Virus record (IMG/VR): IMGVR_UViG_3300023278_002893
Location: 186,001-250,000 of that record
Length of the DNA stretch: 64,000 bases
Reading direction: 5' to 3' (one strand)
Part shown: one piece after another, positions 1-64,000 of the stretch
How positions within the stretch are numbered: the first letter of the stretch is position 1
How the letters are laid out: the number at the start of each line of letters is the position of its first letter
The notes under the pieces: model-generated
Database searches by the model: none
Seen by the model: only the letters and a program-made list of their open reading frames with translations
What the model was told of the DNA's origin: nothing
Program-made: the position numbers and the translations under genes

Positions 1-670
1 CAGAAGCTGACGGGACTCGCCGCTCTCGGGTGACTTGCGCCATCTTCTGAGCAACATCGCGTACCATAGATACACACTTTTCGTCTTTCGGATCACAACC
101 AAGGCTTTCTGCGATAGAAGCAACTTCCTTCTCATCGAGTTCTGCCTCGGTATCTTCTCCTGCTTCTTCGGAAGAGGATGCGTACTTAGTCTTAAGAGCC
201 ACAAGTTCACTCTTGTACGCTTCAAAAGATTCGTCATCAAAACTTCGAACCTTAGCATACTGACGCTCGGCCTCGTCACCCTCAAGGGCAACACCTGCGT
301 CTTCCAGGTCGGACATACGTCCGGCGGCAGTTTCCTCACGAGCGAGCGTCTCCAAAGCGGCCTCGGCCACCTCGGCTCGGCGAGATAGTGTTTCAATCTG
401 CGCCTCAAGTTCAACGGTTCTCTCATTAGCTGCAACCTCTGCCTCAGATGGGGCAGTGGTGTCCAGCTGCGCAAGAGCTTCCTCGTACTCGGCAATCTTA
501 GCGTCCTTCGCCTCAAGGGCCGCTCGTAGCTTCGCAAAAGTATCTCGTGCTTCAGTGAGAGCTTCCTCGGCTGCGGTTCGTGCGTGTGCCTCTTCGCGAG
601 AAGATAGCACCTCATCGACCTTAGCCTGGACAGCATTGTTGAACTCTTCAGGAGTCATTTCCTTTGTCAT
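1..670 (-). CDS. Acidic coiled-coil protein, probable capsid scaffold (runs off window edge; not in ORF track)
   Basis: Manual translation from ATG at 670 (RBS AAGGAGG): MTKEMTPEEFNNAVQAKVDEVLSSREEAHARTAAEEAL..., open to base 1; A/E-rich; downstream of portal and protease. Confidence 0.65.
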   Translation of the reverse strand, partial: MTKEMTPEEFNNAVQAKVDEVLSSREEAHARTAAEEALTEARDTFAKLRAALEAKDAKIAEYEEALAQLDTTAPSEAEVAANERTVELEAQIETLSRRAEVAEAALETLAREETAAGRMSDLEDAGVALEGDEAERQYAKVRSFDDESFEAYKSELVALKTKYASSSEEAGEDTEAELDEKEVASIAESLGCDPKDEKCVSMVRDVAQKMAQVTRERRVPSAS

Positions 671-926
671 GGTCGCTCTTCCTCCTTTAATAGAGTTTAT
701 ATTGGCTTTGAAGTTTCGTCCCCCAACGTAACTTGTTATCTGCCGTGGCGTGCGCTTTGTGTCACGCTTCCTCTCATCTACTCCGTATCCTATTCCTTGG
801 TTTTAATCCAGTAAACCAATTACTTAATACCTAATACCTAGTGTCTTCGAAGACAATCTAGAAACCGTGTCAAACACGGCCTTGTGGTAACAGAGGCGCA
901 CCCCTGTTACCGAATACTTGTGGTAA

Positions 927-1451
927 TTAACTAGGTAAATCCATTCCCAATAACTTAATAGAAATACTATCAGCGCTGGTTCCTGAAGAGAGAACTGTAG
1001 TAGTACTTCCAAACTTGAAACTGATCGATACAATATTGTTTGTTGCGTCAGTATAAGCCTGGTTAAGAATCAAAGTAGAATCTGCCACATTATTACCATC
1101 GGTTCCACAGGCCACAAACTGTCCCCTGTAGGTCTTTTTAGCACCCGCAGAGCCGACCGACTCAAGGCCACCCGAAAAGTCCACCGCACTACCATCAACA
1201 GGCAACTCCACACAATTAATACCATCAAAATCAGAGGTGCTGTCCATAAGTCTGTAATTAGATTTAGTGTCGTCTAGATTATACTGAGCGATGATAGAAC
1301 CTCTACCGGAACCCTCGGTTGCAATCTTCACTTCCTTACCCTTGACAACAAGTTTAAGCATGTCGTGGGCAGTGTATCCCGAAACCGTAACTTCGTTCGT
1401 CGAGGTCAAAGATCCCTCTGTACTAGCTAGAACTTCCCATTCTCCTACCAT
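927..1451 (-). CDS. Probable virion structural protein (beta-rich, S/T/G-rich)
   Basis: 174 aa, RBS AAGGAGG, in head module. Confidence 0.5.
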   Translation of the reverse strand: MVGEWEVLASTEGSLTSTNEVTVSGYTAHDMLKLVVKGKEVKIATEGSGRGSIIAQYNLDDTKSNYRLMDSTSDFDGINCVELPVDGSAVDFSGGLESVGSAGAKKTYRGQFVACGTDGNNVADSTLILNQAYTDATNNIVSISFKFGSTTTVLSSGTSADSISIKLLGMDLPS

Positions 1452-1596
1452 ACGTAATACCTCCTTTTAGTTTATTTTTTATTAAATAAACAAAGAAAGT
1501 AAAACGGCCCCTATAGGGTGGGGCCCGGCCCTAATAAATATTACGACGCTCATAACTTCAAAGTGTGGTTATTTGAACTATTTAATAACTAAATGG

Positions 1597-1797
1597 TTAA
1601 GGTAACAGAACCGCTATACCACTAGTAACCACATCTACATACACACCACCAACAGGTACACCACTCGCAGTAGCATCGAGAGGACCATTAGCAGTTAAAA
1701 GACCGTTAAATGCAAGTGCTAATCCAAGTTTACCATCATCTCGGTACAGCTGTCCCACAGGGGTTACTGTAACGTTCTGCTGATCTGGCTTTGCCAT
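1597..1797 (-). CDS. Small probable virion protein
   Basis: 66 aa, strong RBS, GVPVGGVY motif. Confidence 0.5.
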   Translation of the reverse strand: MAKPDQQNVTVTPVGQLYRDDGKLGLALAFNGLLTANGPLDATASGVPVGGVYVDVVTSGIAVLLP

Positions 1798-1809
1798 AAC
1801 CTTCCTCCT

Positions 1810-2145
1810 TTATTCAGACTTTCTTGTAAAAATCAGCTGATCTTTTGTTATTTTAAATTCACCAATACTCGCTACAGCCTTCGATAAGAAGACAATAGTA
1901 TCTTGCCTATTAAGAAGCTCAACGGCTTGCTCAACGGCACGTTCCCGATCATCGCCGGCATCCACTATAGTAGGGCCAGATCCGACGAGTAAAAGAAAAC
2001 CAGAAGCTTTCTTGCGGTCAGCCATAGGATTTAACTCGTGAGCTTTCCTAAATGCGTCTATTTTGTGTCTGAATCTTTCGACAGAGTTGTCGGAAATTAC
2101 GGAAGAAGCGTCAATTGACTGGCTGCTAATTACGAATTTTTTTTT
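1810..2145 (-). CDS. ORF probably expressed as a -1 frameshift extension of the prohead protease (track ORF 1810..2025)
   Basis: Frame is open from the A10 run (2137-2146) to 1810; ATG at 2025 lacks a clear RBS. Confidence 0.55.
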   Translation of the reverse strand, partial: KKKFVISSQSIDASSVISDNSVERFRHKIDAFRKAHELNPMADRKKASGFLLLVGSGPTIVDAGDDRERAVEQAVELLNRQDTIVFLSKAVASIGEFKITKDQLIFTRKSE

Positions 2146-3545
2146 TCAGTCTCAATCACAAAATCCCTAAGAGAGTTTCGGAGAGACTGCGCCTCGTCAT
2201 GAAGTCGAACAATTTGATCTTGTCGTTCCGTTAGGGGCTCTACCGATGCGTCTACTTTATTAGTAACTGCGGGCAGAACAAGATCAGTGGTAAAACTATT
2301 ACCCGGTGTATTAGACAAGAATTCACGTACGGTCTTAGTAAATGCACCAGTGTCATCGGGGTTATTGGTCATAGAGTTTTTCTGATTTCGAAGACACTCG
2401 GGAGCTTTGGCGGTAGCACCAATAACAGGGCAGTGCTCCTCGAACAGAGCACAATAATGCTCCTGAATGACAGCACCTTCGGATTGATCTAGTGCGTTGT
2501 ACTTGGTCAGTCTCTTCTTGAAACTTACACAGGTACCGTCAATATTGCTCCCCACATAACCTGGACCAGGAAGACCACCCCCACTCCAACGAGCGGCTAC
2601 TTCCTTATTAGGGCTAACCGTAAGTACTCTGCTGATTCCTCCGGTCTCCTCATCAAGCTCGAGATAAAGTTTAGGGGCATCTTCGTCCGTCTGAACTGTA
2701 GAAACCTCTACTAAATTATCTGCCATTTCGACCTCCTTGTCAACCTGGGTTTCCCCTGCGGTTTCAGAAAGTACTACTTTGTGTCCTCGGAGATTATCAA
2801 TCATTTCTAGATCCACAACCTGCTCTCCCTTCTCCATCTGCTCACGTCGAGCTGCTGTCTCCATGATGATAGAGTGGGGGTTTGCAGGATTCTTAACAAT
2901 ACCCATCCCACTAAAGGTAATATGTCGAAGAACCCGCGCGACCTGTCGGACACCCATCTCCCTATGACCCGCCATTACCTTTACAAAACCACCTACCAGC
3001 TCATCAGGATCATACCCCAACGCCTGGGCCTCGTCACGTGTGATGATAGTATTGCCGATCTTAATGTCGAAGTCTTTAAAGAAACACTCCATGCTAACCT
3101 TCCACGCGCCTGCAGAAATTTCCTCTGCATACTCGGGGAAGCGCATCTTGTGGATAACACCTGCTACTGCAATGTCCATATCCACACCATCCAGATCCTG
3201 GGAAGCTTTTTCATAATCTGCCATAACTACCAGAGGATCAAACTGGCTACCATCCTTATACATATAAGCACATTCATAGATATGGCCGATGACCTTATCT
3301 TCCTCATGCTCGATATCAATGGCTTTATGCACTACAGTGTTGTGTGCCTTCATCATCTCTGATGGCAAGAAATGTGCACCATTCTTGTTAGTCCCTGCCG
3401 AGACCAGACAAGAGCGCATATATTGAAGATCCTGCTGCTTTTCATCAGGAAAAGCGAGCACGGCAGCTTTCTCCATCGCAGCCTTCTCTACCTCCTGCTC
3501 CACCTCAATGGGTGCATATACTCTAATCTTATTCTCTTCGACCAT
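2130..3545 (-). CDS. Prohead (head maturation) protease-like protein
   Basis: NKNGAHF, IDIEH, WKVSMEC and FSGMGIVKNPA motifs typical of large-phage prohead proteases; between portal and scaffold. Confidence 0.7.
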   Translation of the reverse strand: MVEENKIRVYAPIEVEQEVEKAAMEKAAVLAFPDEKQQDLQYMRSCLVSAGTNKNGAHFLPSEMMKAHNTVVHKAIDIEHEEDKVIGHIYECAYMYKDGSQFDPLVVMADYEKASQDLDGVDMDIAVAGVIHKMRFPEYAEEISAGAWKVSMECFFKDFDIKIGNTIITRDEAQALGYDPDELVGGFVKVMAGHREMGVRQVARVLRHITFSGMGIVKNPANPHSIIMETAARREQMEKGEQVVDLEMIDNLRGHKVVLSETAGETQVDKEVEMADNLVEVSTVQTDEDAPKLYLELDEETGGISRVLTVSPNKEVAARWSGGGLPGPGYVGSNIDGTCVSFKKRLTKYNALDQSEGAVIQEHYCALFEEHCPVIGATAKAPECLRNQKNSMTNNPDDTGAFTKTVREFLSNTPGNSFTTDLVLPAVTNKVDASVEPLTERQDQIVRLHDEAQSLRNSLRDFVIETEKKNS

Positions 3546-3743
3546 TTATTGTCCTCCCAACTCGGCTTCAGCTATTGCCGTGGCGGTATTCTCTTCTGAG
3601 TTTTCTTCGTCCTCTTTGAGAACCTTGTAAAGCTCATCTAACTTTTCTAAAGTCTGCTCACTTCTACGCTTAGTCTTTTGCTTAATCTCTGCTACTGTGG
3701 CTTCCATTGATTCTAGGTTTTGCATCGGATTTCTATCCTCCAC
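3546..3743 (-). CDS. Small coiled-coil hypothetical protein
   Basis: 65 aa, abuts both neighbours. Confidence 0.5.
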   Translation of the reverse strand: MEDRNPMQNLESMEATVAEIKQKTKRRSEQTLEKLDELYKVLKEDEENSEENTATAIAEAELGGQ

Positions 3744-3986
3744 TTAGTCTGAATTCCGTTTAAAGACCTTTATCAAAAGATCTATTGAATCGTCCAGTTT
3801 GTGAGCGAGCTCTTCATAGCGTTCTTTGCTCTCGGTCACATCACTGATTCTCTCACGGTAGAGAGTTAGCAACTGATCTTGTAACTTATTTTTTTCTTGA
3901 TAAAGATAATAAATAACACTACATAGTCCGACTCCTATTAGAGCAAAAAGACCATGCGCCTTAAATATTTCATTTAAGAGATCCAT
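3744..3986 (-). CDS. Small membrane protein (N-terminal TM helix + coiled coil; holin-like)
   Basis: HGLFALIGVGLCSVIYYLY hydrophobic segment; RBS AGGAGG. Confidence 0.5.
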   Translation of the reverse strand: MDLLNEIFKAHGLFALIGVGLCSVIYYLYQEKNKLQDQLLTLYRERISDVTESKERYEELAHKLDDSIDLLIKVFKRNSD

Positions 3987-4004
3987 AAGACTTCTGCCCT
4001 CCTA

Positions 4005-4262
4005 TTATGCTTGTGATATTGGGGATTCCGGCGCGCAAAGGCCTAAGTTATTTAAAATAAATCCCTCAGGGCACTCAAGAGTGCCTACCGGTTCAGCCCC
4101 CTCCACATTAGTAATAGGGATACAAGAACCCGATTTCGGATCAAAGACTTCCTCAGGTCTACACTGCGGATGGAACTCCTGAGGATCAGTTATCTGACTT
4201 TTGTCAGACCATCCTCTTAGGATTTTCCCAAGTTGGCCGCGATGATCTGGCGAGCATGCCAC
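4005..4262 (-). CDS. Cys-repeat ORF, probable -1 frameshift extension of 4217..6559
   Basis: Two further repeats (CRPEEVFDPKSGSC, CPEGFILNNLGLC); lies in the -1 frame after G GGA AAA. Confidence 0.6.
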   Translation of the reverse strand: MACSPDHRGQLGKILRGWSDKSQITDPQEFHPQCRPEEVFDPKSGSCIPITNVEGAEPVGTLECPEGFILNNLGLCAPESPISQA

Positions 4263-6559
4263 AAAAGATGTTCCTGAGCATCAGCGACTGCCTGGTCTGC
4301 ATACCCATCTATCTTAGACGACCTGGCCAATGCATTTCGCAATCTTGCAACATCCACAGATGCGGTATCGTAAGAATCCTCTACATCTGGGGTATGGTGC
4401 ATTAGATTACGTCGAGTATGTCCGACTAGGGAAGGAGGAAAAGCCTCGTTGGGTAGGTCCTTAGCGGCTACCTTGGACTTCTCCTTGTTTCCTTCCTCTG
4501 TCTCGTTTAGAATAACATCAAGAGCAGAGATTATCTTAGCAAGAGACATGTTACCCACAGTGTCTCCTACCGAGGCAGTGTTTCCTGGATTTTGAGGGCT
4601 GGAACCAGCAGGGCGACTTTTGTCCATGCTGTCCAGTGGGCGACAAATTTTATTCTTAGCATCCCAAATAGTGTCCTTAGGACAATCACTGGGGAGATTA
4701 AGTTTGCCAGCTGGAGCATCAACCAGTCCTTCTCTGTTTCCTGGGTTGGCATCAGCACTCTCATCTTCCGACTTACCCTTAAACGCACCCTTACGAGGCA
4801 TGCACTTTTTGGTAACAGGGTTCACGAACTGTCCCTCAGGACAACCAGGACCTCCCTTGTTACCCGGACCAGACGTGGTAGTCTGAGCCTCGTCCTCGGC
4901 GGACTTGGCTTTCTTCTTTTTCTTATTGTCTTTCTTGTCGTCTTTCTTATCTCCGTCTTTGCCCTTTTTCTTATCCAACATCTTCTGGATGAAGGGAGGT
5001 ATGAATGCATCTTCCTCACTGGACTTCGTATTCTTACTGGAGTCTAGAGGATCACAATCTTGCTTATCCGCATTCCAGATAGTACCCTTAGGGCAATCCT
5101 GAGGCAGTCTAGCAGGTCTTCCCTCAGGCAAGGGAGTGATGTCTCTCTTAGCTGCTTTGCTAGTATCCATTTCGATGCACTTACGTGCACCGAAGTTGTA
5201 CATCTGGCCGGGAGGACACTGGAAATTAACAGGGTCTCTTCGACCCTCAGGCTGAACAGCCTGCTCTGTCTTGACAGCATCGTAAAATCCCTGCACCTTA
5301 GAGCAATTCTTAGACTCGGAACTCCATTCCATTCCAGGAGGGCAGGGTCCTTGATTTACCTCAGAAGACTGCTCCTTCTCATAGGAAGACATCCTCGCCG
5401 CAACAATCTCCTCACGAATAGGACGCATTAGGTCATTGATTACTTCAGCAAAATCTAAAGAAGTTTCAGCCTTAGCAAAATTATTGACCTCAATCTCACA
5501 TGCCTTGGCACGTGCTAGAATCTTTCGTCTAAGTGATGCCTTCTCTGAGGAGGAGAGACCCTTCGCCTGGTTGAATCTGGACATCGCGTTTCTAACACGA
5601 GCGCAGGTGTCTAACGGAAACTTCCTCTTTCCAGGAACACCGAACGCACTGTCAGGCAGAGCATTACGCTGAGCGGATTTAATGGGCGCTGCAGACTCAT
5701 TACCTACCAAACTAGGAGAATCAACTGCGGTCGGGTCGTCGCCATACTCATAAACTTCCTGAGGAAGTGCGTGTCCAAAGTGCTGGGACTTATATCCCTT
5801 ACCAGAAAACTCCTCAACTATATAACCAGCTACATCGTGAGAATGTACCTCGTCCCCATAACCCTCGACGGAAGTCTTACCATTACCAGACGCATCTAGT
5901 GTTACTAGATGGGTGTGGCCGTGAAGGGGATCGGGGGAAGTCATAGCAACCTTACCACTCAGATAACGTGCCAGCTCCTGCTTCTCATCCTCAGTAAGTG
6001 CTGCGGATGACATCAGGGTGTCCTTGTTTAGAGGGATACACTGCCTAAGCTTAAAATCAAAAAGCTGCTTAGGGGGGCACTGGAAATTAACAGTGTCTCG
6101 GCGGCCCTCAGGATCCATATTAACAATCTCCTGATGTCCCCCAGTTCCTGGAGCAGCTGCTTCTTCTACTACATACTCGTTAGCCTCAGTCATTGCAAAC
6201 TCATCGCTAGTCTCAGACTCTGCTTCTTCCAGAGTAACACATCGTCTCTGGATAAAAGAAAAAGTCGTGCCCGCTGAGCACGACTCCGGTTCATCCATAT
6301 CATCTGCGTCAATTGCGACCTCGGTCTGGGACAGAACCTCCACAGACGCGGTACCTCGCCACTCAGGGCCGTGATCAACATTCACACTTCGGCTCTCCAA
6401 CGTGTGATCAATGCTGCCCATGGGAAGACATCGACCACTTGCAGGATCCTTACGATGTCCTTCGGGACAGTCTTCGTTCAACTCAATAGCGAACTCTCTC
6501 ATCTCTGTAAGAAAATCTAAAGGATTATTTCCCTCGTTTGATTTATTATTGTCGGTCAT
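4217..6559 (-). CDS. Head-module protein with eight C-x12-C repeats, a His-rich motif and two DUF6582-like segments
   Basis: Repeats such as CPEGHRKDPASGRC and CPKGTIWNADKQDC; HGHTH...HSHDV; LPDSAF..RKFPL..VRNAMSRF and LPNEAF..LRNALAR. Confidence 0.75.
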   Translation of the reverse strand: MTDNNKSNEGNNPLDFLTEMREFAIELNEDCPEGHRKDPASGRCLPMGSIDHTLESRSVNVDHGPEWRGTASVEVLSQTEVAIDADDMDEPESCSAGTTFSFIQRRCVTLEEAESETSDEFAMTEANEYVVEEAAAPGTGGHQEIVNMDPEGRRDTVNFQCPPKQLFDFKLRQCIPLNKDTLMSSAALTEDEKQELARYLSGKVAMTSPDPLHGHTHLVTLDASGNGKTSVEGYGDEVHSHDVAGYIVEEFSGKGYKSQHFGHALPQEVYEYGDDPTAVDSPSLVGNESAAPIKSAQRNALPDSAFGVPGKRKFPLDTCARVRNAMSRFNQAKGLSSSEKASLRRKILARAKACEIEVNNFAKAETSLDFAEVINDLMRPIREEIVAARMSSYEKEQSSEVNQGPCPPGMEWSSESKNCSKVQGFYDAVKTEQAVQPEGRRDPVNFQCPPGQMYNFGARKCIEMDTSKAAKRDITPLPEGRPARLPQDCPKGTIWNADKQDCDPLDSSKNTKSSEEDAFIPPFIQKMLDKKKGKDGDKKDDKKDNKKKKKAKSAEDEAQTTTSGPGNKGGPGCPEGQFVNPVTKKCMPRKGAFKGKSEDESADANPGNREGLVDAPAGKLNLPSDCPKDTIWDAKNKICRPLDSMDKSRPAGSSPQNPGNTASVGDTVGNMSLAKIISALDVILNETEEGNKEKSKVAAKDLPNEAFPPSLVGHTRRNLMHHTPDVEDSYDTASVDVARLRNALARSSKIDGYADQAVADAQEHLLWHARQIIAANLGKS

Positions 6560-6576
6560 TTTCTAATGTCCTCCGT

Positions 6577-8454
6577 TTAACTAGATTTACTTGGCTTTGT
6601 TGGTTTTGTGTTTGGTTTTGTAGATTTAGCTCGGGGCTTACCCCGTCCCTTTCGAGGCCGACCCTCGCTCGGAGTTCCCGTAGGGGTTCTCTGAATGTTC
6701 TGAATATTCTTCTGCAGGGATTGGATCTGATCTTGCATGTTTTTCTGGAAATCTTTAAGATCATCTTCTGTAACTGTAGTAGGCTTACCCCCCGGAGTAC
6801 CATCGCTCGTAGGTGCAACAGCCCCGGGTGCAACCTTGGGGTTGTACGGAGATCCAATAATGCCCAGAACTCCTGCTTGAACTGCGGGCGACTCCTGGAG
6901 CATGTTAGCATACTCGTTAGAGAAGTCGAAACCAAGCTTCTCAATACCGGTTTCATAAGAAATGATTCTTCGATCAATCATACCCTGGATGACGCTCATT
7001 AACATAATCTCATCCTTCAGAGTGTTCTCATCGAACCTAACCTTGGGATAACGATCGAAGCCCATTGCAAGTGCAACCTCTTCGTATTCGTGATCTATCC
7101 AACGTGTAACCACACGCCGGGCGTAATTAATCTCCTCAGCAAATGCCTTAGTGGCTGCCTCTATTGCCTTTGCGTTACCTGAAACCTCACCATCAATAAG
7201 GGCCCTAGTGACTCCCATGGACTGGCTTAGATCATCATTGACTTGTTCGAATTTACTCTGTCCTAGAATATTGTCAATCTCGGGAAAGGTGATCTTCTCT
7301 ACCTCCAGGGTGTGGTTCCACACGACATCAAAACTCTTACTAGAAGTATCGAACAACTGAGCGATTGCTTCTAACTGGGACTGATCAGTAACCGGATGCT
7401 CATCATTACCAATAGTTATCTTAAGAATATAGTTTGTAATTCCATCCAAGGTGGAGAAATCTGCCTTCTTTAATTCTTCCTTGTAGCGAATATCATCCAA
7501 AGCCCTAGAAAGCTTAGGCTTGGGGTACCGCTCATAATCCTGACGTCGATAATCACACTTTCCTACCAACTCCGGTGGAAGCAGCACAGGTTTGTCCTTC
7601 TTTACCTGATCTTTAAGTTCTTTAGGTAGGCTGTTAAGAAAAGCCTTCTGCTCTTTAGTCAGCTTAGAAGTATTCTTAAGCATTTTTTTCAACTCTTTGA
7701 AAGCTTGAGGCTTAAGTAGAGTTTCTGTCTGGTTAAATAACAAAGGACCTTGGATAACTACTAATCTAGGATCTAGAATTGTGTATTGTAAGGGTATAAA
7801 AGCCTTAGACCATATTTTCTTAGCAGCGCCCCATTCCGTATGTGCTTGTAATTTCTGTAGATCAGAGGTAGTTGAGAACATATTAGCTTTGGCTACGCGC
7901 TTGATCGTCTTATCAAAATCTTCTGGCTTCAACTTAGGCGCAAACTTACCCGCAATCTTGAAGGTCCTTACAAGTCCTACTCTAAAGAAGTCAAAGAATA
8001 TCTTCTCAACAGTTTCATGGAATCCAATCTCCCTAGTCCATGTATCATAAAAAAGTTTAATGGCGGGATCATCTATATCATTCTTAAAGCCCTTCGCGGC
8101 AAAGTTGGTTAGTGTGTCAATGACGGTGCCGATGTGTCCTTGAGAATGATAGGTATTAATTGCTGTATCGTAAAGCTGCTCGGGTCGTGCCTGTGTTACT
8201 TGCGGCTTACCAATAAGTAGATCAACATCTACACGTCGAAGCCAATCTCGAGAAATATTACGACCGCCCGTCCAAAACTTCATAGGATGTGGGTCTCCGT
8301 CTTTTCCTGTAAGAAACGCTAACTCCTTAACACCCCTACCCTCGGGACCAACATCAATCTCCATGGAATGAGAACCATCACCATTATCCTCATAGGAGAG
8401 AACTTCAGCATTTTCTAGACCCGCATTAAGCTTCTCTTTAACATCGTCGGACAT
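6577..8454 (-). CDS. Portal protein
   Basis: 625 aa immediately downstream of TerL; low-complexity C-terminus with GRP; size and position typical. Confidence 0.75.
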   Translation of the reverse strand: MSDDVKEKLNAGLENAEVLSYEDNGDGSHSMEIDVGPEGRGVKELAFLTGKDGDPHPMKFWTGGRNISRDWLRRVDVDLLIGKPQVTQARPEQLYDTAINTYHSQGHIGTVIDTLTNFAAKGFKNDIDDPAIKLFYDTWTREIGFHETVEKIFFDFFRVGLVRTFKIAGKFAPKLKPEDFDKTIKRVAKANMFSTTSDLQKLQAHTEWGAAKKIWSKAFIPLQYTILDPRLVVIQGPLLFNQTETLLKPQAFKELKKMLKNTSKLTKEQKAFLNSLPKELKDQVKKDKPVLLPPELVGKCDYRRQDYERYPKPKLSRALDDIRYKEELKKADFSTLDGITNYILKITIGNDEHPVTDQSQLEAIAQLFDTSSKSFDVVWNHTLEVEKITFPEIDNILGQSKFEQVNDDLSQSMGVTRALIDGEVSGNAKAIEAATKAFAEEINYARRVVTRWIDHEYEEVALAMGFDRYPKVRFDENTLKDEIMLMSVIQGMIDRRIISYETGIEKLGFDFSNEYANMLQESPAVQAGVLGIIGSPYNPKVAPGAVAPTSDGTPGGKPTTVTEDDLKDFQKNMQDQIQSLQKNIQNIQRTPTGTPSEGRPRKGRGKPRAKSTKPNTKPTKPSKSS

Positions 8455-10299
8455 TTATCTCCCCTTCTTCTTCTTCGGCTTAGGTTTCAAAACTGCGGCT
8501 CCGCTTAGACGTACCTTCTTATCGTTCCCCGCCTCTGACATAACTCTTCTCTTGAAGGCATCGGGATCACGGGCTATTTCCATCTTATCCATTATAGCCT
8601 GAGGAATAACTCCTCCAAAAGCATCTTCCATCTCTAAGGATTCTTTATCGCGGCTTCGACCACGTACCACCCCTCCGTGGTGCATGATGTCCTCTGGCAT
8701 ATCCTCTGTCCAGATCAAATCATAAATACAACGAGCTGCTAGAAAAAAAGCGGTGTAAAGATCCTTCTTCTGCTTCCCGTGACCTCCACCTTTAGGAACA
8801 TCGAAATGCTGTTTTCCAGTAGGAGTCTCAGTAAGCTCGATAGATTGCATCTGGTTCTTCATATCCCTAATCGTGTGCCAAGAGTCCTCTTCAGGAATGG
8901 TACCGTCCGTTAATGCTTTCAGTTTTTCACTCTGGGGAACCGATGGGAATAGAATGTCTCGATGCTCTAGTAACCGTAAAGCGTCGTAATTAGATTCCGC
9001 AATGAACTCAGCAGAAAAATTGCACATCGTTAGCATATCACGACCTGCTTTTAACTGGTGAACCTCATCCTCGGGATCAAGTATGGGACCTGCTGTATGG
9101 TTGGTGGGATTCTCTGCAAGAATGTCTTTGATGGCGAGGCCGCCACCCTGGGAATCCATATAGATATGGGTAACATTGAATGCTGAGCAAAGGTCTTCGA
9201 TGGTTTGGGCCATCTTGGGAAAGGGTTGATTATGAATTTCTAATGCGTGAACGACTTTAGCGGGCTGTCCAATCTCTACAACCGCAATGGCAAAAGAGTC
9301 TTCACTTCTAGCAGGATCTATACCTAAACAATAAGACTTACCGGGAGATCCCGCAACCTGAGTTGAGAAAGATTTACTACTACATGCTTCCAACAGCGAC
9401 GCTCTGTAAAAAGCATCTGTGTCGGGAATAAAAGCAGCCTCGTATTCCATCCGGAACTCAAGGCTAGACATTTCTTTTCTTGCGGACTCAACGTTATCTT
9501 TATCGAGGAATCCGGTCTCTAGTAATTTATACGGAACTCTAAAAGCTGCGTACTTAGGATTACCTGCACGCATCTCATCACGGTAGATCTTGTACAGATC
9601 ATACATGTGATTAAAAGTGAAATAACCAGATGATGTAATTATAATTTGGTTGGCGCTGCTGTCAGCGTCCAGCTCCTCTTGGGTGATCAACCCACGCTTA
9701 AGAAGCTCCTTCTGCCTTTTGATCCTCTCTACATTCTCCATAGGATTGGCTACGGTAGCTGCCATAGGACGAATGACCATGTTAAAAATCTCGGGTGGAA
9801 TGTGGGGAAACTCATCACAAACAATAGTAAAGAAACGTGAACCACGAATCTTAGTACCGTCGCCTAGAGGTATCGCTTGTATTAACGACCCCGGCTTACC
9901 CGCCACTGACTTAAATCTAATATAACAATTGTCTGATTGCTGGGTAGGTTTCTTCTCACACGCAGCTCGTAGGATCGGAGACCCTTGATACAAGCGCGTG
10001 CACTCATCAAAAATAAACTTAGATTGACGAAAAGTGGGTGCAATTAATCCTATCTTGTGTCCTGGATACAACATCCCTTTCAGTACAGCAAGCACAGCTT
10101 GGAGAAATGTTTTACCTGAACCACGACACATAATGGCGATGACGTTGCTCTTAGACCACATAGAGCGCAAGACTACTTTTTGGATTTTTGAAAGCTTGAG
10201 TCCCAATAGGTCTTCTGCTGCCATCTCGGGATATTCTCTATAGAACTCAATCAGCTCTGCTGCAGCTGATCTTAATTCCGGATCATCTTCGTTTAGCAT
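8455..10299 (-). CDS. terL: Terminase large subunit
   Basis: Walker A CRGSGKT, IRGSR, Walker B IVCDE, coupling ITSSG, nuclease LGIDPA and KKDLY. Confidence 0.93.
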   Translation of the reverse strand: MLNEDDPELRSAAAELIEFYREYPEMAAEDLLGLKLSKIQKVVLRSMWSKSNVIAIMCRGSGKTFLQAVLAVLKGMLYPGHKIGLIAPTFRQSKFIFDECTRLYQGSPILRAACEKKPTQQSDNCYIRFKSVAGKPGSLIQAIPLGDGTKIRGSRFFTIVCDEFPHIPPEIFNMVIRPMAATVANPMENVERIKRQKELLKRGLITQEELDADSSANQIIITSSGYFTFNHMYDLYKIYRDEMRAGNPKYAAFRVPYKLLETGFLDKDNVESARKEMSSLEFRMEYEAAFIPDTDAFYRASLLEACSSKSFSTQVAGSPGKSYCLGIDPARSEDSFAIAVVEIGQPAKVVHALEIHNQPFPKMAQTIEDLCSAFNVTHIYMDSQGGGLAIKDILAENPTNHTAGPILDPEDEVHQLKAGRDMLTMCNFSAEFIAESNYDALRLLEHRDILFPSVPQSEKLKALTDGTIPEEDSWHTIRDMKNQMQSIELTETPTGKQHFDVPKGGGHGKQKKDLYTAFFLAARCIYDLIWTEDMPEDIMHHGGVVRGRSRDKESLEMEDAFGGVIPQAIMDKMEIARDPDAFKRRVMSEAGNDKKVRLSGAAVLKPKPKKKKGR

Positions 10300-10973
10300 T
10301 AGTACCCGTCATCTTCCAGAACTTTATTTAGTTGCGCGGCGGTGTCATCCACCTCAGAAAGTAGTGACTGAACCCTGGCTTGCTGCTCACTCTTCTGCTG
10401 ACGGTCGAACTGAACTACCAAATCAACGATGTTAACGTCTGAGTTGATTTTAGAATCTTTACGATCTACTCTCCGGCTGGACAGATTCTCTTTAGATATT
10501 TGCTTACGTTTCCAAATCTTCTCTAGCGATTGCGATACTGCAATATGTGCCTGAGGGTCATTCTTTGTAGCCTGAAGCAATCTCATTTCCATTACGTCGC
10601 TTTTGGCTATTTCGAAGATATCATCCACATCGGCTGCGGTGGGCTCCTCGTTCTTGAAATCTGTCAGATAACTTACGACTATTCCTGTGAATCTCTTCTT
10701 CTCGGCAGGAGTGAAGACACCCCTCTGTGGAACAAGTCTCTTGATTAGATCGGGACTTAATTTGCGGCCCGCCGTAATTTCCTGCGCCTGGGCCTGATCC
10801 TCACCTTCCTCACCTAGGAGTTCGGGAACTAGAGGACCATCCTTTTGATACTGCTTTAGATTACTCCGGCTGTTAGCATTATTATAATTCTTACTGCCAG
10901 GATCTTTTTCTGCCTTTTTATCTAAATCTTTTTCGTCAATTTTAGGTTTCTTTGTCATAGGTTTGTCCGGCAC
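10299..10973 (-). CDS. Probable terminase small subunit
   Basis: Helical 224 aa whose stop overlaps the TerL start; NSRSNL motif. Confidence 0.55.
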   Translation of the reverse strand: MPDKPMTKKPKIDEKDLDKKAEKDPGSKNYNNANSRSNLKQYQKDGPLVPELLGEEGEDQAQAQEITAGRKLSPDLIKRLVPQRGVFTPAEKKRFTGIVVSYLTDFKNEEPTAADVDDIFEIAKSDVMEMRLLQATKNDPQAHIAVSQSLEKIWKRKQISKENLSSRRVDRKDSKINSDVNIVDLVVQFDRQQKSEQQARVQSLLSEVDDTAAQLNKVLEDDGY

Positions 10974-11042
10974 AAACAGGTGTGAGAGGGAACTGTAGAC
11001 AGCTCGCCTCTCATCTAACTTACAATTTTTTTAATAGTTATT

Positions 11043-11540
11043 TCAACAAGGAGAGTGTCGGATTCGCTCTGTATGTCCTCTTTTCTCCAATTCCTTAATC
11101 AACTTATCCTTCTCTTCGGGAGAACGCTGAATTAATTTAGTTGTCTTTGCCTTGTAACGTAAAAGCGGAGAATTAAAATCTAAAACCTTAACATATTCTA
11201 TCACCGACTGTATACGTTTTATAACACCCTCAATGTCACTAAAGACAGCACCTGCGGAGACCCTTAGAACTAAAATACCCGCATCTTCCCACAAACGTCG
11301 ATCTCTATCCGAATCCCTACGCCTATTCACGGAAGATTTGTGCCAATTACCGTCTACCTCAACCGCTAGGTTTAGTTCTGGGGAATAAAAATCTAAAATC
11401 CAATTAAGTACAGGTTCCTGAGATCTAAACGAATAACCCTCTAAACCCCGGGATAAGATATTCCAAAGTTTAGCCTCGGGGGGAGTTAGATTTTCACGAT
11501 ATTTCGCTGCCATCTTTTCATTCCTACTAAAATATTTCAC
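11043..11540 (-). CDS. DUF559/Vsr-like PD-(D/E)XK endonuclease
   Basis: TPPEAKLW, FRSQEP, LDFY, VEVDG.WH, D..RD motifs. Confidence 0.85.
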   Translation of the reverse strand: MKYFSRNEKMAAKYRENLTPPEAKLWNILSRGLEGYSFRSQEPVLNWILDFYSPELNLAVEVDGNWHKSSVNRRRDSDRDRRLWEDAGILVLRVSAGAVFSDIEGVIKRIQSVIEYVKVLDFNSPLLRYKAKTTKLIQRSPEEKDKLIKELEKRGHTERIRHSPC

Positions 11541-11600
11541 TTATTCCCCCCTCCACGTCCTAGAGGTAAGTTAATTAAAACCATGTATTTTTCAATGTTA

Positions 11601-12089
11601 TCAATGGGATACAGCATTTTCAGCGGAGACGAATTTTTTCAAAAGGTGGACGCTGTCCAATAATTCTATTACTAGATCCTCCTGTGCGAAGATGGAGCTG
11701 CTGCTGTATTGGTATTTTATACACTCCTCGGGAACCGCTTCGATGGGTGTCGTCTCTATATATTTTCTAATATCCCGTAATTCCTTTTCGGACCTAACGT
11801 CCCGCATTGCTTGAAGTAATTTGACTTTATTCTTATCAAAAAATTCTTCAAAACCCGGATACTCCGATCTAATGGAAATAAAACGATCTAGACACTTCTG
11901 TTCCAATCCAAGAAGGCTTTCGGACAGTGCTGCGCGGTGTGCCACAGATTTGGATTTACCAGACATTGATTCACTAATTTTCTTTTTGGTACTGGGATCT
12001 TGTACCTGCCCCGTATGGGACACACTAATTTTATTTTTAGTTTCTTTAGAATGCTTGTAGCCGGGCTTACGCCCTTTAGCTCTAGTCAT
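11601..12089 (-). CDS. NUMOD3-motif DNA-binding protein (homing-endonuclease related)
   Basis: GYKHSKETKNKIS and TKKKISESMSGK repeats; start reassigned to ATG 12089. Confidence 0.65.
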   Translation of the reverse strand: MTRAKGRKPGYKHSKETKNKISVSHTGQVQDPSTKKKISESMSGKSKSVAHRAALSESLLGLEQKCLDRFISIRSEYPGFEEFFDKNKVKLLQAMRDVRSEKELRDIRKYIETTPIEAVPEECIKYQYSSSSIFAQEDLVIELLDSVHLLKKFVSAENAVSH

Positions 12090-12090
12090 T

Positions 12091-12624
12091 TTAGATATCC
12101 TGTACGACGGTATTTTGCAATTCACTCTTCCGCTCCACAAGGTCCTCCTTAAGGTCCTGATCCACCCCTTTACCCAAAAGCTGGGCACCTACTCGAACCT
12201 TGACCATTCCACCGCCGACGGATTTTACCTTCGCCTCAAAACCAGCGAAAGGCCCCTCGAGCAGAACTACAGTATCACCTTTCCTATACCTACTGGTCTT
12301 AATGTCCACAAGAAGTTTACCTTGGTTCTCTTCCATAATACGAATTTCATCCTCGGCAACGATACCGGGGTGATGGGTTGTTATCCAAGGACACTGACTC
12401 ATTTTATGAAAAACTTGATCAGGATTATCATATCTGACAAAGAGATACCCCTCATATAGGGGGCTATCCTTAACTCTAACCCCCCGCTTGGTCACGATCT
12501 CCTGCTTTATCTGGGGGTAAAAATACTTATCTATTTCGGGGACATTCTTCCGTATGTGCGCGATAACGTTCTCGTATCTGTTCCTCTTGATTGACCAGGA
12601 ATGCCATCGTTTTGCAGTATCCAT
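12091..12624 (-). CDS. nusG: NusG/RfaH-family transcription factor
   Basis: NGN motif PLYEGYLFV; KOW motif GDTVVLLEGPFAGFEAKV. Confidence 0.88.
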   Translation of the reverse strand: MDTAKRWHSWSIKRNRYENVIAHIRKNVPEIDKYFYPQIKQEIVTKRGVRVKDSPLYEGYLFVRYDNPDQVFHKMSQCPWITTHHPGIVAEDEIRIMEENQGKLLVDIKTSRYRKGDTVVLLEGPFAGFEAKVKSVGGGMVKVRVGAQLLGKGVDQDLKEDLVERKSELQNTVVQDI

Positions 12625-12686
12625 ATCTATCTCCCCGTCTCTAAAAACAATTATAATAGGTATTTACGAAATACGCAAGCCAATTA

Positions 12687-13193
12687 TTACTTTTTCTTGT
12701 TTTCTTCTGCGGATTTACGATTCTCACGCATGTTTAGTATGTCCGTCGCGGATGCTAAAAAGCCCGGAATGAAGTCCCTATCCTCCCCGCGGGCCTCAGC
12801 TTCGGGGTTAGCTACCTTAGTGGATTTACCACAGTCTTCACAATATTTCATGTAAGTATGCTCTGATCCATAACTCTCATGTCCACATTCCGCACACGCT
12901 ACTAGAACATTGGTTCTGTGAGAACGAACTACCCTCTTCTTGGGAAACGTGAAAGGTAGTCTATCCAGGATATGCTTATTCTTATCATTATGCTCATGTA
13001 TCATATTCTTGTACTTGGAAGAACCCATCTCCTGCTCAAGGGCGGATTCTCTGCGAGAGATTCCCGGATCCAGCTCTTTACCCATAAGTTCCGGATTCGA
13101 CTTAGCGATCTGCTCGCCAACCTTTTTAGAATCTCTCTTTATAGCATCTACGTTAATCGTAGTCTTGGGTTTATTACTCTTCTTCTTGGGCAC
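12687..13193 (-). CDS. Hypothetical zinc-ribbon protein
   Basis: CAECG...CEDCG. Confidence 0.55.
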   Translation of the reverse strand: MPKKKSNKPKTTINVDAIKRDSKKVGEQIAKSNPELMGKELDPGISRRESALEQEMGSSKYKNMIHEHNDKNKHILDRLPFTFPKKRVVRSHRTNVLVACAECGHESYGSEHTYMKYCEDCGKSTKVANPEAEARGEDRDFIPGFLASATDILNMRENRKSAEENKKK

Positions 13194-13203
13194 GAAATAC
13201 TCC

Positions 13204-14052
13204 TTAAGTAACGTTCACAGAAATGGTTGAAATACCTTCCGGTGTCCTAAGATACTGAGAAGGGTCTATCTCCAGCTGGGGGTTGGTAGCAGACGTGGAT
13301 CCTAGACGTCCTATCCGTCCGTCCTGGGAACTAACACCCCCTCGAAACTGACCTTCGAAATCATTGATAGCATCATCAAGAATGACTCCTTGGGCGGAGG
13401 TTTCTAAATTGAAAACTCTCGCCTCTATAGACATGGATCCCAGAGCCTGATCGCTAGGAATATTATAAAGGAAAGTAAAGACAGTAGCCTTAGTAATCCC
13501 CTGCTCGCCTCGTGGGAGATTTCGGCGATCGACCGCGGTACCGCTCACGTACAAAGTACAGGACATAATCGACTGGAGGGCGGTAGCCTCCACTCTAATA
13601 GTTATTTGACTTCCACGAGAAACTGAAACCCCAGGAGCAGGTTCTAAAATTCTAGAAGTAGGAAATAGAGCTTGGAAATCAGAAGCAACCAGTTGTTCTC
13701 TTTCTAGAATCTGCGCCGCTTCAATTGCGGCGGCGTCAATAGATCGGGGCGGCGCTTCTGGTCTTAGATCTTTAATACTACCCACCCGAATAACTCGAAC
13801 AGGATTCAGAGGGTCTTGACCTTCAATGGGTACCAGACCCTTATATGATCTGAAGATATCACCTTTCTGGTCTGGACGCTCTTGCTCATTCCAATCTATT
13901 TCTCGTCCTCGAGGATTATCTCCAAGAGGGTAAGTAGGGCGTCTCTTAGTAAATTGATTACCTTCAGCCGTACCACGCTCTACATTATCTGCTGCGAAGC
14001 TGTGACCAAGCCCACGCCCGTCAGTATCGGTTTTATCTCTTCTCTCTACCAT
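13204..14052 (-). CDS. Ig-like (Big) domain protein, probably virion-associated
   Basis: ILEPAPGVSVSRGSQITIRVEA...LYVSG...MSIEARVF pattern. Confidence 0.55.
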   Translation of the reverse strand: MVERRDKTDTDGRGLGHSFAADNVERGTAEGNQFTKRRPTYPLGDNPRGREIDWNEQERPDQKGDIFRSYKGLVPIEGQDPLNPVRVIRVGSIKDLRPEAPPRSIDAAAIEAAQILEREQLVASDFQALFPTSRILEPAPGVSVSRGSQITIRVEATALQSIMSCTLYVSGTAVDRRNLPRGEQGITKATVFTFLYNIPSDQALGSMSIEARVFNLETSAQGVILDDAINDFEGQFRGGVSSQDGRIGRLGSTSATNPQLEIDPSQYLRTPEGISTISVNVT

Positions 14053-14761
14053 TAGACAACTCCTTAAGAACTTTTATAAATTCCGCATCAGTTTTTGTAT
14101 GTTTCTTTAAATTACAATTAGGACACGTTAAAACAATATTCTTAATAAAGTTATTCCCACCCCTACTCAGGGGTATTTTATGGTCTCTATGAAATCCTTG
14201 CGAAATATCAACTCTACAATAATAACACTCACCCTGCTGCTCAGAATAAATATTTACTATCTCTTGCTGGGTATACCTACCTTTCGCGTTTTTAATAAGT
14301 GCACGTCTGTTGGCGCAGTAGGTGGCTTGATATTCTTTAGTGTGCGATAACCCGTGTGTACGAGAACGTATTCCTGTCAGTTCAGCACCGTAGCAGCCGC
14401 AGCTCACAGAACTTCCATTTCTAAGTTTAGTACCCCGCACCACTCCCATATTACCACATTCACAAACACAGCGGTATGTTAGTTCATTACCTCTACCATC
14501 CCGACGCCTATTAACTATTTGTTCCTTAACTACCCATCGACCAAACTTAGTACCAAGTTTAATTTCTTTCCTGGCGGTTTCCACAACTAAGCAACCGCAA
14601 CTTGCAACGTTTCCTACCTTGAGATGGGAACTTTTGGCAGAGTGTAAATTACCGCAGTCACAAATACATTCCCATCTAATATGCTTACCGCCCCCTCCCG
14701 AAGTCAAAATCCTACTCAGCACAACGAGTCTCCCAAATCTTTTACCTTTCAGGTCATCCAC
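14033..14761 (-). CDS. HNH homing endonuclease with two N-terminal G.RFGRL.V/C.CDCG repeats
   Basis: CYYC...HRDHKIPLSRGG.N...N....CPNCN; start reassigned to GTG 14761. Confidence 0.85.
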   Translation of the reverse strand: MDDLKGKRFGRLVVLSRILTSGGGGKHIRWECICDCGNLHSAKSSHLKVGNVASCGCLVVETARKEIKLGTKFGRWVVKEQIVNRRRDGRGNELTYRCVCECGNMGVVRGTKLRNGSSVSCGCYGAELTGIRSRTHGLSHTKEYQATYCANRRALIKNAKGRYTQQEIVNIYSEQQGECYYCRVDISQGFHRDHKIPLSRGGNNFIKNIVLTCPNCNLKKHTKTDAEFIKVLKELSNGREKR

Positions 14762-15344
14762 TAATTTCAGACCCCCTCTCATCCAATCTTTGCCATCCAA
14801 TTTCCTCCGCAAGATCGCAAACGCTGAGAAAAAACTCATCCAAAGTACCGTTGTTCTCGATGATCTTGTAGTAGTCTGTGTAGTCCTGCATCGATGTCTC
14901 ACTAGAATGATTGACGCCGACAGTAACCCCACTTCCTTCCCGGGTCACCTTGACTACAACACCACCTACTTTTTTTATTTTTTCTGCTTCGTTCGGATAA
15001 CGCACATCTGAAATAACAAACCTACTAAAACCCTGCGCTCTAAGTCGAGGGATAGTAATATTAAGAACCGTATCAATCCAAATGTCAGGATAAATCTCCC
15101 GCATCTTCTCACCCAATCCCTGCATAATCTCTCGAGGTGTAAGATTGTATCTGGGATCCACTTTCTCTTTGACGGAAACAGGACCGTAACACTGCTCGTA
15201 CGAAAGTCCAAAAAGACTACTTGCTGTACTTTTTAGAGCATCGGCAAACGCTACCCTTTTAACCCCAGGACGTTCTTCCAGGTACTCTGCCGCCGTATCT
15301 TTACCCACCTGGGCAGTAACTCCTAATCCTAAAATATCAATCAT
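14754..15344 (-). CDS. Deoxynucleoside monophosphate kinase (T4 gp1-like)
   Basis: GKDTAA P-loop, FADALK, PREIMQ.LG, ISDVRYPNE, HSSE. Confidence 0.88.
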   Translation of the reverse strand: MIDILGLGVTAQVGKDTAAEYLEERPGVKRVAFADALKSTASSLFGLSYEQCYGPVSVKEKVDPRYNLTPREIMQGLGEKMREIYPDIWIDTVLNITIPRLRAQGFSRFVISDVRYPNEAEKIKKVGGVVVKVTREGSGVTVGVNHSSETSMQDYTDYYKIIENNGTLDEFFLSVCDLAEEIGWQRLDERGSEISG

Positions 15345-15345
15345 T

Positions 15346-15711
15346 TTAAATCCTCCAACGATTTATCTTAGTCGCTTTTTCTAGTCGGCTTAAACCTTGT
15401 TTAATTCTATCTGACGATTTTTTTATATCAGCGTTACCCTTCTCTACCTTCTTAGTAATACGCTTGATCTCACCCTTCGCTTGATCTGAAGGACGAGAGT
15501 TAGGCATAATCGTAATATCTATCATAGCCTCTGGACAATCTATTCCTGATTTTCTACACTCACAATAACCCTTGAGGTAGTTCTCATAAGGACAAAAGCA
15601 GGCTACGTCTCCCTCCTCATCCAAATTTACTATAGCTCTAAAATAGGACATTACTAGAGGGTACCTGTGAGGGGATGGGTACCAGTGTATCTGAATCTCT
15701 GATGGATACAA
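15346..15711 (-). CDS. Cys-containing hypothetical protein
   Basis: ORF track; true start probably ~15652. Confidence 0.45.
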   Translation of the reverse strand: MYPSEIQIHWYPSPHRYPLVMSYFRAIVNLDEEGDVACFCPYENYLKGYCECRKSGIDCPEAMIDITIMPNSRPSDQAKGEIKRITKKVEKGNADIKKSSDRIKQGLSRLEKATKINRWRI

Positions 15712-16190
15712 TAACTAACATCCCCATGCTTTTCGTCCAACGCAACGTCTCTCTGGATAACCTTGAAATCAAATTCAGACCATTTAGGGAAAAAAGTGTC
15801 TCCCACATATCCCTGGTTATTGGGGATATTGGTAATATAAAGGCGATCTACTCTCTCCAAACACTGCTCGTACAATGACTGCCCTCCTATTATAAATACC
15901 TCATGGTTGCGCATTCCTGCAAACTGTAAAGCGCCATCTATGTTATTAAATACGGTTGCGCCTTTTACTTTGTAGTCAGGATTAGATGAAAGTATGATAT
16001 TATCTCTCTTGGGAAGGGAACATCCAATAGATTCGTAGGTCTTACGCCCCATTACAACTGCATGACCTTTGGTGGATTCTTTGAACCAAACCATATCAGA
16101 AGGTATATGCCAGGGCAGCGTACCGTCCTTACCAATAACCATACGACCTTCCTTGTCCTTGGTGTATGCTACAATCATAGACAAGATCAT
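15654..16190 (-). CDS. folA: Dihydrofolate reductase
   Basis: [33 protein letters not shown]. Confidence 0.96.
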
Positions 16191-16984
16191 ACTGCAACCT
16201 CCGCCTTAATGGGCGGGTAATGTCTGTAGTTGAGGAGAGAGATATCCTCATATCTGAAATCATCTATATTCTTGATGTCAGGATTAAGTAAAATCCTAGG
16301 GTGCTCGTGGGGACGACGTGTTAGTTGGGTAGTAACCTGCTTCATGTGGTTGTTATAAATATGAACATCACCGAAGGTATGGATAAACTCCCCCACCGCT
16401 AAATCACAAACCTGGGCGATCATCATCGTGAGTAATGAATAACTCGCAATGTTAAACGGCACTCCCAGAAACACATCGGCGCTACGTTGGTACATTTGGC
16501 AACTCAACTTCCCATCATTGACGTAGAACTGAAATAGTAAATGGCAGGGCGGGAGCTTCATGTTTGGAACTTCACTGACGTTCCACGCATTGACGATCAG
16601 TCGTCTTGAATTTGGATTACTCTTGATCTCCGCAATGACGTCCGATAGTTGATCCACCGGCTCTGTTCCCGGACGTCCTTGCCAATTACGCCACTGAGAT
16701 CCATACACGGGACCGAGGTCTCCATTCTCATCCGCCCACTCGTCCCAAATCCTAACTCCGTTGTCGTTGAGATACTTGATGTTTGTATCACCGCTAATAA
16801 ACCAAAGGAGTTCATGGGCAATAGATTTGAAGTGGATCTTCTTAGTGGTGACTAACGGGAATCCTTTGGCTAGGTCGAACGCCATTTGGTATCCGAATCT
16901 ACTGATAGTTCCCGTGCCTGTCCTATCTCCCTTACTTGTACCACCATCTTTTACAAAGGAAAGTAGATCTAGGTATTCCTGCAT
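16187..16984 (-). CDS. thyA: Thymidylate synthase
   Basis: [34 protein letters not shown]. Confidence 0.98.
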
Positions 16985-17085
16985 TTTAAAGCTCTCCCAG
17001 TTTTGCTGTGCATTACCTTATCTATTATAAAGTACCTTACCTATCTTATACTATAACTATTAAACCTTTCGCTTTCGTCCCTGTT

Positions 17086-17114
17086 ACTATAAGATAATTA
17101 TTACCAAATGTCAA
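17086..17114 (-). promoter_or_regulatory. sigma70-type promoter upstream of thyA
   Basis: TTGACA-17-TATAGT. Confidence 0.75.
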
Positions 17115-17122
17115 GAAAAAAA

Positions 17123-17686
17123 TTAAATATTGTCTTTTTTTATTAGATTGTCTTTTGCCCAAAGAGGCTGAAGGTTAGTATAATGTACCGCCTTCAAAAA
17201 ATCACCCCTATCAGACAGGTCAAAAGATGCCAAAGGTTTAACATGGTCTATATGCCACTCACCGTGGTTATTCCATGACATCCCCGGTTGGAACTTGGAT
17301 TCTAAATGATGTCTTAGAGTTTGTAAAGAACATCCCAAATCTTTCATGGCCGAACCGTTACGTCCAAAACGTAAGGAATTGACTACTCTACTTCTTAAAA
17401 GGCAGCGTATTTTAAAATCTAAATCCTTATGGTATCTGTTCTTTTTATATTCACGGTAATATCTACGCTGTTGGTCTTTGTGAGATTGCCGATATTGTTT
17501 TCTATAAACACTCAACTTCTCCCTATTCCCAGTAGCGTATAATTTGGCGTATTCTAATCTATCTACTTTATTTTTATTGTAGTACTCCTTAAAACAAGAC
17601 TTGCATCTAGGTGTGGGTTTATCTTTTGTCTGGTAAAAATCAGAAATATTTTTGGTTTTACCGCACCCGTTACAAAACTTGGTCAT
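17123..17686 (-). CDS. HNH homing endonuclease (WHIDH...HYTNLQPLW type)
   Basis: CxxC N-terminus; NHGEWHIDHVKPLASFDL...HYTNLQPLWAKDN. Confidence 0.85.
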   Translation of the reverse strand: MTKFCNGCGKTKNISDFYQTKDKPTPRCKSCFKEYYNKNKVDRLEYAKLYATGNREKLSVYRKQYRQSHKDQQRRYYREYKKNRYHKDLDFKIRCLLRSRVVNSLRFGRNGSAMKDLGCSLQTLRHHLESKFQPGMSWNNHGEWHIDHVKPLASFDLSDRGDFLKAVHYTNLQPLWAKDNLIKKDNI

Positions 17687-17949
17687 TTAGATTTATCTTC
17701 CTTTTCTAAGAAATCAGGCATCTGTGCGACAGCCTCTTCGTAGGTAATGTCGCCGGATAAATATTTGTTATAGGGGTGTTTGAAGTTAGGAAGAGTGCCA
17801 CATCCTGGACACGCCTGGGTTCCTCTACTGCCAAATTGATGCTTACCGGTTCCCGAAGCTTTCCAAAGAAATCTCTTACGACATCGCTTGTCTTGTTTAT
17901 GTGGCCTCTTCTTAACTCCGAAACATTGAACAATTCTATAGTCTGACAT
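17683..17949 (-). CDS. Small zinc-binding hypothetical protein
   Basis: C...C...CPGCG; RBS AGGAG. Confidence 0.5.
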   Translation of the reverse strand: MSDYRIVQCFGVKKRPHKQDKRCRKRFLWKASGTGKHQFGSRGTQACPGCGTLPNFKHPYNKYLSGDITYEEAVAQMPDFLEKEDKSK

Positions 17950-18174
17950 AAATCACTCCTACTTAAGATCCCTTAACGGGTCCTAGATTACCAGGGCCCG
18001 GACGCGCCGGACCTCTGCGATGAATCGCACCTGAGTTGACATTCTCAGGGGTGTGTCCTGTGGTTTCCATGTATTCGTTTTCATAAGCCGCGACGACGCC
18101 TATAGCCTCCACATGATTTCTTCCACCCTCCAGATCTCGGGTTTCTGCTCTGGGTCGAATGAAGAATCCTCCCA

Positions 18175-18582
18175 TTAGTTTTCCTCCTCGGGGTCTATTA
18201 CCGGAATATCTGGTATTTGTAGATCGAACCCCCAATAAACTGTTTGGATTATAATTTCAGTTGCTTTTTTGGCAATGAAAATACTATCCACCTTCTCTCG
18301 CAACTCAGGAGAGGAGGTGTTTTCTAGTAAAGCGGCCACACGTTCCATGTGATCCACCTTGTTTAGGTAAGCTCCCAGAGGCTCACCTCTCACGGACAAA
18401 TGCTGCATAGTCCAATCAAGGGCATCTTGCAGGTCAAGCATCCTGGAGGACGCCTGCTCGATTTGTTCCATAATATGCGTCGTAGGTCGCCCCTGATCCA
18501 GATCGTTCGTTAGACGTGATTCTAGGACGTTTAGTTGGTTATCTAGAGAGTCTCTCTCCAGTACAGCTTCTCCGATTTTCAA
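18175..18582 (-). CDS. DIP1984-like coiled-coil protein
   Basis: N-terminus MKIGEAVLERDSL...LESRL. Confidence 0.45.
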   Translation of the reverse strand: MKIGEAVLERDSLDNQLNVLESRLTNDLDQGRPTTHIMEQIEQASSRMLDLQDALDWTMQHLSVRGEPLGAYLNKVDHMERVAALLENTSSPELREKVDSIFIAKKATEIIIQTVYWGFDLQIPDIPVIDPEEEN

Positions 18583-18592
18583 AACGGTTTTC

Positions 18593-18832
18593 CTAGTCTG
18601 TCTTTTCTTGGAAGTTTAGTTCTGGAGTAGCGTCTGGGTAATAGAATCTTTTATTCTCGACTAGGATTAGACCCTCGACCACAATCATAGCCGCCTCTGG
18701 ATCTGGGCAAGAACAAACCCATTCTTTGTGTCCGCCTGTGTCCTCTACTTTATAAACCACGCTGGGGCCATTAGAAACCTCTACCACATAATTTCCTGTT
18801 TTTAAAGTCTGTACCTCTTCCTGTTCACCCAT
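18593..18832 (-). CDS. Hypothetical protein
   Basis: ORF track, coupled to neighbours. Confidence 0.5.
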   Translation of the reverse strand: MGEQEEVQTLKTGNYVVEVSNGPSVVYKVEDTGGHKEWVCSCPDPEAAMIVVEGLILVENKRFYYPDATPELNFQEKTD

Positions 18833-19184
18833 TTGGCTTCTCCTTAATATTTACTTCTGTTATACCGTCCCACACCTTACCACCTAGATCAGGCTTGAAC
18901 CCATCCAACTCAACGCCAATTTCGCCCGCGGTGTGGAGTCCTTTTGGCGTAATAGTACTTTCGTCTAGTTTGTGACCGTCGGGTAGTTGGTACTCTTCCT
19001 TCTCGGATTGTTTAATGACGCCGTGATGCTTCCCACACTGAAAATGATTCACATCACTCATACCTGCATCGGGATCTACAAACATGGCCCGGTCGCCCTC
19101 AAAGCCTAGATTGCAAGGGGTACCGTCCTTATCTTCCCAATCACAAACGATTACCCAAATACCGCCTTCCCTCTTCTTAGACAT
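18825..19184 (-). CDS. Hypothetical protein (Cys/His)
   Basis: ORF track, coupled to neighbours. Confidence 0.5.
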   Translation of the reverse strand: MSKKREGGIWVIVCDWEDKDGTPCNLGFEGDRAMFVDPDAGMSDVNHFQCGKHHGVIKQSEKEEYQLPDGHKLDESTITPKGLHTAGEIGVELDGFKPDLGGKVWDGITEVNIKEKPNG

Positions 19185-19800
19185 GTCCTAACTCCTTGTG
19201 TGTGGTAAGATCTAAAAGCATTTCGGATCCGGAGCACTGACACTCTGCCCCGCACTTAATACATGGTTTATCTTCGTTGTGATAATTAACCCAATAATCT
19301 TCATAGGTTCTTATCAATTTTCCACCGGCCCGCCTAAAATATTTGAAAGCACTATTACCCGGACTGTTCATCCGGATATGACATACCCCCGCCACCGCCC
19401 CCATTCGTCTAAGCTCACCGACAGATTTATCTAAAAGCATTCTACCAAAAGCCTTACCTCTAAACTCCTCCTCTAGAGCATTACATTTGAAATAAGCTAC
19501 GTTGGAAGGTTCTGGTCCCCACTCTTCGGGGTGCAGTTCTAGAGGGTAATCTTCTATCCAGGTTCCAGGTGCGTACGTTAGTCTAAAACCTATTAATCTT
19601 TCCAGCGTACCGTCTCCCTCGTTGAAATATAAGGTAAAGCTGCAATTACGACCATCTTTCAAACTTCTCTTTAAGATAACTTCCATTTCCTCTTCAGTTA
19701 TATAATCTTTTCCAAAGATCTTATCACCCAAAGATGTAATAGATTTGAAGTCTTTTTCCCTCAAGAACCTAATGGAGTAGGTGTGATCCATTATTCCCAT
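19177..19800 (-). CDS. GNAT-family acetyltransferase with C-terminal Cys cluster
   Basis: EEFRGKAFGRMLL acetyl-CoA motif; N..A..YF; CIKCG.EC.C. Confidence 0.8.
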   Translation of the reverse strand: MGIMDHTYSIRFLREKDFKSITSLGDKIFGKDYITEEEMEVILKRSLKDGRNCSFTLYFNEGDGTLERLIGFRLTYAPGTWIEDYPLELHPEEWGPEPSNVAYFKCNALEEEFRGKAFGRMLLDKSVGELRRMGAVAGVCHIRMNSPGNSAFKYFRRAGGKLIRTYEDYWVNYHNEDKPCIKCGAECQCSGSEMLLDLTTHKELGHV

Positions 19801-19802
19801 AA

Positions 19803-20093
19803 TTAATTACCTTTATCCTTAAGATTATTTAATATTTTGATACATTCAATAATCTCTTCACCCTCCTCGTTAATACTTAGAACTATCTTTTCCGACTCTT
19901 CTTCCGAGATGTAACCCTCTTTGGCATTCTTAAGGGTTCTAATCACCAATGTGCGGAGAGAGTCCAGCCTTCTTTTGTACATATCTCGCCAAGCCGCATA
20001 CTCGGCGGCACTCATTCGTTTCACCATAGGTTCTCCCAAGTGGATATGAATCTCATCGTGTACACGATCCAGCTCTCTATGAATTTTATTCAC
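19803..20093 (-). CDS. Hypothetical helical protein
   Basis: ORF track. Confidence 0.45.
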   Translation of the reverse strand: MNKIHRELDRVHDEIHIHLGEPMVKRMSAAEYAAWRDMYKRRLDSLRTLVIRTLKNAKEGYISEEESEKIVLSINEEGEEIIECIKILNNLKDKGN

Positions 20094-20110
20094 CAGGATA
20101 TCGAAGTGCT

Positions 20111-20353
20111 TTATTTATATCTTTCGTACAGTAATTGCATAACATTCTTTTGACTAACTCCCCAAGTAGTAATTTTACCGCACCTGGGACAGGTAAATTG
20201 TGTGAAAACATCATTATCTATGTCGGGTTTTATCTTGTATAGTCCTAGAGCTTTATCATTCAAACTATTATCGCTAGCCTTCATGTTTTCCGGCACGAAC
20301 ATTTCGTTCATGCATTGATCTGAATCGCAGATTATAGATTTCCATTCTTCCAT
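20111..20353 (-). CDS. Zinc-ribbon hypothetical protein
   Basis: CDSDQC...CPRCG; RBS AGGAG. Confidence 0.55.
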   Translation of the reverse strand: MEEWKSIICDSDQCMNEMFVPENMKASDNSLNDKALGLYKIKPDIDNDVFTQFTCPRCGKITTWGVSQKNVMQLLYERYK

Positions 20354-20402
20354 AACTACTCCTGGTGACTCCCCGGACTACAAGACCGGAGAGTCTTGTA
20401 CC

Positions 20403-21206
20403 CTATCGTTTACGCCGCTTAGGTGGGAATTTAGTACCGCATGCTCCGCAGAATTTGTCGGATCTTCTTACCCTACTGATACCACAACCTGTACAGTATA
20501 CAGGCAAGAACCTGGGGTTAAGACCGTGATCGGGTGTTCGTCGTTTCCGGGGCCCTTGTATCTTTAAAGTCAGGGTTGTTGGAAATGTAGAAGTTTCGAA
20601 GTCGGCACCCTCTACAAACCTTTGGTTAGAGTTACTTCCCTCTACTGTGGCACCTGCTTGTCCGGGGCTAGCTATGTAGTTGCTTTGAGCTACGCTTTCA
20701 GTACTGGACAAGGTAGAGTTGGAAGTAAAGGTCGTAGTAGTGGTGGCCCTATAACCCCCACCCGCACCAGTATTATCCACTATTGGGTAGGTTGGGTAAG
20801 TGGGACCTTTCGAAGGATAAACCGGGTAAATTGGAATATTCCAATTTAAGTTAATGGGATTTATCTGCTCCAGGTAGAATTCTACCTTTATGATACCATT
20901 CTCAGTATCTGTGGGATCATTGACCCTGCTGTCCGATAGAGATACGAACTTGAAGCGATTTCCCTCCGACATACTTTCGTCCAGGAATCTTTCAAGATCT
21001 AGGGTTTCTCCTGCGTGTAGAATAAAGTCTCCGAGTCCGGACACCTGTCTTCCGTCAATCCACACACGCGCTTTTGCTCTTACATTGTTTTTGTTCTTAA
21101 GTCTAATCTTGTATTCCGAACCAAAAGGTAAAGTAATTTTACCATCGATTTCCCTAACTGGGGAATTATTCTTCAGAACAGCCAATACAAATTGCTGATT
21201 GTACAT
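20403..21206 (-). CDS. Phage hypothetical protein with C-terminal zinc ribbon
   Basis: PFGSEYKIRLKN...IDG...LERF; CTGCG...CGACG. Confidence 0.65.
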   Translation of the reverse strand: MYNQQFVLAVLKNNSPVREIDGKITLPFGSEYKIRLKNKNNVRAKARVWIDGRQVSGLGDFILHAGETLDLERFLDESMSEGNRFKFVSLSDSRVNDPTDTENGIIKVEFYLEQINPINLNWNIPIYPVYPSKGPTYPTYPIVDNTGAGGGYRATTTTTFTSNSTLSSTESVAQSNYIASPGQAGATVEGSNSNQRFVEGADFETSTFPTTLTLKIQGPRKRRTPDHGLNPRFLPVYCTGCGISRVRRSDKFCGACGTKFPPKRRKR

Positions 21207-21288
21207 TATGTCTTCCTCCCTTACATACGGGACGCCTACAGAACCCGCTTCATATTTTAGTAGGCATTTTGTTATCGGGGAATTAAAT

Positions 21289-22455
21289 TTAGGCCTCGAA
21301 CCTTCTACCTGAGAAGATCCCAGGATCCTTTCCCGCGAGTATCAAGTCTGCTGTTAATTCACCGGTCGCAAAAGTGAAACCCAATCCGTGTGCTGTAAAT
21401 CCTACGTTATAGAAAATCCTCGGGTCTTCGGACAATGATCCTACCAATGGATATCCATCAGCAGAAAAGCCCATAACCCCAGACCAGCGATAGTCAATTC
21501 GTTTCCCACGCAGAGTGGGGAAATGCTCATTAAGAAAACCTTCCAACTTCTCATGTATAGCGGGATTAACTTCATCTGAGAATCCGACCTCCCTTTCTAA
21601 ATCGACGTTTCGGAAACCGCCAATGAGAACTCTTCCATCAACAAGCTGACGGAAGTAGTCAAGAACGAAGCTACAATATGATGGTTGTAAGAATGGTTCA
21701 ACAGGCTCCGTTACAATAATCTGACCACGCATAGGTGAGACCTTGTCTTTGAACCACGGGAATAGCTGCTCAGACCAAGCGTTAGTACAAACCACTACAG
21801 CATCTGTCTTGATTCGTTTCTTGTTGGTTCTGACAACCAGGTTGTCTTCTTCTACATCGACCCCAAAGACTTCCGCGTCCTCCATTATTTGGACACGTTT
21901 TCCAGTTCTCAAGGCCAGGTGCCACAAGTATTTCATGGGATGAATCTCACCATCATCTGCGTAAAACGCCCCGCCATGGAAACCTTCGGTTCCAGAATAC
22001 GGCTCATCTCGCCATTCCACATTAACGCCTCGTGTTCGCAACGCGGCTACAGTTTCCTTAGTAACCGAGACCTCATGATCTGTTGCCGCTAGCGTCCAGC
22101 TCCCCAACTTGCGATATTCACAGAGTTCTTCTAACTTCTCACGTCCAAACTCCTCAAGCATGAGATTGTGATTATGCTCAGTGAATTTCCAAATACCCTC
22201 TGCCTTGCCTTCTCCATATGCAGTTGTCATACGAGAGAAGTGTTCGGTAGATCCGCAGGTAATAAACCCTGCATTTCTACCAGAGGCACCGTGTCCTATC
22301 TTTCCCTTCTCAACCACAATGATATTGAGGGTGGGATCTTTCTTACTCAGCCAGTAAGCTGTGGATAGTCCTGCCAGTCCCGCACCGATAATCGTGACAT
22401 CGGCATTTAATTCCACACCCAATCCCACAGTGTCCTGCCAATAGGAAACAGACAT
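21289..22455 (-). CDS. FAD-dependent oxidoreductase, DAO/PuuB family
   Basis: IIGAGLAG, GASGRNAG, RWSG.MGFS.DG.P, GFTAHG. Confidence 0.92.
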   Translation of the reverse strand: MSVSYWQDTVGLGVELNADVTIIGAGLAGLSTAYWLSKKDPTLNIIVVEKGKIGHGASGRNAGFITCGSTEHFSRMTTAYGEGKAEGIWKFTEHNHNLMLEEFGREKLEELCEYRKLGSWTLAATDHEVSVTKETVAALRTRGVNVEWRDEPYSGTEGFHGGAFYADDGEIHPMKYLWHLALRTGKRVQIMEDAEVFGVDVEEDNLVVRTNKKRIKTDAVVVCTNAWSEQLFPWFKDKVSPMRGQIIVTEPVEPFLQPSYCSFVLDYFRQLVDGRVLIGGFRNVDLEREVGFSDEVNPAIHEKLEGFLNEHFPTLRGKRIDYRWSGVMGFSADGYPLVGSLSEDPRIFYNVGFTAHGLGFTFATGELTADLILAGKDPGIFSGRRFEA

Positions 22456-22470
22456 ATCTATATAATTCCT

Positions 22471-22827
22471 TTATGCGTACTTTATCTTTATTCCGGTTAT
22501 TAGACTTAACCAGCGCCTAACTCCCTCCATACCTGCTTCCCACACAGCGGCAGCTACGTCCCTACGTCCCGTCTGCTCATATACCTCATACATTAGGTTA
22601 TCCACCCGAGACAGCTCTATCAGGAGGATCTTTTGAATCTCTTCTAGTTTTTCCTTATCGAAATTACAAAGGAATGCTATCTCTAGAACTCCTTGGATAA
22701 ATTCCAATCTCATCTCTAACTGATGGACGGGATCTAGTAAGTTTGACACAAGTACTCCCCCCACCTCCCCGCTCCTATAAGTAAAATTCGTGTATTCCTT
22801 GATTATACGGATCGTCACTAATATCAC
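22471..22827 (-). CDS. Hypothetical helical protein
   Basis: ORF track; start uncertain. Confidence 0.45.
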   Translation of the reverse strand: MILVTIRIIKEYTNFTYRSGEVGGVLVSNLLDPVHQLEMRLEFIQGVLEIAFLCNFDKEKLEEIQKILLIELSRVDNLMYEVYEQTGRRDVAAAVWEAGMEGVRRWLSLITGIKIKYA

Positions 22828-23155
22828 AAATCTTAAAATCCTTAGACTTGGAATTAGACTCTACAATTACATATCCGTCAATTAAATGAATTAGAATATC
22901 TATACCATCTTCTGTTTCTTCTAGAAAACCAACAGAGCTGCAAATTTGATGGGCTTTGTCGTACTTCATAATACCTTTATCCCAAAAGAGAAGTTCGACA
23001 TCGTCTAAACAAAGCATAGTGAGAAGTTCTTGTCCTAGATTTTCCATGCCTACTAATAGAATCTTCTTGCCCCTGAAATCCTCTTTACCGTATGCACTAC
23101 GCACAGCTCCTCGAAGAAAGTTAAATATCTTAGTCGCATTTATTGTCATTGTCAA
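22775..23155 (-). CDS. Truncated, degenerate Leu/Phe/Val-dehydrogenase-like Rossmann domain
   Basis: GAVRSAYGKEDFRGKKILLVGMENLGQEL resembles the NAD-binding segment, with an altered glycine motif. Confidence 0.45.
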   Translation of the reverse strand: MTMTINATKIFNFLRGAVRSAYGKEDFRGKKILLVGMENLGQELLTMLCLDDVELLFWDKGIMKYDKAHQICSSVGFLEETEDGIDILIHLIDGYVIVESNSKSKDFKICDISDDPYNQGIHEFYL

Positions 23156-23816
23156 GTTCCACGGATTTACCTTTACGCAGGTTGTCTTCTGCCCAAAGAG
23201 GTTGAAGATTAGTATAATGACATACTATGTGGAGTTGCTTTTCATCTGCTAAATCAAAAGATGATAAGGGTCTAATATGATCGATATGCCATTCGCCATA
23301 ATTTTCCCAGGACATTCCCGGTTGAAATTTAGACTCCAGATAGGATTTTAGGTTTTCTATACTGCAGCCTAGGTACTCATTTAAATTTTTGTCTTTTCGG
23401 ATATCTTTTAAAGCAGATCTTAGCCTAGATCTCATTGTAACTGCGATACGAAAATTGATATCGTTTTTGAACTTATACCTACGATACTCGTTAGATCGTT
23501 TTCGTACATGTTCTTTATTTTCTTTTAGCCACGCACGGTTGTATTCTTTAACGTGATTAGAATTTTTTGCTCTCCATCTTTTCAAACGTTCCTTATTTTC
23601 TATCTTGTGTTTAGTAAGGGAAGTTTGTGTGTATTGTTTTACTTTTTCGGGATTTTTCTTTCGCCATTCTGCTTGGTATTTTGAATTTATTCCTCTCCAT
23701 TTCTTATTACGAGATAATTCTGTTTGTTTTGTTCTTTTCATAATATTCTTTGCGGTGGATTTTATAACACTCCCTACACCAACTCGATAAACTATCTTTA
23801 GCGGTTTTAGCCACAT
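23130..23816 (-). CDS. HNH homing endonuclease, paralog of 17123..17686
   Basis: LESKFQPGMSW.N.GEWHIDH...HYTNLQPLWA shared. Confidence 0.85.
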   Translation of the reverse strand: MWLKPLKIVYRVGVGSVIKSTAKNIMKRTKQTELSRNKKWRGINSKYQAEWRKKNPEKVKQYTQTSLTKHKIENKERLKRWRAKNSNHVKEYNRAWLKENKEHVRKRSNEYRRYKFKNDINFRIAVTMRSRLRSALKDIRKDKNLNEYLGCSIENLKSYLESKFQPGMSWENYGEWHIDHIRPLSSFDLADEKQLHIVCHYTNLQPLWAEDNLRKGKSVELDNDNKCD

Positions 23817-23851
23817 AAAAATAATCTACAGATTTAGAAATTTTACATCTT

Positions 23852-24490
23852 CTACAGGTTTTCGTCATCAAACTTTGGATTATCATTTAAAAGTTCAGTA
23901 TTCCAGTACGCTACATCCAAGAAATTCACCCACTCCTTGTGAGGAACCATTCCCAAAGGGATACTAATTGTTGGGTGCCACTTAGGCATGGATGGAGCGC
24001 TTAGCAATTTCCAGCCCATCTGACGAAGAGTTCTATCTCCCTTCTTACCATTACATTTGAAGCACGATGCTACGATATTGTCCCAGGTAGTTTTACCGCC
24101 CTTAGATCTAGGAATAACATGATCCAAATTAAGGTCGGCCCTAGTTGGGGAAATACCACAGTACTGGCATTGCCAATTGTCCCGTTCAAAGATGTTCTTT
24201 CTGCTAAACCTGACGTGTCTTTTGGGCAGTTTGTCATAAAGTGTTAGCACGATGACTCTCGGGATCTTGATGTTTATAGAGGGGGAGGAAATGAGTTCGG
24301 CAGAACTAACCTCAACCATCTGCTGAGAAACATCTTGCCAATCATTGAAATTATATGCCTGATAACTATCGGGGTCAATGGCTTTGGCGTGTCCTTGGTA
24401 GAGCAAGTTTATAGCTCTCTTTACAGAACATACCTGTATAGCCAACCAGCTCCGATTCAAAACCAAGGTATTGCCATTAAGTTTGCCCAT
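23852..24490 (-). CDS. HNH endonuclease (McrA-like)
   Basis: TLVLN, IFERD..QCQYC, LDHVIPRSKGG..W.N...C..CN. Confidence 0.9.
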   Translation of the reverse strand: MGKLNGNTLVLNRSWLAIQVCSVKRAINLLYQGHAKAIDPDSYQAYNFNDWQDVSQQMVEVSSAELISSPSINIKIPRVIVLTLYDKLPKRHVRFSRKNIFERDNWQCQYCGISPTRADLNLDHVIPRSKGGKTTWDNIVASCFKCNGKKGDRTLRQMGWKLLSAPSMPKWHPTISIPLGMVPHKEWVNFLDVAYWNTELLNDNPKFDDENL

Positions 24491-24536
24491 AACAAATTGC
24501 CCCTTTGTCTTACAACTATATGATATTATTTCTATA

Positions 24537-24896
24537 TTAGCAAGCGTTAGATCCTTTCCACCCTAACAAACCCTCTATGGCAGCGGTCGATCCCTCTGTA
24601 ATAAATGATAATTGCGACACTGCGTCATAATCCATTGTGAAGGTACAACCCGCTCCTAGTTTGATATCATCTCCCGGAACAAAGCTCACCGCCGTTGTGG
24701 CATCCCCATCATTTACTCTGAAATAAATAGCTACCGAGCTGCTCTTATTTATAAGATGTAGCCTACGGGCAGGTGGGGTTATGGTAAAACCACTTGCCGT
24801 TCCTGTGATATCGCCTTCGAAGTATTTTACTTCATCGAACCCAAGTTCAAGGACAGCATCTACTAATCCTCCGCTATGGGCTATTTGAGTAGTCAT
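24537..24896 (-). CDS. Small beta-rich probable virion protein
   Basis: 119 aa after the adhesin genes. Confidence 0.45.
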   Translation of the reverse strand: MTTQIAHSGGLVDAVLELGFDEVKYFEGDITGTASGFTITPPARRLHLINKSSSVAIYFRVNDGDATTAVSFVPGDDIKLGAGCTFTMDYDAVSQLSFITEGSTAAIEGLLGWKGSNAC

Positions 24897-24920
24897 TAAT
24901 TTTTACCTCTCTTGTACCCG

Positions 24921-26177
24921 TTATGCTCTAGTTATTCTTCTGCGCCGCCAATCGATTTCAATCTTGATCCGGGTGTCTAGAGTTGCATCCTCTCCGTCCA
25001 TGGAAGCATTCAATCTCTGGTCTCCACTATCTGCATCCCCTGGTCCCATGCATAAACCTATCGGAACACTTGCGTCATAATCAGGACGATTGAAATACTC
25101 CTGCATGACCTCAGTTATACCGCTACTGGAATGAGTAACGATACCGGAGATAGTTAGGAAAGAGGGCATACTGTCCCGCGAAACAGATCCAAAAGGAGCA
25201 ACATTCTCAGTGACTCCGTCCTCATGAATTTGGGTGGGTAGATCAACGTCGATGGGGTAATTAACGTTATTGAACGCCTCCGGTATTCCGTAGGTGGAGG
25301 GAGAACCGTTAGGATATAAAGACGCCCCCGTGGTGTTTGCCTTGAACCCCCAAAGCACGTGAGTGCCTGCGGAGGTATTACCAGTCCAGTTCTTTGCAAG
25401 AACAACTGCGTATCTGGTGCCCGAGACAACATCTGCTGTAATACCTGAACCAGTAGTATGATCAAAACTGATTACAGACTCGCTGGTAGCGATAGTAGAC
25501 ATAGCTTGGTAGTCTCCCAAACCAATCGATCCACCATCAATATCTGGTCTATCATCTGTTCCATCTTGTGAGAGAGTGTTGTAGTATTCAGGTCTCATTG
25601 CGTCTCCCGGATCAAACGCACTTCCCCCTTCTACCTTCCAAACAACCAAATTAGTAGTCGCTACAGTCCCCGTAGCGTCTGCTGTGAATGTCTGACACAA
25701 ACTATCGGAAGTTAGCCAGAGATCATCATTTTCTGAATGAGTTACTGACCCATCTACAGCGATACCCGTCGCGGTGATTCCTAATGTAGCAGCCCCGGCG
25801 GTCTCACACTGAAACTGAAAATCCAGATGAGAGTTAGGGTGTCCGATCCACTGGGCTGTTCCAGAACCGGGTTGAGTCCATTTTCCATCATCAGCAAGAA
25901 GACTGGTATCTGCGGAAAATGCGGTGGAATCTACACGACTAGCAACGAACTTTATTCGAGCACCGGTCACCACCGCAGTTCTAGGAACAGGAGTACCAGA
26001 TACAGCTTCCAAAACAATTAGGATGGAGTGTCTCGCGAAAGGAGTTTTAGTAGCCCTCCCCCAGGCTACATTATCGGTATATAAGAATTCCGAATTTGCG
26101 AAATCTCCATTACTACGCGTGTCTGCATTTCCAGCTATATGGTTCATTTGGTTTGTCTGATATATGGTTGTTCTCAT
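24921..26177 (-). CDS. Probable virion adhesin/decoration protein (DNRLRE/CBM96-like segments)
   Basis: P..AVVTGARIKF and LLADDGKWT; T/G/S/D-rich. Confidence 0.5.
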   Translation of the reverse strand: MRTTIYQTNQMNHIAGNADTRSNGDFANSEFLYTDNVAWGRATKTPFARHSILIVLEAVSGTPVPRTAVVTGARIKFVASRVDSTAFSADTSLLADDGKWTQPGSGTAQWIGHPNSHLDFQFQCETAGAATLGITATGIAVDGSVTHSENDDLWLTSDSLCQTFTADATGTVATTNLVVWKVEGGSAFDPGDAMRPEYYNTLSQDGTDDRPDIDGGSIGLGDYQAMSTIATSESVISFDHTTGSGITADVVSGTRYAVVLAKNWTGNTSAGTHVLWGFKANTTGASLYPNGSPSTYGIPEAFNNVNYPIDVDLPTQIHEDGVTENVAPFGSVSRDSMPSFLTISGIVTHSSSGITEVMQEYFNRPDYDASVPIGLCMGPGDADSGDQRLNASMDGEDATLDTRIKIEIDWRRRRITRA

Positions 26178-26815
26178 TAGGGAGTCTTCTCGATGTATAA
26201 TACTTTTCGACCATCGGGCAGAAGATCAGGAGCATCGATGAGACGAAGACCACGGGCAGCAAAATCCAGATTCTTTACAGCGAGTTCTGAAGCCTGCATC
26301 TTCTTGAATGCGTCATTGGCGCCCTCGGGCATTTCGAATCGTCTAAAATGCATTGTGACCATCTTCTTTTCAGTGGGGATCTTGGTCTCTAATAGGTATT
26401 GAAATATTTCAAAAGTCCGATTCATCCAAGCATCAGAACCAGGATTACGTAAGAAAGGAGTTACAAGTGCGGATACTTGAATATCATTACCATTTCTTGA
26501 GATGAGTTTGATGCGTATAATGCTCAACCCGCCGATCAACTTACTATCCTCGAAAACACCAAAAAACAGAGAAGGGAAATCCCCTTCACCAATCTGAACT
26601 CTTGAGAATCCTCGACTTCCTTTTTTGTTGGGATGGGAATCACATCTTATATCCCGATGCACCCCTCGATTTTTTATCATGCCTGACAACCTCGCAACCG
26701 CTCTGGATTCCATCTCATCTTTATTCACAAACACAAGATTGCCTACATTGAAGGTTCTGATTTTCACTTCTTCCCTGGGAAGCCTGGGCACACTATTATC
26801 AATCAGTCGCGTCAT
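26177..26815 (-). CDS. Unknown protein, paralog of 56137..56733
   Basis: Shared FGV..., GN...VSA..TP..RN, LET and F.P motifs. Confidence 0.6.
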   Translation of the reverse strand: MTRLIDNSVPRLPREEVKIRTFNVGNLVFVNKDEMESRAVARLSGMIKNRGVHRDIRCDSHPNKKGSRGFSRVQIGEGDFPSLFFGVFEDSKLIGGLSIIRIKLISRNGNDIQVSALVTPFLRNPGSDAWMNRTFEIFQYLLETKIPTEKKMVTMHFRRFEMPEGANDAFKKMQASELAVKNLDFAARGLRLIDAPDLLPDGRKVLYIEKTP

Positions 26816-26824
26816 GGTATCTCC

Positions 26825-29800
26825 CTATATCAACGTCAGACTAAACTCGTCTGCTGTTCCGCTCTGTGTTGTGGTCTCCATCCAGACAAAGGAGTCAACT
26901 GGAATATTTGGATTGTCGAAACTCGTGATGACCTCTCCAGTATTTCCGCTGTGAGTTGTAGTTCCTCCGGTGATGACTTCTGTTCCTACTCCCGATCTGG
27001 TAGGATCGTGTCTGACCGTCCAGGTAGCTCCGAGTGCTCCCGTTCCTCTGATGGAACCGATCAGCTTCTGAACTGTTCTGGCTGCTGTAGTGTAGAAGAA
27101 GAAAACATCCTCTCCGTTGAAGAGGTTCTCTACTCCAAGATTGTAAGGACCACCTACTGTATCCACATAGTTCTTCGTAGCGAGATCGTCTGAAGCGACG
27201 GGATCGGCTCCACTTACTGTCGCACTGAATCCCCGAGTTCCATCGGCAAGAGCATACTGAGTATGATCATCATCGGGAAGACCGGTGAGTAATCCATGAT
27301 CTGTAATTCCTGCTCCACCTATTACTACTCCCCCTGGGAAGGAAGAGGGAGAAACTCCTCTCAGATCTGTATTGGCTATAATAGTCCAATTATTACTAGA
27401 CTGACGTCTAACGGTCAGACGTGATAGTAACCAACCCACTCCTGCATAGTCTCTGGGGATAGTATATAGAGCGGTGTTCTCAACATCATTGATAGCATTG
27501 GTGTTGTTGTTATAGCCGTCACCGGGGAGATTCAAAAACAGCTTGGTATCCGAATCATTCTCTGCTACTGCTCCCCACAAGACTACATTGAATCTGTCAT
27601 TTGCTCCGATGGACGAACCATCGCTATATGCTGTAATCTCTGACAGAGACTGGATAGTAGTATAGGGAGTAGTAAAGTCATTGAATACATAGATTAAATC
27701 AGCTCCAGAGGTATCGATGGTAGGTGTAGAATGAGTATGGAGCTGATAGATACTACCCGCTGCGACCTGAATAGTAATATCATCTGGAGTTGGTCCGGTA
27801 TCTACCGTAGTAGTCAGGGCTGTTCCAGTTTGCCACTCTGCGTATTGTGATCTGATTCTCTCACTGATAGCGTGGATATGACCAATACCTCCTCGTGAGA
27901 GAGGTTCGTGATTATGATCTGTATATGCGTGGAGTTTCAATGGTCCATCGGTTTGAACCGTGGGTTCTGTTTGAACTATTACTCTTGCTACTCTCGCATG
28001 TTCAGCTGCTGGGAATCCGCTGGTATTAGCAGTTAGAACAAGAGACCCTGCGCTTTCCAGTAGATATACCCAGTTTTCTTGTGGATTAATATCCGTTCCC
28101 GCAGCAGTTAGAATAACCGAATCCGGGACTGAGTGGGTGATATTTACCCCACTGATTTGAACAGTGTTGGTGCTCCCTCCGATTCTATCCAGAGTGAAAG
28201 TGATGTCTGCTCCATCGGAAGATACTGTGTATGTATTATCAGTCTCAGCGATGGTTCCATCATAAGCAAACTCTAAGTTTTCAAGGAAGGTGGTGTTACC
28301 ACTTAGTTCATTTAGGAAGGGAGTATTGATGGGGCTGACTAATATACTACCATTACTTACCCCAGAGGCAACAGCGAGCCCCATGAAGATTACTCTTTCA
28401 GTTCCTGTTGGTAGAACCTTTGTAAGTTCTCCTGGGGTATTGGAAACATAAAGTCTATCGCCTGGTGAAAATGCAGAAGTATCCACATCACGCACCAAAC
28501 CAAAGGTGGTTACATATCCATTACTATTGTTACTGATATCTTCAGTAGCAAGTCCGAAAGCTCCTGATGTGGGATCGGTTGCATCTGCTAATCCGACAAG
28601 GGGTCTGCCTGCCTGAATCCCTAGAATATTCACTGCGGTTCCGTCAGTTATAGTAGAACCGGTTGTATTCCGAGTCCTAACTAATTGCTCTTGACCTACC
28701 TGGAGATTTACACTACCTCCAGGCATACCAAGATTCAGAGTTCCATCATCATCGTTCCAGGATAGTCTACCCTCTGTCGGGGTAATACCATTAACCAGAT
28801 TGAAGTCTATCCATCCGACATCACCAATCCGATTATCCGACATATCTAGCTCACCTTGTAGGGTGCCGGATACACCCTGAATGTGGGTTCCTGCTATATC
28901 TCCTGCTACCGTCAGATTCTGAGCAATCCCCATTCCCGGAGTAGATCCTACAATTCCTGAGATTGTTACTCTTTCCACCCCTCCCCCAGTAAAACCGAGC
29001 ACTGCGTTACCCTTACGATACATCCCCGTGTTGTGCTGCTGCTTGAATGAAAAAGGAGCATCACTCGCATTCCCATCCCCCGCATGAACTCGCTGAACGT
29101 CTTCGATCTTGAAGGAGTTACATTCCAAATGTGAACCAAGGACGGGAGATAGATCTTGAACTATCTCGGTTAGAAATGTTCCAGATGCGGCGAGGAACTC
29201 ATCTCTGAATCCAGAAACTGTAATGTTTTGTCCCAATTCAGAGACACTTATTCCATCAGATCCTGAAATAATAACGTCACCCGTAATCGCATTTACTGAA
29301 TCAACATCAGAACTTTCGACAGCGTCTATCTGAGATTGAAGGGAACCAGAGGTGGCTACAAATTCATCTCTAAAACCGCTTATAGTTACAGTATCACTTC
29401 CTGAAATAACGGTATTGCCATCCAGTCCAAGTATCGCATCATTCTCATTTTTGGCGTATCGAGAGTGGTGGGCGTCTTCGGCTTCAGCGTGTGTTGTTAT
29501 ATCTGTGTCTATTTCAGAAGATAGGGAACCAGATGCCGCAACGAACTCTGCATAGAATCCACTAATAGTATCTACATTGGATCCAGAGACAACGGTTATT
29601 CCATCATCTCCTACAAGAGCGTTGGGAGTACTACCTGACCCTCCCCCGCCACCAGTGGAGGAAATAGTAATAGAGTTAGCCCCAGAAACTACTACAATGT
29701 TACTACCTGCAATAATAGCATCATTCTCATCCTTAGTATATCGGATGTGGTGCGCAGAAGTATCTGATGCGTGAGTGTTGATATCAGAATCAATCTCAGC

Positions 29801-31540
29801 AGCCAGAGTTCCGCTTGCGCTAACGAACTCGGTATAGAATCCAGACACGGTAATGGTTGAGGAACCAGAAATAACTGTAATCCCATCTGCACCTACAATA
29901 GCAGTCGAAGCGGCGTCTATTGAACTCTGTAAAGCACCTGATGCACTAACAAACTCATCTCTAAACCCGCCTATTGCTATAGCACTGGCACCACTAATAA
30001 CGGTTATTCCATTTGAACCTACAAGTGGAAGGCCAAAACTAGAACTAATGGCAATAGCGGGGGATTCTCCAACATAGTTTTCGGTTGGGTTCCCCGCTCC
30101 GGCGCTGTAGAGAGCGTCGATTTCATCTAAGGTCAGCGCTTTGTCCCAGAATAGAATTTGGTCCAGAAGACCACTAAACGGACGGTCGCCTCCACCACCG
30201 TTGGGTTGATTTCCAATACATGTGTTGATTGAAGCCGAAGTGGGAACAAACCCTGTCTTTGAGTCAGTCGCCACTTCGACACCGTCGAGATAAATTTTGT
30301 AAGTACTTCCGTTGTACCACGTGATTAAGTGGTACCATGTTCCAGTACTTAAAGCGGAAACAGATGCCTGCACCTGTGTTCCAGTACCTAACGTACCTGT
30401 TGTTAGTCTAAAATTAATGGTCGTTGAGTTAGGTATCCCAGCCATAAACACATGGTCCGCGGTACTAGTACCGTCCGCTTTGGACCAAATACGAGTATCA
30501 CCGGCAAATGAGTCAGAATTAAACCAACCACTGATTGAGAATTCCGATACATTTGGAACATCTAATGTTCCTATATTAAATCTAGTACCACCTGCCCCGT
30601 CAAAGTCGGCGGCCTGCCCGAAACCTGATTTCCCTGCAGTGTATGTAACCCCTCCCGCGATAGTACCGTCTTGGGAGCCGAAGGAATCGTCTGTATTATC
30701 TTCGAAATCGTAACCATTTGTTATATTCTGGTCGCCGGTAGTTGTTGTAACCGAGATCGACGCGTCTAATGCCTTGATCTTTTTAAACTCAAAAACGGGA
30801 CCTGTTTTTTGAAAAAATACGTCCTCGCCTAGGATTCCTATATTAGTACCAGATACAGCCAGGGATCCTGAAGCCGCTAGGAACTCCGCCCGGAAACCCG
30901 AAACCGTAGTTTCGCCCGCGGTGGGAGTTCCTGAGATAACAGTAATTCCATCTACACCCACCATCGCGTCCGAGACCGTACCGCCCCCACCTCCACCACC
31001 GCCCGCAGTGGAAGATATGGTAATAATGTTAGTTCCTGACACGACTGTAACATTACTGCCTGCCACGATAGCGTCGTTTTCGTCCTTAGTGTATCTGACG
31101 TGGTGCGCACTTGCGTCCGCGGCGTGTGTAATGATATCACCATCTATTTCCGAAGACAGGGTTCCAGAAGCGGCAACAAACTCTGTTCTAAAACCAGAAA
31201 CTGTGATTGTCTGGGATGCTGTCGAAACGACATTTCCATCAGTACCGTCTATTACAACCGCACCTACTACACTGTTTACGCTATCTACAGCACCTCCGCC
31301 CCCACCAACACCGCTAGTACTAATTTCTACAAAATTAGTTCCCGTAGTAACTACAATACCAGAGCCTGCGGTAATTAGTCCCTCTCCCGGAAAATAACTA
31401 TTGAAAGTTGTAACCAATTCGGTATCGTCACGCCCACCAGTTCCTGTAATAACTACCTCACCGAAAAATTCATTGAACTCTAGCTCACTGAGAAAATCCT
31501 CGTCCACTGATTGATGTTCTCTTATTCTAGTCTTTACCAT
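26825..31540 (-). CDS. Large tail-fibre/adhesin with internal repeats and a LamG (ConA-like) domain
   Basis: Repeats GFR.EF.AASG and H.....AHH.RY.K.ENDAI; LamG motifs FSISGWF, GTWYHLITWYNG...YLDG, FSGLLDQI; DHGLLTGL.DDDHTQY. Confidence 0.8.
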   Translation of the reverse strand: MVKTRIREHQSVDEDFLSELEFNEFFGEVVITGTGGRDDTELVTTFNSYFPGEGLITAGSGIVVTTGTNFVEISTSGVGGGGGAVDSVNSVVGAVVIDGTDGNVVSTASQTITVSGFRTEFVAASGTLSSEIDGDIITHAADASAHHVRYTKDENDAIVAGSNVTVVSGTNIITISSTAGGGGGGGGTVSDAMVGVDGITVISGTPTAGETTVSGFRAEFLAASGSLAVSGTNIGILGEDVFFQKTGPVFEFKKIKALDASISVTTTTGDQNITNGYDFEDNTDDSFGSQDGTIAGGVTYTAGKSGFGQAADFDGAGGTRFNIGTLDVPNVSEFSISGWFNSDSFAGDTRIWSKADGTSTADHVFMAGIPNSTTINFRLTTGTLGTGTQVQASVSALSTGTWYHLITWYNGSTYKIYLDGVEVATDSKTGFVPTSASINTCIGNQPNGGGGDRPFSGLLDQILFWDKALTLDEIDALYSAGAGNPTENYVGESPAIAISSSFGLPLVGSNGITVISGASAIAIGGFRDEFVSASGALQSSIDAASTAIVGADGITVISGSSTITVSGFYTEFVSASGTLAAEIDSDINTHASDTSAHHIRYTKDENDAIIAGSNIVVVSGANSITISSTGGGGGSGSTPNALVGDDGITVVSGSNVDTISGFYAEFVAASGSLSSEIDTDITTHAEAEDAHHSRYAKNENDAILGLDGNTVISGSDTVTISGFRDEFVATSGSLQSQIDAVESSDVDSVNAITGDVIISGSDGISVSELGQNITVSGFRDEFLAASGTFLTEIVQDLSPVLGSHLECNSFKIEDVQRVHAGDGNASDAPFSFKQQHNTGMYRKGNAVLGFTGGGVERVTISGIVGSTPGMGIAQNLTVAGDIAGTHIQGVSGTLQGELDMSDNRIGDVGWIDFNLVNGITPTEGRLSWNDDDGTLNLGMPGGSVNLQVGQEQLVRTRNTTGSTITDGTAVNILGIQAGRPLVGLADATDPTSGAFGLATEDISNNSNGYVTTFGLVRDVDTSAFSPGDRLYVSNTPGELTKVLPTGTERVIFMGLAVASGVSNGSILVSPINTPFLNELSGNTTFLENLEFAYDGTIAETDNTYTVSSDGADITFTLDRIGGSTNTVQISGVNITHSVPDSVILTAAGTDINPQENWVYLLESAGSLVLTANTSGFPAAEHARVARVIVQTEPTVQTDGPLKLHAYTDHNHEPLSRGGIGHIHAISERIRSQYAEWQTGTALTTTVDTGPTPDDITIQVAAGSIYQLHTHSTPTIDTSGADLIYVFNDFTTPYTTIQSLSEITAYSDGSSIGANDRFNVVLWGAVAENDSDTKLFLNLPGDGYNNNTNAINDVENTALYTIPRDYAGVGWLLSRLTVRRQSSNNWTIIANTDLRGVSPSSFPGGVVIGGAGITDHGLLTGLPDDDHTQYALADGTRGFSATVSGADPVASDDLATKNYVDTVGGPYNLGVENLFNGEDVFFFYTTAARTVQKLIGSIRGTGALGATWTVRHDPTRSGVGTEVITGGTTTHSGNTGEVITSFDNPNIPVDSFVWMETTTQSGTADEFSLTLI

Positions 31541-31552
31541 TGTTATCCCGTA

Positions 31553-31897
31553 TTACCCGACCTTCAGAAATTGTAGAATATCGCTATTCCTGATATCATA
31601 TACAAAGGATAGATTGCTGACGGCGGAAACGAAGAAAACATCTTTATCCACAGTCCCGCTGCTACCTGGAAGTTGGAGTATCCCATTTGTAAATGTTTGA
31701 GTATCGTCAATGAACTCTTGTACGCCAGAAACAGAAACTGGGCCTCCTACGGAAGTCCAGCCTACTCCTGGGGCATTAATGTCTATGGTAGTGCCTGCCG
31801 GGACAACGTCTCCTGTTCTAATCAAGAACAGTTTCTCGGTGGTTATACTACCACCGCTGCTGCTACTAACAGGGCAGGTGATTCCCAGCTCTGCCAT
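31553..31897 (-). CDS. Probable virion/fibre-associated protein
   Basis: FTNGILQ..G motif; upstream of the fibre gene. Confidence 0.5.
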   Translation of the reverse strand: MAELGITCPVSSSSGGSITTEKLFLIRTGDVVPAGTTIDINAPGVGWTSVGGPVSVSGVQEFIDDTQTFTNGILQLPGSSGTVDKDVFFVSAVSNLSFVYDIRNSDILQFLKVG

Positions 31898-32403
31898 ATT
31901 ATCTTATGTCCGTCTTGGTGTCCTGGTTATTGCTACCAACACTAGTTACCGTCGCTGTGCTCCCGGTGATTACCTGGAAGTTTCTGAGAATGAACATTAT
32001 GTAGTCTCCTTTTTTTCGTATTTACAATACTCCAAGGAAGTGCTGCAGACCTTAGACATGTTCTGCAGCTTCGGTACTGCAGTATCTAGGGGCGCCCCAC
32101 ATCCTCCCGACTTAACGGCTCTTCTCCCACAACAACCTCGAGTGAAGTTCCACTTAAAATACTTACAATCTTCTTTATCGTAGTTCTTGATAACTGTAAC
32201 CATTACATAGCCTCATAGTCTGTTATAGATAAGAAATCATCCTCATCCATAATTAAAGTCATGCCGTTAAATAAATGAACCATTACTTGACGTACCGGAG
32301 TACCACCACAATTCCAAGTGTAGTATCCCCAATCCGCTATTACCTGATCCAATAATCTAATCAAAGGGCGTTCCCCCCTCTCCGCGCAGGGCCCAAGTAC
32401 GCG

Positions 32404-33039
32404 CTATTGTATTGAGTTGGTAATCATTGTTAGAGTGCCAATATAACCACCACCGACGCTGCTATTAAGCATAATCTCTCGCGGCGGAGTTAACCACCCC
32501 GTATTGTCAGTAAGCGCAATCTTGGCTTCCATAAGACATAATAAAAGATCTGTTTTTCTATCAGGACCTAACGCCAGTCTATCATAACGCCATTGCCACG
32601 AAGAATGACCAGCCGACATTGCTGCCCAGTAAAACCTTGCGGGAGTCAGAGACTTCCCAGAACTAGCCTTTTGGATCTCGAAGAACTGACGTGCTATCAT
32701 CTCAGCTCTGGAATAACTATCCTCGTTTCCTTGGCTTATACGGAAGAGTATCATCGCAGTCGCCAGATAGACGTCATATCCCTGAGGTTGTTTGATGTCC
32801 CCGCTGATAAAAATTACAGCGAAGTCCATGGTGCTATCTACCTTCTCTTTGAGAAGATCGGGATCACAGCCTTCCTTGGATACCACATAACTGTCACCTT
32901 CCGAACAAGCCGCATAAAGAGCAACCACCTCATTGTCTTGATCCGCCAAAGATCCCATAAGCATGGGAGTGGGGGCGGTAGTCTTACACGCAGAAAGCAA
33001 CAGCACACAGGCTGTTAGTAAAGAAACTATCCATTTCAT
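32404..33039 (-). CDS. Lipoprotein
   Basis: Signal MKWIVSLLTACVLLLSAC with lipobox LSAC. Confidence 0.75.
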   Translation of the reverse strand: MKWIVSLLTACVLLLSACKTTAPTPMLMGSLADQDNEVVALYAACSEGDSYVVSKEGCDPDLLKEKVDSTMDFAVIFISGDIKQPQGYDVYLATAMILFRISQGNEDSYSRAEMIARQFFEIQKASSGKSLTPARFYWAAMSAGHSSWQWRYDRLALGPDRKTDLLLCLMEAKIALTDNTGWLTPPREIMLNSSVGGGYIGTLTMITNSIQ

Positions 33040-33047
33040 AACGGCTC

Positions 33048-33782
33048 CTAAATTATGGTGTCAATTATTTCTAGTAATTCTTCGAAGCCCTCAGAGTTAA
33101 ATAAAGACCAATCCCGCATGGCGGGGAAAAGATCCTTCAATGCCTCCAAAGCCTCGGCAAGATTGGTATCTACCTGAGGGTTATGGGATACCTTCTGTAT
33201 CTCCTGCGTTATTAGGGTTAGATTGGCTTGTAGTACTTCCTTGTTCCGCACGCAGCGGGTTTTAAGATACTCTCCATCTACGTGAGGATACTTCTCTTGC
33301 ATAAACTCAAAGCTAGTAATAAAGGAAAAATCATTAAAGATTATTTCTAACTCCGCAATGGATTCAGCATTCCAATTGTTCTCAGCGCAAAGATACCCAT
33401 AGTGCTTATCTAGCTCTTCATCCATCTCAAACTGCAATCGCATAATGTTAGGGTCGATGGGTGGGTATTTAATCTGATCATATTCCTGTGAGAGCGCAAT
33501 GCGTTTCCAAATATTAAATCCCACCTCACCGAGACTGAGAATAGGTACAGCAATCGCCGCTGGGGGTATAAATGTAAGAACAGCTCTTAGTGCAGAAACA
33601 CTCCTTAGTATATTGTCATCTGACAACATTCGAGGTTTGATCACTATATATTTAGGATCAACTTTCTGATCTTCTTTTTTAGTAGCCTTAAGTATCGCTA
33701 AGGCGGCTCCTAACCAATCTATCATTACAAGTCGCCTCCAAAAGCGTTTTGCAAATTCAAAGGATTTACTCTTCGGTTCCAA
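33048..33782 (-). CDS. Hypothetical protein
   Basis: ORF track, 244 aa. Confidence 0.55.
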   Translation of the reverse strand: MEPKSKSFEFAKRFWRRLVMIDWLGAALAILKATKKEDQKVDPKYIVIKPRMLSDDNILRSVSALRAVLTFIPPAAIAVPILSLGEVGFNIWKRIALSQEYDQIKYPPIDPNIMRLQFEMDEELDKHYGYLCAENNWNAESIAELEIIFNDFSFITSFEFMQEKYPHVDGEYLKTRCVRNKEVLQANLTLITQEIQKVSHNPQVDTNLAEALEALKDLFPAMRDWSLFNSEGFEELLEIIDTII

Positions 33783-34176
33783 GGCCTGCGTCCTCGGCTT
33801 CGGTTCCTGTAAGATTTAACTTCTTATCCGCAAAATCCCGCGCCGCTTTCTGAGCTGCTGCCAGAGACGCATCCATGTTTTCAATTGTAGTCTTACCGAT
33901 TTGAATATTGTACTTATTGGCTGCAATCTCAATGGCCTCACCAATGATCCCTGAAGAGATCTCACTCGCCTCCGCCTCTGCGTTGTCGATGATGGCATCT
34001 AGAATAACGTCCCTCTTATCCTTACTGGACAGGTCGTGTCTAAAAGCAACACTAATAACCATAGGTAGGATAGCCTTTACCATCTCTTCTAGATGGTCGT
34101 CGTGTCTCTTCCAAAGTGCCTGAATCCAATCCCATGCCTTACTAAAAAAATCTCGCATTTTCTTTCTTATGCTCAT
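33766..34176 (-). CDS. Hypothetical helical protein
   Basis: ORF track; overlaps both neighbours. Confidence 0.5.
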   Translation of the reverse strand: MSIRKKMRDFFSKAWDWIQALWKRHDDHLEEMVKAILPMVISVAFRHDLSSKDKRDVILDAIIDNAEAEASEISSGIIGEAIEIAANKYNIQIGKTTIENMDASLAAAQKAARDFADKKLNLTGTEAEDAGLGTEE

Positions 34177-34949
34177 TTTTCCTCCATTATCACCCCAGAC
34201 TCTAGATGCAAGTACGCTGGTGATATTTTTTCTATGCGGATTCCGTCAGGATCCTTAGAGACAAGAAGTTTTCCGTCAGGAAGCTCGAACCAATTCACCG
34301 AGTCCCCAACCGAAACCTCCTCCTCCATAACAATCTTACTCCGCTCTAGTGCTAGAATCCCCTCCACTTTCTGCATCCCGTGTACGTTGGCGGGGTTTTC
34401 GTAATCGTTGTTTAACCTCATTCTCCGCTTCCTTCCTCTTTTCTACAAACTTGTCGAACTGTCTCTGCCTTGTGGTTATGAAATCTAGAACATCTAGGAG
34501 TTTAGGCCCCGAATGTCCTGTGAGCCCTACATGAAGTACGTCGTCATCTGGTTGTTCTACGCACCAGACTCTATTAGTATAATCTGTCAAAACTACGGGC
34601 ATGTCAATCTCCAATCGTTAATCAAACTCAAAACGAGCGTATAGGCAGGAACCGCCCCTGCGCTTTAAAAAAAACGGGAAGTCCTACCTATTCATTCAAT
34701 AATGTAAGTTGGGTTTATTCTATCTTCTCAGATTCATTGACTACTACGTTGGTCAGGCTCTGTAGGTCTCTCTGTTGGTCCTCGGAGATCGACCACTTCT
34801 GAAGCTTAAGTCCCTGTGCAGTTACTGACTGGTGAAGAACTGAAGCCACTCTCTCCGTAATCCTTAACTCTGCAGGGCATTTAAGAGTAGCAATTCCATC
34901 TTCTTCGTCTATTTCAACTTCTAGTTTTAGAATGATATTCTCTGCCATG

Positions 34950-35393
34950 TTAATGCCTTCCGGTGGAACCAAAGCCACCATCGCCTCGCGTTGAGGTCGT
35001 GAGGTCGTCCTCTTCTTTATACGTAGTATAGAGAGGCCCTGCAAGAACCGCTTGTGCGATTCTATCACCTACCTCAACGCGAAACCTCTTTCTACCGTGG
35101 TTGATCAGGAGAACCCCAATTTCACCACGATAGTCCGAGTCTATTGTTCCTGGCGCATTCAGAACGGTAACTCCGTGCTTGAATGCCAGGCCGCTTCTTG
35201 GTCTAATTTGCATCTCCCACCCCTCAGGAAGCTCTACAGCAAGACCTGTCTTTACCAGTGCGTACTGTCCCGGCTTTATGACAACGTCCTCTACGGACGA
35301 AAGATCAGCGCCTGCAGACCCTTTAGTTTTATATACGGGAATAGTTGCGTCGGGGTGGAGTTTCTTAATCTTAATTCCACTTTTTCTCAACAC
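34950..35393 (-). CDS. dut: Trimeric dUTPase
   Basis: All five motifs: AGADL, RSGLA, GTIDSDYRGE, RIAQ, RGDGGFGSTG. Confidence 0.97.
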   Translation of the reverse strand: MLRKSGIKIKKLHPDATIPVYKTKGSAGADLSSVEDVVIKPGQYALVKTGLAVELPEGWEMQIRPRSGLAFKHGVTVLNAPGTIDSDYRGEIGVLLINHGRKRFRVEVGDRIAQAVLAGPLYTTYKEEDDLTTSTRGDGGFGSTGRH

Positions 35394-35854
35394 TAAGTCA
35401 CCTCAAATTTGATTTTACTCCCCTTCCTAATGGGGGTAGTACGCACAGGTTTCTTATCACTCACAGGTTCGATCTCTTCGATCTCGACCTTCGCCACTTG
35501 CGTAAGATAACCACGAGCTATGACCGCACCTTCCATTAAATGAAGGGGATTTCCTGCGTGATTTTTCACCGGAATCTCTAAGATCTGCCTTGGGACGGTG
35601 CCGTCTATTACCAGGGTGCCTGGAAACACCTCAGCAGCCTTCTCATAGATTGAGGGGGTACTGAAAATGGTTAGAACGTATCCAGGTTCTATTTCAAGAG
35701 TGATGTCCGTAGGGATCTTCTTTATTTCTGAAGATTGAATTATTACAGGTTTAGCACATACGAAAGTAAAAATGTTATCTTCGATCGGCGCCTCGACACC
35801 CTTTTTATTGTGAAAGCCTACATTCATAATACGCCTTGAAACCGCCTGGGGCAA
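35393..35854 (-). CDS. Degenerate dUTPase-fold paralog
   Basis: IPTDITLEIEPGY, LVID, IPVKN, GAVIARG align to the Dut scaffold; catalytic motifs lost. Confidence 0.6.
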   Translation of the reverse strand: MPQAVSRRIMNVGFHNKKGVEAPIEDNIFTFVCAKPVIIQSSEIKKIPTDITLEIEPGYVLTIFSTPSIYEKAAEVFPGTLVIDGTVPRQILEIPVKNHAGNPLHLMEGAVIARGYLTQVAKVEIEEIEPVSDKKPVRTTPIRKGSKIKFEVT

Positions 35855-35884
35855 GGCCCCAGGTCGGTTGTAAAAAAAACTGGA

Positions 35885-36181
35885 TTACGAATTTCGTCCA
35901 GGGTTATTGCTAGTAGTAACTCCCGGAAGAGTTGCATTACCAACAGGCAGCTTACCTGATCGACCAGTACTGACGGTAGCATTGCCGGTGGAGCTACCTC
36001 GGATCTCCTGATTCTGGAAGTATCCTCGGTTCCACGCCATGCCGTGCTGTGCGCCTGTTACGGGGCCAGCCATGTCGGGGTTACGAGTTGACTCGGGCCC
36101 GAATCCATTAGCATTAGTGTCAAAAATTGCTGCAAGTGCGTCTAGGTTGACGACAGTGCCGTCGTGTTGTAGTACACCCAT
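35885..36181 (-). CDS. G/N/T-rich small hypothetical protein
   Basis: RBS GGAGG; ORF track. Confidence 0.5.
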   Translation of the reverse strand: MGVLQHDGTVVNLDALAAIFDTNANGFGPESTRNPDMAGPVTGAQHGMAWNRGYFQNQEIRGSSTGNATVSTGRSGKLPVGNATLPGVTTSNNPGRNS

Positions 36182-36634
36182 GTTGTTTCCCTCCGTTACA
36201 TTTTTTTTTATGTTATCTTGGGCTGTAGTAGTCGCCGGTGAGAAGGACCGGTTAAGTTAGGCACAGAAGGCCTGGATTAGTCTTGAAAAGACAATCACTC
36301 ACTTATGGAGGGGAACCCAAGATATACTATCTAGGAAGCTCAGCTTCGTCTATCCTAGATAAATTTGATAGGTTATTTCCCTCAGTTGCGTCCGCCTCCG
36401 TTCTAACAGCGTTATTACCATAAGCACGGAGTCGAACTGGTTTAAAACCATCCCAATGTCTAACTACTAGATTCTCGTCAAACGCGACGAGGGCGTTTAA
36501 ATCCTTTTTACTTATAGTAAGCACATAATCTTCATCCGGTTCCACCTCTGCCAATACCTCTAAATCCACATATACTGTTTCGTCCATTTCAAAACTCCTT
36601 TTCCTTGTGAGACGAAGTTTCCTCTCAGTTACCA

Positions 36635-36663
36635 ATCATAAGTTCTTTGGCCAAAGTTGTCAA
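36635..36663 (-). promoter_or_regulatory. sigma70-type promoter
   Basis: TTGACA-17-TATGAT. Confidence 0.75.
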
Positions 36664-36681
36664 CCCTACCCAGCCATTTAG

Positions 36682-36912
36682 TTACTCCTGCCCGCCTCGA
36701 ACTACGTTCTCTGCTTGGGGCTTACCGTCGTCTGCATGGACAAGATCGAATATAATAACCTCTCCCTGCTCCAGCTTCTTAAAGCCGTCCATGGTAATCT
36801 TAGTCCAATGAACGAATATATCCTGCTCTTTATCTTCGGCGTCGATCACCTCAGGGCTGTTAATAAAACCATATCCTTTCTTAGCATCAAACCATTTACA
36901 AATACCTTGCAT
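36682..36912 (-). CDS. Cold-shock domain protein
   Basis: KWFDAKKGYGFI, DIFVHW, GFKKL..G, PQAENV; start reassigned to 36912. Confidence 0.93.
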   Translation of the reverse strand: MQGICKWFDAKKGYGFINSPEVIDAEDKEQDIFVHWTKITMDGFKKLEQGEVIIFDLVHADDGKPQAENVVRGGQE

Positions 36913-36984
36913 GATTGTACTCCTAAATTCCACGAATGGATTGCGGGAATTTCCCGTTATTTTAATTATATGTTTTTTATCTGA

Positions 36985-37746
36985 CTATAGGGATAATATC
37001 TCAGGTTCATCCTCAGAAACACACACCATGTGTTCGATGTGGGTGGCTCTGGAGTAGTCCTTAGTTATAATCGTCCATTTGTCAGGTAGTACTCCTAGTT
37101 CCGCTCGCTGGTACAAAAGCATGGGTTCGAGGCAAAATACCATTCCGGGCTCCAAATCTATACCTTTATTGGATGCTCCAAAATTGGGTACTTGGGGCTC
37201 TTCGTGTACCTTCTGCCCGATAGCGTGTCCGCAGAACTGAAGTACATTCTCATATCCGCTGTGGTAAATAGAGGACTGTATAGCGTTACTGATGTCTCCT
37301 AGTTTGTTTCCGGGACGGCATTTATCAATACCCGCATCTAGTGCCGCACGGGTTGCGTCCATAATCTTCTGATCTTTCTCAGAAGCATCTCCTACGGTAA
37401 ACAATCTTGCAAAATCCGCACACCACCCGTTCAGTACTACTCCGCAATCAATAGAAAGCATATCTCCCTCTTCGAGAGGTTCATCATCGGGTATCCCATG
37501 AACGAGCACGTGGTTTTTGGAAAAACAAATACTAGCAGGGAAATCTGGAACTCCGGGAGGTCCAGGGTACCCTTTGAAAGCAGGCACCGCTCCGTGGTCT
37601 CTAATGTAGGAATCTGCCATCTCGTCTAGAAATGTTCCAGTTACTCCGGGGGCAGCGTTCTCCACTAGTAATGCTAAACAGCCGGAAAGAACTTTCGCAC
37701 TCTCCCGCATCTTCACGACCTGCTCGGGTGTTTTAATTACGGACAC
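36985..37746 (-). CDS. map: Methionine aminopeptidase type I
   Basis: HGIP, SIDCG...D, GHAIG..VHEEP, LEPM, EH. Confidence 0.95.
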   Translation of the reverse strand: MSVIKTPEQVVKMRESAKVLSGCLALLVENAAPGVTGTFLDEMADSYIRDHGAVPAFKGYPGPPGVPDFPASICFSKNHVLVHGIPDDEPLEEGDMLSIDCGVVLNGWCADFARLFTVGDASEKDQKIMDATRAALDAGIDKCRPGNKLGDISNAIQSSIYHSGYENVLQFCGHAIGQKVHEEPQVPNFGASNKGIDLEPGMVFCLEPMLLYQRAELGVLPDKWTIITKDYSRATHIEHMVCVSEDEPEILSL

Positions 37747-38476
37747 GGTTGGGGAATTCTCCAGGAAGAATGAGAGTTACCTCAGTTAGACCTTCGCGTA
37801 CATCAACAATTACATCTACGTCGTCCTCTAGTCCTAGCAAACGAAGGACTTCTACGAGGGCTGCGTATTTACCCTCTGCCTTCTCAGAAGTATCAAAGGG
37901 ATCGAGAGAACCTCGGTGCTTCTCTGACCCGAGAAGTTCATGCCAGGCTATATACCACTGGGTTACCTCAGGTGCGTAATGTGCTGCTTGGGATCTGTAT
38001 CTAGAAGGCAGTGCTTCAATTGCTGCAAGTGCGTTAGCGTGTCCTCCATGAGTAATCACAAGGTACGCAGCTTTACCCCCAGAATTGTAGAAAGTAAGTA
38101 CAGCCTCTAGTTGGACCTTCTTGTCAGTTACCTTACGATACTTCTTGTGGAACAACCACCAGAGAGTCGCACAAACTGCTTTCACTCCCAGATCAGGATC
38201 TGACGCATCTCTCTTAGTAAAGTTTTCCAGTTCCAACGGATCAGGGCAATCAGGCATAGCAGCAATTTGAGCCACTTGCCTAGAACCGATCCCTGTCATC
38301 TGCCCCAAACCGTAAGCCCCTGTGGGACTAACTGCTTCGGGTTTGAATCTAGATTCTTGGGTGATGAGGGCGCGAACGAGATTAGGATCCAGATCAAAAG
38401 ATTTGGAGTGCTCTTCTATGTATATTCTGATTTCTCTTTCGCGACTCTTCGCACCCTGGGAAATAGTTACTGACAT
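37733..38476 (-). CDS. Lytic transglycosylase (SLT domain)
   Basis: ALITQESRF...AVSPTGAYGLGQM; FYNSG. Confidence 0.88.
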   Translation of the reverse strand: MSVTISQGAKSREREIRIYIEEHSKSFDLDPNLVRALITQESRFKPEAVSPTGAYGLGQMTGIGSRQVAQIAAMPDCPDPLELENFTKRDASDPDLGVKAVCATLWWLFHKKYRKVTDKKVQLEAVLTFYNSGGKAAYLVITHGGHANALAAIEALPSRYRSQAAHYAPEVTQWYIAWHELLGSEKHRGSLDPFDTSEKAEGKYAALVEVLRLLGLEDDVDVIVDVREGLTEVTLILPGEFPNRVRN

Positions 38477-39546
38477 TAGTCCCTCCGTGGGTTGCTTTCG
38501 TATCCGTAGTTGGCGGACACCTGCATAAATTCAGCTTTGCGTTGTAGTTCTTTGATATCTTCAGCACCTGCATAAGTTAGTCCGCTTCTTAGACCTCCGA
38601 GGAGATCGTTAATGGTATCCTGTGCAGAGCCCGTCACCGGGGCCCAGAAGTCAGTTCCCTCAGCAACTGTCTTCTCCTTCAAACCCCCGTAGAAATCGTT
38701 CTGGAAATCCGCACTTGCCTGTCCTCTGTACTTAGCTTGTCTTACAGGAACTCCCTCAGAAATGAAAGAGCAGTCTTCTATTTTATCCCCTGTGGTATAT
38801 ACTGCATTACGTGGGTCTCTTTTTTCAGCAGCACTCTCCTCAGTCAGTGCAAATATTTTACCTATCATTACCGTACAAGCCCCTACCGCAAGAGCCTTTA
38901 CAATGTCCGAAGAGTTTCGAATCCCTCCGTCTGCAATAATTGGTACTCCAAGGTGTACAGCTTCATCCGCGCAGTTCTTAATCGCTGTAAATTGCGGGAC
39001 TCCGAACCCTGTGACGTTACGCGTAGTGCATGCAGCTCCTGGGCCGATACCAACTTTAACTGCATCCGCACCTGCATTAACAAGATCATGATAAGCACGC
39101 GCTGTGCATACATTTCCCGCGATGACTTCCAGGCTTGGACAAGTATTTTTAAGATAACTTATGGTATTAATCATTAACTCAGAGTGTCCATGGGCTACGT
39201 CCAATACTACGCCTTTTAAGTGATGCGCCTCGACAAATCTTTCTAATTCTTTAATACTCTCTTTACCTAAACCAGAACTTAAGAAACAGTTCGGAAAGTC
39301 TGACAACCACTTTATCTTCTGAGCAGAATCTGAAAATCTGTGAAATAAAGGAATTCCTCCATTCCCCACAACGACATGTGCAAGCTCCGTACCTATAACA
39401 GTATCCATGTTTGCAGGAATTAAAGGCAGTTCTATTTTTGTATTCTTTGTAAGCCACGTAGTTAATTGGGGCTCGGCCCTGCTACCGACATTACTATAAC
39501 GAGGTACTAAGCATACATCATCAAAAGTTAAACCTCTGCTTATCAT
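38476..39546 (-). CDS. guaB: IMP dehydrogenase/GMP reductase family enzyme (no CBS domain)
   Basis: LTFDDV.LVP, ANMDTV, DVAHG, GIGPGAACTTR, IIADGGI, LRSGLTYAG; start 39546. IMPDH versus GMPR not resolved. Confidence 0.85.
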   Translation of the reverse strand: MISRGLTFDDVCLVPRYSNVGSRAEPQLTTWLTKNTKIELPLIPANMDTVIGTELAHVVVGNGGIPLFHRFSDSAQKIKWLSDFPNCFLSSGLGKESIKELERFVEAHHLKGVVLDVAHGHSELMINTISYLKNTCPSLEVIAGNVCTARAYHDLVNAGADAVKVGIGPGAACTTRNVTGFGVPQFTAIKNCADEAVHLGVPIIADGGIRNSSDIVKALAVGACTVMIGKIFALTEESAAEKRDPRNAVYTTGDKIEDCSFISEGVPVRQAKYRGQASADFQNDFYGGLKEKTVAEGTDFWAPVTGSAQDTINDLLGGLRSGLTYAGAEDIKELQRKAEFMQVSANYGYESNPRRD

Positions 39547-40019
39547 GATGTACCTCCGTGATTTAATTCGCTCATTTCCAAATAACAACTATCCCTCTTC
39601 TCGGTGATTTCTTTAGGTAAAGTACTACCCTTTCCCCTCCCACCTTGAAACCGGGGAATCTTCATAAATCTATATGCTAGTTTTATCTGTTCTTTTTTAG
39701 TTACACAATAAGGGAATAGCAACTCTAAAATCTCTAATGTTTTATGGCTACAAACTGACCAGCCATATACTATCTTTCCTTTGACTGTTCGTCTTTTTAT
39801 TTCTAAACATTGCCCATCAAAAATCTCAGCAAGTTTTTCTATTGTGGGTTTGTGTGTCATTCTCACAGAAAGACGCAGTGTATAAGAAGGACTTCTTTCC
39901 CGTCTAGTTTTTGTCTTAGCTCCAGGATAAACTTTACCAACACAATTTACCTTTTGAATGAAAATACTACCTTCTCCATCCACTATTCCCGCAGCCCATG
40001 CTAAATCTGTTTTCTTCAT
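39543..40019 (-). CDS. LAGLIDADG homing endonuclease, free-standing
   Basis: LAWAAGIVDGEGSI; P....KKEQ; stop overlaps the guaB start (ATGA). Confidence 0.88.
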   Translation of the reverse strand: MKKTDLAWAAGIVDGEGSIFIQKVNCVGKVYPGAKTKTRRERSPSYTLRLSVRMTHKPTIEKLAEIFDGQCLEIKRRTVKGKIVYGWSVCSHKTLEILELLFPYCVTKKEQIKLAYRFMKIPRFQGGRGKGSTLPKEITEKRDSCYLEMSELNHGGTS

Positions 40020-40086
40020 AATAATTCCTTTTCTTGTGTCCCATGTTTTTATAGAGTCTGGGACTGAACCCTATCTCTGGAGGAGA

Positions 40087-40245
40087 TTACTCAGGTCTCT
40101 GCGATGACTCCTCAACACAAAGAACCAAGACCGCCTTAATTTCAATAACCTCTTTGCTTTTAAAGGGCAGCGGTGCTTCCTCAAAAAGCGCAGCGCTGGA
40201 AATGGTTCCTGCGCACGTAAGGGCGTGTTCGGTTTTTTCAACCAT
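40087..40245 (-). CDS. 52-aa hypothetical protein (not in track)
   Basis: RBS GGAGGT, then MVEKTEHALTCAGTISS... Confidence 0.45.
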   Translation of the reverse strand: MVEKTEHALTCAGTISSAALFEEAPLPFKSKEVIEIKAVLVLCVEESSQRPE

Positions 40246-40568
40246 AAACACCTCCATAGGTCTTAATTAGATACCCATCCTTCTGGATGTCTACGTCTGA
40301 CCTAAAGGACGTAGCCAAATCTAACTCCTTGTCTGATGGGAGCATTCGCCCTCACCAGTTAAATAATAAGACTAATCTCCCGTAACTTCAATGTTGATTC
40401 CACCGGAACCGTAAGGACCCTTCTTTTTTCTCTTCTTTTTCTTGTCCTCGATTGCGGTAAATCGTCTAGTCTTCTCAGACTCCTTAAAGTCCCGGTCTGC
40501 TTTCCAATCCTTAGCAAACTTCTCGCGATCTTTTTGATCGGCGGGAATATGTTGTCTATGCTCTACCA

Positions 40569-40931
40569 TTAAATCCTCCCATAGTTATCACGGATTCTTT
40601 CCATGTCCGACTCGTCGAAGTCACCAAAAGAAATCTCCATAAATCTAACGTCAAAGCCCTCATTAACATTCTTGACAGAATGCAAAGTGCCTCTTGGTAT
40701 CCAGATAGGGTATTCCCCTACAGCAACGTCTCGCATGAAGATAGTCTCATCACCTACTAGAGCTATAAGTCCCTGATCTAGTGCTATCCACATCTCATCT
40801 CTGTTAGTGTGTTTCTTATAGGACAATGAATGTCCTGCTTTCACTTTAATGATTTTTACAGTAGTTTTTTCGTTCTCACAAAACTTTACGAACTCACCCC
40901 AAGGTCTAGTGGAGACAGTGGGCTCTTCCAT
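40569..40931 (-). CDS. Cupin, mannose-6-phosphate isomerase type II C-terminal-like
   Basis: RPWG, SLSYKKH..RDE.W, H...N, EISFG.FDE.D..R..D.YGR. Confidence 0.85.
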   Translation of the reverse strand: MEEPTVSTRPWGEFVKFCENEKTTVKIIKVKAGHSLSYKKHTNRDEMWIALDQGLIALVGDETIFMRDVAVGEYPIWIPRGTLHSVKNVNEGFDVRFMEISFGDFDESDMERIRDNYGRI

Positions 40932-40993
40932 ATTTAAACCCCCTATAAATATTATGAAACTTATTTTAGTAAAACTATATGGTATCTACTGTA

Positions 40994-42310
40994 TTACTCC
41001 ATAGACGCAGCGAGAGTAAGTCCATTACTCACCGCGTGCAGTGGATCCGCTGCGTGCCTAACCTCTGAAATCTCGATAGGCATGTTCACCGCGCCCAGGG
41101 CCTGTTCGAACTTCTGAATGAAGCCTCGCGGTAGAGATGTACCTCCTGCCACTATAAGTGGGACAGGATCCCTGAACTTGGGTAGAGATGGAGAACTTGC
41201 TAGATCGTGTGCTATGTTCTCTAGGGTATATACTAGGAGGTTACCGTAATACACAGAGATCGCAGCTTGGATCTGATTTCCCGGCTCCGGATTCATAAGA
41301 TCTAGATCTGGGTGTTCCTTCTCCTGCTGGATAATGCTAGGAGTAAGGTTAGTTGCCGTGGCTGCCTGTTGATCTACCCAGTCCCCCGATCTAGAGGTAC
41401 TAAAGGTAACCACAGGATCACCTGCGGAAAGAACAGCCACGTTCATCATTCCCGCACCGCAAGATATTGCGATGCCTGTAAGTCCTTCGTCAAGCAACTC
41501 CGAATAAGCAAGAGCTTCCGCTTCATTCATCGGTTGGGCATCAAATCCTAAACTATCAATAAAAGACTTGATCATGTCCTGGTGAAAGAGTTGATCGAAT
41601 TCAGCATCAATGGGTTTGGCAGGGACAGAGAATACCAAAACCTCATTCTCGGTCTTAGGCTCGCCTACAATCCTCTTAATGAGTTCTTGTAGGATAGGAA
41701 ATGCTTCACTTTCCTGGGGAGCTAAAACTCCACGATGCATGGGTCTCCGAGTGGTGATGTGTCTTTCGTTAGCCATTAGGAATGCATCTTCACCGATGAC
41801 ATAAAAACCGTCGTCCTTTTCTATGTAGGGGGCTTTTCGATCATCTAACCCCTTCTTGAGAATGCTTCGATTGATCTTAGATTTCGGCTCTATTTTGATA
41901 AAGCAATCTCGCATCTTCTTGAAACCAATCTTACCATCATTACCAAAGCGTCCGGCAACGAGGAAAGAGGTTCCGACATCAAGACCTACTCCGTTTGGAA
42001 CATCTTCATCAGGCATAATGAACTCCTTCTTCTTGAGAATTTCTCTCTTCTGAATATCTACAGGCGGTTGAAAGGTAGGTACTACTACCTCTTCTTCCTG
42101 TTCTTCCCCCTCCTGCATTGGAGGTGGAGCAGGTTTTTTCTTTGTATCTTTTTTGCGCCGTTTCTTTCCCACTTGCCGACGTACATCTTCCTTGTGACGT
42201 GTCCTTACGTTCCCGGAAGGAAGTTTAGACGCATCAATGGTTCGGATACCGTCTTTACCTGTCTTAACTACTCCCTTCGCCTCCAAATCCCGAACGCGTG
42301 GATCCGCCAT
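40994..42310 (-). CDS. Actin-like ATPase (MreB/MamK/ParM superfamily) with a charged N-terminal extension
   Basis: Phosphate-1 GLDVGTS, connect-1 MNEAEA, phosphate-2 SCGAG, GDWVD, adenosine IVAGGTS. Confidence 0.88.
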   Translation of the reverse strand: MADPRVRDLEAKGVVKTGKDGIRTIDASKLPSGNVRTRHKEDVRRQVGKKRRKKDTKKKPAPPPMQEGEEQEEEVVVPTFQPPVDIQKREILKKKEFIMPDEDVPNGVGLDVGTSFLVAGRFGNDGKIGFKKMRDCFIKIEPKSKINRSILKKGLDDRKAPYIEKDDGFYVIGEDAFLMANERHITTRRPMHRGVLAPQESEAFPILQELIKRIVGEPKTENEVLVFSVPAKPIDAEFDQLFHQDMIKSFIDSLGFDAQPMNEAEALAYSELLDEGLTGIAISCGAGMMNVAVLSAGDPVVTFSTSRSGDWVDQQAATATNLTPSIIQQEKEHPDLDLMNPEPGNQIQAAISVYYGNLLVYTLENIAHDLASSPSLPKFRDPVPLIVAGGTSLPRGFIQKFEQALGAVNMPIEISEVRHAADPLHAVSNGLTLAASME

Positions 42311-42840
42311 TACTTAGATCCCTTTATCTCCCGCAGGCGCCTCAACTTAGCGGCAGCATCTTCCTCCCCCTCAGACTCCTCCGCAAGTGTGTCTCCGTGA
42401 CTAATACTAACCTCAGAATCTTTATGAGCAATAGAGGTTAGGCTGGTGTGCTTCATACCAGGTCGAGACGTGGGTTTTACAAGACCTGTTCCCACCCCAC
42501 CACCTGAGGAATTGGATATAGAGGACACCACTTCTGTCAGCGCCTCCTTAAGCGCGATAGCAAGTGTATCTGCATCAATGCCATTAGACTCAGCGGGTCT
42601 CCCAAGCAATTCGTTCAACTCCAATGCGAGCTTAATTTGCTCGACCTGCTCGGCATCCGCTTCGTGAAGCCTACCCTCCTTAATAAGCTTGAGTAGATTC
42701 TCTCTGTTATACTTACGCCCTCTTTGTTCTTGGGCGGCTCTAGTTCGCCTTTCGGCATCTGCAACACCCGGCACTGTTTTATCTCCCTTCCAAAATGTCA
42801 AGAAGTTTATCACTCCCCGCGCTCTCGACCTCAGACTCAT
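42310..42840 (-). CDS. Hypothetical protein coupled to the actin gene (candidate adaptor)
   Basis: TAATG overlap; helical N-half, flexible linker, C-terminal AAAKLRRLREIK helix. Confidence 0.55.
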   Translation of the reverse strand: MSLRSRARGVINFLTFWKGDKTVPGVADAERRTRAAQEQRGRKYNRENLLKLIKEGRLHEADAEQVEQIKLALELNELLGRPAESNGIDADTLAIALKEALTEVVSSISNSSGGGVGTGLVKPTSRPGMKHTSLTSIAHKDSEVSISHGDTLAEESEGEEDAAAKLRRLREIKGSK

Positions 42841-43222
42841 GATTACCTCCGCTACCCGAACCGTTTTCCAGCTTTACAATATGTGATTTCATTTCTGCTA
42901 TTTCTCCAGCATGCTTGTTCACTCTCTTCTTATTACCAGAAAATAAATCATAAGACTTGGAAGCCGTCATATAAGTAGCGACCGCAATGAGTAATTGACT
43001 CATCCCAAACTTCCCCACCTCCACAACATTCCCATCTAAAACTTCGAGGATCTCCAGTTCCGGGGTATGCCAAAACCACCACAGAGGGCAAACGACTAAC
43101 GCAACGACAAAAGACACAACATCAGCCTTATACCTGAAGGAGAAGTTCTTCTTCAAGAGCTGAGTTATGAATATGATTATCGGAACCGCTGCTGCGTTGC
43201 CTAAGAGGGCAAACTCCTCCAA
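42779..43222 (-). CDS. Membrane protein with ~3 TM segments (holin-like)
   Basis: Three hydrophobic stretches and a charged C-terminal tail. Confidence 0.55.
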   Translation of the reverse strand: MEEFALLGNAAAVPIIIFITQLLKKNFSFRYKADVVSFVVALVVCPLWWFWHTPELEILEVLDGNVVEVGKFGMSQLLIAVATYMTASKSYDLFSGNKKRVNKHAGEIAEMKSHIVKLENGSGSGGNHESEVESAGSDKLLDILEGR

Positions 43223-43232
43223 AGGCTACCTC

Positions 43233-43766
43233 CTAATATAATCCTCCAAGCACGTCATGTGCTACTTGCTGAGAATTCATCTTATCTCTCAGAACATGGC
43301 TGTGGTCATCTACGTATTCCAACAGAGCTTCGAAATCCGCGAATATCTGAGTAGTTTCACCGATCAACCACGTCGGTATATCCTTTAGGGTAAAATCGGT
43401 TACCAGATACACTGGGCGACCTTCGCGGAAAGATTCCCACGCTTCAGAGATGGTACCCGCACCCCGCTGGACGGACTCATCGTAATATACGATAATGGCG
43501 TCGGACATCTGGATCGCATACATGTCCTTTCGGAACAGTACTTTCCGCACCAGACTTCTTACCTCATCCAACTTTCCATCACACTTCAGTTGGGTTAGGC
43601 GTGTTTGGATTGGGACGTCGTGGTCGAGTTCCTCTTCGACAATCTCAAGCTTAACAGGGTTAATCGCCTCGTGCCGTCTATTTTCGAGTTCCTGTGTAAC
43701 CCACTCTCTCCAACCCATTCCCAAATTCTTCTTGTACTCCATGCCTCCTGATAAATAAAATATCAT
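43233..43766 (-). CDS. Nucleoside 2-deoxyribosyltransferase-like protein
   Basis: YLSGGM...WR, D...I..SD, GAGTISE. Confidence 0.75.
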   Translation of the reverse strand: MIFYLSGGMEYKKNLGMGWREWVTQELENRRHEAINPVKLEIVEEELDHDVPIQTRLTQLKCDGKLDEVRSLVRKVLFRKDMYAIQMSDAIIVYYDESVQRGAGTISEAWESFREGRPVYLVTDFTLKDIPTWLIGETTQIFADFEALLEYVDDHSHVLRDKMNSQQVAHDVLGGLY

Positions 43767-44371
43767 GCGTAATACTCCTTAGCAACCTCCACCATCTCTC
43801 TCCAGTTATAGACACGGGTGAGTCTGCCTTTGTTGTCCTCAAGTTCGTGAGGATCTGTGGACAGGTGTTGATTCCAAGGTTGATCCCTCATAATAACATC
43901 AATACCTGCATTTACTAAATTTGTTATTTGCCAAACCTCGTCTTCGATCATGACTTGGATTCCAGATAACTTACAGAATTCAGCCTTATCCGAAACGTGG
44001 AATATGTCGTCATAATAAGCGGTGTTTTTATTTAACCACTTGCGGGTATCTTCCATAATAACAGGATGATTTTCACGAGCGGTGACAAAGTAAATCTTTA
44101 TATCCGGCCCAAGTTGTTTTTTAAGATCCCGAGTGAGAAGACTATTATCTTCTTCAAGTGGGGGAATCTTGGCAAACAACCGGTTTTCAATATAAAGAGT
44201 CTTGCGCATATCCTTTGGACGGGTTTCTCTAGTTAATCCGAAGACCTCTTCAATATGATATGCTTCTATTTCATAATCTGGTTCTAACCCGTAGTGTTCT
44301 TTGAGTGCGGGAATTGCACCTGCCATATAGTCCGCCACACAACCATCGCAATCGATTCCAATTTTTTTCAA
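43763..44371 (-). CDS. HAD 5'(3')-deoxyribonucleotidase-like protein
   Basis: IGIDCDGCVAD, FVTAR, K, IED, PWN. Confidence 0.82.
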   Translation of the reverse strand: MKKIGIDCDGCVADYMAGAIPALKEHYGLEPDYEIEAYHIEEVFGLTRETRPKDMRKTLYIENRLFAKIPPLEEDNSLLTRDLKKQLGPDIKIYFVTARENHPVIMEDTRKWLNKNTAYYDDIFHVSDKAEFCKLSGIQVMIEDEVWQITNLVNAGIDVIMRDQPWNQHLSTDPHELEDNKGRLTRVYNWREMVEVAKEYYA

Positions 44372-44385
44372 TTATCCATCCTTAT

Positions 44386-44631
44386 CTAGTAGAAATCTGC
44401 GTCTTCTGGTTCATTCCCATAACCTAGCTCATATGCCTCGTCAATATCCAGATACATATGGGTGGGCCAGAAAGAAATACGTCTTCGGGTTTTGGGATAC
44501 CAGTCCTTACTATACTTACACTTGGGAAACTGATCACACCCCACGAAGAGCGCACCGCTTGCTTTATTTGTTCTTTTTACGGTGGCTCCCTCGTTGCAGT
44601 GGGGACAGCTTTGTCCTGTCTTCTTCATCAC
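44386..44631 (-). CDS. Topoisomerase-type C4 zinc-ribbon protein
   Basis: CPHC...G.LFVGCDQFPKCKY. Confidence 0.8.
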   Translation of the reverse strand: MMKKTGQSCPHCNEGATVKRTNKASGALFVGCDQFPKCKYSKDWYPKTRRRISFWPTHMYLDIDEAYELGYGNEPEDADFY

Positions 44632-44848
44632 TCGGCTCCTCTTCTAATGAACCAAAATAACTTGTAAGCCATTCATTTACGCCGTGAATCTTATCGGGAA
44701 CCACGTCAGTGATTATACGCCATTGCTTATACTCTTTATTGACGTAGGCTATTACCAACTCTTCGTCCCAGATGAAGGAGAGTTTATTCTCGTCTCTCCA
44801 CTCCAGGCTCCTTTCAGCAATAATACGATTTAATTCCCGGGAAGTCAA
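44564..44848 (-). CDS. Hypothetical protein
   Basis: ORF track. Confidence 0.45.
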   Translation of the reverse strand: MTSRELNRIIAERSLEWRDENKLSFIWDEELVIAYVNKEYKQWRIITDVVPDKIHGVNEWLTSYFGSLEEEPSDEEDRTKLSPLQRGSHRKKNK

Positions 44849-45159
44849 TTAATTTGTGCCCACCGAAGAGCAATTTCCCTCTTTTCCACCAAAGAGGTTG
44901 ATGCCTTTATAACATCTCCTACATTGTCGGGAAGCTGGTTATTGATCTTCAGGTACTTTAGTAATGCGTAATCTATTAGAGCATCTATCTCAAGGGCGTC
45001 CGGAGCATCTGGATCACCAGCAATACCACTCATAAGTCGAAGTTTTATGTCCCGGTACTTACTAGATGCGGTAGCCAGCATAAGACCGAAAGAATCCAGA
45101 TCCTTCAATTTGGAACCCTTCGCTTGTAGAAAATATCGAGCCTTAGTAATATCATTCAT
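44845..45159 (-). CDS. Hypothetical protein
   Basis: ORF track; RBS GAGGT. Confidence 0.5.
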   Translation of the reverse strand: MNDITKARYFLQAKGSKLKDLDSFGLMLATASSKYRDIKLRLMSGIAGDPDAPDALEIDALIDYALLKYLKINNQLPDNVGDVIKASTSLVEKREIALRWAQIN

Positions 45160-45188
45160 TTCAATTATACCTCATATATGTATTTTTA

Positions 45189-45926
45189 TCAAGGCGTGCA
45201 AATTTTTATTAGCGACATCTGCAATAACATCTTCTCATCATACTGCCAAGTCCTAATGAGACGGTCTAGCTTCTGCATCTCTTGCAGGGCGTTGTCTATA
45301 TCCTCACCCGACCACTCTCTGAGGGCAGGCATGGTCTTCTTGACACGATAGACGTGCTGCTTGATTTCCCTAGCGATAACTTCCGCTGAGCTTCCCTGGT
45401 GCTGCTTGATCTTCTTCAATAGAAGGATATGACCCGAGAGCAGCGAGAATAAAGCCAAAGGATTATAATCATTGGCAAACAGAAGATTACTCTGTTGGAT
45501 GACCCGCGCCGCATTCTTAAAGTTCAAAGAATCCAGCAGGTCAAATGGTTTTATCTCTGGCTTATTTAGTTCCTTAACGATGAAGTTCTTCTTTACTAAC
45601 TTACCCAGTCTCGTAGTCTTGTTCCAGGACTTGGATATTAGGATAAGAGCGTTGGTAGGTATCGGGTTCTCTAATAGAGAAGATGCCAGTTCTTCTATCT
45701 GTCCAAACTTAGTATCTGCATTTCTGATCACGATAACTTTTGAATCGGCGAAAAGATCATTTGCATTATATTCAGTAGTTAGATTACCAATACGTATATC
45801 ATCTATAGCGGCATCGTAACGCAGCCAAGACGCGGACGCATACTGCTTCTCTAGATCAGGAAGATACTTCTTCTCAATCATATCTGCATCGTCTCCATAG
45901 ACGAAGTAGAATCCTTTTACTGGCAT
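45189..45926 (-). CDS. holA: DNA polymerase III delta-like clamp-loader subunit
   Basis: YFVYGDD, DLFADSKVIVIRN, PFDLLDSL, HVYRVKK, LD..I C-terminal collar pattern; shorter than typical HolA. Confidence 0.7.
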   Translation of the reverse strand: MPVKGFYFVYGDDADMIEKKYLPDLEKQYASASWLRYDAAIDDIRIGNLTTEYNANDLFADSKVIVIRNADTKFGQIEELASSLLENPIPTNALILISKSWNKTTRLGKLVKKNFIVKELNKPEIKPFDLLDSLNFKNAARVIQQSNLLFANDYNPLALFSLLSGHILLLKKIKQHQGSSAEVIAREIKQHVYRVKKTMPALREWSGEDIDNALQEMQKLDRLIRTWQYDEKMLLQMSLIKICTP

Positions 45927-46267
45927 ATATGTCCTTGTTCTACAATATAACGCACAGAGACCAAACTTTCTGCAACATCGTGAAGTGCCCGTACTTTATC
46001 CCCAATGTACTGCTCGCATTCATTTATATCAAATCTGATAGGAGCTGCTGTGGAGATAAAGGGCGGATCATACAACCCATCCGCGGTTGTAACATATATT
46101 TTTTCGAAGAATTTATTGAGTTCAAAAATATCTTTGTTTAGCTTCCGTATATAAGCATACGCTGCCGTCTTATCTCTCATAGAAAACTCTTCATATTTTC
46201 TCAACACCCCTGCAATCTTCTGATGGATTCTATGAATGTCCTGTACGTCATGTACTGCTTGTAACAT
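45917..46267 (-). CDS. Hypothetical protein
   Basis: ORF track. Confidence 0.45.
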   Translation of the reverse strand: MLQAVHDVQDIHRIHQKIAGVLRKYEEFSMRDKTAAYAYIRKLNKDIFELNKFFEKIYVTTADGLYDPPFISTAAPIRFDINECEQYIGDKVRALHDVAESLVSVRYIVEQGHICQ

Positions 46268-46318
46268 AATAAACTCCTCATTCTCCCCTAAAAGACAGAC
46301 GTGTGTGAAAAAAAATTA

Positions 46319-46696
46319 CTATAAGCTTTCTTTAAACTGGAAAGTTCCTAGTACCTCAAGTCGATCACTGAATATTTTGACAGCCTTACGAAATAACCTC
46401 TCAACAGCATCTGCATTTTCAAAAGTAAGATTCGCGTATTCCACTATTTGAGACTCTCTATTACGACTAAAGTCTGAAAATTTCAAAGCTCTCTTTTTGA
46501 TTACACCAGGACGCTCGATTTTTTCTCTTATCTGGAAAATTTCCAGATAGAACTCGTATCCAAACTGTATGTGCTCTTCAATGATTTTATGTTCTTCATC
46601 TGTGACGTCCAAACTTAAGTTTATGGAATACAATCGTCGCAGATCCGACTCCAGATCTCTATTACGTGTATAACTCTTTTTAATGTTAATTTTCAT
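46319..46696 (-). CDS. Hypothetical protein
   Basis: ORF track. Confidence 0.45.
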   Translation of the reverse strand: MKINIKKSYTRNRDLESDLRRLYSINLSLDVTDEEHKIIEEHIQFGYEFYLEIFQIREKIERPGVIKKRALKFSDFSRNRESQIVEYANLTFENADAVERLFRKAVKIFSDRLEVLGTFQFKESL

Positions 46697-47400
46697 TTTT
46701 CTTTCCCCTTTGCCTGAAATTCTTTTTCAGTCATTGTGCCCTTCCTTAAATTACAACTTGGGCAGGTTAGTGCTATATTTTCTTTAGTGTTACTTCCATT
46801 ACGACTGAGTGGTGTTTTGTGATCTGCGTGATAATCTGTAGGTAGTTTGGTTCCACAATAATAACACCTATTGTTCTGTATTTTCAATAAATCTTCTAAA
46901 TCTCCAATTGTAAACCAATTACTTCTTCTACCCTTCCTACGACGCCTCAACAAACTATGAACTTTATAATATCCCAAAGTTCTAGATTTACCATGGGTAG
47001 TTACTGCTTCTAATTGTCCGCAGCCGCAACTTCTTGTTTTCCCAGATCTTAATGTTGCGCCTTTAGTGACGTGAATGTTTCCACAATCACAAAGGCATTT
47101 GAACCTCATGTTTCCCCACTTGTCTTGATGAGAAAATTCTAACACTTTCAACTTTCCAAAACGACCACCCTTACGTACAGGTTTAAGTTGTCTTTTGTGG
47201 GTAGACTCTGCGATGAAGCACCCACAACTTCTAGTGTGTCCTCCACGAAGAGATTGACCTAGGACCTTCTTTTCTTTTCCACAATCACAAATACAATCCC
47301 AGGTAGTTCTATTTGAAAGTTTAGAACTGGATAACCCCACAACCAGAAGTTTGCCAAAACGTTTTCCAGTATGATCGTATTTTAACGGTCTCTTACTCAT
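46693..47400 (-). CDS. HNH homing endonuclease, paralog of 14033..14761
   Basis: GKRFGKL.V/C.CDCG/SCGC twice; CYYC...HADHKTPLSRNG.N...CPSCN. Confidence 0.85.
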   Translation of the reverse strand: MSKRPLKYDHTGKRFGKLLVVGLSSSKLSNRTTWDCICDCGKEKKVLGQSLRGGHTRSCGCFIAESTHKRQLKPVRKGGRFGKLKVLEFSHQDKWGNMRFKCLCDCGNIHVTKGATLRSGKTRSCGCGQLEAVTTHGKSRTLGYYKVHSLLRRRRKGRRSNWFTIGDLEDLLKIQNNRCYYCGTKLPTDYHADHKTPLSRNGSNTKENIALTCPSCNLRKGTMTEKEFQAKGKEK

Positions 47401-48368
47401 GTTATCAAAGACATTCTAATGATGCCCATTTCAAGCACCGACTTACTGTTAGGTGTGGCGGTGAAATTCCTCTCCACATCCAAACAAATGTTGAACAGGT
47501 TCTGCAGATGGTTCAAATCAAACACAGGGGCATGTTCTGGCAAATGCTGACGTGCGGGAGTCTTCATTCCAAAATTCTCGAGCGAAAAATAATACCACCA
47601 TTTACCCAAAGTCTGAATGATTACACGTGCGTCTTCTTTTTTCCTAAGGTTTCCCACCAGTTCCAAAGAGGTTGCGAGATCTGCAGCGTAAAGAGAACTG
47701 ACCAAATCAAAGTAAACAGAAGCATTACTTTCAACATCTTCGCCTGAAAGATACTTTTGTAGAAGGGTGAGTCCGTCTCGAACACTTCCCTCAGCACGGA
47801 TTGCAACATCATGAATCACCTCACTCGATAGGCTAAGACCTTCCTTTTCAGATACCTGCTTGTAATACTCATTCAGGGTATCTGTATCTACATCCGTGAA
47901 TTCATACAAAGCACATCGAGACCTTACGGTCGGGATAAGCTTGTGCGGTTCCGTGGTGGACAGAATGAAGGTTGTATTGGGCGGTGGTTCTTCCAGGGTC
48001 TTGAGTAGGGCATTGAACGCGTTCTTAGAAAGCATGTGCGCTTCGTCAAGGATAATAACCTTGTGACCCTTACTGGAGTACCTAATTCCTTCAATCATCT
48101 CTCTCACGCTATCTACGCCTGTGTTAGACGCAGCGTCGACCTCACTTACCACCATTGACATCTCAGCTTCAGATAGTTCTGGATTGAGAAGTCTGGCTAC
48201 AATCCTGGCGGAGGTGGTCTTTCCACATCCTCTTGTACCGGCAAAGATAAGGGCGTGGCCAAGGGTACCCTTCGTCAGTGCGCTTTCTAATTGCTTTACT
48301 GTCCCATCCTGGCCAATGACCTCAGAGAAATCCTGGGGTCTGTACTTAAGCGCTAATACATCGCTCAT
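47397..48368 (-). CDS. dnaX: DNA polymerase III gamma/tau-like clamp-loader ATPase
   Basis: LALKYRP..F.EVIGQ, GTRGCGKTT, DAASNTGVD, ILDEAHML...FNALLKTLEEPP, SRC, GSVRD. Confidence 0.93.
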   Translation of the reverse strand: MSDVLALKYRPQDFSEVIGQDGTVKQLESALTKGTLGHALIFAGTRGCGKTTSARIVARLLNPELSEAEMSMVVSEVDAASNTGVDSVREMIEGIRYSSKGHKVIILDEAHMLSKNAFNALLKTLEEPPPNTTFILSTTEPHKLIPTVRSRCALYEFTDVDTDTLNEYYKQVSEKEGLSLSSEVIHDVAIRAEGSVRDGLTLLQKYLSGEDVESNASVYFDLVSSLYAADLATSLELVGNLRKKEDARVIIQTLGKWWYYFSLENFGMKTPARQHLPEHAPVFDLNHLQNLFNICLDVERNFTATPNSKSVLEMGIIRMSLIT

Positions 48369-48390
48369 AGTTAAATCCTTTCCTTATGTT

Positions 48391-48624
48391 TTACTCCAAC
48401 AGACCTAAAGCTGCCTTTACCTTGTCGTTATGTGTGTAGTCCTCGGGATCAACCTTCCAGTTACCCTTCATCCGATGACGTCCCCAATGGGCGCCGCAAT
48501 CATCACAGATGAACCAACGGGTGTCGGGCATCATTCTTAAGAACCGATAATCTGAGGGCGCGTCCGTCATTGAGGCGTCGCAGCACTTTGAACGGATGTC
48601 CTCGTAACTTCTTTCCTCTGCCAT
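48391..48624 (-). CDS. Small zinc-binding hypothetical protein
   Basis: SKCC...CDDCG; RBS AAGGAG. Confidence 0.5.
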   Translation of the reverse strand: MAEERSYEDIRSKCCDASMTDAPSDYRFLRMMPDTRWFICDDCGAHWGRHRMKGNWKVDPEDYTHNDKVKAALGLLE

Positions 48625-48979
48625 GTTGTTCTCCTTAAAACGTAATTTTAGCTAGGTTTATTTGTAGCACACTTTGATGTAGGTACACCAATAGAGAAGA
48701 GTGTTATAGGTAACTCTGTAATGTAAACAGTGAGGGCCTCTAACGAGACCTTTATACTATCACTGTCGATTGTGTCGCCCATTTATAATATTCCTCAATC
48801 TGCGAAGCTTGAAAGGCCATCTGTCTTTTAGTATCCGGGTACATTGTTCTCGACTAACGGCAGAATACACATCTCCGCCTAAGAGTCTAATAATTATCTT
48901 CAGTCGCTCTCGTACTATATAAACACCAACTTCAGAAAGGTGCTTTTTATTTACGAGATTGATTACAACACTGATGGAC

Positions 48980-49699
48980 TTATGCAGTCGCTTCTTCTCT
49001 ACCGGTGTGAGAGTTTTGTAGAGCATTAAACTCCTCCATTATCTTCACACCTGCACTAGTTCCTAGCCTGTCTGCTCCCGCTTCAATCATCGCCAGTGCG
49101 GTATCCAAATCACTTATACCCGCCGAGGCTTTGATCAGGGGGCGAGAAGCATTGCCCCTTAGTTCTGACCAACGCGCAACATCTTCTACCTGGGCTCCGG
49201 CACTGCCGAACCCGGTGGAAGTTTTAATGTAGTCTATGTGCGGCGCGTAGTCCTTGATATAATGGAAAATGGTATCCTTTTCTTTCTCGGTCAGATAGCA
49301 AGTCTCCACGATACATTTTAACGTTCCTCCAGCATTGGAAGCAGTTTTGCCCATCAACTGGAGTTCTTTAATTATAAGATCAAACTTCTTGTTTTTCAAT
49401 TCACCATAGTTCAGAACAAAGTCAATCTCGTCAATCCCACGCCCAAAGAAATAACGTGCCTCTTCCACCTTAAGTTGGAGAGGGATGTTGCCGTGGGGAA
49501 ATCCTACAACTGTACATACTTTGATGTGTGAATAACCTGTTGTATTTAACACCTGTCTAGCAGGCACTGCCATATATGGAGATAAACAGATTGCTGCGAA
49601 TTCATATTCAATTGCTTCGTCCAGCAATTTCTCGAACTGTTCTTCAGTGGCATTCGGCTTGAGAAGCGAATGATCTATGTAAGTATTAAGAGGTCTCAT
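48980..49699 (-). CDS. deoC: Deoxyribose-phosphate aldolase
   Basis: IDHSLLKP, TVVGFPHG, EIDFV, KCIVET, IKTSTGF, KASAGI, RLGTS; start 49699. Confidence 0.95.
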   Translation of the reverse strand: MRPLNTYIDHSLLKPNATEEQFEKLLDEAIEYEFAAICLSPYMAVPARQVLNTTGYSHIKVCTVVGFPHGNIPLQLKVEEARYFFGRGIDEIDFVLNYGELKNKKFDLIIKELQLMGKTASNAGGTLKCIVETCYLTEKEKDTIFHYIKDYAPHIDYIKTSTGFGSAGAQVEDVARWSELRGNASRPLIKASAGISDLDTALAMIEAGADRLGTSAGVKIMEEFNALQNSHTGREEATA

Positions 49700-49967
49700 T
49701 ACGTCTCTCTTTTTCTTTTTCAATGGCTTGATTGAATACCGTAGATGCTCTATCTAAATGTTCATCGGTCCAATACTGGAGAAAGAATACCTGGTTCCCA
49801 AATAAGAGAGCAGTGCCTGCCCCCTCGACGTCGTAAAAATCAAAACCAAGTTCCTCTCCCCGTTCCTGGGTAAAAGTAAAACCTTTCTCCGTAGTAGTAA
49901 CCTTATTACCATCAGAATCAACATCACCTACTACATAAGTGCCCTTGCTTTCTATAATGTGCGTCAT
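49686..49967 (-). CDS. Hypothetical protein
   Basis: ORF track. Confidence 0.45.
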   Translation of the reverse strand: MTHIIESKGTYVVGDVDSDGNKVTTTEKGFTFTQERGEELGFDFYDVEGAGTALLFGNQVFFLQYWTDEHLDRASTVFNQAIEKEKERRNETS

Positions 49968-49982
49968 TTTTAATCCCTTTCA

Positions 49983-50354
49983 TTAAAATACTTCATGTCC
50001 CATTTCTCTTATGAAGTGTATGATATCATCCTCTAAATCATCAAAGGCGGGTCCGTGATCCCATTCTTTCAAATGGGCCAGTTCGTGCGACAACGTTGAT
50101 AATATAGTCTTACTCGATAGCGCTATGCGCGGTTTGTTTAACTGGTGTAATCGAATATATAAAATCTTTTCGTTACAATTCCTTTCGTCAATATGTTTAG
50201 CACCAATACATTTTTTACAGGGCCAGCAAATACCGTAATACTGGGCTAATTTCTTAGTTTCTGGCACGATCTTTCCATAGGTCATTCCGAAATGTGCACA
50301 TACCTTATCCGCAATTTCGTGCATGTCTTTCCATAGAATGATACTATTTGTCAT
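49983..50354 (-). CDS. WLM/SprT-like zinc metalloprotease domain protein
   Basis: TLSHELAH....HGPAF. Confidence 0.75.
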   Translation of the reverse strand: MTNSIILWKDMHEIADKVCAHFGMTYGKIVPETKKLAQYYGICWPCKKCIGAKHIDERNCNEKILYIRLHQLNKPRIALSSKTILSTLSHELAHLKEWDHGPAFDDLEDDIIHFIREMGHEVF

Positions 50355-50403
50355 TTAGGTAGATCACCTCCAGCGTATTTGTTTATCTCCTATAGGTAAA
50401 TTC

Positions 50404-50880
50404 TCAGACTGCGAATTTTTCGTCATTGGCTTGTTCCACGCGGCGGGCCATAGTAATCTCTCTATCAAAGAAGAATCTAATCTCTCTATCAACATCTACA
50501 TCGTTAGCGCTGCCGTGTATTGCGTTTAGAGTAATGTTATTGTGATCCCCGAAGTCGTGTCGTATAGTCCCAGCCGTTGCCTCTGCGGGATGTGTCGCAC
50601 CAATTAATTCCCGAAACTCACTAATACCGTCGTGTTTCATTATTACCATTGGCCATACCGGACCCGCACATATAGTGGTGATCAGGTTAGGAAAGAAATC
50701 CTTATCCTTGTGCTCTTCATAGAAGAACTCCGCGCCCTCCTTGTGAATCTGAACTGATTTGACAATCAATATTGCAAATCCAGCATCTTCGATTCTGGAA
50801 ATAATCTCACCCACTTTTCTGGCTCTAACGGCGTGGGGCTTAATCATCCCCAATGTTATGTGATCTACGGTCTCATTCAT
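50404..50880 (-). CDS. ndk: Nucleoside diphosphate kinase
   Basis: IKPHAV, RELIGAT.P..A..GTIR, NAIHGS. Confidence 0.95.
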   Translation of the reverse strand: MNETVDHITLGMIKPHAVRARKVGEIISRIEDAGFAILIVKSVQIHKEGAEFFYEEHKDKDFFPNLITTICAGPVWPMVIMKHDGISEFRELIGATHPAEATAGTIRHDFGDHNNITLNAIHGSANDVDVDREIRFFFDREITMARRVEQANDEKFAV

Positions 50881-51134
50881 TTTGTACGCACCCTAACTCT
50901 GACTTTCCACCCTTCATCCGAGGAGCCCCTCTCCCAGGTACTATCAGGATAGAATATTTTCATTACGTGGATAATATAGTTCCAGTTGTTCTCAGTGTTG
51001 GGCATACCACCATTGAGAAGTAATTCTTTCGCGCTCCAAGTCCCAGCACGCCATTGACCTGCGTTCTCTCCCTCCGTTGATAGGAGAGTATCAATTCCTC
51101 TTACTAAACTTTCATGTTCTTGGACGGTAGGCAT
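50877..51134 (-). CDS. Hypothetical protein
   Basis: ORF track, coupled. Confidence 0.45.
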   Translation of the reverse strand: MPTVQEHESLVRGIDTLLSTEGENAGQWRAGTWSAKELLLNGGMPNTENNWNYIIHVMKIFYPDSTWERGSSDEGWKVRVRVRTK

Positions 51135-51646
51135 TAGTCCCAGGCCTCGTATATTAGTTTCTCGATCTTATCTCTGTAATTTCTCATTAAATACATCTCA
51201 AATAGCATTCTCTCCCAGAGATCGGGATTACTGATTCCCAGATACTTATCCCTTTCCAGGGCAAGTTTTATCTTGATCACGTTGGTTAGTTGATGTCGCC
51301 AGACAAAGAATTCTAGATATGCGGTATCTAAAGTTGAGATTTGTGCCGCATTTCCTTCGTCCAGCGAAGAGCCTGCGGTCAATTCCCATAAGCGCTCACA
51401 GCGCGCGTTTCGATCTCTAAGCTCTTTTATATTGGATGCGTCACCCCCTTCCACTATGAAACGCATAAAAGCACTGTCCATCGCAATTACACAGCTTCTG
51501 GCGGACATTAGAGACGTGTGATAGGTAAATCTTTGTTCGTTCCGCGCCATTTCCTCAGTAAGGGTATCCACACCACTCCTGTACTCTAATCCCAAAGCTC
51601 CCAGTAAAACTACAAGCACGAGTAATACAGAAAGCACTATTCGCAT
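51134..51646 (-). CDS. Membrane-anchored helical protein
   Basis: N-terminal hydrophobic IVLSVLLVLVVLLGALGL. Confidence 0.55.
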   Translation of the reverse strand: MRIVLSVLLVLVVLLGALGLEYRSGVDTLTEEMARNEQRFTYHTSLMSARSCVIAMDSAFMRFIVEGGDASNIKELRDRNARCERLWELTAGSSLDEGNAAQISTLDTAYLEFFVWRHQLTNVIKIKLALERDKYLGISNPDLWERMLFEMYLMRNYRDKIEKLIYEAWD

Positions 51647-51954
51647 CAGAACCTCCCAATATTAAGCAGTTGTGGTTTCTCTTCCTCCATATCTTTTAAT
51701 GTTCGATTAAGTCCCTCTACTAGTGTCTTGACTTCTTCCAAAGGTACAGAAACTATGGTAGTAAGTCTTGCGATTTCACTACCAAAATGATCTTTGATTC
51801 TCTTCTTATCGGCGGTCATGGTGTCAGGATCTTCCTTTTGAAATGACACATAGACCTCGCCCTCACCACTAATACCAATGAAATTACAACCAGGACATTC
51901 TACCTCTATGAAATCCCCCAAACGCTTCTGAACAGGATCATTTTTTGAGTTCAT
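51646..51954 (-). CDS. Hypothetical protein
   Basis: ORF track; RBS GGAGGGAG. Confidence 0.5.
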   Translation of the reverse strand: MNSKNDPVQKRLGDFIEVECPGCNFIGISGEGEVYVSFQKEDPDTMTADKKRIKDHFGSEIARLTTIVSVPLEEVKTLVEGLNRTLKDMEEEKPQLLNIGRF

Positions 51955-52200
51955 CTAGCTCCCTCCATCTGAAATAGAAATCAGACATTGATGTGTGGAT
52001 CCAAAGAGCCGCGCCCGGATTCTTCTCTACCGTAGATTTAACTAGTTCCAGCAGCATCATCTTTGTTATATAGTCGAGCATTGGGGGTTTATCTTTAGGA
52101 GCCATTATTATTATAAACTTCTTCTGTTTTATTTACCATGTGGATTAACCAAACAGCCTCTATCATGCAGGCGTTCATATCCTCAAGGGGAATTGAATGG

Positions 52201-52809
52201 TCATCTAGTACCTCTCGCATATATTTTAGCATTGGTAGTTGGGCCATAAGCTATCCTCCTCGCCTCTTCCAGATCGTATAGAAAATCCTCTTCGATCTTC
52301 GTATTTCGGTTACGTAATACGTAGGACGGATGGTATATAATGGAAACTAAGATATCCTCATCAAACGGTAGGGGTTCTACCCTCCCGCGCTCCTTGGTGA
52401 TCTTGATCTTGCGCCCAAGGAGATGGCTTGCTGATATTCTACCTAATGTTACTATAAGTTTAGGTTTCAGCACAGATACCTGGTCTTTCAACCAAGGCAT
52501 ACATGCCTCTACTTCTACTGGTAAGGGATCACGATTATCAGGAGGACGGCACTTGACGATATTAGTAATGAATACATCACTCCTATCTAATCCAACCTTC
52601 CTCAGAGATTCGGTCAGTATTTGACCGGATCTCCCCACGAAAGGTTCCCCTTGGTTATCTTCATTTTCTCCAGGTGCTTCCCCCACTATCATTATTCCCC
52701 TCGAAAGGAGGTTGGTACCGGGAATGGGACTCCTGCACGTTTTGTGCAGATCACATTTGGTACATAGTAGGATCTCAGAACTACAAATACTGACCATGTC
52801 CTTCACCAT
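52201..52809 (-). CDS. Uracil-DNA glycosylase family 4 (Fe-S)
   Basis: CTKCDL, VGEAPG..ED..G.PFVG, NIVKCRPP.NR, YHPSY. Confidence 0.93.
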   Translation of the reverse strand: MVKDMVSICSSEILLCTKCDLHKTCRSPIPGTNLLSRGIMIVGEAPGENEDNQGEPFVGRSGQILTESLRKVGLDRSDVFITNIVKCRPPDNRDPLPVEVEACMPWLKDQVSVLKPKLIVTLGRISASHLLGRKIKITKERGRVEPLPFDEDILVSIIYHPSYVLRNRNTKIEEDFLYDLEEARRIAYGPTTNAKIYARGTR

Positions 52810-53095
52810 TTACTTCCTCTCCACTCACCGTAGTGGGTGTTCTCTTTCCTCCCATCATGGAAGGATCCATTTGCATCCCCATGGGCATCCCCTCCATTCC
52901 AGGCATTCTGTCGAACATCGAAGGATCAACTTCTCCGCTGTCCATCATGTTCTTTAGATTTTCTTCATATTTTTTCTGGATTCGCCGGACATACCACGTG
53001 CCAAAAGTTACGCTTATCAATTGAAGCAAAATGTTGCCTAATACGAACGCAGCCAAAACCGACCAGAATATTTCCCAACTAAAACCAAAGAGCAT
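52781..53095 (-). CDS. Single-TM membrane protein
   Basis: Hydrophobic N-terminus, M/P/G-rich tail. Confidence 0.55.
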   Translation of the reverse strand: MLFGFSWEIFWSVLAAFVLGNILLQLISVTFGTWYVRRIQKKYEENLKNMMDSGEVDPSMFDRMPGMEGMPMGMQMDPSMMGGKRTPTTVSGEEVNGEGHGQYL

Positions 53096-53116
53096 TTATG
53101 GTCTCCTTTATATTCA

Positions 53117-53145
53117 ATTATATTTATTTTGGGGGGTGATGTCAA
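53117..53145 (-). promoter_or_regulatory. Consensus sigma70 promoter
   Basis: TTGACA-17-TATAAT. Confidence 0.85.
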
Positions 53146-53536
53146 GTCGTTGGTCCTTCCTGACTTAAGTATTGAATTTTTTTTTTAGCGTTTCGAAATC
53201 CGACTTCCCCTTTGTGTTATCTTATCCGTCTGTATTCCCTCTTAAATACATTCAGTTTCAATAAGGTTTTCCGTGATACGCCTGCTCGCTGTCGATCGGA
53301 AAATTCTTCCCATAGTTTATCTTCCGATCTCGTCACCCCCGCATCCCCCACACCCAATTCCTCTCTCAGAGCTGCTCACTCTCTTGGTTTCTAAAGACTG
53401 GACTCTCTAACCCATATGGTATTCCCTCTTATGGAGAAGGTATAGATCAGTGGGTGATCCTCTCTCTAAAGGATCTACACTTGCCCCATCAGATTATTTG
53501 ATACCCGCGCGATAATATTAGGTTTTTACACCCTTT

Positions 53537-53785
53537 TTACCGCCCACCTTGTCCGCAACCGAGATGCTTGTTTCTCCGGTTCCTAGCATGCGATGTTGTC
53601 CGGGGCGCTCCCGCATCATAGGGACTCGCTACGCTTCGTCCCGGGGAGCCATTGGGAGGAGGATACACCTTCTCCCATTTCGCCTGATCTTCTCTGTCTC
53701 TCTTCTCCATCCTGAAAATTATATCCTCAAGAACCTCTACCCGTTGCTCCAGAATTTCCATTCTCGACTTCGATGATGCTGGCAT
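53537..53785 (-). CDS. Hypothetical protein
   Basis: ORF track; RBS GGAGG. Confidence 0.45.
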   Translation of the reverse strand: MPASSKSRMEILEQRVEVLEDIIFRMEKRDREDQAKWEKVYPPPNGSPGRSVASPYDAGAPRTTSHARNRRNKHLGCGQGGR

Positions 53786-53788
53786 ATT

Positions 53789-54088
53789 TTAATCCTCCGC
53801 CATTTTGTTCATGACTTCGTAGGCCACTTCGGTACAAACCTCAGCTACGGTTTCCATCTCCTCATCAGTTAGGGGATGAAGCTCTTTCATGTTCTTCATC
53901 AAAACTCTCCTGACAACACCTGCGATCTCGCCTGGGGTTAATTCAGAAACTGGCAAGTAGCCAATTTCTTCTCGGGCCAGGAGAATTTTCTCTTCTATTG
54001 TAATCTGCTCGAGGTCTTCCATTGAATACTCATCTGGATTGTTTAATTCCGGTCTCATGCTCTTTGGTTCCTCTTCGTTGTTTAACAT
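53789..54088 (-). CDS. Acidic hypothetical protein
   Basis: ORF track. Confidence 0.45.
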   Translation of the reverse strand: MLNNEEEPKSMRPELNNPDEYSMEDLEQITIEEKILLAREEIGYLPVSELTPGEIAGVVRRVLMKNMKELHPLTDEEMETVAEVCTEVAYEVMNKMAED

Positions 54089-54365
54089 TTCTTTTCCTTT
54101 TCTCGTAAGCGGATAATTTTATTTGCCGCCTCCAAAAATTCTGCTAAGTGCGGGTAATTACTAACTATCTCTACTTAGAAATTCCTCAATTGCCTTATGT
54201 ACCCTCTCTTCTGCTTCTAAGATAATACGATGGCGTTCTTCCTCAGCCTTCTTCAGTTTTTCTACAATTTCGAAACAAATGCTTCCATTGATTGGAGTAT
54301 CATCCGTATTTATTCCGATGGACATAGTATCTCCCTCTAACTGTTTATTTGTGCTGCGGGAATCA

Positions 54366-56132
54366 TCAAGGCTGATCTGTGACAACACTGTTAATACCCG
54401 TAGCTGTGGCCCCTGTACCCGCGGCAATATCTATAATACCGGCGTAGTCAGTTCCCACATTTGGAAAATCATCTCCGGGCTTCCAATAGTGTATCAAGCT
54501 CGCACTACTTGTATAAGTCCCAGAATCTGTCGTGAGGTCGTAATCAAAACCTCCCGAAACTAGAGTCGGATACTGCCCCGGCTCTAGCGCTATATCCCAT
54601 ACCCCTATATGTCCTAAACTACCAGACCAAGCCGCTAGCGATGGTGCTGTGTCCTCTAAGAGGTCTCCTACGCGGAGTTGACGTCCACCCGTTGGCTCGT
54701 TCATGTTGCCAGTTCCGGAAAATAATAAGGTTTGGTCCGTGACAAGTAAGCCCTGATCGTATGCGATCAGGTTGGTCCCGTCCCAGACGCATGAGAAATT
54801 CCTCCACTGATTATGCTTCTGGATCTTATTGAAACGCGTTATACGTAATCTACGACCTAGAGAGTTTCCCAATTCTATGACAAGCTCTTCTTCATATTTG
54901 GAGTTTTCTAGTTTGGCCGCCCATATCAATATCTCACTTCTAGGGGTGCTCCCCTTTAGGTGTAATAACGTTCTATGACTATCAATTGCTGCTTGTGGGA
55001 CAAACAGGGTGGGTTTCAACCAAAAACCAAACGTCCATGCATTCCCGATACCTATTTCTTGATTGGGGGAACTTTCTAATCTATCACTAGATCCCCCAAA
55101 TTCTGTGGCTACTGAATTAGTTACCCCTACTCCCCCAGTAGTTAAACTAACCGCCCATTCTTGTGTCGCTGTCCCCGAAAGAGTAGAAGTTACAACAACT
55201 TTGAAATCCTGGCTCGGTTGTTGGCTTACATGTGGTATCCAAGCAACTGACCCTGTTGTGGGGGATATAGTCGCCCCCTCCGGATTAGTTTCGAATGTAT
55301 AAGTCAAAGTCAGGTCTTCGTCGCTTCGTGCATCCACTTCATAGGTGTAAGACTGAGACGTTAGACCTGAAGTAGTTGGTATCCCTGAAATTGTTGGATC
55401 GTGGTCATTGTATTGTACTATTAGGCGGAAACCACCCCCCGCGCGATCTTCTGCATCAAAGAAAACCCGTTCTTCGTCCGACCCGTCCCCGCTACTGCTA
55501 TTATACCAATCCAGGGCAAATGCGATTCCTGAGATTGTCGGGTTTGTACCCCGCCACGCTTCTAAGTTCTCAGCAATGGCATTTGTAGGGGCGGCTGAAA
55601 GTTCAAAGTCTGGTGAATAGTCCGGATCACCGATTGATCCTGAAGTACCCGTCAAGAAGTCACCACTGTCGTAAGTTATTGTACCTAATTCCGCCCCGCC
55701 GAAAACGCGTGATCCGCTAATAGTGTCTGATAACTCACCCGTAGGGAAAGGAAAATCAGTCGAACTTGTATAAGCCCCCCATCCTCCGGAAGTTCCTGAA
55801 AGGGGGACAGTCCAAACACCATCATCTTCGAGCATAAACACACGGAAACTATTATCAGTATCTGTTATAACTGGATTCAGGAAGAACGTGGTCTTCCAAT
55901 TAAGCTTTGCTTTAACATATGACGACCTGTTGGGGATGATTGATAAATCATAATAAAGAAATACCGCATCCGTTGGCTCAAATCCCTTACCTCCAACAGC
56001 CCCTACCCAGAGCTGCTCGGGGGATTCCGGGAGAGGCCAATGCGTCTCTTCATCGACATTGACGCGTACATCCCCCAAAAATCCATGACTATCACTTTCG
56101 GATACTGCGAAACTAGATTCCCGTAATACCAT
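54366..56132 (-). CDS. Probable virion adhesin: DNRLRE-like N-domain, Ig-like domain, LamG domain
   Basis: IP....VKAKLNW, MLEDDGVWT; PTISG.P...YTYEV.A...PEGATI...TG.V.W.P; WTFGFWLKP, WRNFSCVWDG. Confidence 0.7.
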   Translation of the reverse strand: MVLRESSFAVSESDSHGFLGDVRVNVDEETHWPLPESPEQLWVGAVGGKGFEPTDAVFLYYDLSIIPNRSSYVKAKLNWKTTFFLNPVITDTDNSFRVFMLEDDGVWTVPLSGTSGGWGAYTSSTDFPFPTGELSDTISGSRVFGGAELGTITYDSGDFLTGTSGSIGDPDYSPDFELSAAPTNAIAENLEAWRGTNPTISGIAFALDWYNSSSGDGSDEERVFFDAEDRAGGGFRLIVQYNDHDPTISGIPTTSGLTSQSYTYEVDARSDEDLTLTYTFETNPEGATISPTTGSVAWIPHVSQQPSQDFKVVVTSTLSGTATQEWAVSLTTGGVGVTNSVATEFGGSSDRLESSPNQEIGIGNAWTFGFWLKPTLFVPQAAIDSHRTLLHLKGSTPRSEILIWAAKLENSKYEEELVIELGNSLGRRLRITRFNKIQKHNQWRNFSCVWDGTNLIAYDQGLLVTDQTLLFSGTGNMNEPTGGRQLRVGDLLEDTAPSLAAWSGSLGHIGVWDIALEPGQYPTLVSGGFDYDLTTDSGTYTSSASLIHYWKPGDDFPNVGTDYAGIIDIAAGTGATATGINSVVTDQP

Positions 56133-56136
56133 TTAG

Positions 56137-56733
56137 TTAAGGGTTGCGGCGGATAGATACGTGCGTGCCATCTCCTAATTTAGTATGTTGGAAATTTCCA
56201 ACTAGTGGCGTAAGAATGTCAGATACTCTGTCTGAACGCCATTGATGTCCAAACTCCGTAGGAAAATCCCACTGCATAAGTCTGAATATTTTATTTCCGC
56301 CCTTAAATTCTAGATCCGTCTCAAGAAATGCCTTCATTAGGAAAGCAAAGGATCTATTAGCGGTATGTCCTGGTATATTGCGAATACCCGGAGTTATCAT
56401 AGCAGATACTTCCATTAAATTCCCATCATCGGATTCTGTACGTACATTATAAAGATTACATGTACCCAGAAGCACATCTCGTTTATTGTTCTGATCTAAG
56501 GTATAGACTCCAAAATTGACTACACCCAAGTCATCGTCATAAGTAGGGGAATCTCTTCTACAGAGGAAGACGTCAGGTTTATCTGCGAGTTCAATTGCTC
56601 GGAATATAACCCTTCTGAGAATTTTTATCGCCTGATGACGCCGATCTCTAGTCATATCCCTAAAATGAACGAGTCTTATATCCGCGCCGCGGGGATTAGT
56701 AATTGTAAAAGGCTTTATGGCAGGTAATTTCAT
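56137..56733 (-). CDS. Unknown protein, paralog of 26177..26815
   Basis: DGNLMEVSAMITPGIRN versus NGNDIQVSALVTPFLRN. Confidence 0.6.
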   Translation of the reverse strand: MKLPAIKPFTITNPRGADIRLVHFRDMTRDRRHQAIKILRRVIFRAIELADKPDVFLCRRDSPTYDDDLGVVNFGVYTLDQNNKRDVLLGTCNLYNVRTESDDGNLMEVSAMITPGIRNIPGHTANRSFAFLMKAFLETDLEFKGGNKIFRLMQWDFPTEFGHQWRSDRVSDILTPLVGNFQHTKLGDGTHVSIRRNP

Positions 56734-56737
56734 TTTA

Positions 56738-57052
56738 CTAACCTCTAGGGTTCCTCAGTTGATTGAGGTGGTGGATTGCCAATACGTCATCCGCCGCATC
56801 TGCTAAATTCTTTTCATCTAGGGGATCAAGTACTAAACCCAAAAGAGACTCAACCTGACGAGGACCATATTCCTCATTCAGTAGAGCCTCTTCATTTGTT
56901 TCGTCAATGGAGATAGAAGTGTGGTGATGCATTTTATCTCGCCAATCTGCTTCTAGTAAATCCGCATCGTCACACTTTTCAGTTGGCGCAAAAATACTCT
57001 GTTTGCGACGCGTCTTCAGTTCCTCCTGAAATATATCATTGACCTTTGTCAT
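56738..57052 (-). CDS. Hypothetical protein
   Basis: ORF track. Confidence 0.45.
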   Translation of the reverse strand: MTKVNDIFQEELKTRRKQSIFAPTEKCDDADLLEADWRDKMHHHTSISIDETNEEALLNEEYGPRQVESLLGLVLDPLDEKNLADAADDVLAIHHLNQLRNPRG

Positions 57053-57056
57053 TGTT

Positions 57057-57458
57057 TTATGTCCTATTTACCGTTATTCCTAGTGGTATTCTAAGCTCCA
57101 TAACGTTTTCTTGGCTGTACTCCCGCATATTTGGCGAACTAGACTTACTTGACGCTCGCCTCTCAACCGACCGCTGCAATAGCTGTTCCTCTATTTCTTC
57201 AATGGTGAAAGGAAGATCAACAGTCTTGGCTTCTTTAATCAGACCCCACTTAGGTGTGAGTTTCTTTACGACCCAAGCAGTAAATCGTTCTTTTATGGAA
57301 ACCGGTTCTGGCGTAAAGGTCACGTACCACAATTCGTCTTGGATCGCATCCCGCATAATTTTCTTTTCTTCGGCGGGGAGATTTTCTTCTTCACGTTCCC
57401 CCACCTTAGCTACTAGTTGTCTTGGCATTACCTTCTCCTTCCTTAAATATCTGCCCAT
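57057..57458 (-). CDS. Hypothetical protein
   Basis: ORF track; start probably ~57428. Confidence 0.45.
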   Translation of the reverse strand: MGRYLRKEKVMPRQLVAKVGEREEENLPAEEKKIMRDAIQDELWYVTFTPEPVSIKERFTAWVVKKLTPKWGLIKEAKTVDLPFTIEEIEEQLLQRSVERRASSKSSSPNMREYSQENVMELRIPLGITVNRT

Positions 57459-57786
57459 CCGCCATCATCTGACGCAGGGAAGAATAATATCCTACGAATC
57501 TCTGGAAGATCTCATTGTAAGTCTGAGTGAGTTCTTCTTTACTTCCCGTGACGGACAATACTCCTTCATTGGCCTCCTCGGCGGTGATGAGGCCCTTCTC
57601 GGTGAGAAGGTCTAGTGTCTTAAGGCTGACTGACATGTTCTCGGTCAGCAAATATAGGAGAGCATTGAAGTTTGCCTTCAGCTCGTCCTTGTCCATGTCC
57701 CCTCCTAGCAGGGGCACTACTACATCGTCGGGTCTATCCTCTGGTGGGGTTTGGGTCAGATTAAGAGACCCCGTTACGTCAATCAT
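57406..57786 (-). CDS. Hypothetical protein
   Basis: ORF track; downstream of a consensus promoter. Confidence 0.5.
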   Translation of the reverse strand: MIDVTGSLNLTQTPPEDRPDDVVVPLLGGDMDKDELKANFNALLYLLTENMSVSLKTLDLLTEKGLITAEEANEGVLSVTGSKEELTQTYNEIFQRFVGYYSSLRQMMADGQIFKEGEGNAKTTSS

Positions 57787-57891
57787 GGTAATCCTCGTGT
57801 GTTAGCAAAGTGGCAGCTAAATGGTTGATATCGAAAGGTTTAGTGCGATATCCTTAGCAACATACTAACTATATCGCAGTATCCGCAAACA

Positions 57892-57920
57892 ATTATAAGT
57901 TCTGCCGCGCGTAATGTCAA
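57892..57920 (-). promoter_or_regulatory. Consensus sigma70 promoter
   Basis: TTGACA-17-TATAAT. Confidence 0.85.
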
Positions 57921-58107
57921 TGTAACCCCTATAATAGTAGGGTGTGGTAAAACCACTTATATAAGGCTAATAGTGAGGTAATACAGATACTTATACCTCC
58001 AAGCCAATAACCTAGGTTCCAGGATTTCTCACATATATAACACTCCTCTCCGAGCCAATGGATAAGGATCAGCCAGAGCAGAGACACCGCTATGAGCGCC
58101 AGATAAA

Positions 58108-58326
58108 TCAATCTTCTATGTCCTCGTCCAGTTCGTCCGAGGTCACACCGACCAGGAGACGAATGGCCTCGAATAGATTTTTCAAATCGGTGGAAGAAAC
58201 ATATCCCTCCCAGATTTTATACTTGTTCCAGTAAAGACTGGATCTTCCCCTTCTGTCAGTATGTAGTTCGTACATTAACTGCTCCTTAATGGTCCAAGAA
58301 CTTTCATGTTCTGTGCGATCAGCCAC
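58108..58326 (-). CDS. Hypothetical protein
   Basis: ORF track. Confidence 0.4.
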   Translation of the reverse strand: MADRTEHESSWTIKEQLMYELHTDRRGRSSLYWNKYKIWEGYVSSTDLKNLFEAIRLLVGVTSDELDEDIED

Positions 58327-58583
58327 TCCCCGCCTTGGCTGTTCGGTCTCTTGAAACTAACGAAGTCGCGGATCTCAACTTTGTACCACACCCTACCTTT
58401 CGTCGAGAGGTGAGGGGCGCTCGGTTCGCGACCAGCGTGCCAACCGGGACGGTGCGCAAAGCCTTTTGTTGGAATGTCCTCAGCGGGGAGCCACACCCCG
58501 ATCGGGATCCGTTGTCGTGTTCCGATGAACAGAGGCCCGATGGTACCGTCCTTGCGTTGTTTAAACAATTTGTAAGCTTTCAT
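58275..58583 (-). CDS. Phage hypothetical protein (AYKLF...PLFI...GFA.RPGWH)
   Basis: RBS GAGGAG before ATG 58583. Confidence 0.65.
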   Translation of the reverse strand: MKAYKLFKQRKDGTIGPLFIGTRQRIPIGVWLPAEDIPTKGFAHRPGWHAGREPSAPHLSTKGRVWYKVEIRDFVSFKRPNSQGGEWLIAQNMKVLGPLRSS

Positions 58584-58599
58584 CTTTCTCCTCAAACCA

Positions 58600-58628
58600 A
58601 TAATACGAGAAGTGTTCCCCCGTGTCAA
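58600..58628 (-). promoter_or_regulatory. sigma70-type promoter
   Basis: TTGACA-17-TATTAT. Confidence 0.8.
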
Positions 58629-58700
58629 GCACTATCTTCCCCTTTTCACTCGGGGTGGTTTATGATCTATATAGTGGCAAAGAAAGTGATTCCAACGAGA

Positions 58701-58729
58701 ATAATAAGAGAGAATAGAGAGGATGTCAA
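58701..58729 (-). promoter_or_regulatory. sigma70-type promoter
   Basis: TTGACA-17-TATTAT. Confidence 0.8.
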
Positions 58730-58987
58730 ATAAATGACTAGGAGGTCAATATACATCTTCCCCCTTGAGATATAATGGGAGATAATATTGCCTTAGGGAC
58801 CCTAGCATAGTTACCTCACCTTGTGAGGTAATCATTGTTTATACCCCCCTCCTCCGTCGAGGGATATACACATTGATTAACTATGCTACACGCGCTACCA
58901 CTTGTTACCTCACTGCGTGAGCTAATAATTCTCGCTTCGCTCGAATTAGACATGTCGTCTACTTCCAGCAAGCTGAAAGGAGACACC

Positions 58988-59026
58988 ATGTCACGACACG
59001 GAGGTCGCAAGCTCCCTCGTCACTGA
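58988..59026 (+). CDS. 12-aa micropeptide MSRHGGRKLPRH
   Basis: RBS GAAAGGAG 5 nt before ATG. Confidence 0.4.
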   Translation: MSRHGGRKLPRH

Positions 59027-59089
59027 GCTTGTCTAACGCAGCACTCATGCTGCACCGCACGGAGAGCTACGCTCTACCGTGCAGGAGGT

Positions 59090-59284
59090 ATGACTATGTC
59101 ATCCCCCACGCTCGTGCTCCGTGTTCCGACCTGCGACGCTGTCGATTGCATCGACCCCAGCGCAGGGTGCTACCCCGCACTCGATGTCTTCGAAGATATC
59201 GAGCTGTGCGTACATCACGAGAGTGAGTACGCCACTGCGGGTCGCATCAATGAGAGCGATCGACTCGTCGATCACTCTTCCTGA
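59090..59284 (+). CDS. Small Cys/His acidic protein
   Basis: RBS AGGAGGT; followed by a G/C hairpin. Confidence 0.6.
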   Translation: MTMSSPTLVLRVPTCDAVDCIDPSAGCYPALDVFEDIELCVHHESEYATAGRINESDRLVDHSS

Positions 59285-59454
59285 TGCTTGGGGACCCCCC
59301 TCTGGGGGGTCCCTGTGGTTACCTCTCCGAGGTACCCTTCTATCCCTCGCTTCGCTCGGGTACCCCATCACCACGTGGATCTCGCTGCGCGAGCCCTAGT
59401 TGCATCACTTCGTGATACAATCATTTCTCGCTTATCACTCGAAAGGAGTATGAC

Positions 59455-59628
59455 ATGCCCAGTCTCGTCTTCGACTTTGACTGTTCCTGTGAGGTCCTCC
59501 CTTCGGGGGACCTCTGGTGCTGCGATGTGTGCAGCACCGAAGCTGACCCTTGGGGTCAGCTTGCTACCGAAGAATCCGATCGGATTCTCGGACACAACAC
59601 CTTCCTCGATATCTCTCGAAAGGAGTAG
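59455..59628 (+). CDS. 57-aa Cys-rich protein MPSLVFDFDCSCEVLPSGDLWCCDVC... (not in track)
   Basis: RBS GAAAGGAG 6 nt upstream; its 3' end supplies the RBS of the next gene. Confidence 0.6.
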   Translation: MPSLVFDFDCSCEVLPSGDLWCCDVCSTEADPWGQLATEESDRILGHNTFLDISRKE

Positions 59629-59631
59629 ATC

Positions 59632-59754
59632 ATGCTCGAACAATTCGCTATCGCTCTTGTCCCCACCATCGCGTTGCTCTTGGTGGGTCGCTTGATCTGG
59701 ATCACCGATCCAGAGGTCAAGCGACTGCGCAAAGCTGAGCAGAAGCTCAGCTAG
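59632..59754 (+). CDS. 40-aa single-TM protein MLEQFAIALVPTIALLLVGRLIWIT... (not in track)
   Basis: RBS GAAAGGAG; hydrophobic helix and basic tail. Confidence 0.6.
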   Translation: MLEQFAIALVPTIALLLVGRLIWITDPEVKRLRKAEQKLS

Positions 59755-59760
59755 CGCATC

Positions 59761-59789
59761 GGACCCCCCTAACGGGGGGTCCTCTTTTT
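59761..59789 (+). terminator. Intrinsic terminator-like hairpin
   Basis: GGACCCCCC-TAAC-GGGGGGTCC followed by TCTTTTT. Confidence 0.7.
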
Positions 59790-59954
59790 ACAGCACCGAC
59801 CCGCTTCGCTAAGTCGGTCTTGTTCATTTACTCGTGAGTACCCCCTTCGGGGGTACCAACGAGCACCGCTCGTTCCTCGCTCTCGTCGTTCCTCCTCACT
59901 AGTTGCATCACTTTGTGATACAATCATTTCTCGCTATCGCTCGAAAGGAGATCC

Positions 59955-60185
59955 ATGTTTATCATTCTTCTCGATTCCTCGAAGAACGAACTCCGCGTCG
60001 TCCGTGCTGACTCTGTCAGCGACTCCGGGACGCGGGTCGTTGTGGTTCCTCACCACAACGGTCACTCGTACGACTTCGAACTCCCTCCGGGAGTCGAAGC
60101 CTTCGCAGACCTCGCTACCTTCGACGATGTCGAAGCTGCGTGGTCGTCGGTTCGCACCGACTTCTGCCCCTCGCTCCACCCCTAG
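59955..60185 (+). CDS. Small hypothetical protein
   Basis: RBS GAAAGGAG after a repeat module. Confidence 0.65.
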   Translation: MFIILLDSSKNELRVVRADSVSDSGTRVVVVPHHNGHSYDFELPPGVEAFADLATFDDVEAAWSSVRTDFCPSLHP

Positions 60186-60304
60186 CGGGGTGGGGTGTCC
60201 CCCTTCGGGGGTAGTTACCTCACTCTGTGAGGTAATACTTCTCTGGGTACTAGCGTACCCTTTGAAGTATTATCTTTCTCGTTAATCTCTCGAAAGGAGA
60301 CTCT

Positions 60305-60784
60305 ATGCGTTGCTCGTTCTGTAACGATCCCCGTGGGATCATCATGGTTGATGGTATCCCCGAGCCCTGCTGTGATGAGATCATCACGCAGCAAGTCCGC
60401 GAAGTACGCGGCATCTGTGTCAATTGTGGGGAATCCCACACTCGCATGAACGAGGGTGTAGACACCCTCTCCGCCATGTGCTCCGATGAGTGCCTCACCG
60501 AAGCCATGGATCGCATCGAAGCAATCGCGCTGCGCGACGATTGTGGCGGTGAGATGCCCGACCAGGAGGTCATGGACCTCCATGACTCCGTCGATCGTAT
60601 CGACGCAGCCAACCTCGCGTGGTACCGCCACGCGGGTCAGTACATCGACAACGGTGTCGATGACTGTCTCGGTACTCCTCCCTTCTGGTTGGAGTACTCG
60701 ATAGAGCGCGACGCTCTGGAGAGCGATGCACGCATCGCTAAGCTCCAGAACGACGAGCACAAGTACGGGTGTATCCCGTTCTAG
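60305..60784 (+). CDS. Acidic Cys-rich (zinc-binding) hypothetical protein
   Basis: CSFC..CC..CVNC..CSDEC; RBS GAAAGGAG. Confidence 0.7.
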   Translation: MRCSFCNDPRGIIMVDGIPEPCCDEIITQQVREVRGICVNCGESHTRMNEGVDTLSAMCSDECLTEAMDRIEAIALRDDCGGEMPDQEVMDLHDSVDRIDAANLAWYRHAGQYIDNGVDDCLGTPPFWLEYSIERDALESDARIAKLQNDEHKYGCIPF

Positions 60785-60869
60785 TGCTCTGGTCCCCCTA
60801 GCGGGGGACCTACCGCTCCGCTCTCGCTTCGCTCACTAGTTCCTCCACTTCGTGAAGGAGGTCACTCAC

Positions 60870-60944
60870 ATGACCAAGTTGATCCTGTGCACCTACGCTC
60901 CGCTGCTCTACTTGCTTGCGGAATTCGCTTCACTCATCCCTTAA
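60870..60944 (+). CDS. 24-aa hydrophobic peptide MTKLILCTYAPLLYLLAEFASLIP
   Basis: RBS AAGGAGGT. Confidence 0.5.
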   Translation: MTKLILCTYAPLLYLLAEFASLIP

Positions 60945-60962
60945 CCAAGAAGGAGCTACGCT

Positions 60963-61016
60963 ATGGATGATCTCGACCGCGACATCCAGGACGTCATTGA
61001 CGACCTGTGCGAATAG
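60963..61016 (+). CDS. 17-aa acidic peptide MDDLDRDIQDVIDDLCE
   Basis: RBS AAGGAG 7 nt upstream. Confidence 0.45.
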   Translation: MDDLDRDIQDVIDDLCE

Positions 61017-61524
61017 ACCCATGTGGGTAGGAGTGCGTTACCGCGCACTCCTGCCCACCCGCTTCGCTCGCTACGCTCGCTCGCTCCTCTAAGAGCAAGG
61101 GAGGACTCTGTTGAGTCCTACTCCAGTACCGCTCGTCCCTCGCTCTCGCTTCGCTCACTCCCCTTCGGGGATAGTCCCATCACTTCGTGATCGGTAGTAC
61201 ATTTTTTTCGCTCATCGCTCAAAAAGGAGTCCTCCATTGGATGGATGACACCCCACAGCTACCTGCCCGAGCACGGCTTGGTAGCACCACGGGGGCCGTA
61301 GTGCTCCCTCCGCTGCGAGACGCAGTACAAGCAGTGACCTGCTTGTGGCGGAGGTTGATCAGCTCGCTTCGCTCGCTAACGGATGCTCCGCATCCTTAGA
61401 GACCCGGAGCGTCCCCCCTACGGGGGGTAGTTTCACCGCTGCGCGATGAAGTATCGGTTCTTGCGAACCTCGTTGTTAGACCACAGTGGTCTGATGCAGG
61501 GTTCGCTTGATAGGAGGACATGAC

Positions 61525-61881
61525 ATGTCCAATGCAGTAAAGACCACGATCAAGAAGTTTTCGTTCACGAAGTGGATCAGTGAGATCGAAGGTTCGGGTG
61601 CTCGCGTACTCGGATTCTGTGAGATGACGGTCTGCGTCGATGGTCTGGAGTTCACGTTCAGTGACCTGAAGGTTCGCGTGAATCAGAAGGGTGAGCATCA
61701 CCTGTGCGCACCGAGTCGTCGCTACAAGAACTCCGAAGGTGCCTGGAGGACGTCGAGCGCGTACAAGTTCGACAATTCGACGTATGCTGCTCTGCGCAGT
61801 TTCGTCTACGGTCGCGACGAAGTGAAGGTCGCGATCGACGAAGCCGCGGATCTCGAAAAGGAGATTCCGCTGAGCGCGTAG
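61525..61881 (+). CDS. SpoVG-like nucleic-acid-binding protein
   Basis: GFCEMTV...FTFSDLKV....GEHHLCAPSRRYK..EG.W matches the SpoVG pattern; RBS AGGAGG. Confidence 0.7.
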   Translation: MSNAVKTTIKKFSFTKWISEIEGSGARVLGFCEMTVCVDGLEFTFSDLKVRVNQKGEHHLCAPSRRYKNSEGAWRTSSAYKFDNSTYAALRSFVYGRDEVKVAIDEAADLEKEIPLSA

Positions 61882-62104
61882 TACATAGCAGTACCTCTAA
61901 GTAGGGGTACTGCTAGTCCCACCCCACCGCTTCCCGGGGGGTGGGACCTCGCTCTCTTTCTGCTATCACGCGTGCTCATTGAGAAATGAAGGACTCTGAT
62001 GAGTCCTCCTTTATTGACGTTCGCTTCGCTCTCTCTCAGTTCCTCCGCTTCGCTCCCCCCTTCGCTATAGTCTCCGCATTCTCTGGATGCGGTTACTATT
62101 ATAA

Positions 62105-62134
62105 GAGACCCTCTAACGAGGAGTCTCTTTTTTT
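62105..62134 (+). terminator. Intrinsic terminator-like hairpin
   Basis: GAGACCCTC-TAAC-GAGGAGTCTC followed by a T7 run. Confidence 0.65.
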
Positions 62135-62497
62135 ATTGACGCGCGCTGTTGCTCGGTGGATTCGTTCGGTACTGTTCATTCGGTGGTTGATTCGTTTACT
62201 CTCATTTGTTAGGGCACCACCCCAGTAGACGAAACTAATTACGGAGATATCAATTCCTTACGGAAACGCTGATTTACTCGTCGTCGCTGTGCTCCTCGTT
62301 GTTCCTTCTTTTTTTGATCTTTCATCTCGGTGCACCATTCGTAGAGATATCTATGGATGCACGCCCGTCGGATACGTAAGTACTTGCAATACTCCGACAG
62401 TGCTTTATCGATACGTCTAGGTAGTTCCTAGCGGACGAGATGGGAGATCTTTTTTCGCGGCCGCTCAAAAAAGCCTATTACAAGGAGATTAGAAACA

Positions 62498-62628
62498 TGG
62501 AACACATCCTCAAGAAGATGGCTGTACCCAACATCTTGCACTGCGCAGAACTAGTGGTTCTGACCATCGTCGTGCATTTGGCCTCAGGATTGGTATTCTT
62601 ACCATTATTCATCCCGAGGCAAGAATAA
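62498..62628 (+). CDS. Small membrane peptide MEHILKKMAV... (start approximate)
   Basis: RBS AAGGAG; hydrophobic C-half. Confidence 0.45.
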
Positions 62629-63516
62629 ACCCAACCCCGAAGAAGATAGGAGATCAAACCCATGTTCTACACAATACTACTAATGGTACTGAAAGAATAC
62701 AAGGACAGCAACAATCCATTCACCTGAGAGACCCCTCAGTTGAGTTAGACCACCCAGGAGGGATGGGACACTGGTAGGTGGTGGTCAGCTTTTACCAGGC
62801 GGTGACATCATTTTGCTCGGCGGACAAATCAATAGTAATTTCAAATAGATAGAGTAAATATGTAGGGCTCTGACGTTACTACAGTAGGGGGTTTCGCGCG
62901 TCCCTGTCCAGGTGACTCATTCATTAGGAGATCGATCTCTGGGTGAAACCCTTCTGTATTGCTTCTTACGAATTATTCACTATACTCAGAATTTTCACCC
63001 GCCGGATAAAACACCCAATATCACCCTGTACTCAAACTGAATAAGGCTAGAACCCCCCTAGACAAGAAGAACTCCAGTAGTGCCCTCTGTTAGAGCCAAT
63101 TGTATTACTGCTTTAGCAGATTCATTGCAAGCATGGTGATGATTTACCTGTTGTACTCCCAGTATGCCTCTGTATCGATCCATGCTCATCGATCGATGTA
63201 GTTGATTTCATTGAGGAATTTAGTGTAGTGAAATGGTAAATGCCAATAGGTCGATCAAGTGGGTGTGATCGAGTACCCCGTATTAGTTGAATAGGTCGGT
63301 CTGTGTTGGTGCTTTGGCACCCCATGAGGGGTCTAGGTTGTTCCTTCATTTTGATGTTCTGTGCTCCCATGTGCTTGGTTTCGTTGATGATTGGAGCCGG
63401 GGGTGGAGTGTGAGGGGAACGTGTAGGAGAAGCGAAGTGTGAGCGTCTCAGGTACCACCTGTGAGAGCTAGTGAGTACAGAGGAGAGTTAATCCATTACC
63501 GGTTTCTACCGGGAAC

Positions 63517-63834
63517 ATGCCTATTAGAGGCGGGAGAACTATTATGTTGGAGAAGAGACAGCCGAGAGGAAAGACAATAAGATGCTGGAGCAGGAACGGT
63601 GAGCCCCTCGATCCCGGTGCAGAACTCCACATGGAGCTGTTAAAACTAGAACACGTGTACTGGCGCAATGAGCTGACAGCGTGCGACGATTGCGGCACAG
63701 CTATACCCAATCGCGATCTTCGACTTACTCCATATGGATTGGTATGTGAGGATTGCAGAGAGACCGTCAAGAAGACAAGAATCAACTTGGGTAGGTTTCT
63801 ACGTAAATGGGAACCTAGCGGAGAGGCATGCTAG
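63517..63834 (+). CDS. Zinc-ribbon hypothetical protein
   Basis: CDDCG...CEDC. Confidence 0.55.
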   Translation: MPIRGGRTIMLEKRQPRGKTIRCWSRNGEPLDPGAELHMELLKLEHVYWRNELTACDDCGTAIPNRDLRLTPYGLVCEDCRETVKKTRINLGRFLRKWEPSGEAC

Positions 63835-64000
63835 ACTGTTTTATCCGCCGCTGAAAAATGCCAATAACCCTGGGAGGGGAAAGGAGAGAATCATGGACAG
63901 AACACTACTGGAAGCATCTGGACTGGCCTGTCATCGTAGTACCTGTGAGGAGCAGGCTCAATGGGAAGGCTACGCTGACACCTACAGGCCTATTACAGGA

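What the first reader, a model, noticed from the sequence alone, without database searches (positions are those of the whole stretch)
58988..61016. Micro-gene cluster (12-159 aa) with strong, similar RBSs, five genes missed by the ORF track
Seen: 12-, 64-, 57-, 40-, 76-, 159-, 24- and 17-aa ORFs, each behind GAAAGGAG, AAGGAG or AGGAGG. They include two hydrophobic peptides, several Cys-rich proteins and one very acidic peptide (MDDLDRDIQDVIDDLCE). Established: such cassettes typify host-takeover and anti-defence regions (SPO1, T5 pre-early). Inference: candidate inhibitors of host defence or transcription; the repeated modules could also allow recombinational gene shuffling.
Basis: partly seen in the sequence, partly recalled or inferred. 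Interest (0 to 1): 0.6.

Follow-up and report, generated by a model that had tools for sequence, protein, structure and literature searches.

The report
Shuffled mini-gene cassettes, jumbo phage
At the head of one transcription arm of an uncultivated 298-kb phage lies a 2.7-kb array of tiny genes, each with its own copy of a conserved hairpin-bearing control module and its own terminator hairpin. Most of the genes are real, being conserved in related phages, and the repeated modules are where relatives have swapped, lost and fused them.

Summary
All eight ORFs exist, each 4-9 nt behind AAGGAG or AGGAGG (11 such motifs on the + strand against 1 on the - strand in 2.4 kb). Six are supported as genes by relatives in metagenomes: the 62-, 57-, 76- and 159-aa ORFs firmly (dN/dS 0.08-0.48), the 40-aa ORF moderately, the 24-aa ORF weakly. 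The 12-aa ORF is a deletion scar. The 17-aa acidic peptide has no support.

The larger finding is the architecture. There are seven or eight autonomous mini transcription units. Each starts with a conserved module: a CT-rich tract, a TAGTYG box, a 5-9-bp hairpin with a 3-nt loop, then a leader with GAAAGGAG. Each ends in a GC-rich hairpin. The hairpin shows compensatory changes. A covariance model finds 10 copies in the 298-kb genome, all on the + strand, 8 of them here.

Relatives carry the same modules with different gene orders, cassette insertions/deletions at module borders, and domain swaps.

The closest known systems are T4-type PeSL cassettes (for architecture and evolution) and phage N4 hairpin early promoters (for the element). 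The phage also encodes a tape-measure-fused RNA-polymerase-like protein plus a free paralogue, as in Thermus phage P23-45.

A host-takeover function is plausible but untested.

The parts
58811..58831 (+). Module hairpin P1 (TTACCTCAC-ctt-GTGAGGTAA), preceded by TAGT and followed by GTTTATACCCCC. It is the first element of the rightward arm. Orthologous copies in L021 (2770) and L017 (348) have compensatory stem changes.
   Evidence: (44.4 bits, E 8e-13)
58905..58925 (+). Module hairpin P2, in tandem with P1. Its leader (58927-58990) is 89% identical to the leader of the 145-aa gene of L027.
58988..59026 (+). 12-aa ORF (MSRHGGRKLPRH). It is a deletion scar. The RBS and ATG come from a 145-aa-type cassette gene. 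From 58993 onward the sequence is homologous to the leader of the next cassette (L027 1360-1420, 82.5%).
59096..59284 (+). 62-aa acidic protein with 4 Cys and 3 His. Conserved: P0011 on L027, 54-55% identity, dN/dS 0.48.
59290..59314 (+). Terminator-like GC hairpin T1 (GGGGACCCCCC-tct-GGGGGGTCCCC). The folded segment 59285-59345 has an energy of -33.9 kcal/mol.
59400..59420 (+). Module hairpin P3 (TTGCATCAC-ttc-GTGATACAA), 45 nt (loop centre 59410) upstream of the ATG of the 57-aa ORF.
59455..59628 (+). 57-aa acidic protein with 5 Cys (CxC...CCxxC). Conserved: 58% identity over 48 aa with a longer ORF on L027 (from 2734), dN/dS 0.08. Its last codons run through a module-derived leader that supplies the RBS of the next ORF.
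   Evidence: (D2, D15)
59632..59754 (+). 40-aa membrane-type peptide. It is homologous to the N-terminal transmembrane segment of the 78-aa protein of L021 (52% over 27 aa; dN/dS 0.55).
59761..59856 (+). Two terminator-like hairpins: T2 (59761-59782, followed by TCTTTTT) and T2b (59838-59856, CCCCC-ttc-GGGGG core).
59903..59923 (+). Module hairpin P4, 97% identical to P3 over the 37-nt repeat 59899-59935. It lies 42 nt (loop centre 59913) upstream of the ATG of the 76-aa ORF.
59955..60185 (+). 76-aa acidic protein. Conserved: P0010, also 76 aa, 58% identity, seen in 6 metagenome contigs. dN/dS 0.32; differences by codon position 20, 17 and 35.
60172..60211 (+). Two terminator-like hairpins T3 (CCACCCC-tagc-GGGGTGG and CCCCC-ttc-GGGGG). 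The folded segment has an energy of -30 kcal/mol.
60215..60235 (+). Module hairpin P5 (9-bp stem, loop tct), 80 nt (loop centre 60225) upstream of the ATG of the 159-aa ORF.
60305..60784 (+). 159-aa acidic protein with 11 Cys. The full-length homologue P0002 is 40% identical. It is a mosaic: residues 1-41 match the 62-aa gene of L021/L019 (50-52%); residues 38-72 match the Zn-ribbon-like C-termini of the 78-aa (L021) and 74-aa (L027) genes; the C-terminal half matches the 145-aa gene of L027.
60791..60811 (+). Terminator-like hairpin T4 (GGTCCCCC-tagc-GGGGGACC).
60840..60860 (+). Module hairpin P6. It is imperfect: a C.A mismatch on the + strand becomes a T.G wobble on the template strand. Its 3' arm overlaps the AGGAGG before the 24-aa ORF.
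   Evidence: (31.8 bits)
60870..60944 (+). 24-aa hydrophobic peptide. It shows weak, syntenic similarity to a 29-aa ORF of L027 (shared C-terminal ...E[FL]AS[LQ]IP; BLAST E 0.42 only).
60963..61016 (+). 17-aa acidic ORF (MDDLDRDIQDVIDDLCE). It has an RBS, but no counterpart was found in any relative. Status open.
61023..61058 (+). Terminator-like hairpin T5 (15-bp arms), followed by a second hairpin at 61102-61120.
   Evidence: (I16)
61175..61195 (+). Module hairpin P7. The 52-aa ORF that follows (61241-61399) lacks coding-type composition and has no homologue. This unit looks like an empty or decayed cassette.
61431..61451 (+). Degenerate module hairpin P8. The covariance model found it although it was not in the training set.
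   Evidence: (E 4.7e-5)
61525..61881 (+). 118-aa conserved anchor gene that closes the array. It has a SpoVG-like fold, and its family members are 54-62% identical in relatives.
   Evidence: pLDDT 79.7; top 7 PDB hits all SpoVG

Best explanation
The locus is a hyperplastic array of seven or eight autonomous mini transcription units. It lies at the start of the rightward (+ strand) arm of an uncultivated, roughly 298-kb long-tailed phage.

Each unit starts with a composite regulatory module. In order, the module holds the GC-rich stem-loop that ends the previous unit, a CT-rich tract (CGCTYCGCTC-like), a TAGTYG box, a 5-9-bp hairpin with a 3-nt loop, and a CT-rich leader ending in CTCGAAAGGAG 4-9 nt before the ATG.

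Shown:
- The modules are repeated, strand-specific and concentrated here.
- The hairpin is kept by compensatory changes.
- At least four, and probably six, of the ORFs are protein-coding genes under purifying selection in relatives.
- Relatives differ by cassette gain and loss, re-ordering, gene fusion and fission, and domain swaps whose ends fall in the modules.

Inferred:
- The hairpin element is a phage-specific promoter, read as a structure extruded on the template strand, as in phage N4. It is not a sigma-70 promoter.
- The enzyme is most likely one of the phage's two two-barrel RNA polymerases: the copy fused to the tape-measure protein, presumably delivered with the DNA, or its free paralogue.
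- The GC hairpins end each transcript.
- The small acidic, Cys-rich (zinc-ribbon-like) and membrane proteins are early accessory factors that act on host processes.
- The repeated modules give the homology that lets cassettes be exchanged, as PeSLs do in T4-type phages.
For: Architecture:
- The repeat families and their order appear.
- Template-strand DNA hairpins fold at -3.8 to -7.7 kcal/mol.
- GC hairpins follow every unit; the folded segments run from -17.6 to -55.9 kcal/mol.

Structure is selected (24 elements from this genome and four relatives):
- 86.6% of cells are paired, against 75.1% in shuffles (0 of 500 shuffles reach the observed value) and 33-56% when partners are slid.
- 6 of 9 pairs carry changes on both sides.
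- The inner CTCAC/GTGAG stem is nearly invariant and the outer pairs covary.

Specificity:
- Covariance model R1 finds 10 hits at E<1e-4 in the 298-kb genome. All are on the + strand and 8 lie in 58795-61467.
- The other two lie 80 nt (loop centre) upstream of a SpoVG-like paralogue and 100 nt (loop centre) upstream of an SSB gene.
- In L027, which was not used for training, 5 hits each precede a cassette ORF.

Not sigma-70:
- The TTGCAT-to-TACAAT spacing is 10 nt.
- Relatives have no -10-like hexamer after the hairpin.
- True TTGACA-17-TATAAT promoters are abundant on the other arm: 17 on the - strand against about 2 expected.

Template-strand reading:
- Loops are pyrimidine-only on the coding strand in 23 of 24 elements. 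On the template strand this gives GAA 12, AAA 4, AAG 3, AGA 3, GGA 1, GCA 1.
- Stem mismatches are C.A on the coding strand (a T.G wobble on the template strand) 5-6 times, against 1 the other way.
- The template hairpin is more stable in 6 of 8 elements.
- N4 promoters have the same features: a 3-nt loop, a 5-7-bp stem, template purines at -11 and -10, and conserved plus merely-paired stem positions (PMC4496689).

Polymerases:
- A 1054-aa ORF carries both the beta and the beta' double-psi barrel signatures.
- The 4554-aa tape-measure protein matches that ORF over 436 aa (E 9e-13) and shares the motif MNLDFDGD.
- This pairing of genes is what Thermus phage P23-45 uses for pre-early and early transcription (PMC10770324).

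Coding:
- Homologues and dN/dS: 76 aa, 0.32; 62 aa, 0.48; 57 aa, 0.08; N-terminus of the 159-aa ORF, 0.26; 40 aa, 0.55.
- GC3>GC1>GC2 in seven of the eight ORFs (the 17-aa ORF has GC1>GC3>GC2), and in all eight the claimed frame scores better than the other two same-strand frames.

Shuffling:
- L019 has a roughly 280-bp cassette that is absent from the 97%-identical L021, bounded by repeated modules.
- The junction of the 12-aa scar maps to the ATG.
- Gene order differs in the window, L021 and L027.
Against: - No transcript data exist: no sequencing run was listed. Promoter activity, start sites, terminator function and timing are therefore all inferred.
[quoted passage not shown] The word 'hairpin' does not occur in that paper's main text.
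- Neither polymerase here shows sequence-level similarity to the P23-45 enzymes.
- No N4-type or T7-type polymerase is detectable, so the only enzyme class known to read hairpin promoters is absent.
- The strand asymmetry of mismatches (6 to 1) is not statistically decisive.
- Two elements (P3, P4) contain a good extended -10 (TGATACAAT), which host polymerase could use.
- Most GC hairpins lack a U-tract.
- The cluster is internal in the contig, not at an end as P23-45 pre-early genes are.
- No function is established for any micro-protein. The AlphaFold model of the 159-aa protein failed (pLDDT 41).
Confidence: 0.6

Rival explanations
1. The hairpins act in the RNA, not the DNA. The real promoter lies upstream, for example in the CT-rich tract and TAGTYG box or only at the head of the arm. 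The stem-loop then sits at or near the 5' end of each mRNA as a stabiliser or processing site, like the 5' stem-loop of T7 phi10 transcripts. The GC hairpins would be 3' stabilisers or processing signals in a polycistronic transcript.
For: - The hairpin always lies between a terminator-like hairpin and the RBS, on the coding strand side.
- Several units have ...CTCAC-TAGT... just upstream, which recalls the CTCACTA core of single-subunit polymerase promoters (my own recollection, alignment).
- The GC hairpins have RNA-type tetraloops (UUCG), and most lack U-tracts.
- Covariation fits an RNA helix as well as a DNA helix.
Against: - Mismatches are mostly C.A on the RNA-sense strand, which breaks an RNA helix but is a wobble on the template strand.
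- The coding-strand hairpin is weaker in 6 of 8 elements.
- Sequence upstream of TAGT is not conserved between units.
- No T7-like polymerase is detectable.
- Loops are never purine-rich on the sense strand, which argues for strand-specific recognition of the loop.
Confidence: 0.22
2. Host RNA polymerase, with host sigma-70 or the phage's own sigma-70-family protein, reads these units. The inverted repeat is then a double-stranded operator for a dimeric phage regulator that overlaps the promoter.
For: - P3 and P4 carry TG-n-TACAAT, a good extended -10.
- P2 gives a 9/12 sigma-70 match (TTGTTA-16-AATAAT).
- The phage encodes a sigma factor with regions 2 and 4.
- T4 PeSLs use sigma-70-like early promoters (PMC2839356).
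Against: - Relatives keep the hairpin and the TAGTYG box but have no -10-like hexamer after it (GGGAACCC, GGTGAAAC, GTCAACC).
- Copies within one genome differ in the outer stem by compensatory pairs. That fits base pairing, not one protein reading identical half-sites.
- The loop bias is strand-specific.
- The genome's clear sigma-70 consensus promoters look quite different.
Confidence: 0.1
3. The small ORFs are chance frames in a structured non-coding region, such as an origin, a packaging site or a repeat array. The RBS-like motifs are only part of the repeats.
For: - Hairpin density is unusually high, even inside ORFs.
- The RBS belongs to the repeat.
- The AGGAGG before the 24-aa ORF is a hairpin arm.
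- The 12-aa ORF is a scar.
- The 52-aa ORF and the 17-aa ORF have no support.
Against: - Four ORFs have homologues at 40-58% identity with dN/dS of 0.08-0.48 and an excess of third-position changes. Lengths and Cys patterns are preserved.
- The exhaustive search found a 60-aa homologue of the 62-aa ORF.
- The frame-specific GC pattern holds.
Confidence: 0.04

Closest known systems
PeSL (promoter-early stem-loop) cassettes of T4-type phages (Arbiol et al. 2010, PMC2839356; Comeau et al. 2014, PMC4122927)
   Same: - Small composite terminator-plus-promoter modules are repeated many times in a hyperplastic region full of small ORFan genes.
- Closely related phages differ by insertions, deletions and replacements whose ends fall in the modules. 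Here that means the L019/L021 cassette insertion/deletion, the 12-aa scar and the re-ordered genes.
   Different: - PeSLs carry strong sigma-70-like promoters. This promoter-side element is a conserved hairpin with a TAGTYG box and no conserved -10 or -35.
- The module here also includes a conserved leader and RBS.
- The phage is unrelated to T4.
- Mini-circles, a PeSL hallmark, could not be tested.
Hairpin early promoters of coliphage N4, read by the virion RNA polymerase (PMC4496689)
   Same: - A 3-nt loop on a 5-9-bp stem.
- Purine-rich loop on the template strand (GAA or GGA in 13 of 24 elements, which matches N4's G-R-A).
- A conserved inner stem, with outer positions that only need to pair.
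- A handful of copies upstream of the first genes of an arm.
- An SSB link: N4 needs host SSB, and here one element precedes the phage SSB gene.
   Different: - No N4-type (phrog_2206) or T7-type (PF00940) polymerase is detectable. The candidate enzymes are two-barrel polymerases.
- The flanking sequence differs.
- There are 10 copies rather than 3.
- Activity is untested.
Thermus phage P23-45 transcription scheme: tape-measure-fused virion RNAP gp96 plus non-virion RNAP gp64 (Chaban et al. 2024, PMC10770324)
   Same: - A giant tape-measure protein (4554 aa here, 5002 aa there) whose N-terminal part resembles a two-barrel RNAP with the DFDGD motif.
- A free paralogue elsewhere in the genome.
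- Consensus host-type promoters on the structural arm.
- Clusters of short units with dedicated promoter and terminator motifs.
   Different: - No BLAST- or HMM-level similarity to the P23-45 proteins.
- The genome is 3.6 times larger.
[quoted passage not shown]
- P23-45 pre-early genes lie at a genome end, whereas this cluster is internal in the contig.
Also 'morons', meaning autonomous promoter-gene-terminator units in phage genomes.
   Same: - Dense runs of very small genes with strong, similar RBSs and several promoters and terminators.
- Located at the head of an early arm.
   Different: - Those use host sigma-A or sigma-70 promoters.
- No homology to any of their proteins.
- The function here is untested.

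Membership tests
T4-type PeSL regulatory cassettes | Repeated composite motif of a terminator stem-loop plus a promoter, located between small genes | tested here: met
   GC hairpin plus promoter-side module recurs 7-8 times in 2.7 kb.
T4-type PeSL regulatory cassettes | The promoter part is a strong sigma-70-like early promoter | tested here: not met
   No conserved -35/-10 pair. The spacing is wrong (10 nt), and relatives lack any -10.
T4-type PeSL regulatory cassettes | Insertions, deletions and replacements between close relatives have their ends in the motifs | tested here: met
   Insertion/deletion of a roughly 280-bp cassette between L019 and L021; further 430-bp insertion/deletion; 12-aa scar junction.
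T4-type PeSL regulatory cassettes | Mini-circles formed by recombination between motifs, and membership of the T4-like phages | not testable with these tools
   No reads were available. The phage shows no detectable relation to T4-type phages.
N4-type hairpin promoter system | Inverted repeat giving a 5-7-bp stem and a 3-nt loop, with purines in the template-strand loop | tested here: met
   Stems of 5-9 bp. Template-strand loops are GAA, AAA, AAG, AGA or GGA in 23 of 24 elements. Covariation is present.
N4-type hairpin promoter system | Giant virion RNA polymerase of the T7-like single-subunit class | tested here: not met
   phrog_2206 and PF00940 find nothing in the genome. For PF00940 the control genomes did not match either, so that negative result is weak.
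N4-type hairpin promoter system | Transcription starts a fixed distance downstream of the hairpin and depends on supercoiling and SSB | not testable with these tools
   No RNA data.
P23-45-type dual two-barrel RNAP scheme | Two-barrel RNAP domain at the N-terminus of the tape-measure protein | tested here: inconclusive
   P0013 residues 546-957 match the phage's own RNAP (E 9e-13), and MNLDFDGD is shared. The TMP domain lies at residues 2438-2973. However, Pfam and PDB searches see no RNAP there, and no fold model could be made.
P23-45-type dual two-barrel RNAP scheme | A separate non-virion two-barrel RNAP | tested here: met
   A 1054-aa ORF carries PF00562 and PF00623 in one chain and matches bacterial beta subunits in the PDB.
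P23-45-type dual two-barrel RNAP scheme | Sequence homology to gp96 and gp64, and their AT-rich and GC-rich promoter motifs | tested here: not met
   No tblastn or PDB sequence hit to the P23-45 proteins. The element here is a hairpin.
SpoVG (for the 118-aa anchor gene) | SpoVG fold | tested here: met
   Model pLDDT 79.7. The top 7 PDB matches are all SpoVG (probability 0.96-1.0, TM 0.44-0.68).
SpoVG (for the 118-aa anchor gene) | Match to the Pfam SpoVG profile | tested here: not met
   No Pfam hit at E<=1. The resemblance is in fold only.

The most novel reading that the evidence does not exclude
The conserved stem-loop is a structured promoter, extruded on the template strand, for a two-barrel RNA polymerase. 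The likely enzyme is the copy fused to the tape-measure protein and delivered with the DNA. That would make it a second, independent invention of N4-style hairpin promoters by an unrelated polymerase class. It would also extend the P23-45 'tail-tape-fused polymerase' strategy from 80-kb Thermus phages to a 298-kb jumbo phage lineage from sediments. In this reading the same modules double as recombination handles for shuffling early micro-genes.
Probability: 0.25. Interest if true: 0.85.

Novelty: new variant of a known kind. Interest (0 to 1): 0.62.

Why it matters
It gives a compact, testable example of how a large uncultivated phage organises and renews its first-expressed genes. About ten copies of one well-defined element (a covariance model is in hand) mark a small regulon: the micro-genes, two SpoVG-like genes and the SSB gene.

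If a phage two-barrel polymerase reads the element, it would be the first hairpin-type promoter outside the N4 and T7-like polymerase class. It would also be a ready-made orthogonal promoter-terminator set.

The cassette comparison shows gene birth, fusion, fission and loss among proteins of 12-159 aa, which annotation pipelines usually miss. It also singles out four conserved acidic, Cys-rich micro-proteins as candidates for screens of host interference.

Tried and rejected
- Pfam and PHROG scans of all micro-ORFs: nothing significant.
- Rfam scan of 56000-64000: nothing.
- blastn of the region, and tblastn of the tail-fibre-like protein, the RNAP and the N-terminus of the TMP, against 50,697 phage records: no hit for the region, the RNAP or the TMP N-terminus; only short 7-15% matches of the tail-fibre-like ORF to tail-fibre genes.
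- IMG/VR scans returned only the same phage: a 196-kb contig that is 100% identical, so it gives no variation to analyse.
- The GTDB genome scan found nothing. The metagenome scan gave one locus.
- Sequencing-run search: none was listed, so read laying was not used and no expression evidence exists.
- AlphaFold of the 159-aa protein failed (pLDDT 41), so no fold search was run on it.
- The ESM Atlas gave only sub-threshold zinc-ribbon leads.
- PDB profile searches for the 159-aa and 118-aa families: nothing significant.
- The codon-usage log-odds score did not separate the sense frame from the in-phase antisense frame, so I relied on homologues and dN/dS.
- One early script used 58989 instead of 58988 for the 12-aa ORF. 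Its row should be ignored.
- One hairpin (L015:60) was left out of the alignment because MAFFT put it one column out of register.
- Rejected: a tandem-repeat or CRISPR-like array (units differ in length and content), a sigma-70 reading of TTGCAT-N10-TACAAT (wrong spacing), and an N4-like polymerase.

Full report
CONTEXT

The window is bases 186001-250000 of a single 297,725-bp IMG/VR virus record, rated linear and 100% complete by CheckV. Nothing similar exists among 50,697 deposited phage genomes.

Genes from about 51.5 kb to 244.7 kb of the genome lie on the minus strand, at GC about 0.45. This block includes a 4554-aa tape-measure protein. From window position about 58,700 onward, genes lie on the plus strand and GC rises to 0.52-0.57. 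The finding therefore sits exactly at the divergence point, at the head of the rightward arm.

Three near-perfect TTGACA-17-TATAAT/TATTAT promoters point leftward from this point. Such consensus promoters are enriched on the minus arm: 17, against about 2 expected.

OBSERVATION

All eight ORFs are present, each 4-9 nt behind AAGGAG or AGGAGG. The strand bias of these motifs (11 against 1 in 2.4 kb) and the local excess of hairpins are far beyond chance. The 10-kb bin has 21 hairpins with a 6-bp or longer stem and a 3-nt loop, against about 3 elsewhere. Eight of the genome's 22 C4+/G4+ hairpins also lie here.

The RBSs look alike because they belong to a repeated module of about 60-70 nt (families D1-D6). 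The module runs: CT-rich tract (CGCTYCGCTC), TAGTYG, a hairpin with core CTCAC-YYY-GTGAG, then a CT-rich leader ending in CTCGAAAGGAG. Each unit ends in one or two very stable GC hairpins.

The layout is:
- P1, P2, then the 12-aa and 62-aa ORFs, then T1.
- P3, then the 57-aa and 40-aa ORFs, then T2.
- P4, then the 76-aa ORF, then T3.
- P5, then the 159-aa ORF, then T4.
- P6, then the 24-aa and 17-aa ORFs, then T5.
- P7, then a 52-aa ORF that does not look coding, then T6.
- P8 (degenerate), then a conserved 118-aa gene.

ARE THE ORFs GENES?

No family library recognises them. Relatives do exist in marine-sediment and other metagenomes.

- 159-aa ORF. It has a 153-aa homologue at 40% identity with all the N-terminal Cys conserved.
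- 76-aa ORF. It has a 76-aa homologue at 58% identity on six contigs. dN/dS is 0.32, and differences by codon position are 20, 17 and 35.
- 62-aa ORF. An exhaustive HMMER search of 1.84 billion proteins found a 60-aa homologue (55% identity, E 2.9e-10). dN/dS is 0.48. The homologue supports the second ATG (59096) as the start.
- 57-aa ORF. It matches an ORF on the same contig (L027) at 58% over 48 aa, including CSCE...WCCDVCST. dN/dS is 0.08.
- 40-aa peptide. It is homologous to the N-terminal transmembrane segment of a 78-aa protein in L021 (52% over 27 aa).
- 24-aa peptide. It has only a weak, syntenic resemblance to a 29-aa ORF in L027.
- 17-aa acidic peptide. It has no counterpart.
- 12-aa ORF. 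It is a scar. Window 58927-58990 is 89% identical to the leader, RBS and ATG of a 145-aa gene in L027. Window 58993-59055 is 82.5% identical to the leader of the next cassette there. A deletion therefore joined an ATG directly to the next gene's leader.

THE HAIRPIN ELEMENT

I aligned 24 copies without gaps, taken from this genome and from L015, L017, L019 and L021. On that alignment:
- 86.6% of cells pair, against 75.1% in shuffles (0 of 500 shuffles reach it) and 33-56% when partners are slid by 1-3 columns.
- Six of nine pairs carry changes on both sides. For example, CAC/GTG changes to CGC/GCG or to CAT/ATG in the orthologous first element of three phages.
- The inner five pairs are nearly invariant.

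A covariance model built from this alignment finds ten copies in the whole genome, all on the + strand. Eight lie in the cluster, including one copy not used for training. One lies 80 nt (loop centre) upstream of a SpoVG-like paralogue. One lies 100 nt (loop centre) upstream of an SSB gene (PF00436, E 4e-12). In L027, which was not used for training, five hits each precede a cassette ORF.

The loop is pyrimidine-only on the coding strand in 23 of 24 copies. On the template strand that reads GAA, AAA, AAG, AGA or GGA. Stem mismatches are mostly C.A on the coding strand, which is a T.G wobble on the template strand. The template-strand DNA hairpin is the more stable one in 6 of 8 copies.

These features match what is described for N4 early promoters (PMC4496689): a 3-nt loop, a 5-7-bp stem, template purines at -11 and -10, and conserved plus merely-paired stem positions. 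The elements are not sigma-70 promoters, because the spacing is wrong and relatives have no -10 hexamer.

WHICH POLYMERASE?

The genome has no detectable N4-type or T7-type polymerase. It does encode three relevant proteins:
- A 1054-aa protein with both the beta-type and beta'-type barrel signatures in one chain.
- A sigma-70-family protein.
- The 4554-aa tape-measure protein, whose residues 546-957 match the 1054-aa polymerase (E 9e-13) and which shares the catalytic-type motif MNLDFDGD at residues 1400-1407.

A tape-measure-fused virion polymerase plus a free paralogue is exactly the gene set shown to drive pre-early and early transcription in Thermus phage P23-45, with host polymerase reading late genes (PMC10770324). 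Sequence-level homology to the P23-45 proteins was not found. That paper describes AT-rich and GC-rich promoter motifs, and the word 'hairpin' does not occur in its main text. I therefore take the scheme as a working analogy, not as membership of that family.

SHUFFLING

L019 and L021 are 97% identical over the 62-aa gene. L019 then has an extra cassette of about 280 bp (a 65-aa gene) bounded by repeated terminator/promoter modules, and the gene that follows is a different paralogue. A further 430-bp insertion/deletion lies downstream.

Gene order differs in all three better-sampled relatives:
- Window: 62, 57, 40, 76, 159, 24 aa.
- L027: 145 aa, 62-like, 75 aa, TM+Zn, 24-like, 57-like.
- L021: 76 aa, 40-like+Zn, 159-N-like, then a SpoVG-like gene.

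Domains also move:
- The 159-aa protein combines an N-terminal piece that is a separate 62-aa gene in L021/L019, a CxxCG..H..N..D..SA.C.D.C piece that is the C-terminus of transmembrane proteins in L021 and L027, and a C-terminal piece found in the 145-aa gene of L027.
- In L027 the 57-aa homologue reads through a decayed module leader (CTCGGAACAAC in place of CTCGAAAGGAG) into further coding sequence.

This is the behaviour described for PeSL cassettes of T4-type phages (PMC2839356, PMC4122927). The difference is that the promoter-side element there is sigma-70-like.

FUNCTION

The four well-supported proteins are acidic (pI 4.1-4.7). Three of them are Cys-rich with CxxC-type spacing. Atlas look-alikes point weakly to zinc ribbons.

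The anchor gene has a SpoVG-like fold, and the regulon includes an SSB gene. Together with the position at the head of an arm, this fits an early accessory or host-interaction role. No test of that role was possible, and the AlphaFold model of the 159-aa protein was unusable.

VERDICT

- The locus is a new variant of known kinds, namely PeSL-like cassette arrays and hairpin early promoters, in a previously undescribed jumbo-phage lineage with a P23-45-like polymerase set.
- No alternative genetic code was needed.

Noticed in passing
genome 160365-174029 (minus strand; L001:365-14029; protein P0013), outside the window: This 4554-aa tape-measure protein has its TMP domain at residues 2438-2973. 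Its residues 546-957 match the phage's own two-barrel RNA polymerase (E 9e-13), and it shares MNLDFDGD at residues 1400-1407. It is a candidate tail-tape-fused virion polymerase like gp96 of Thermus phage P23-45, but in a 298-kb genome and with no sequence-level similarity to gp96.
   Followed up: partly
genome 26734-29898 (+; L008:6734-9898) and 44073-44909 (+; L009:4073-4909): Two transcription genes lie on this arm. One is a single-chain 1054-aa RNA polymerase carrying both PF00562 and PF00623 signatures. The other is a 278-aa sigma-70-family protein with regions 2 and 4. A CCA-adding/poly(A) polymerase-like gene lies next to it (genome 44945-46426).
   Followed up: partly
window 61525-61881; paralogue at genome 252759-253328 (L004:2759-3328): The 118-aa gene that closes the array has a SpoVG-like fold: the top 7 PDB matches are all SpoVG. 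It belongs to a family with several paralogues per phage, and these are also preceded by the hairpin element. No Pfam SpoVG hit.
   Followed up: yes
genome 273268-273923 (L005:3268-3923): One of only two hairpin elements outside the cluster lies 100 nt (loop centre) upstream of an SSB gene (PF00436, E 4e-12). This is worth noting because N4 hairpin promoters depend on SSB.
   Followed up: partly
window 57892-57920, 58600-58628, 58701-58729 (minus strand); genome-wide: Three near-perfect sigma-70 promoters (TTGACA-17-TATAAT/TATTAT) point leftward from the divergence point. Genome-wide there are 17 such sites on the minus strand and 8 on the plus strand, against about 2 expected per strand.
   Followed up: partly
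window 61241-61399: A 52-aa ORF sits behind a module (P7) and an AAAGGAG. It lacks coding-type composition (GC1/2/3 = 0.70/0.62/0.60), has no homologue, and runs over a CGCTTCGCTC tract. It is probably an emptied cassette.
   Followed up: partly
window 62322-62471, matching L017:1172-1310: A non-coding stretch is conserved at 80-82% identity. It contains TTTTCGCGGCCGCTCAAAAA and lies inside a largely ORF-free interval of about 1.5 kb (61,950-63,540) downstream of the anchor gene. Its role is unknown.
   Followed up: no
genome 122564-130459 and 130845-137471 (minus strand; L002, L003): Two further giant ORFs (2631 aa and 2208 aa) have no Pfam, PHROG or PDB sequence match at all.
   Followed up: partly
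L015:4883-5524 and L021:11050-11862: Related phage contigs carry a GGDEF-domain (diguanylate-cyclase-type) gene a few kb downstream of their cassette arrays.
   Followed up: no
IMGVR_UViG_3300023278_003531 (196,567 bp) compared with the 297,725-bp record: A second IMG/VR contig is 100% identical over at least 9.7 kb. By its offset it ends about 60 bp from the end of the larger record, which hints at a real genome end or at a repeat that stops assembly there.
   Followed up: no
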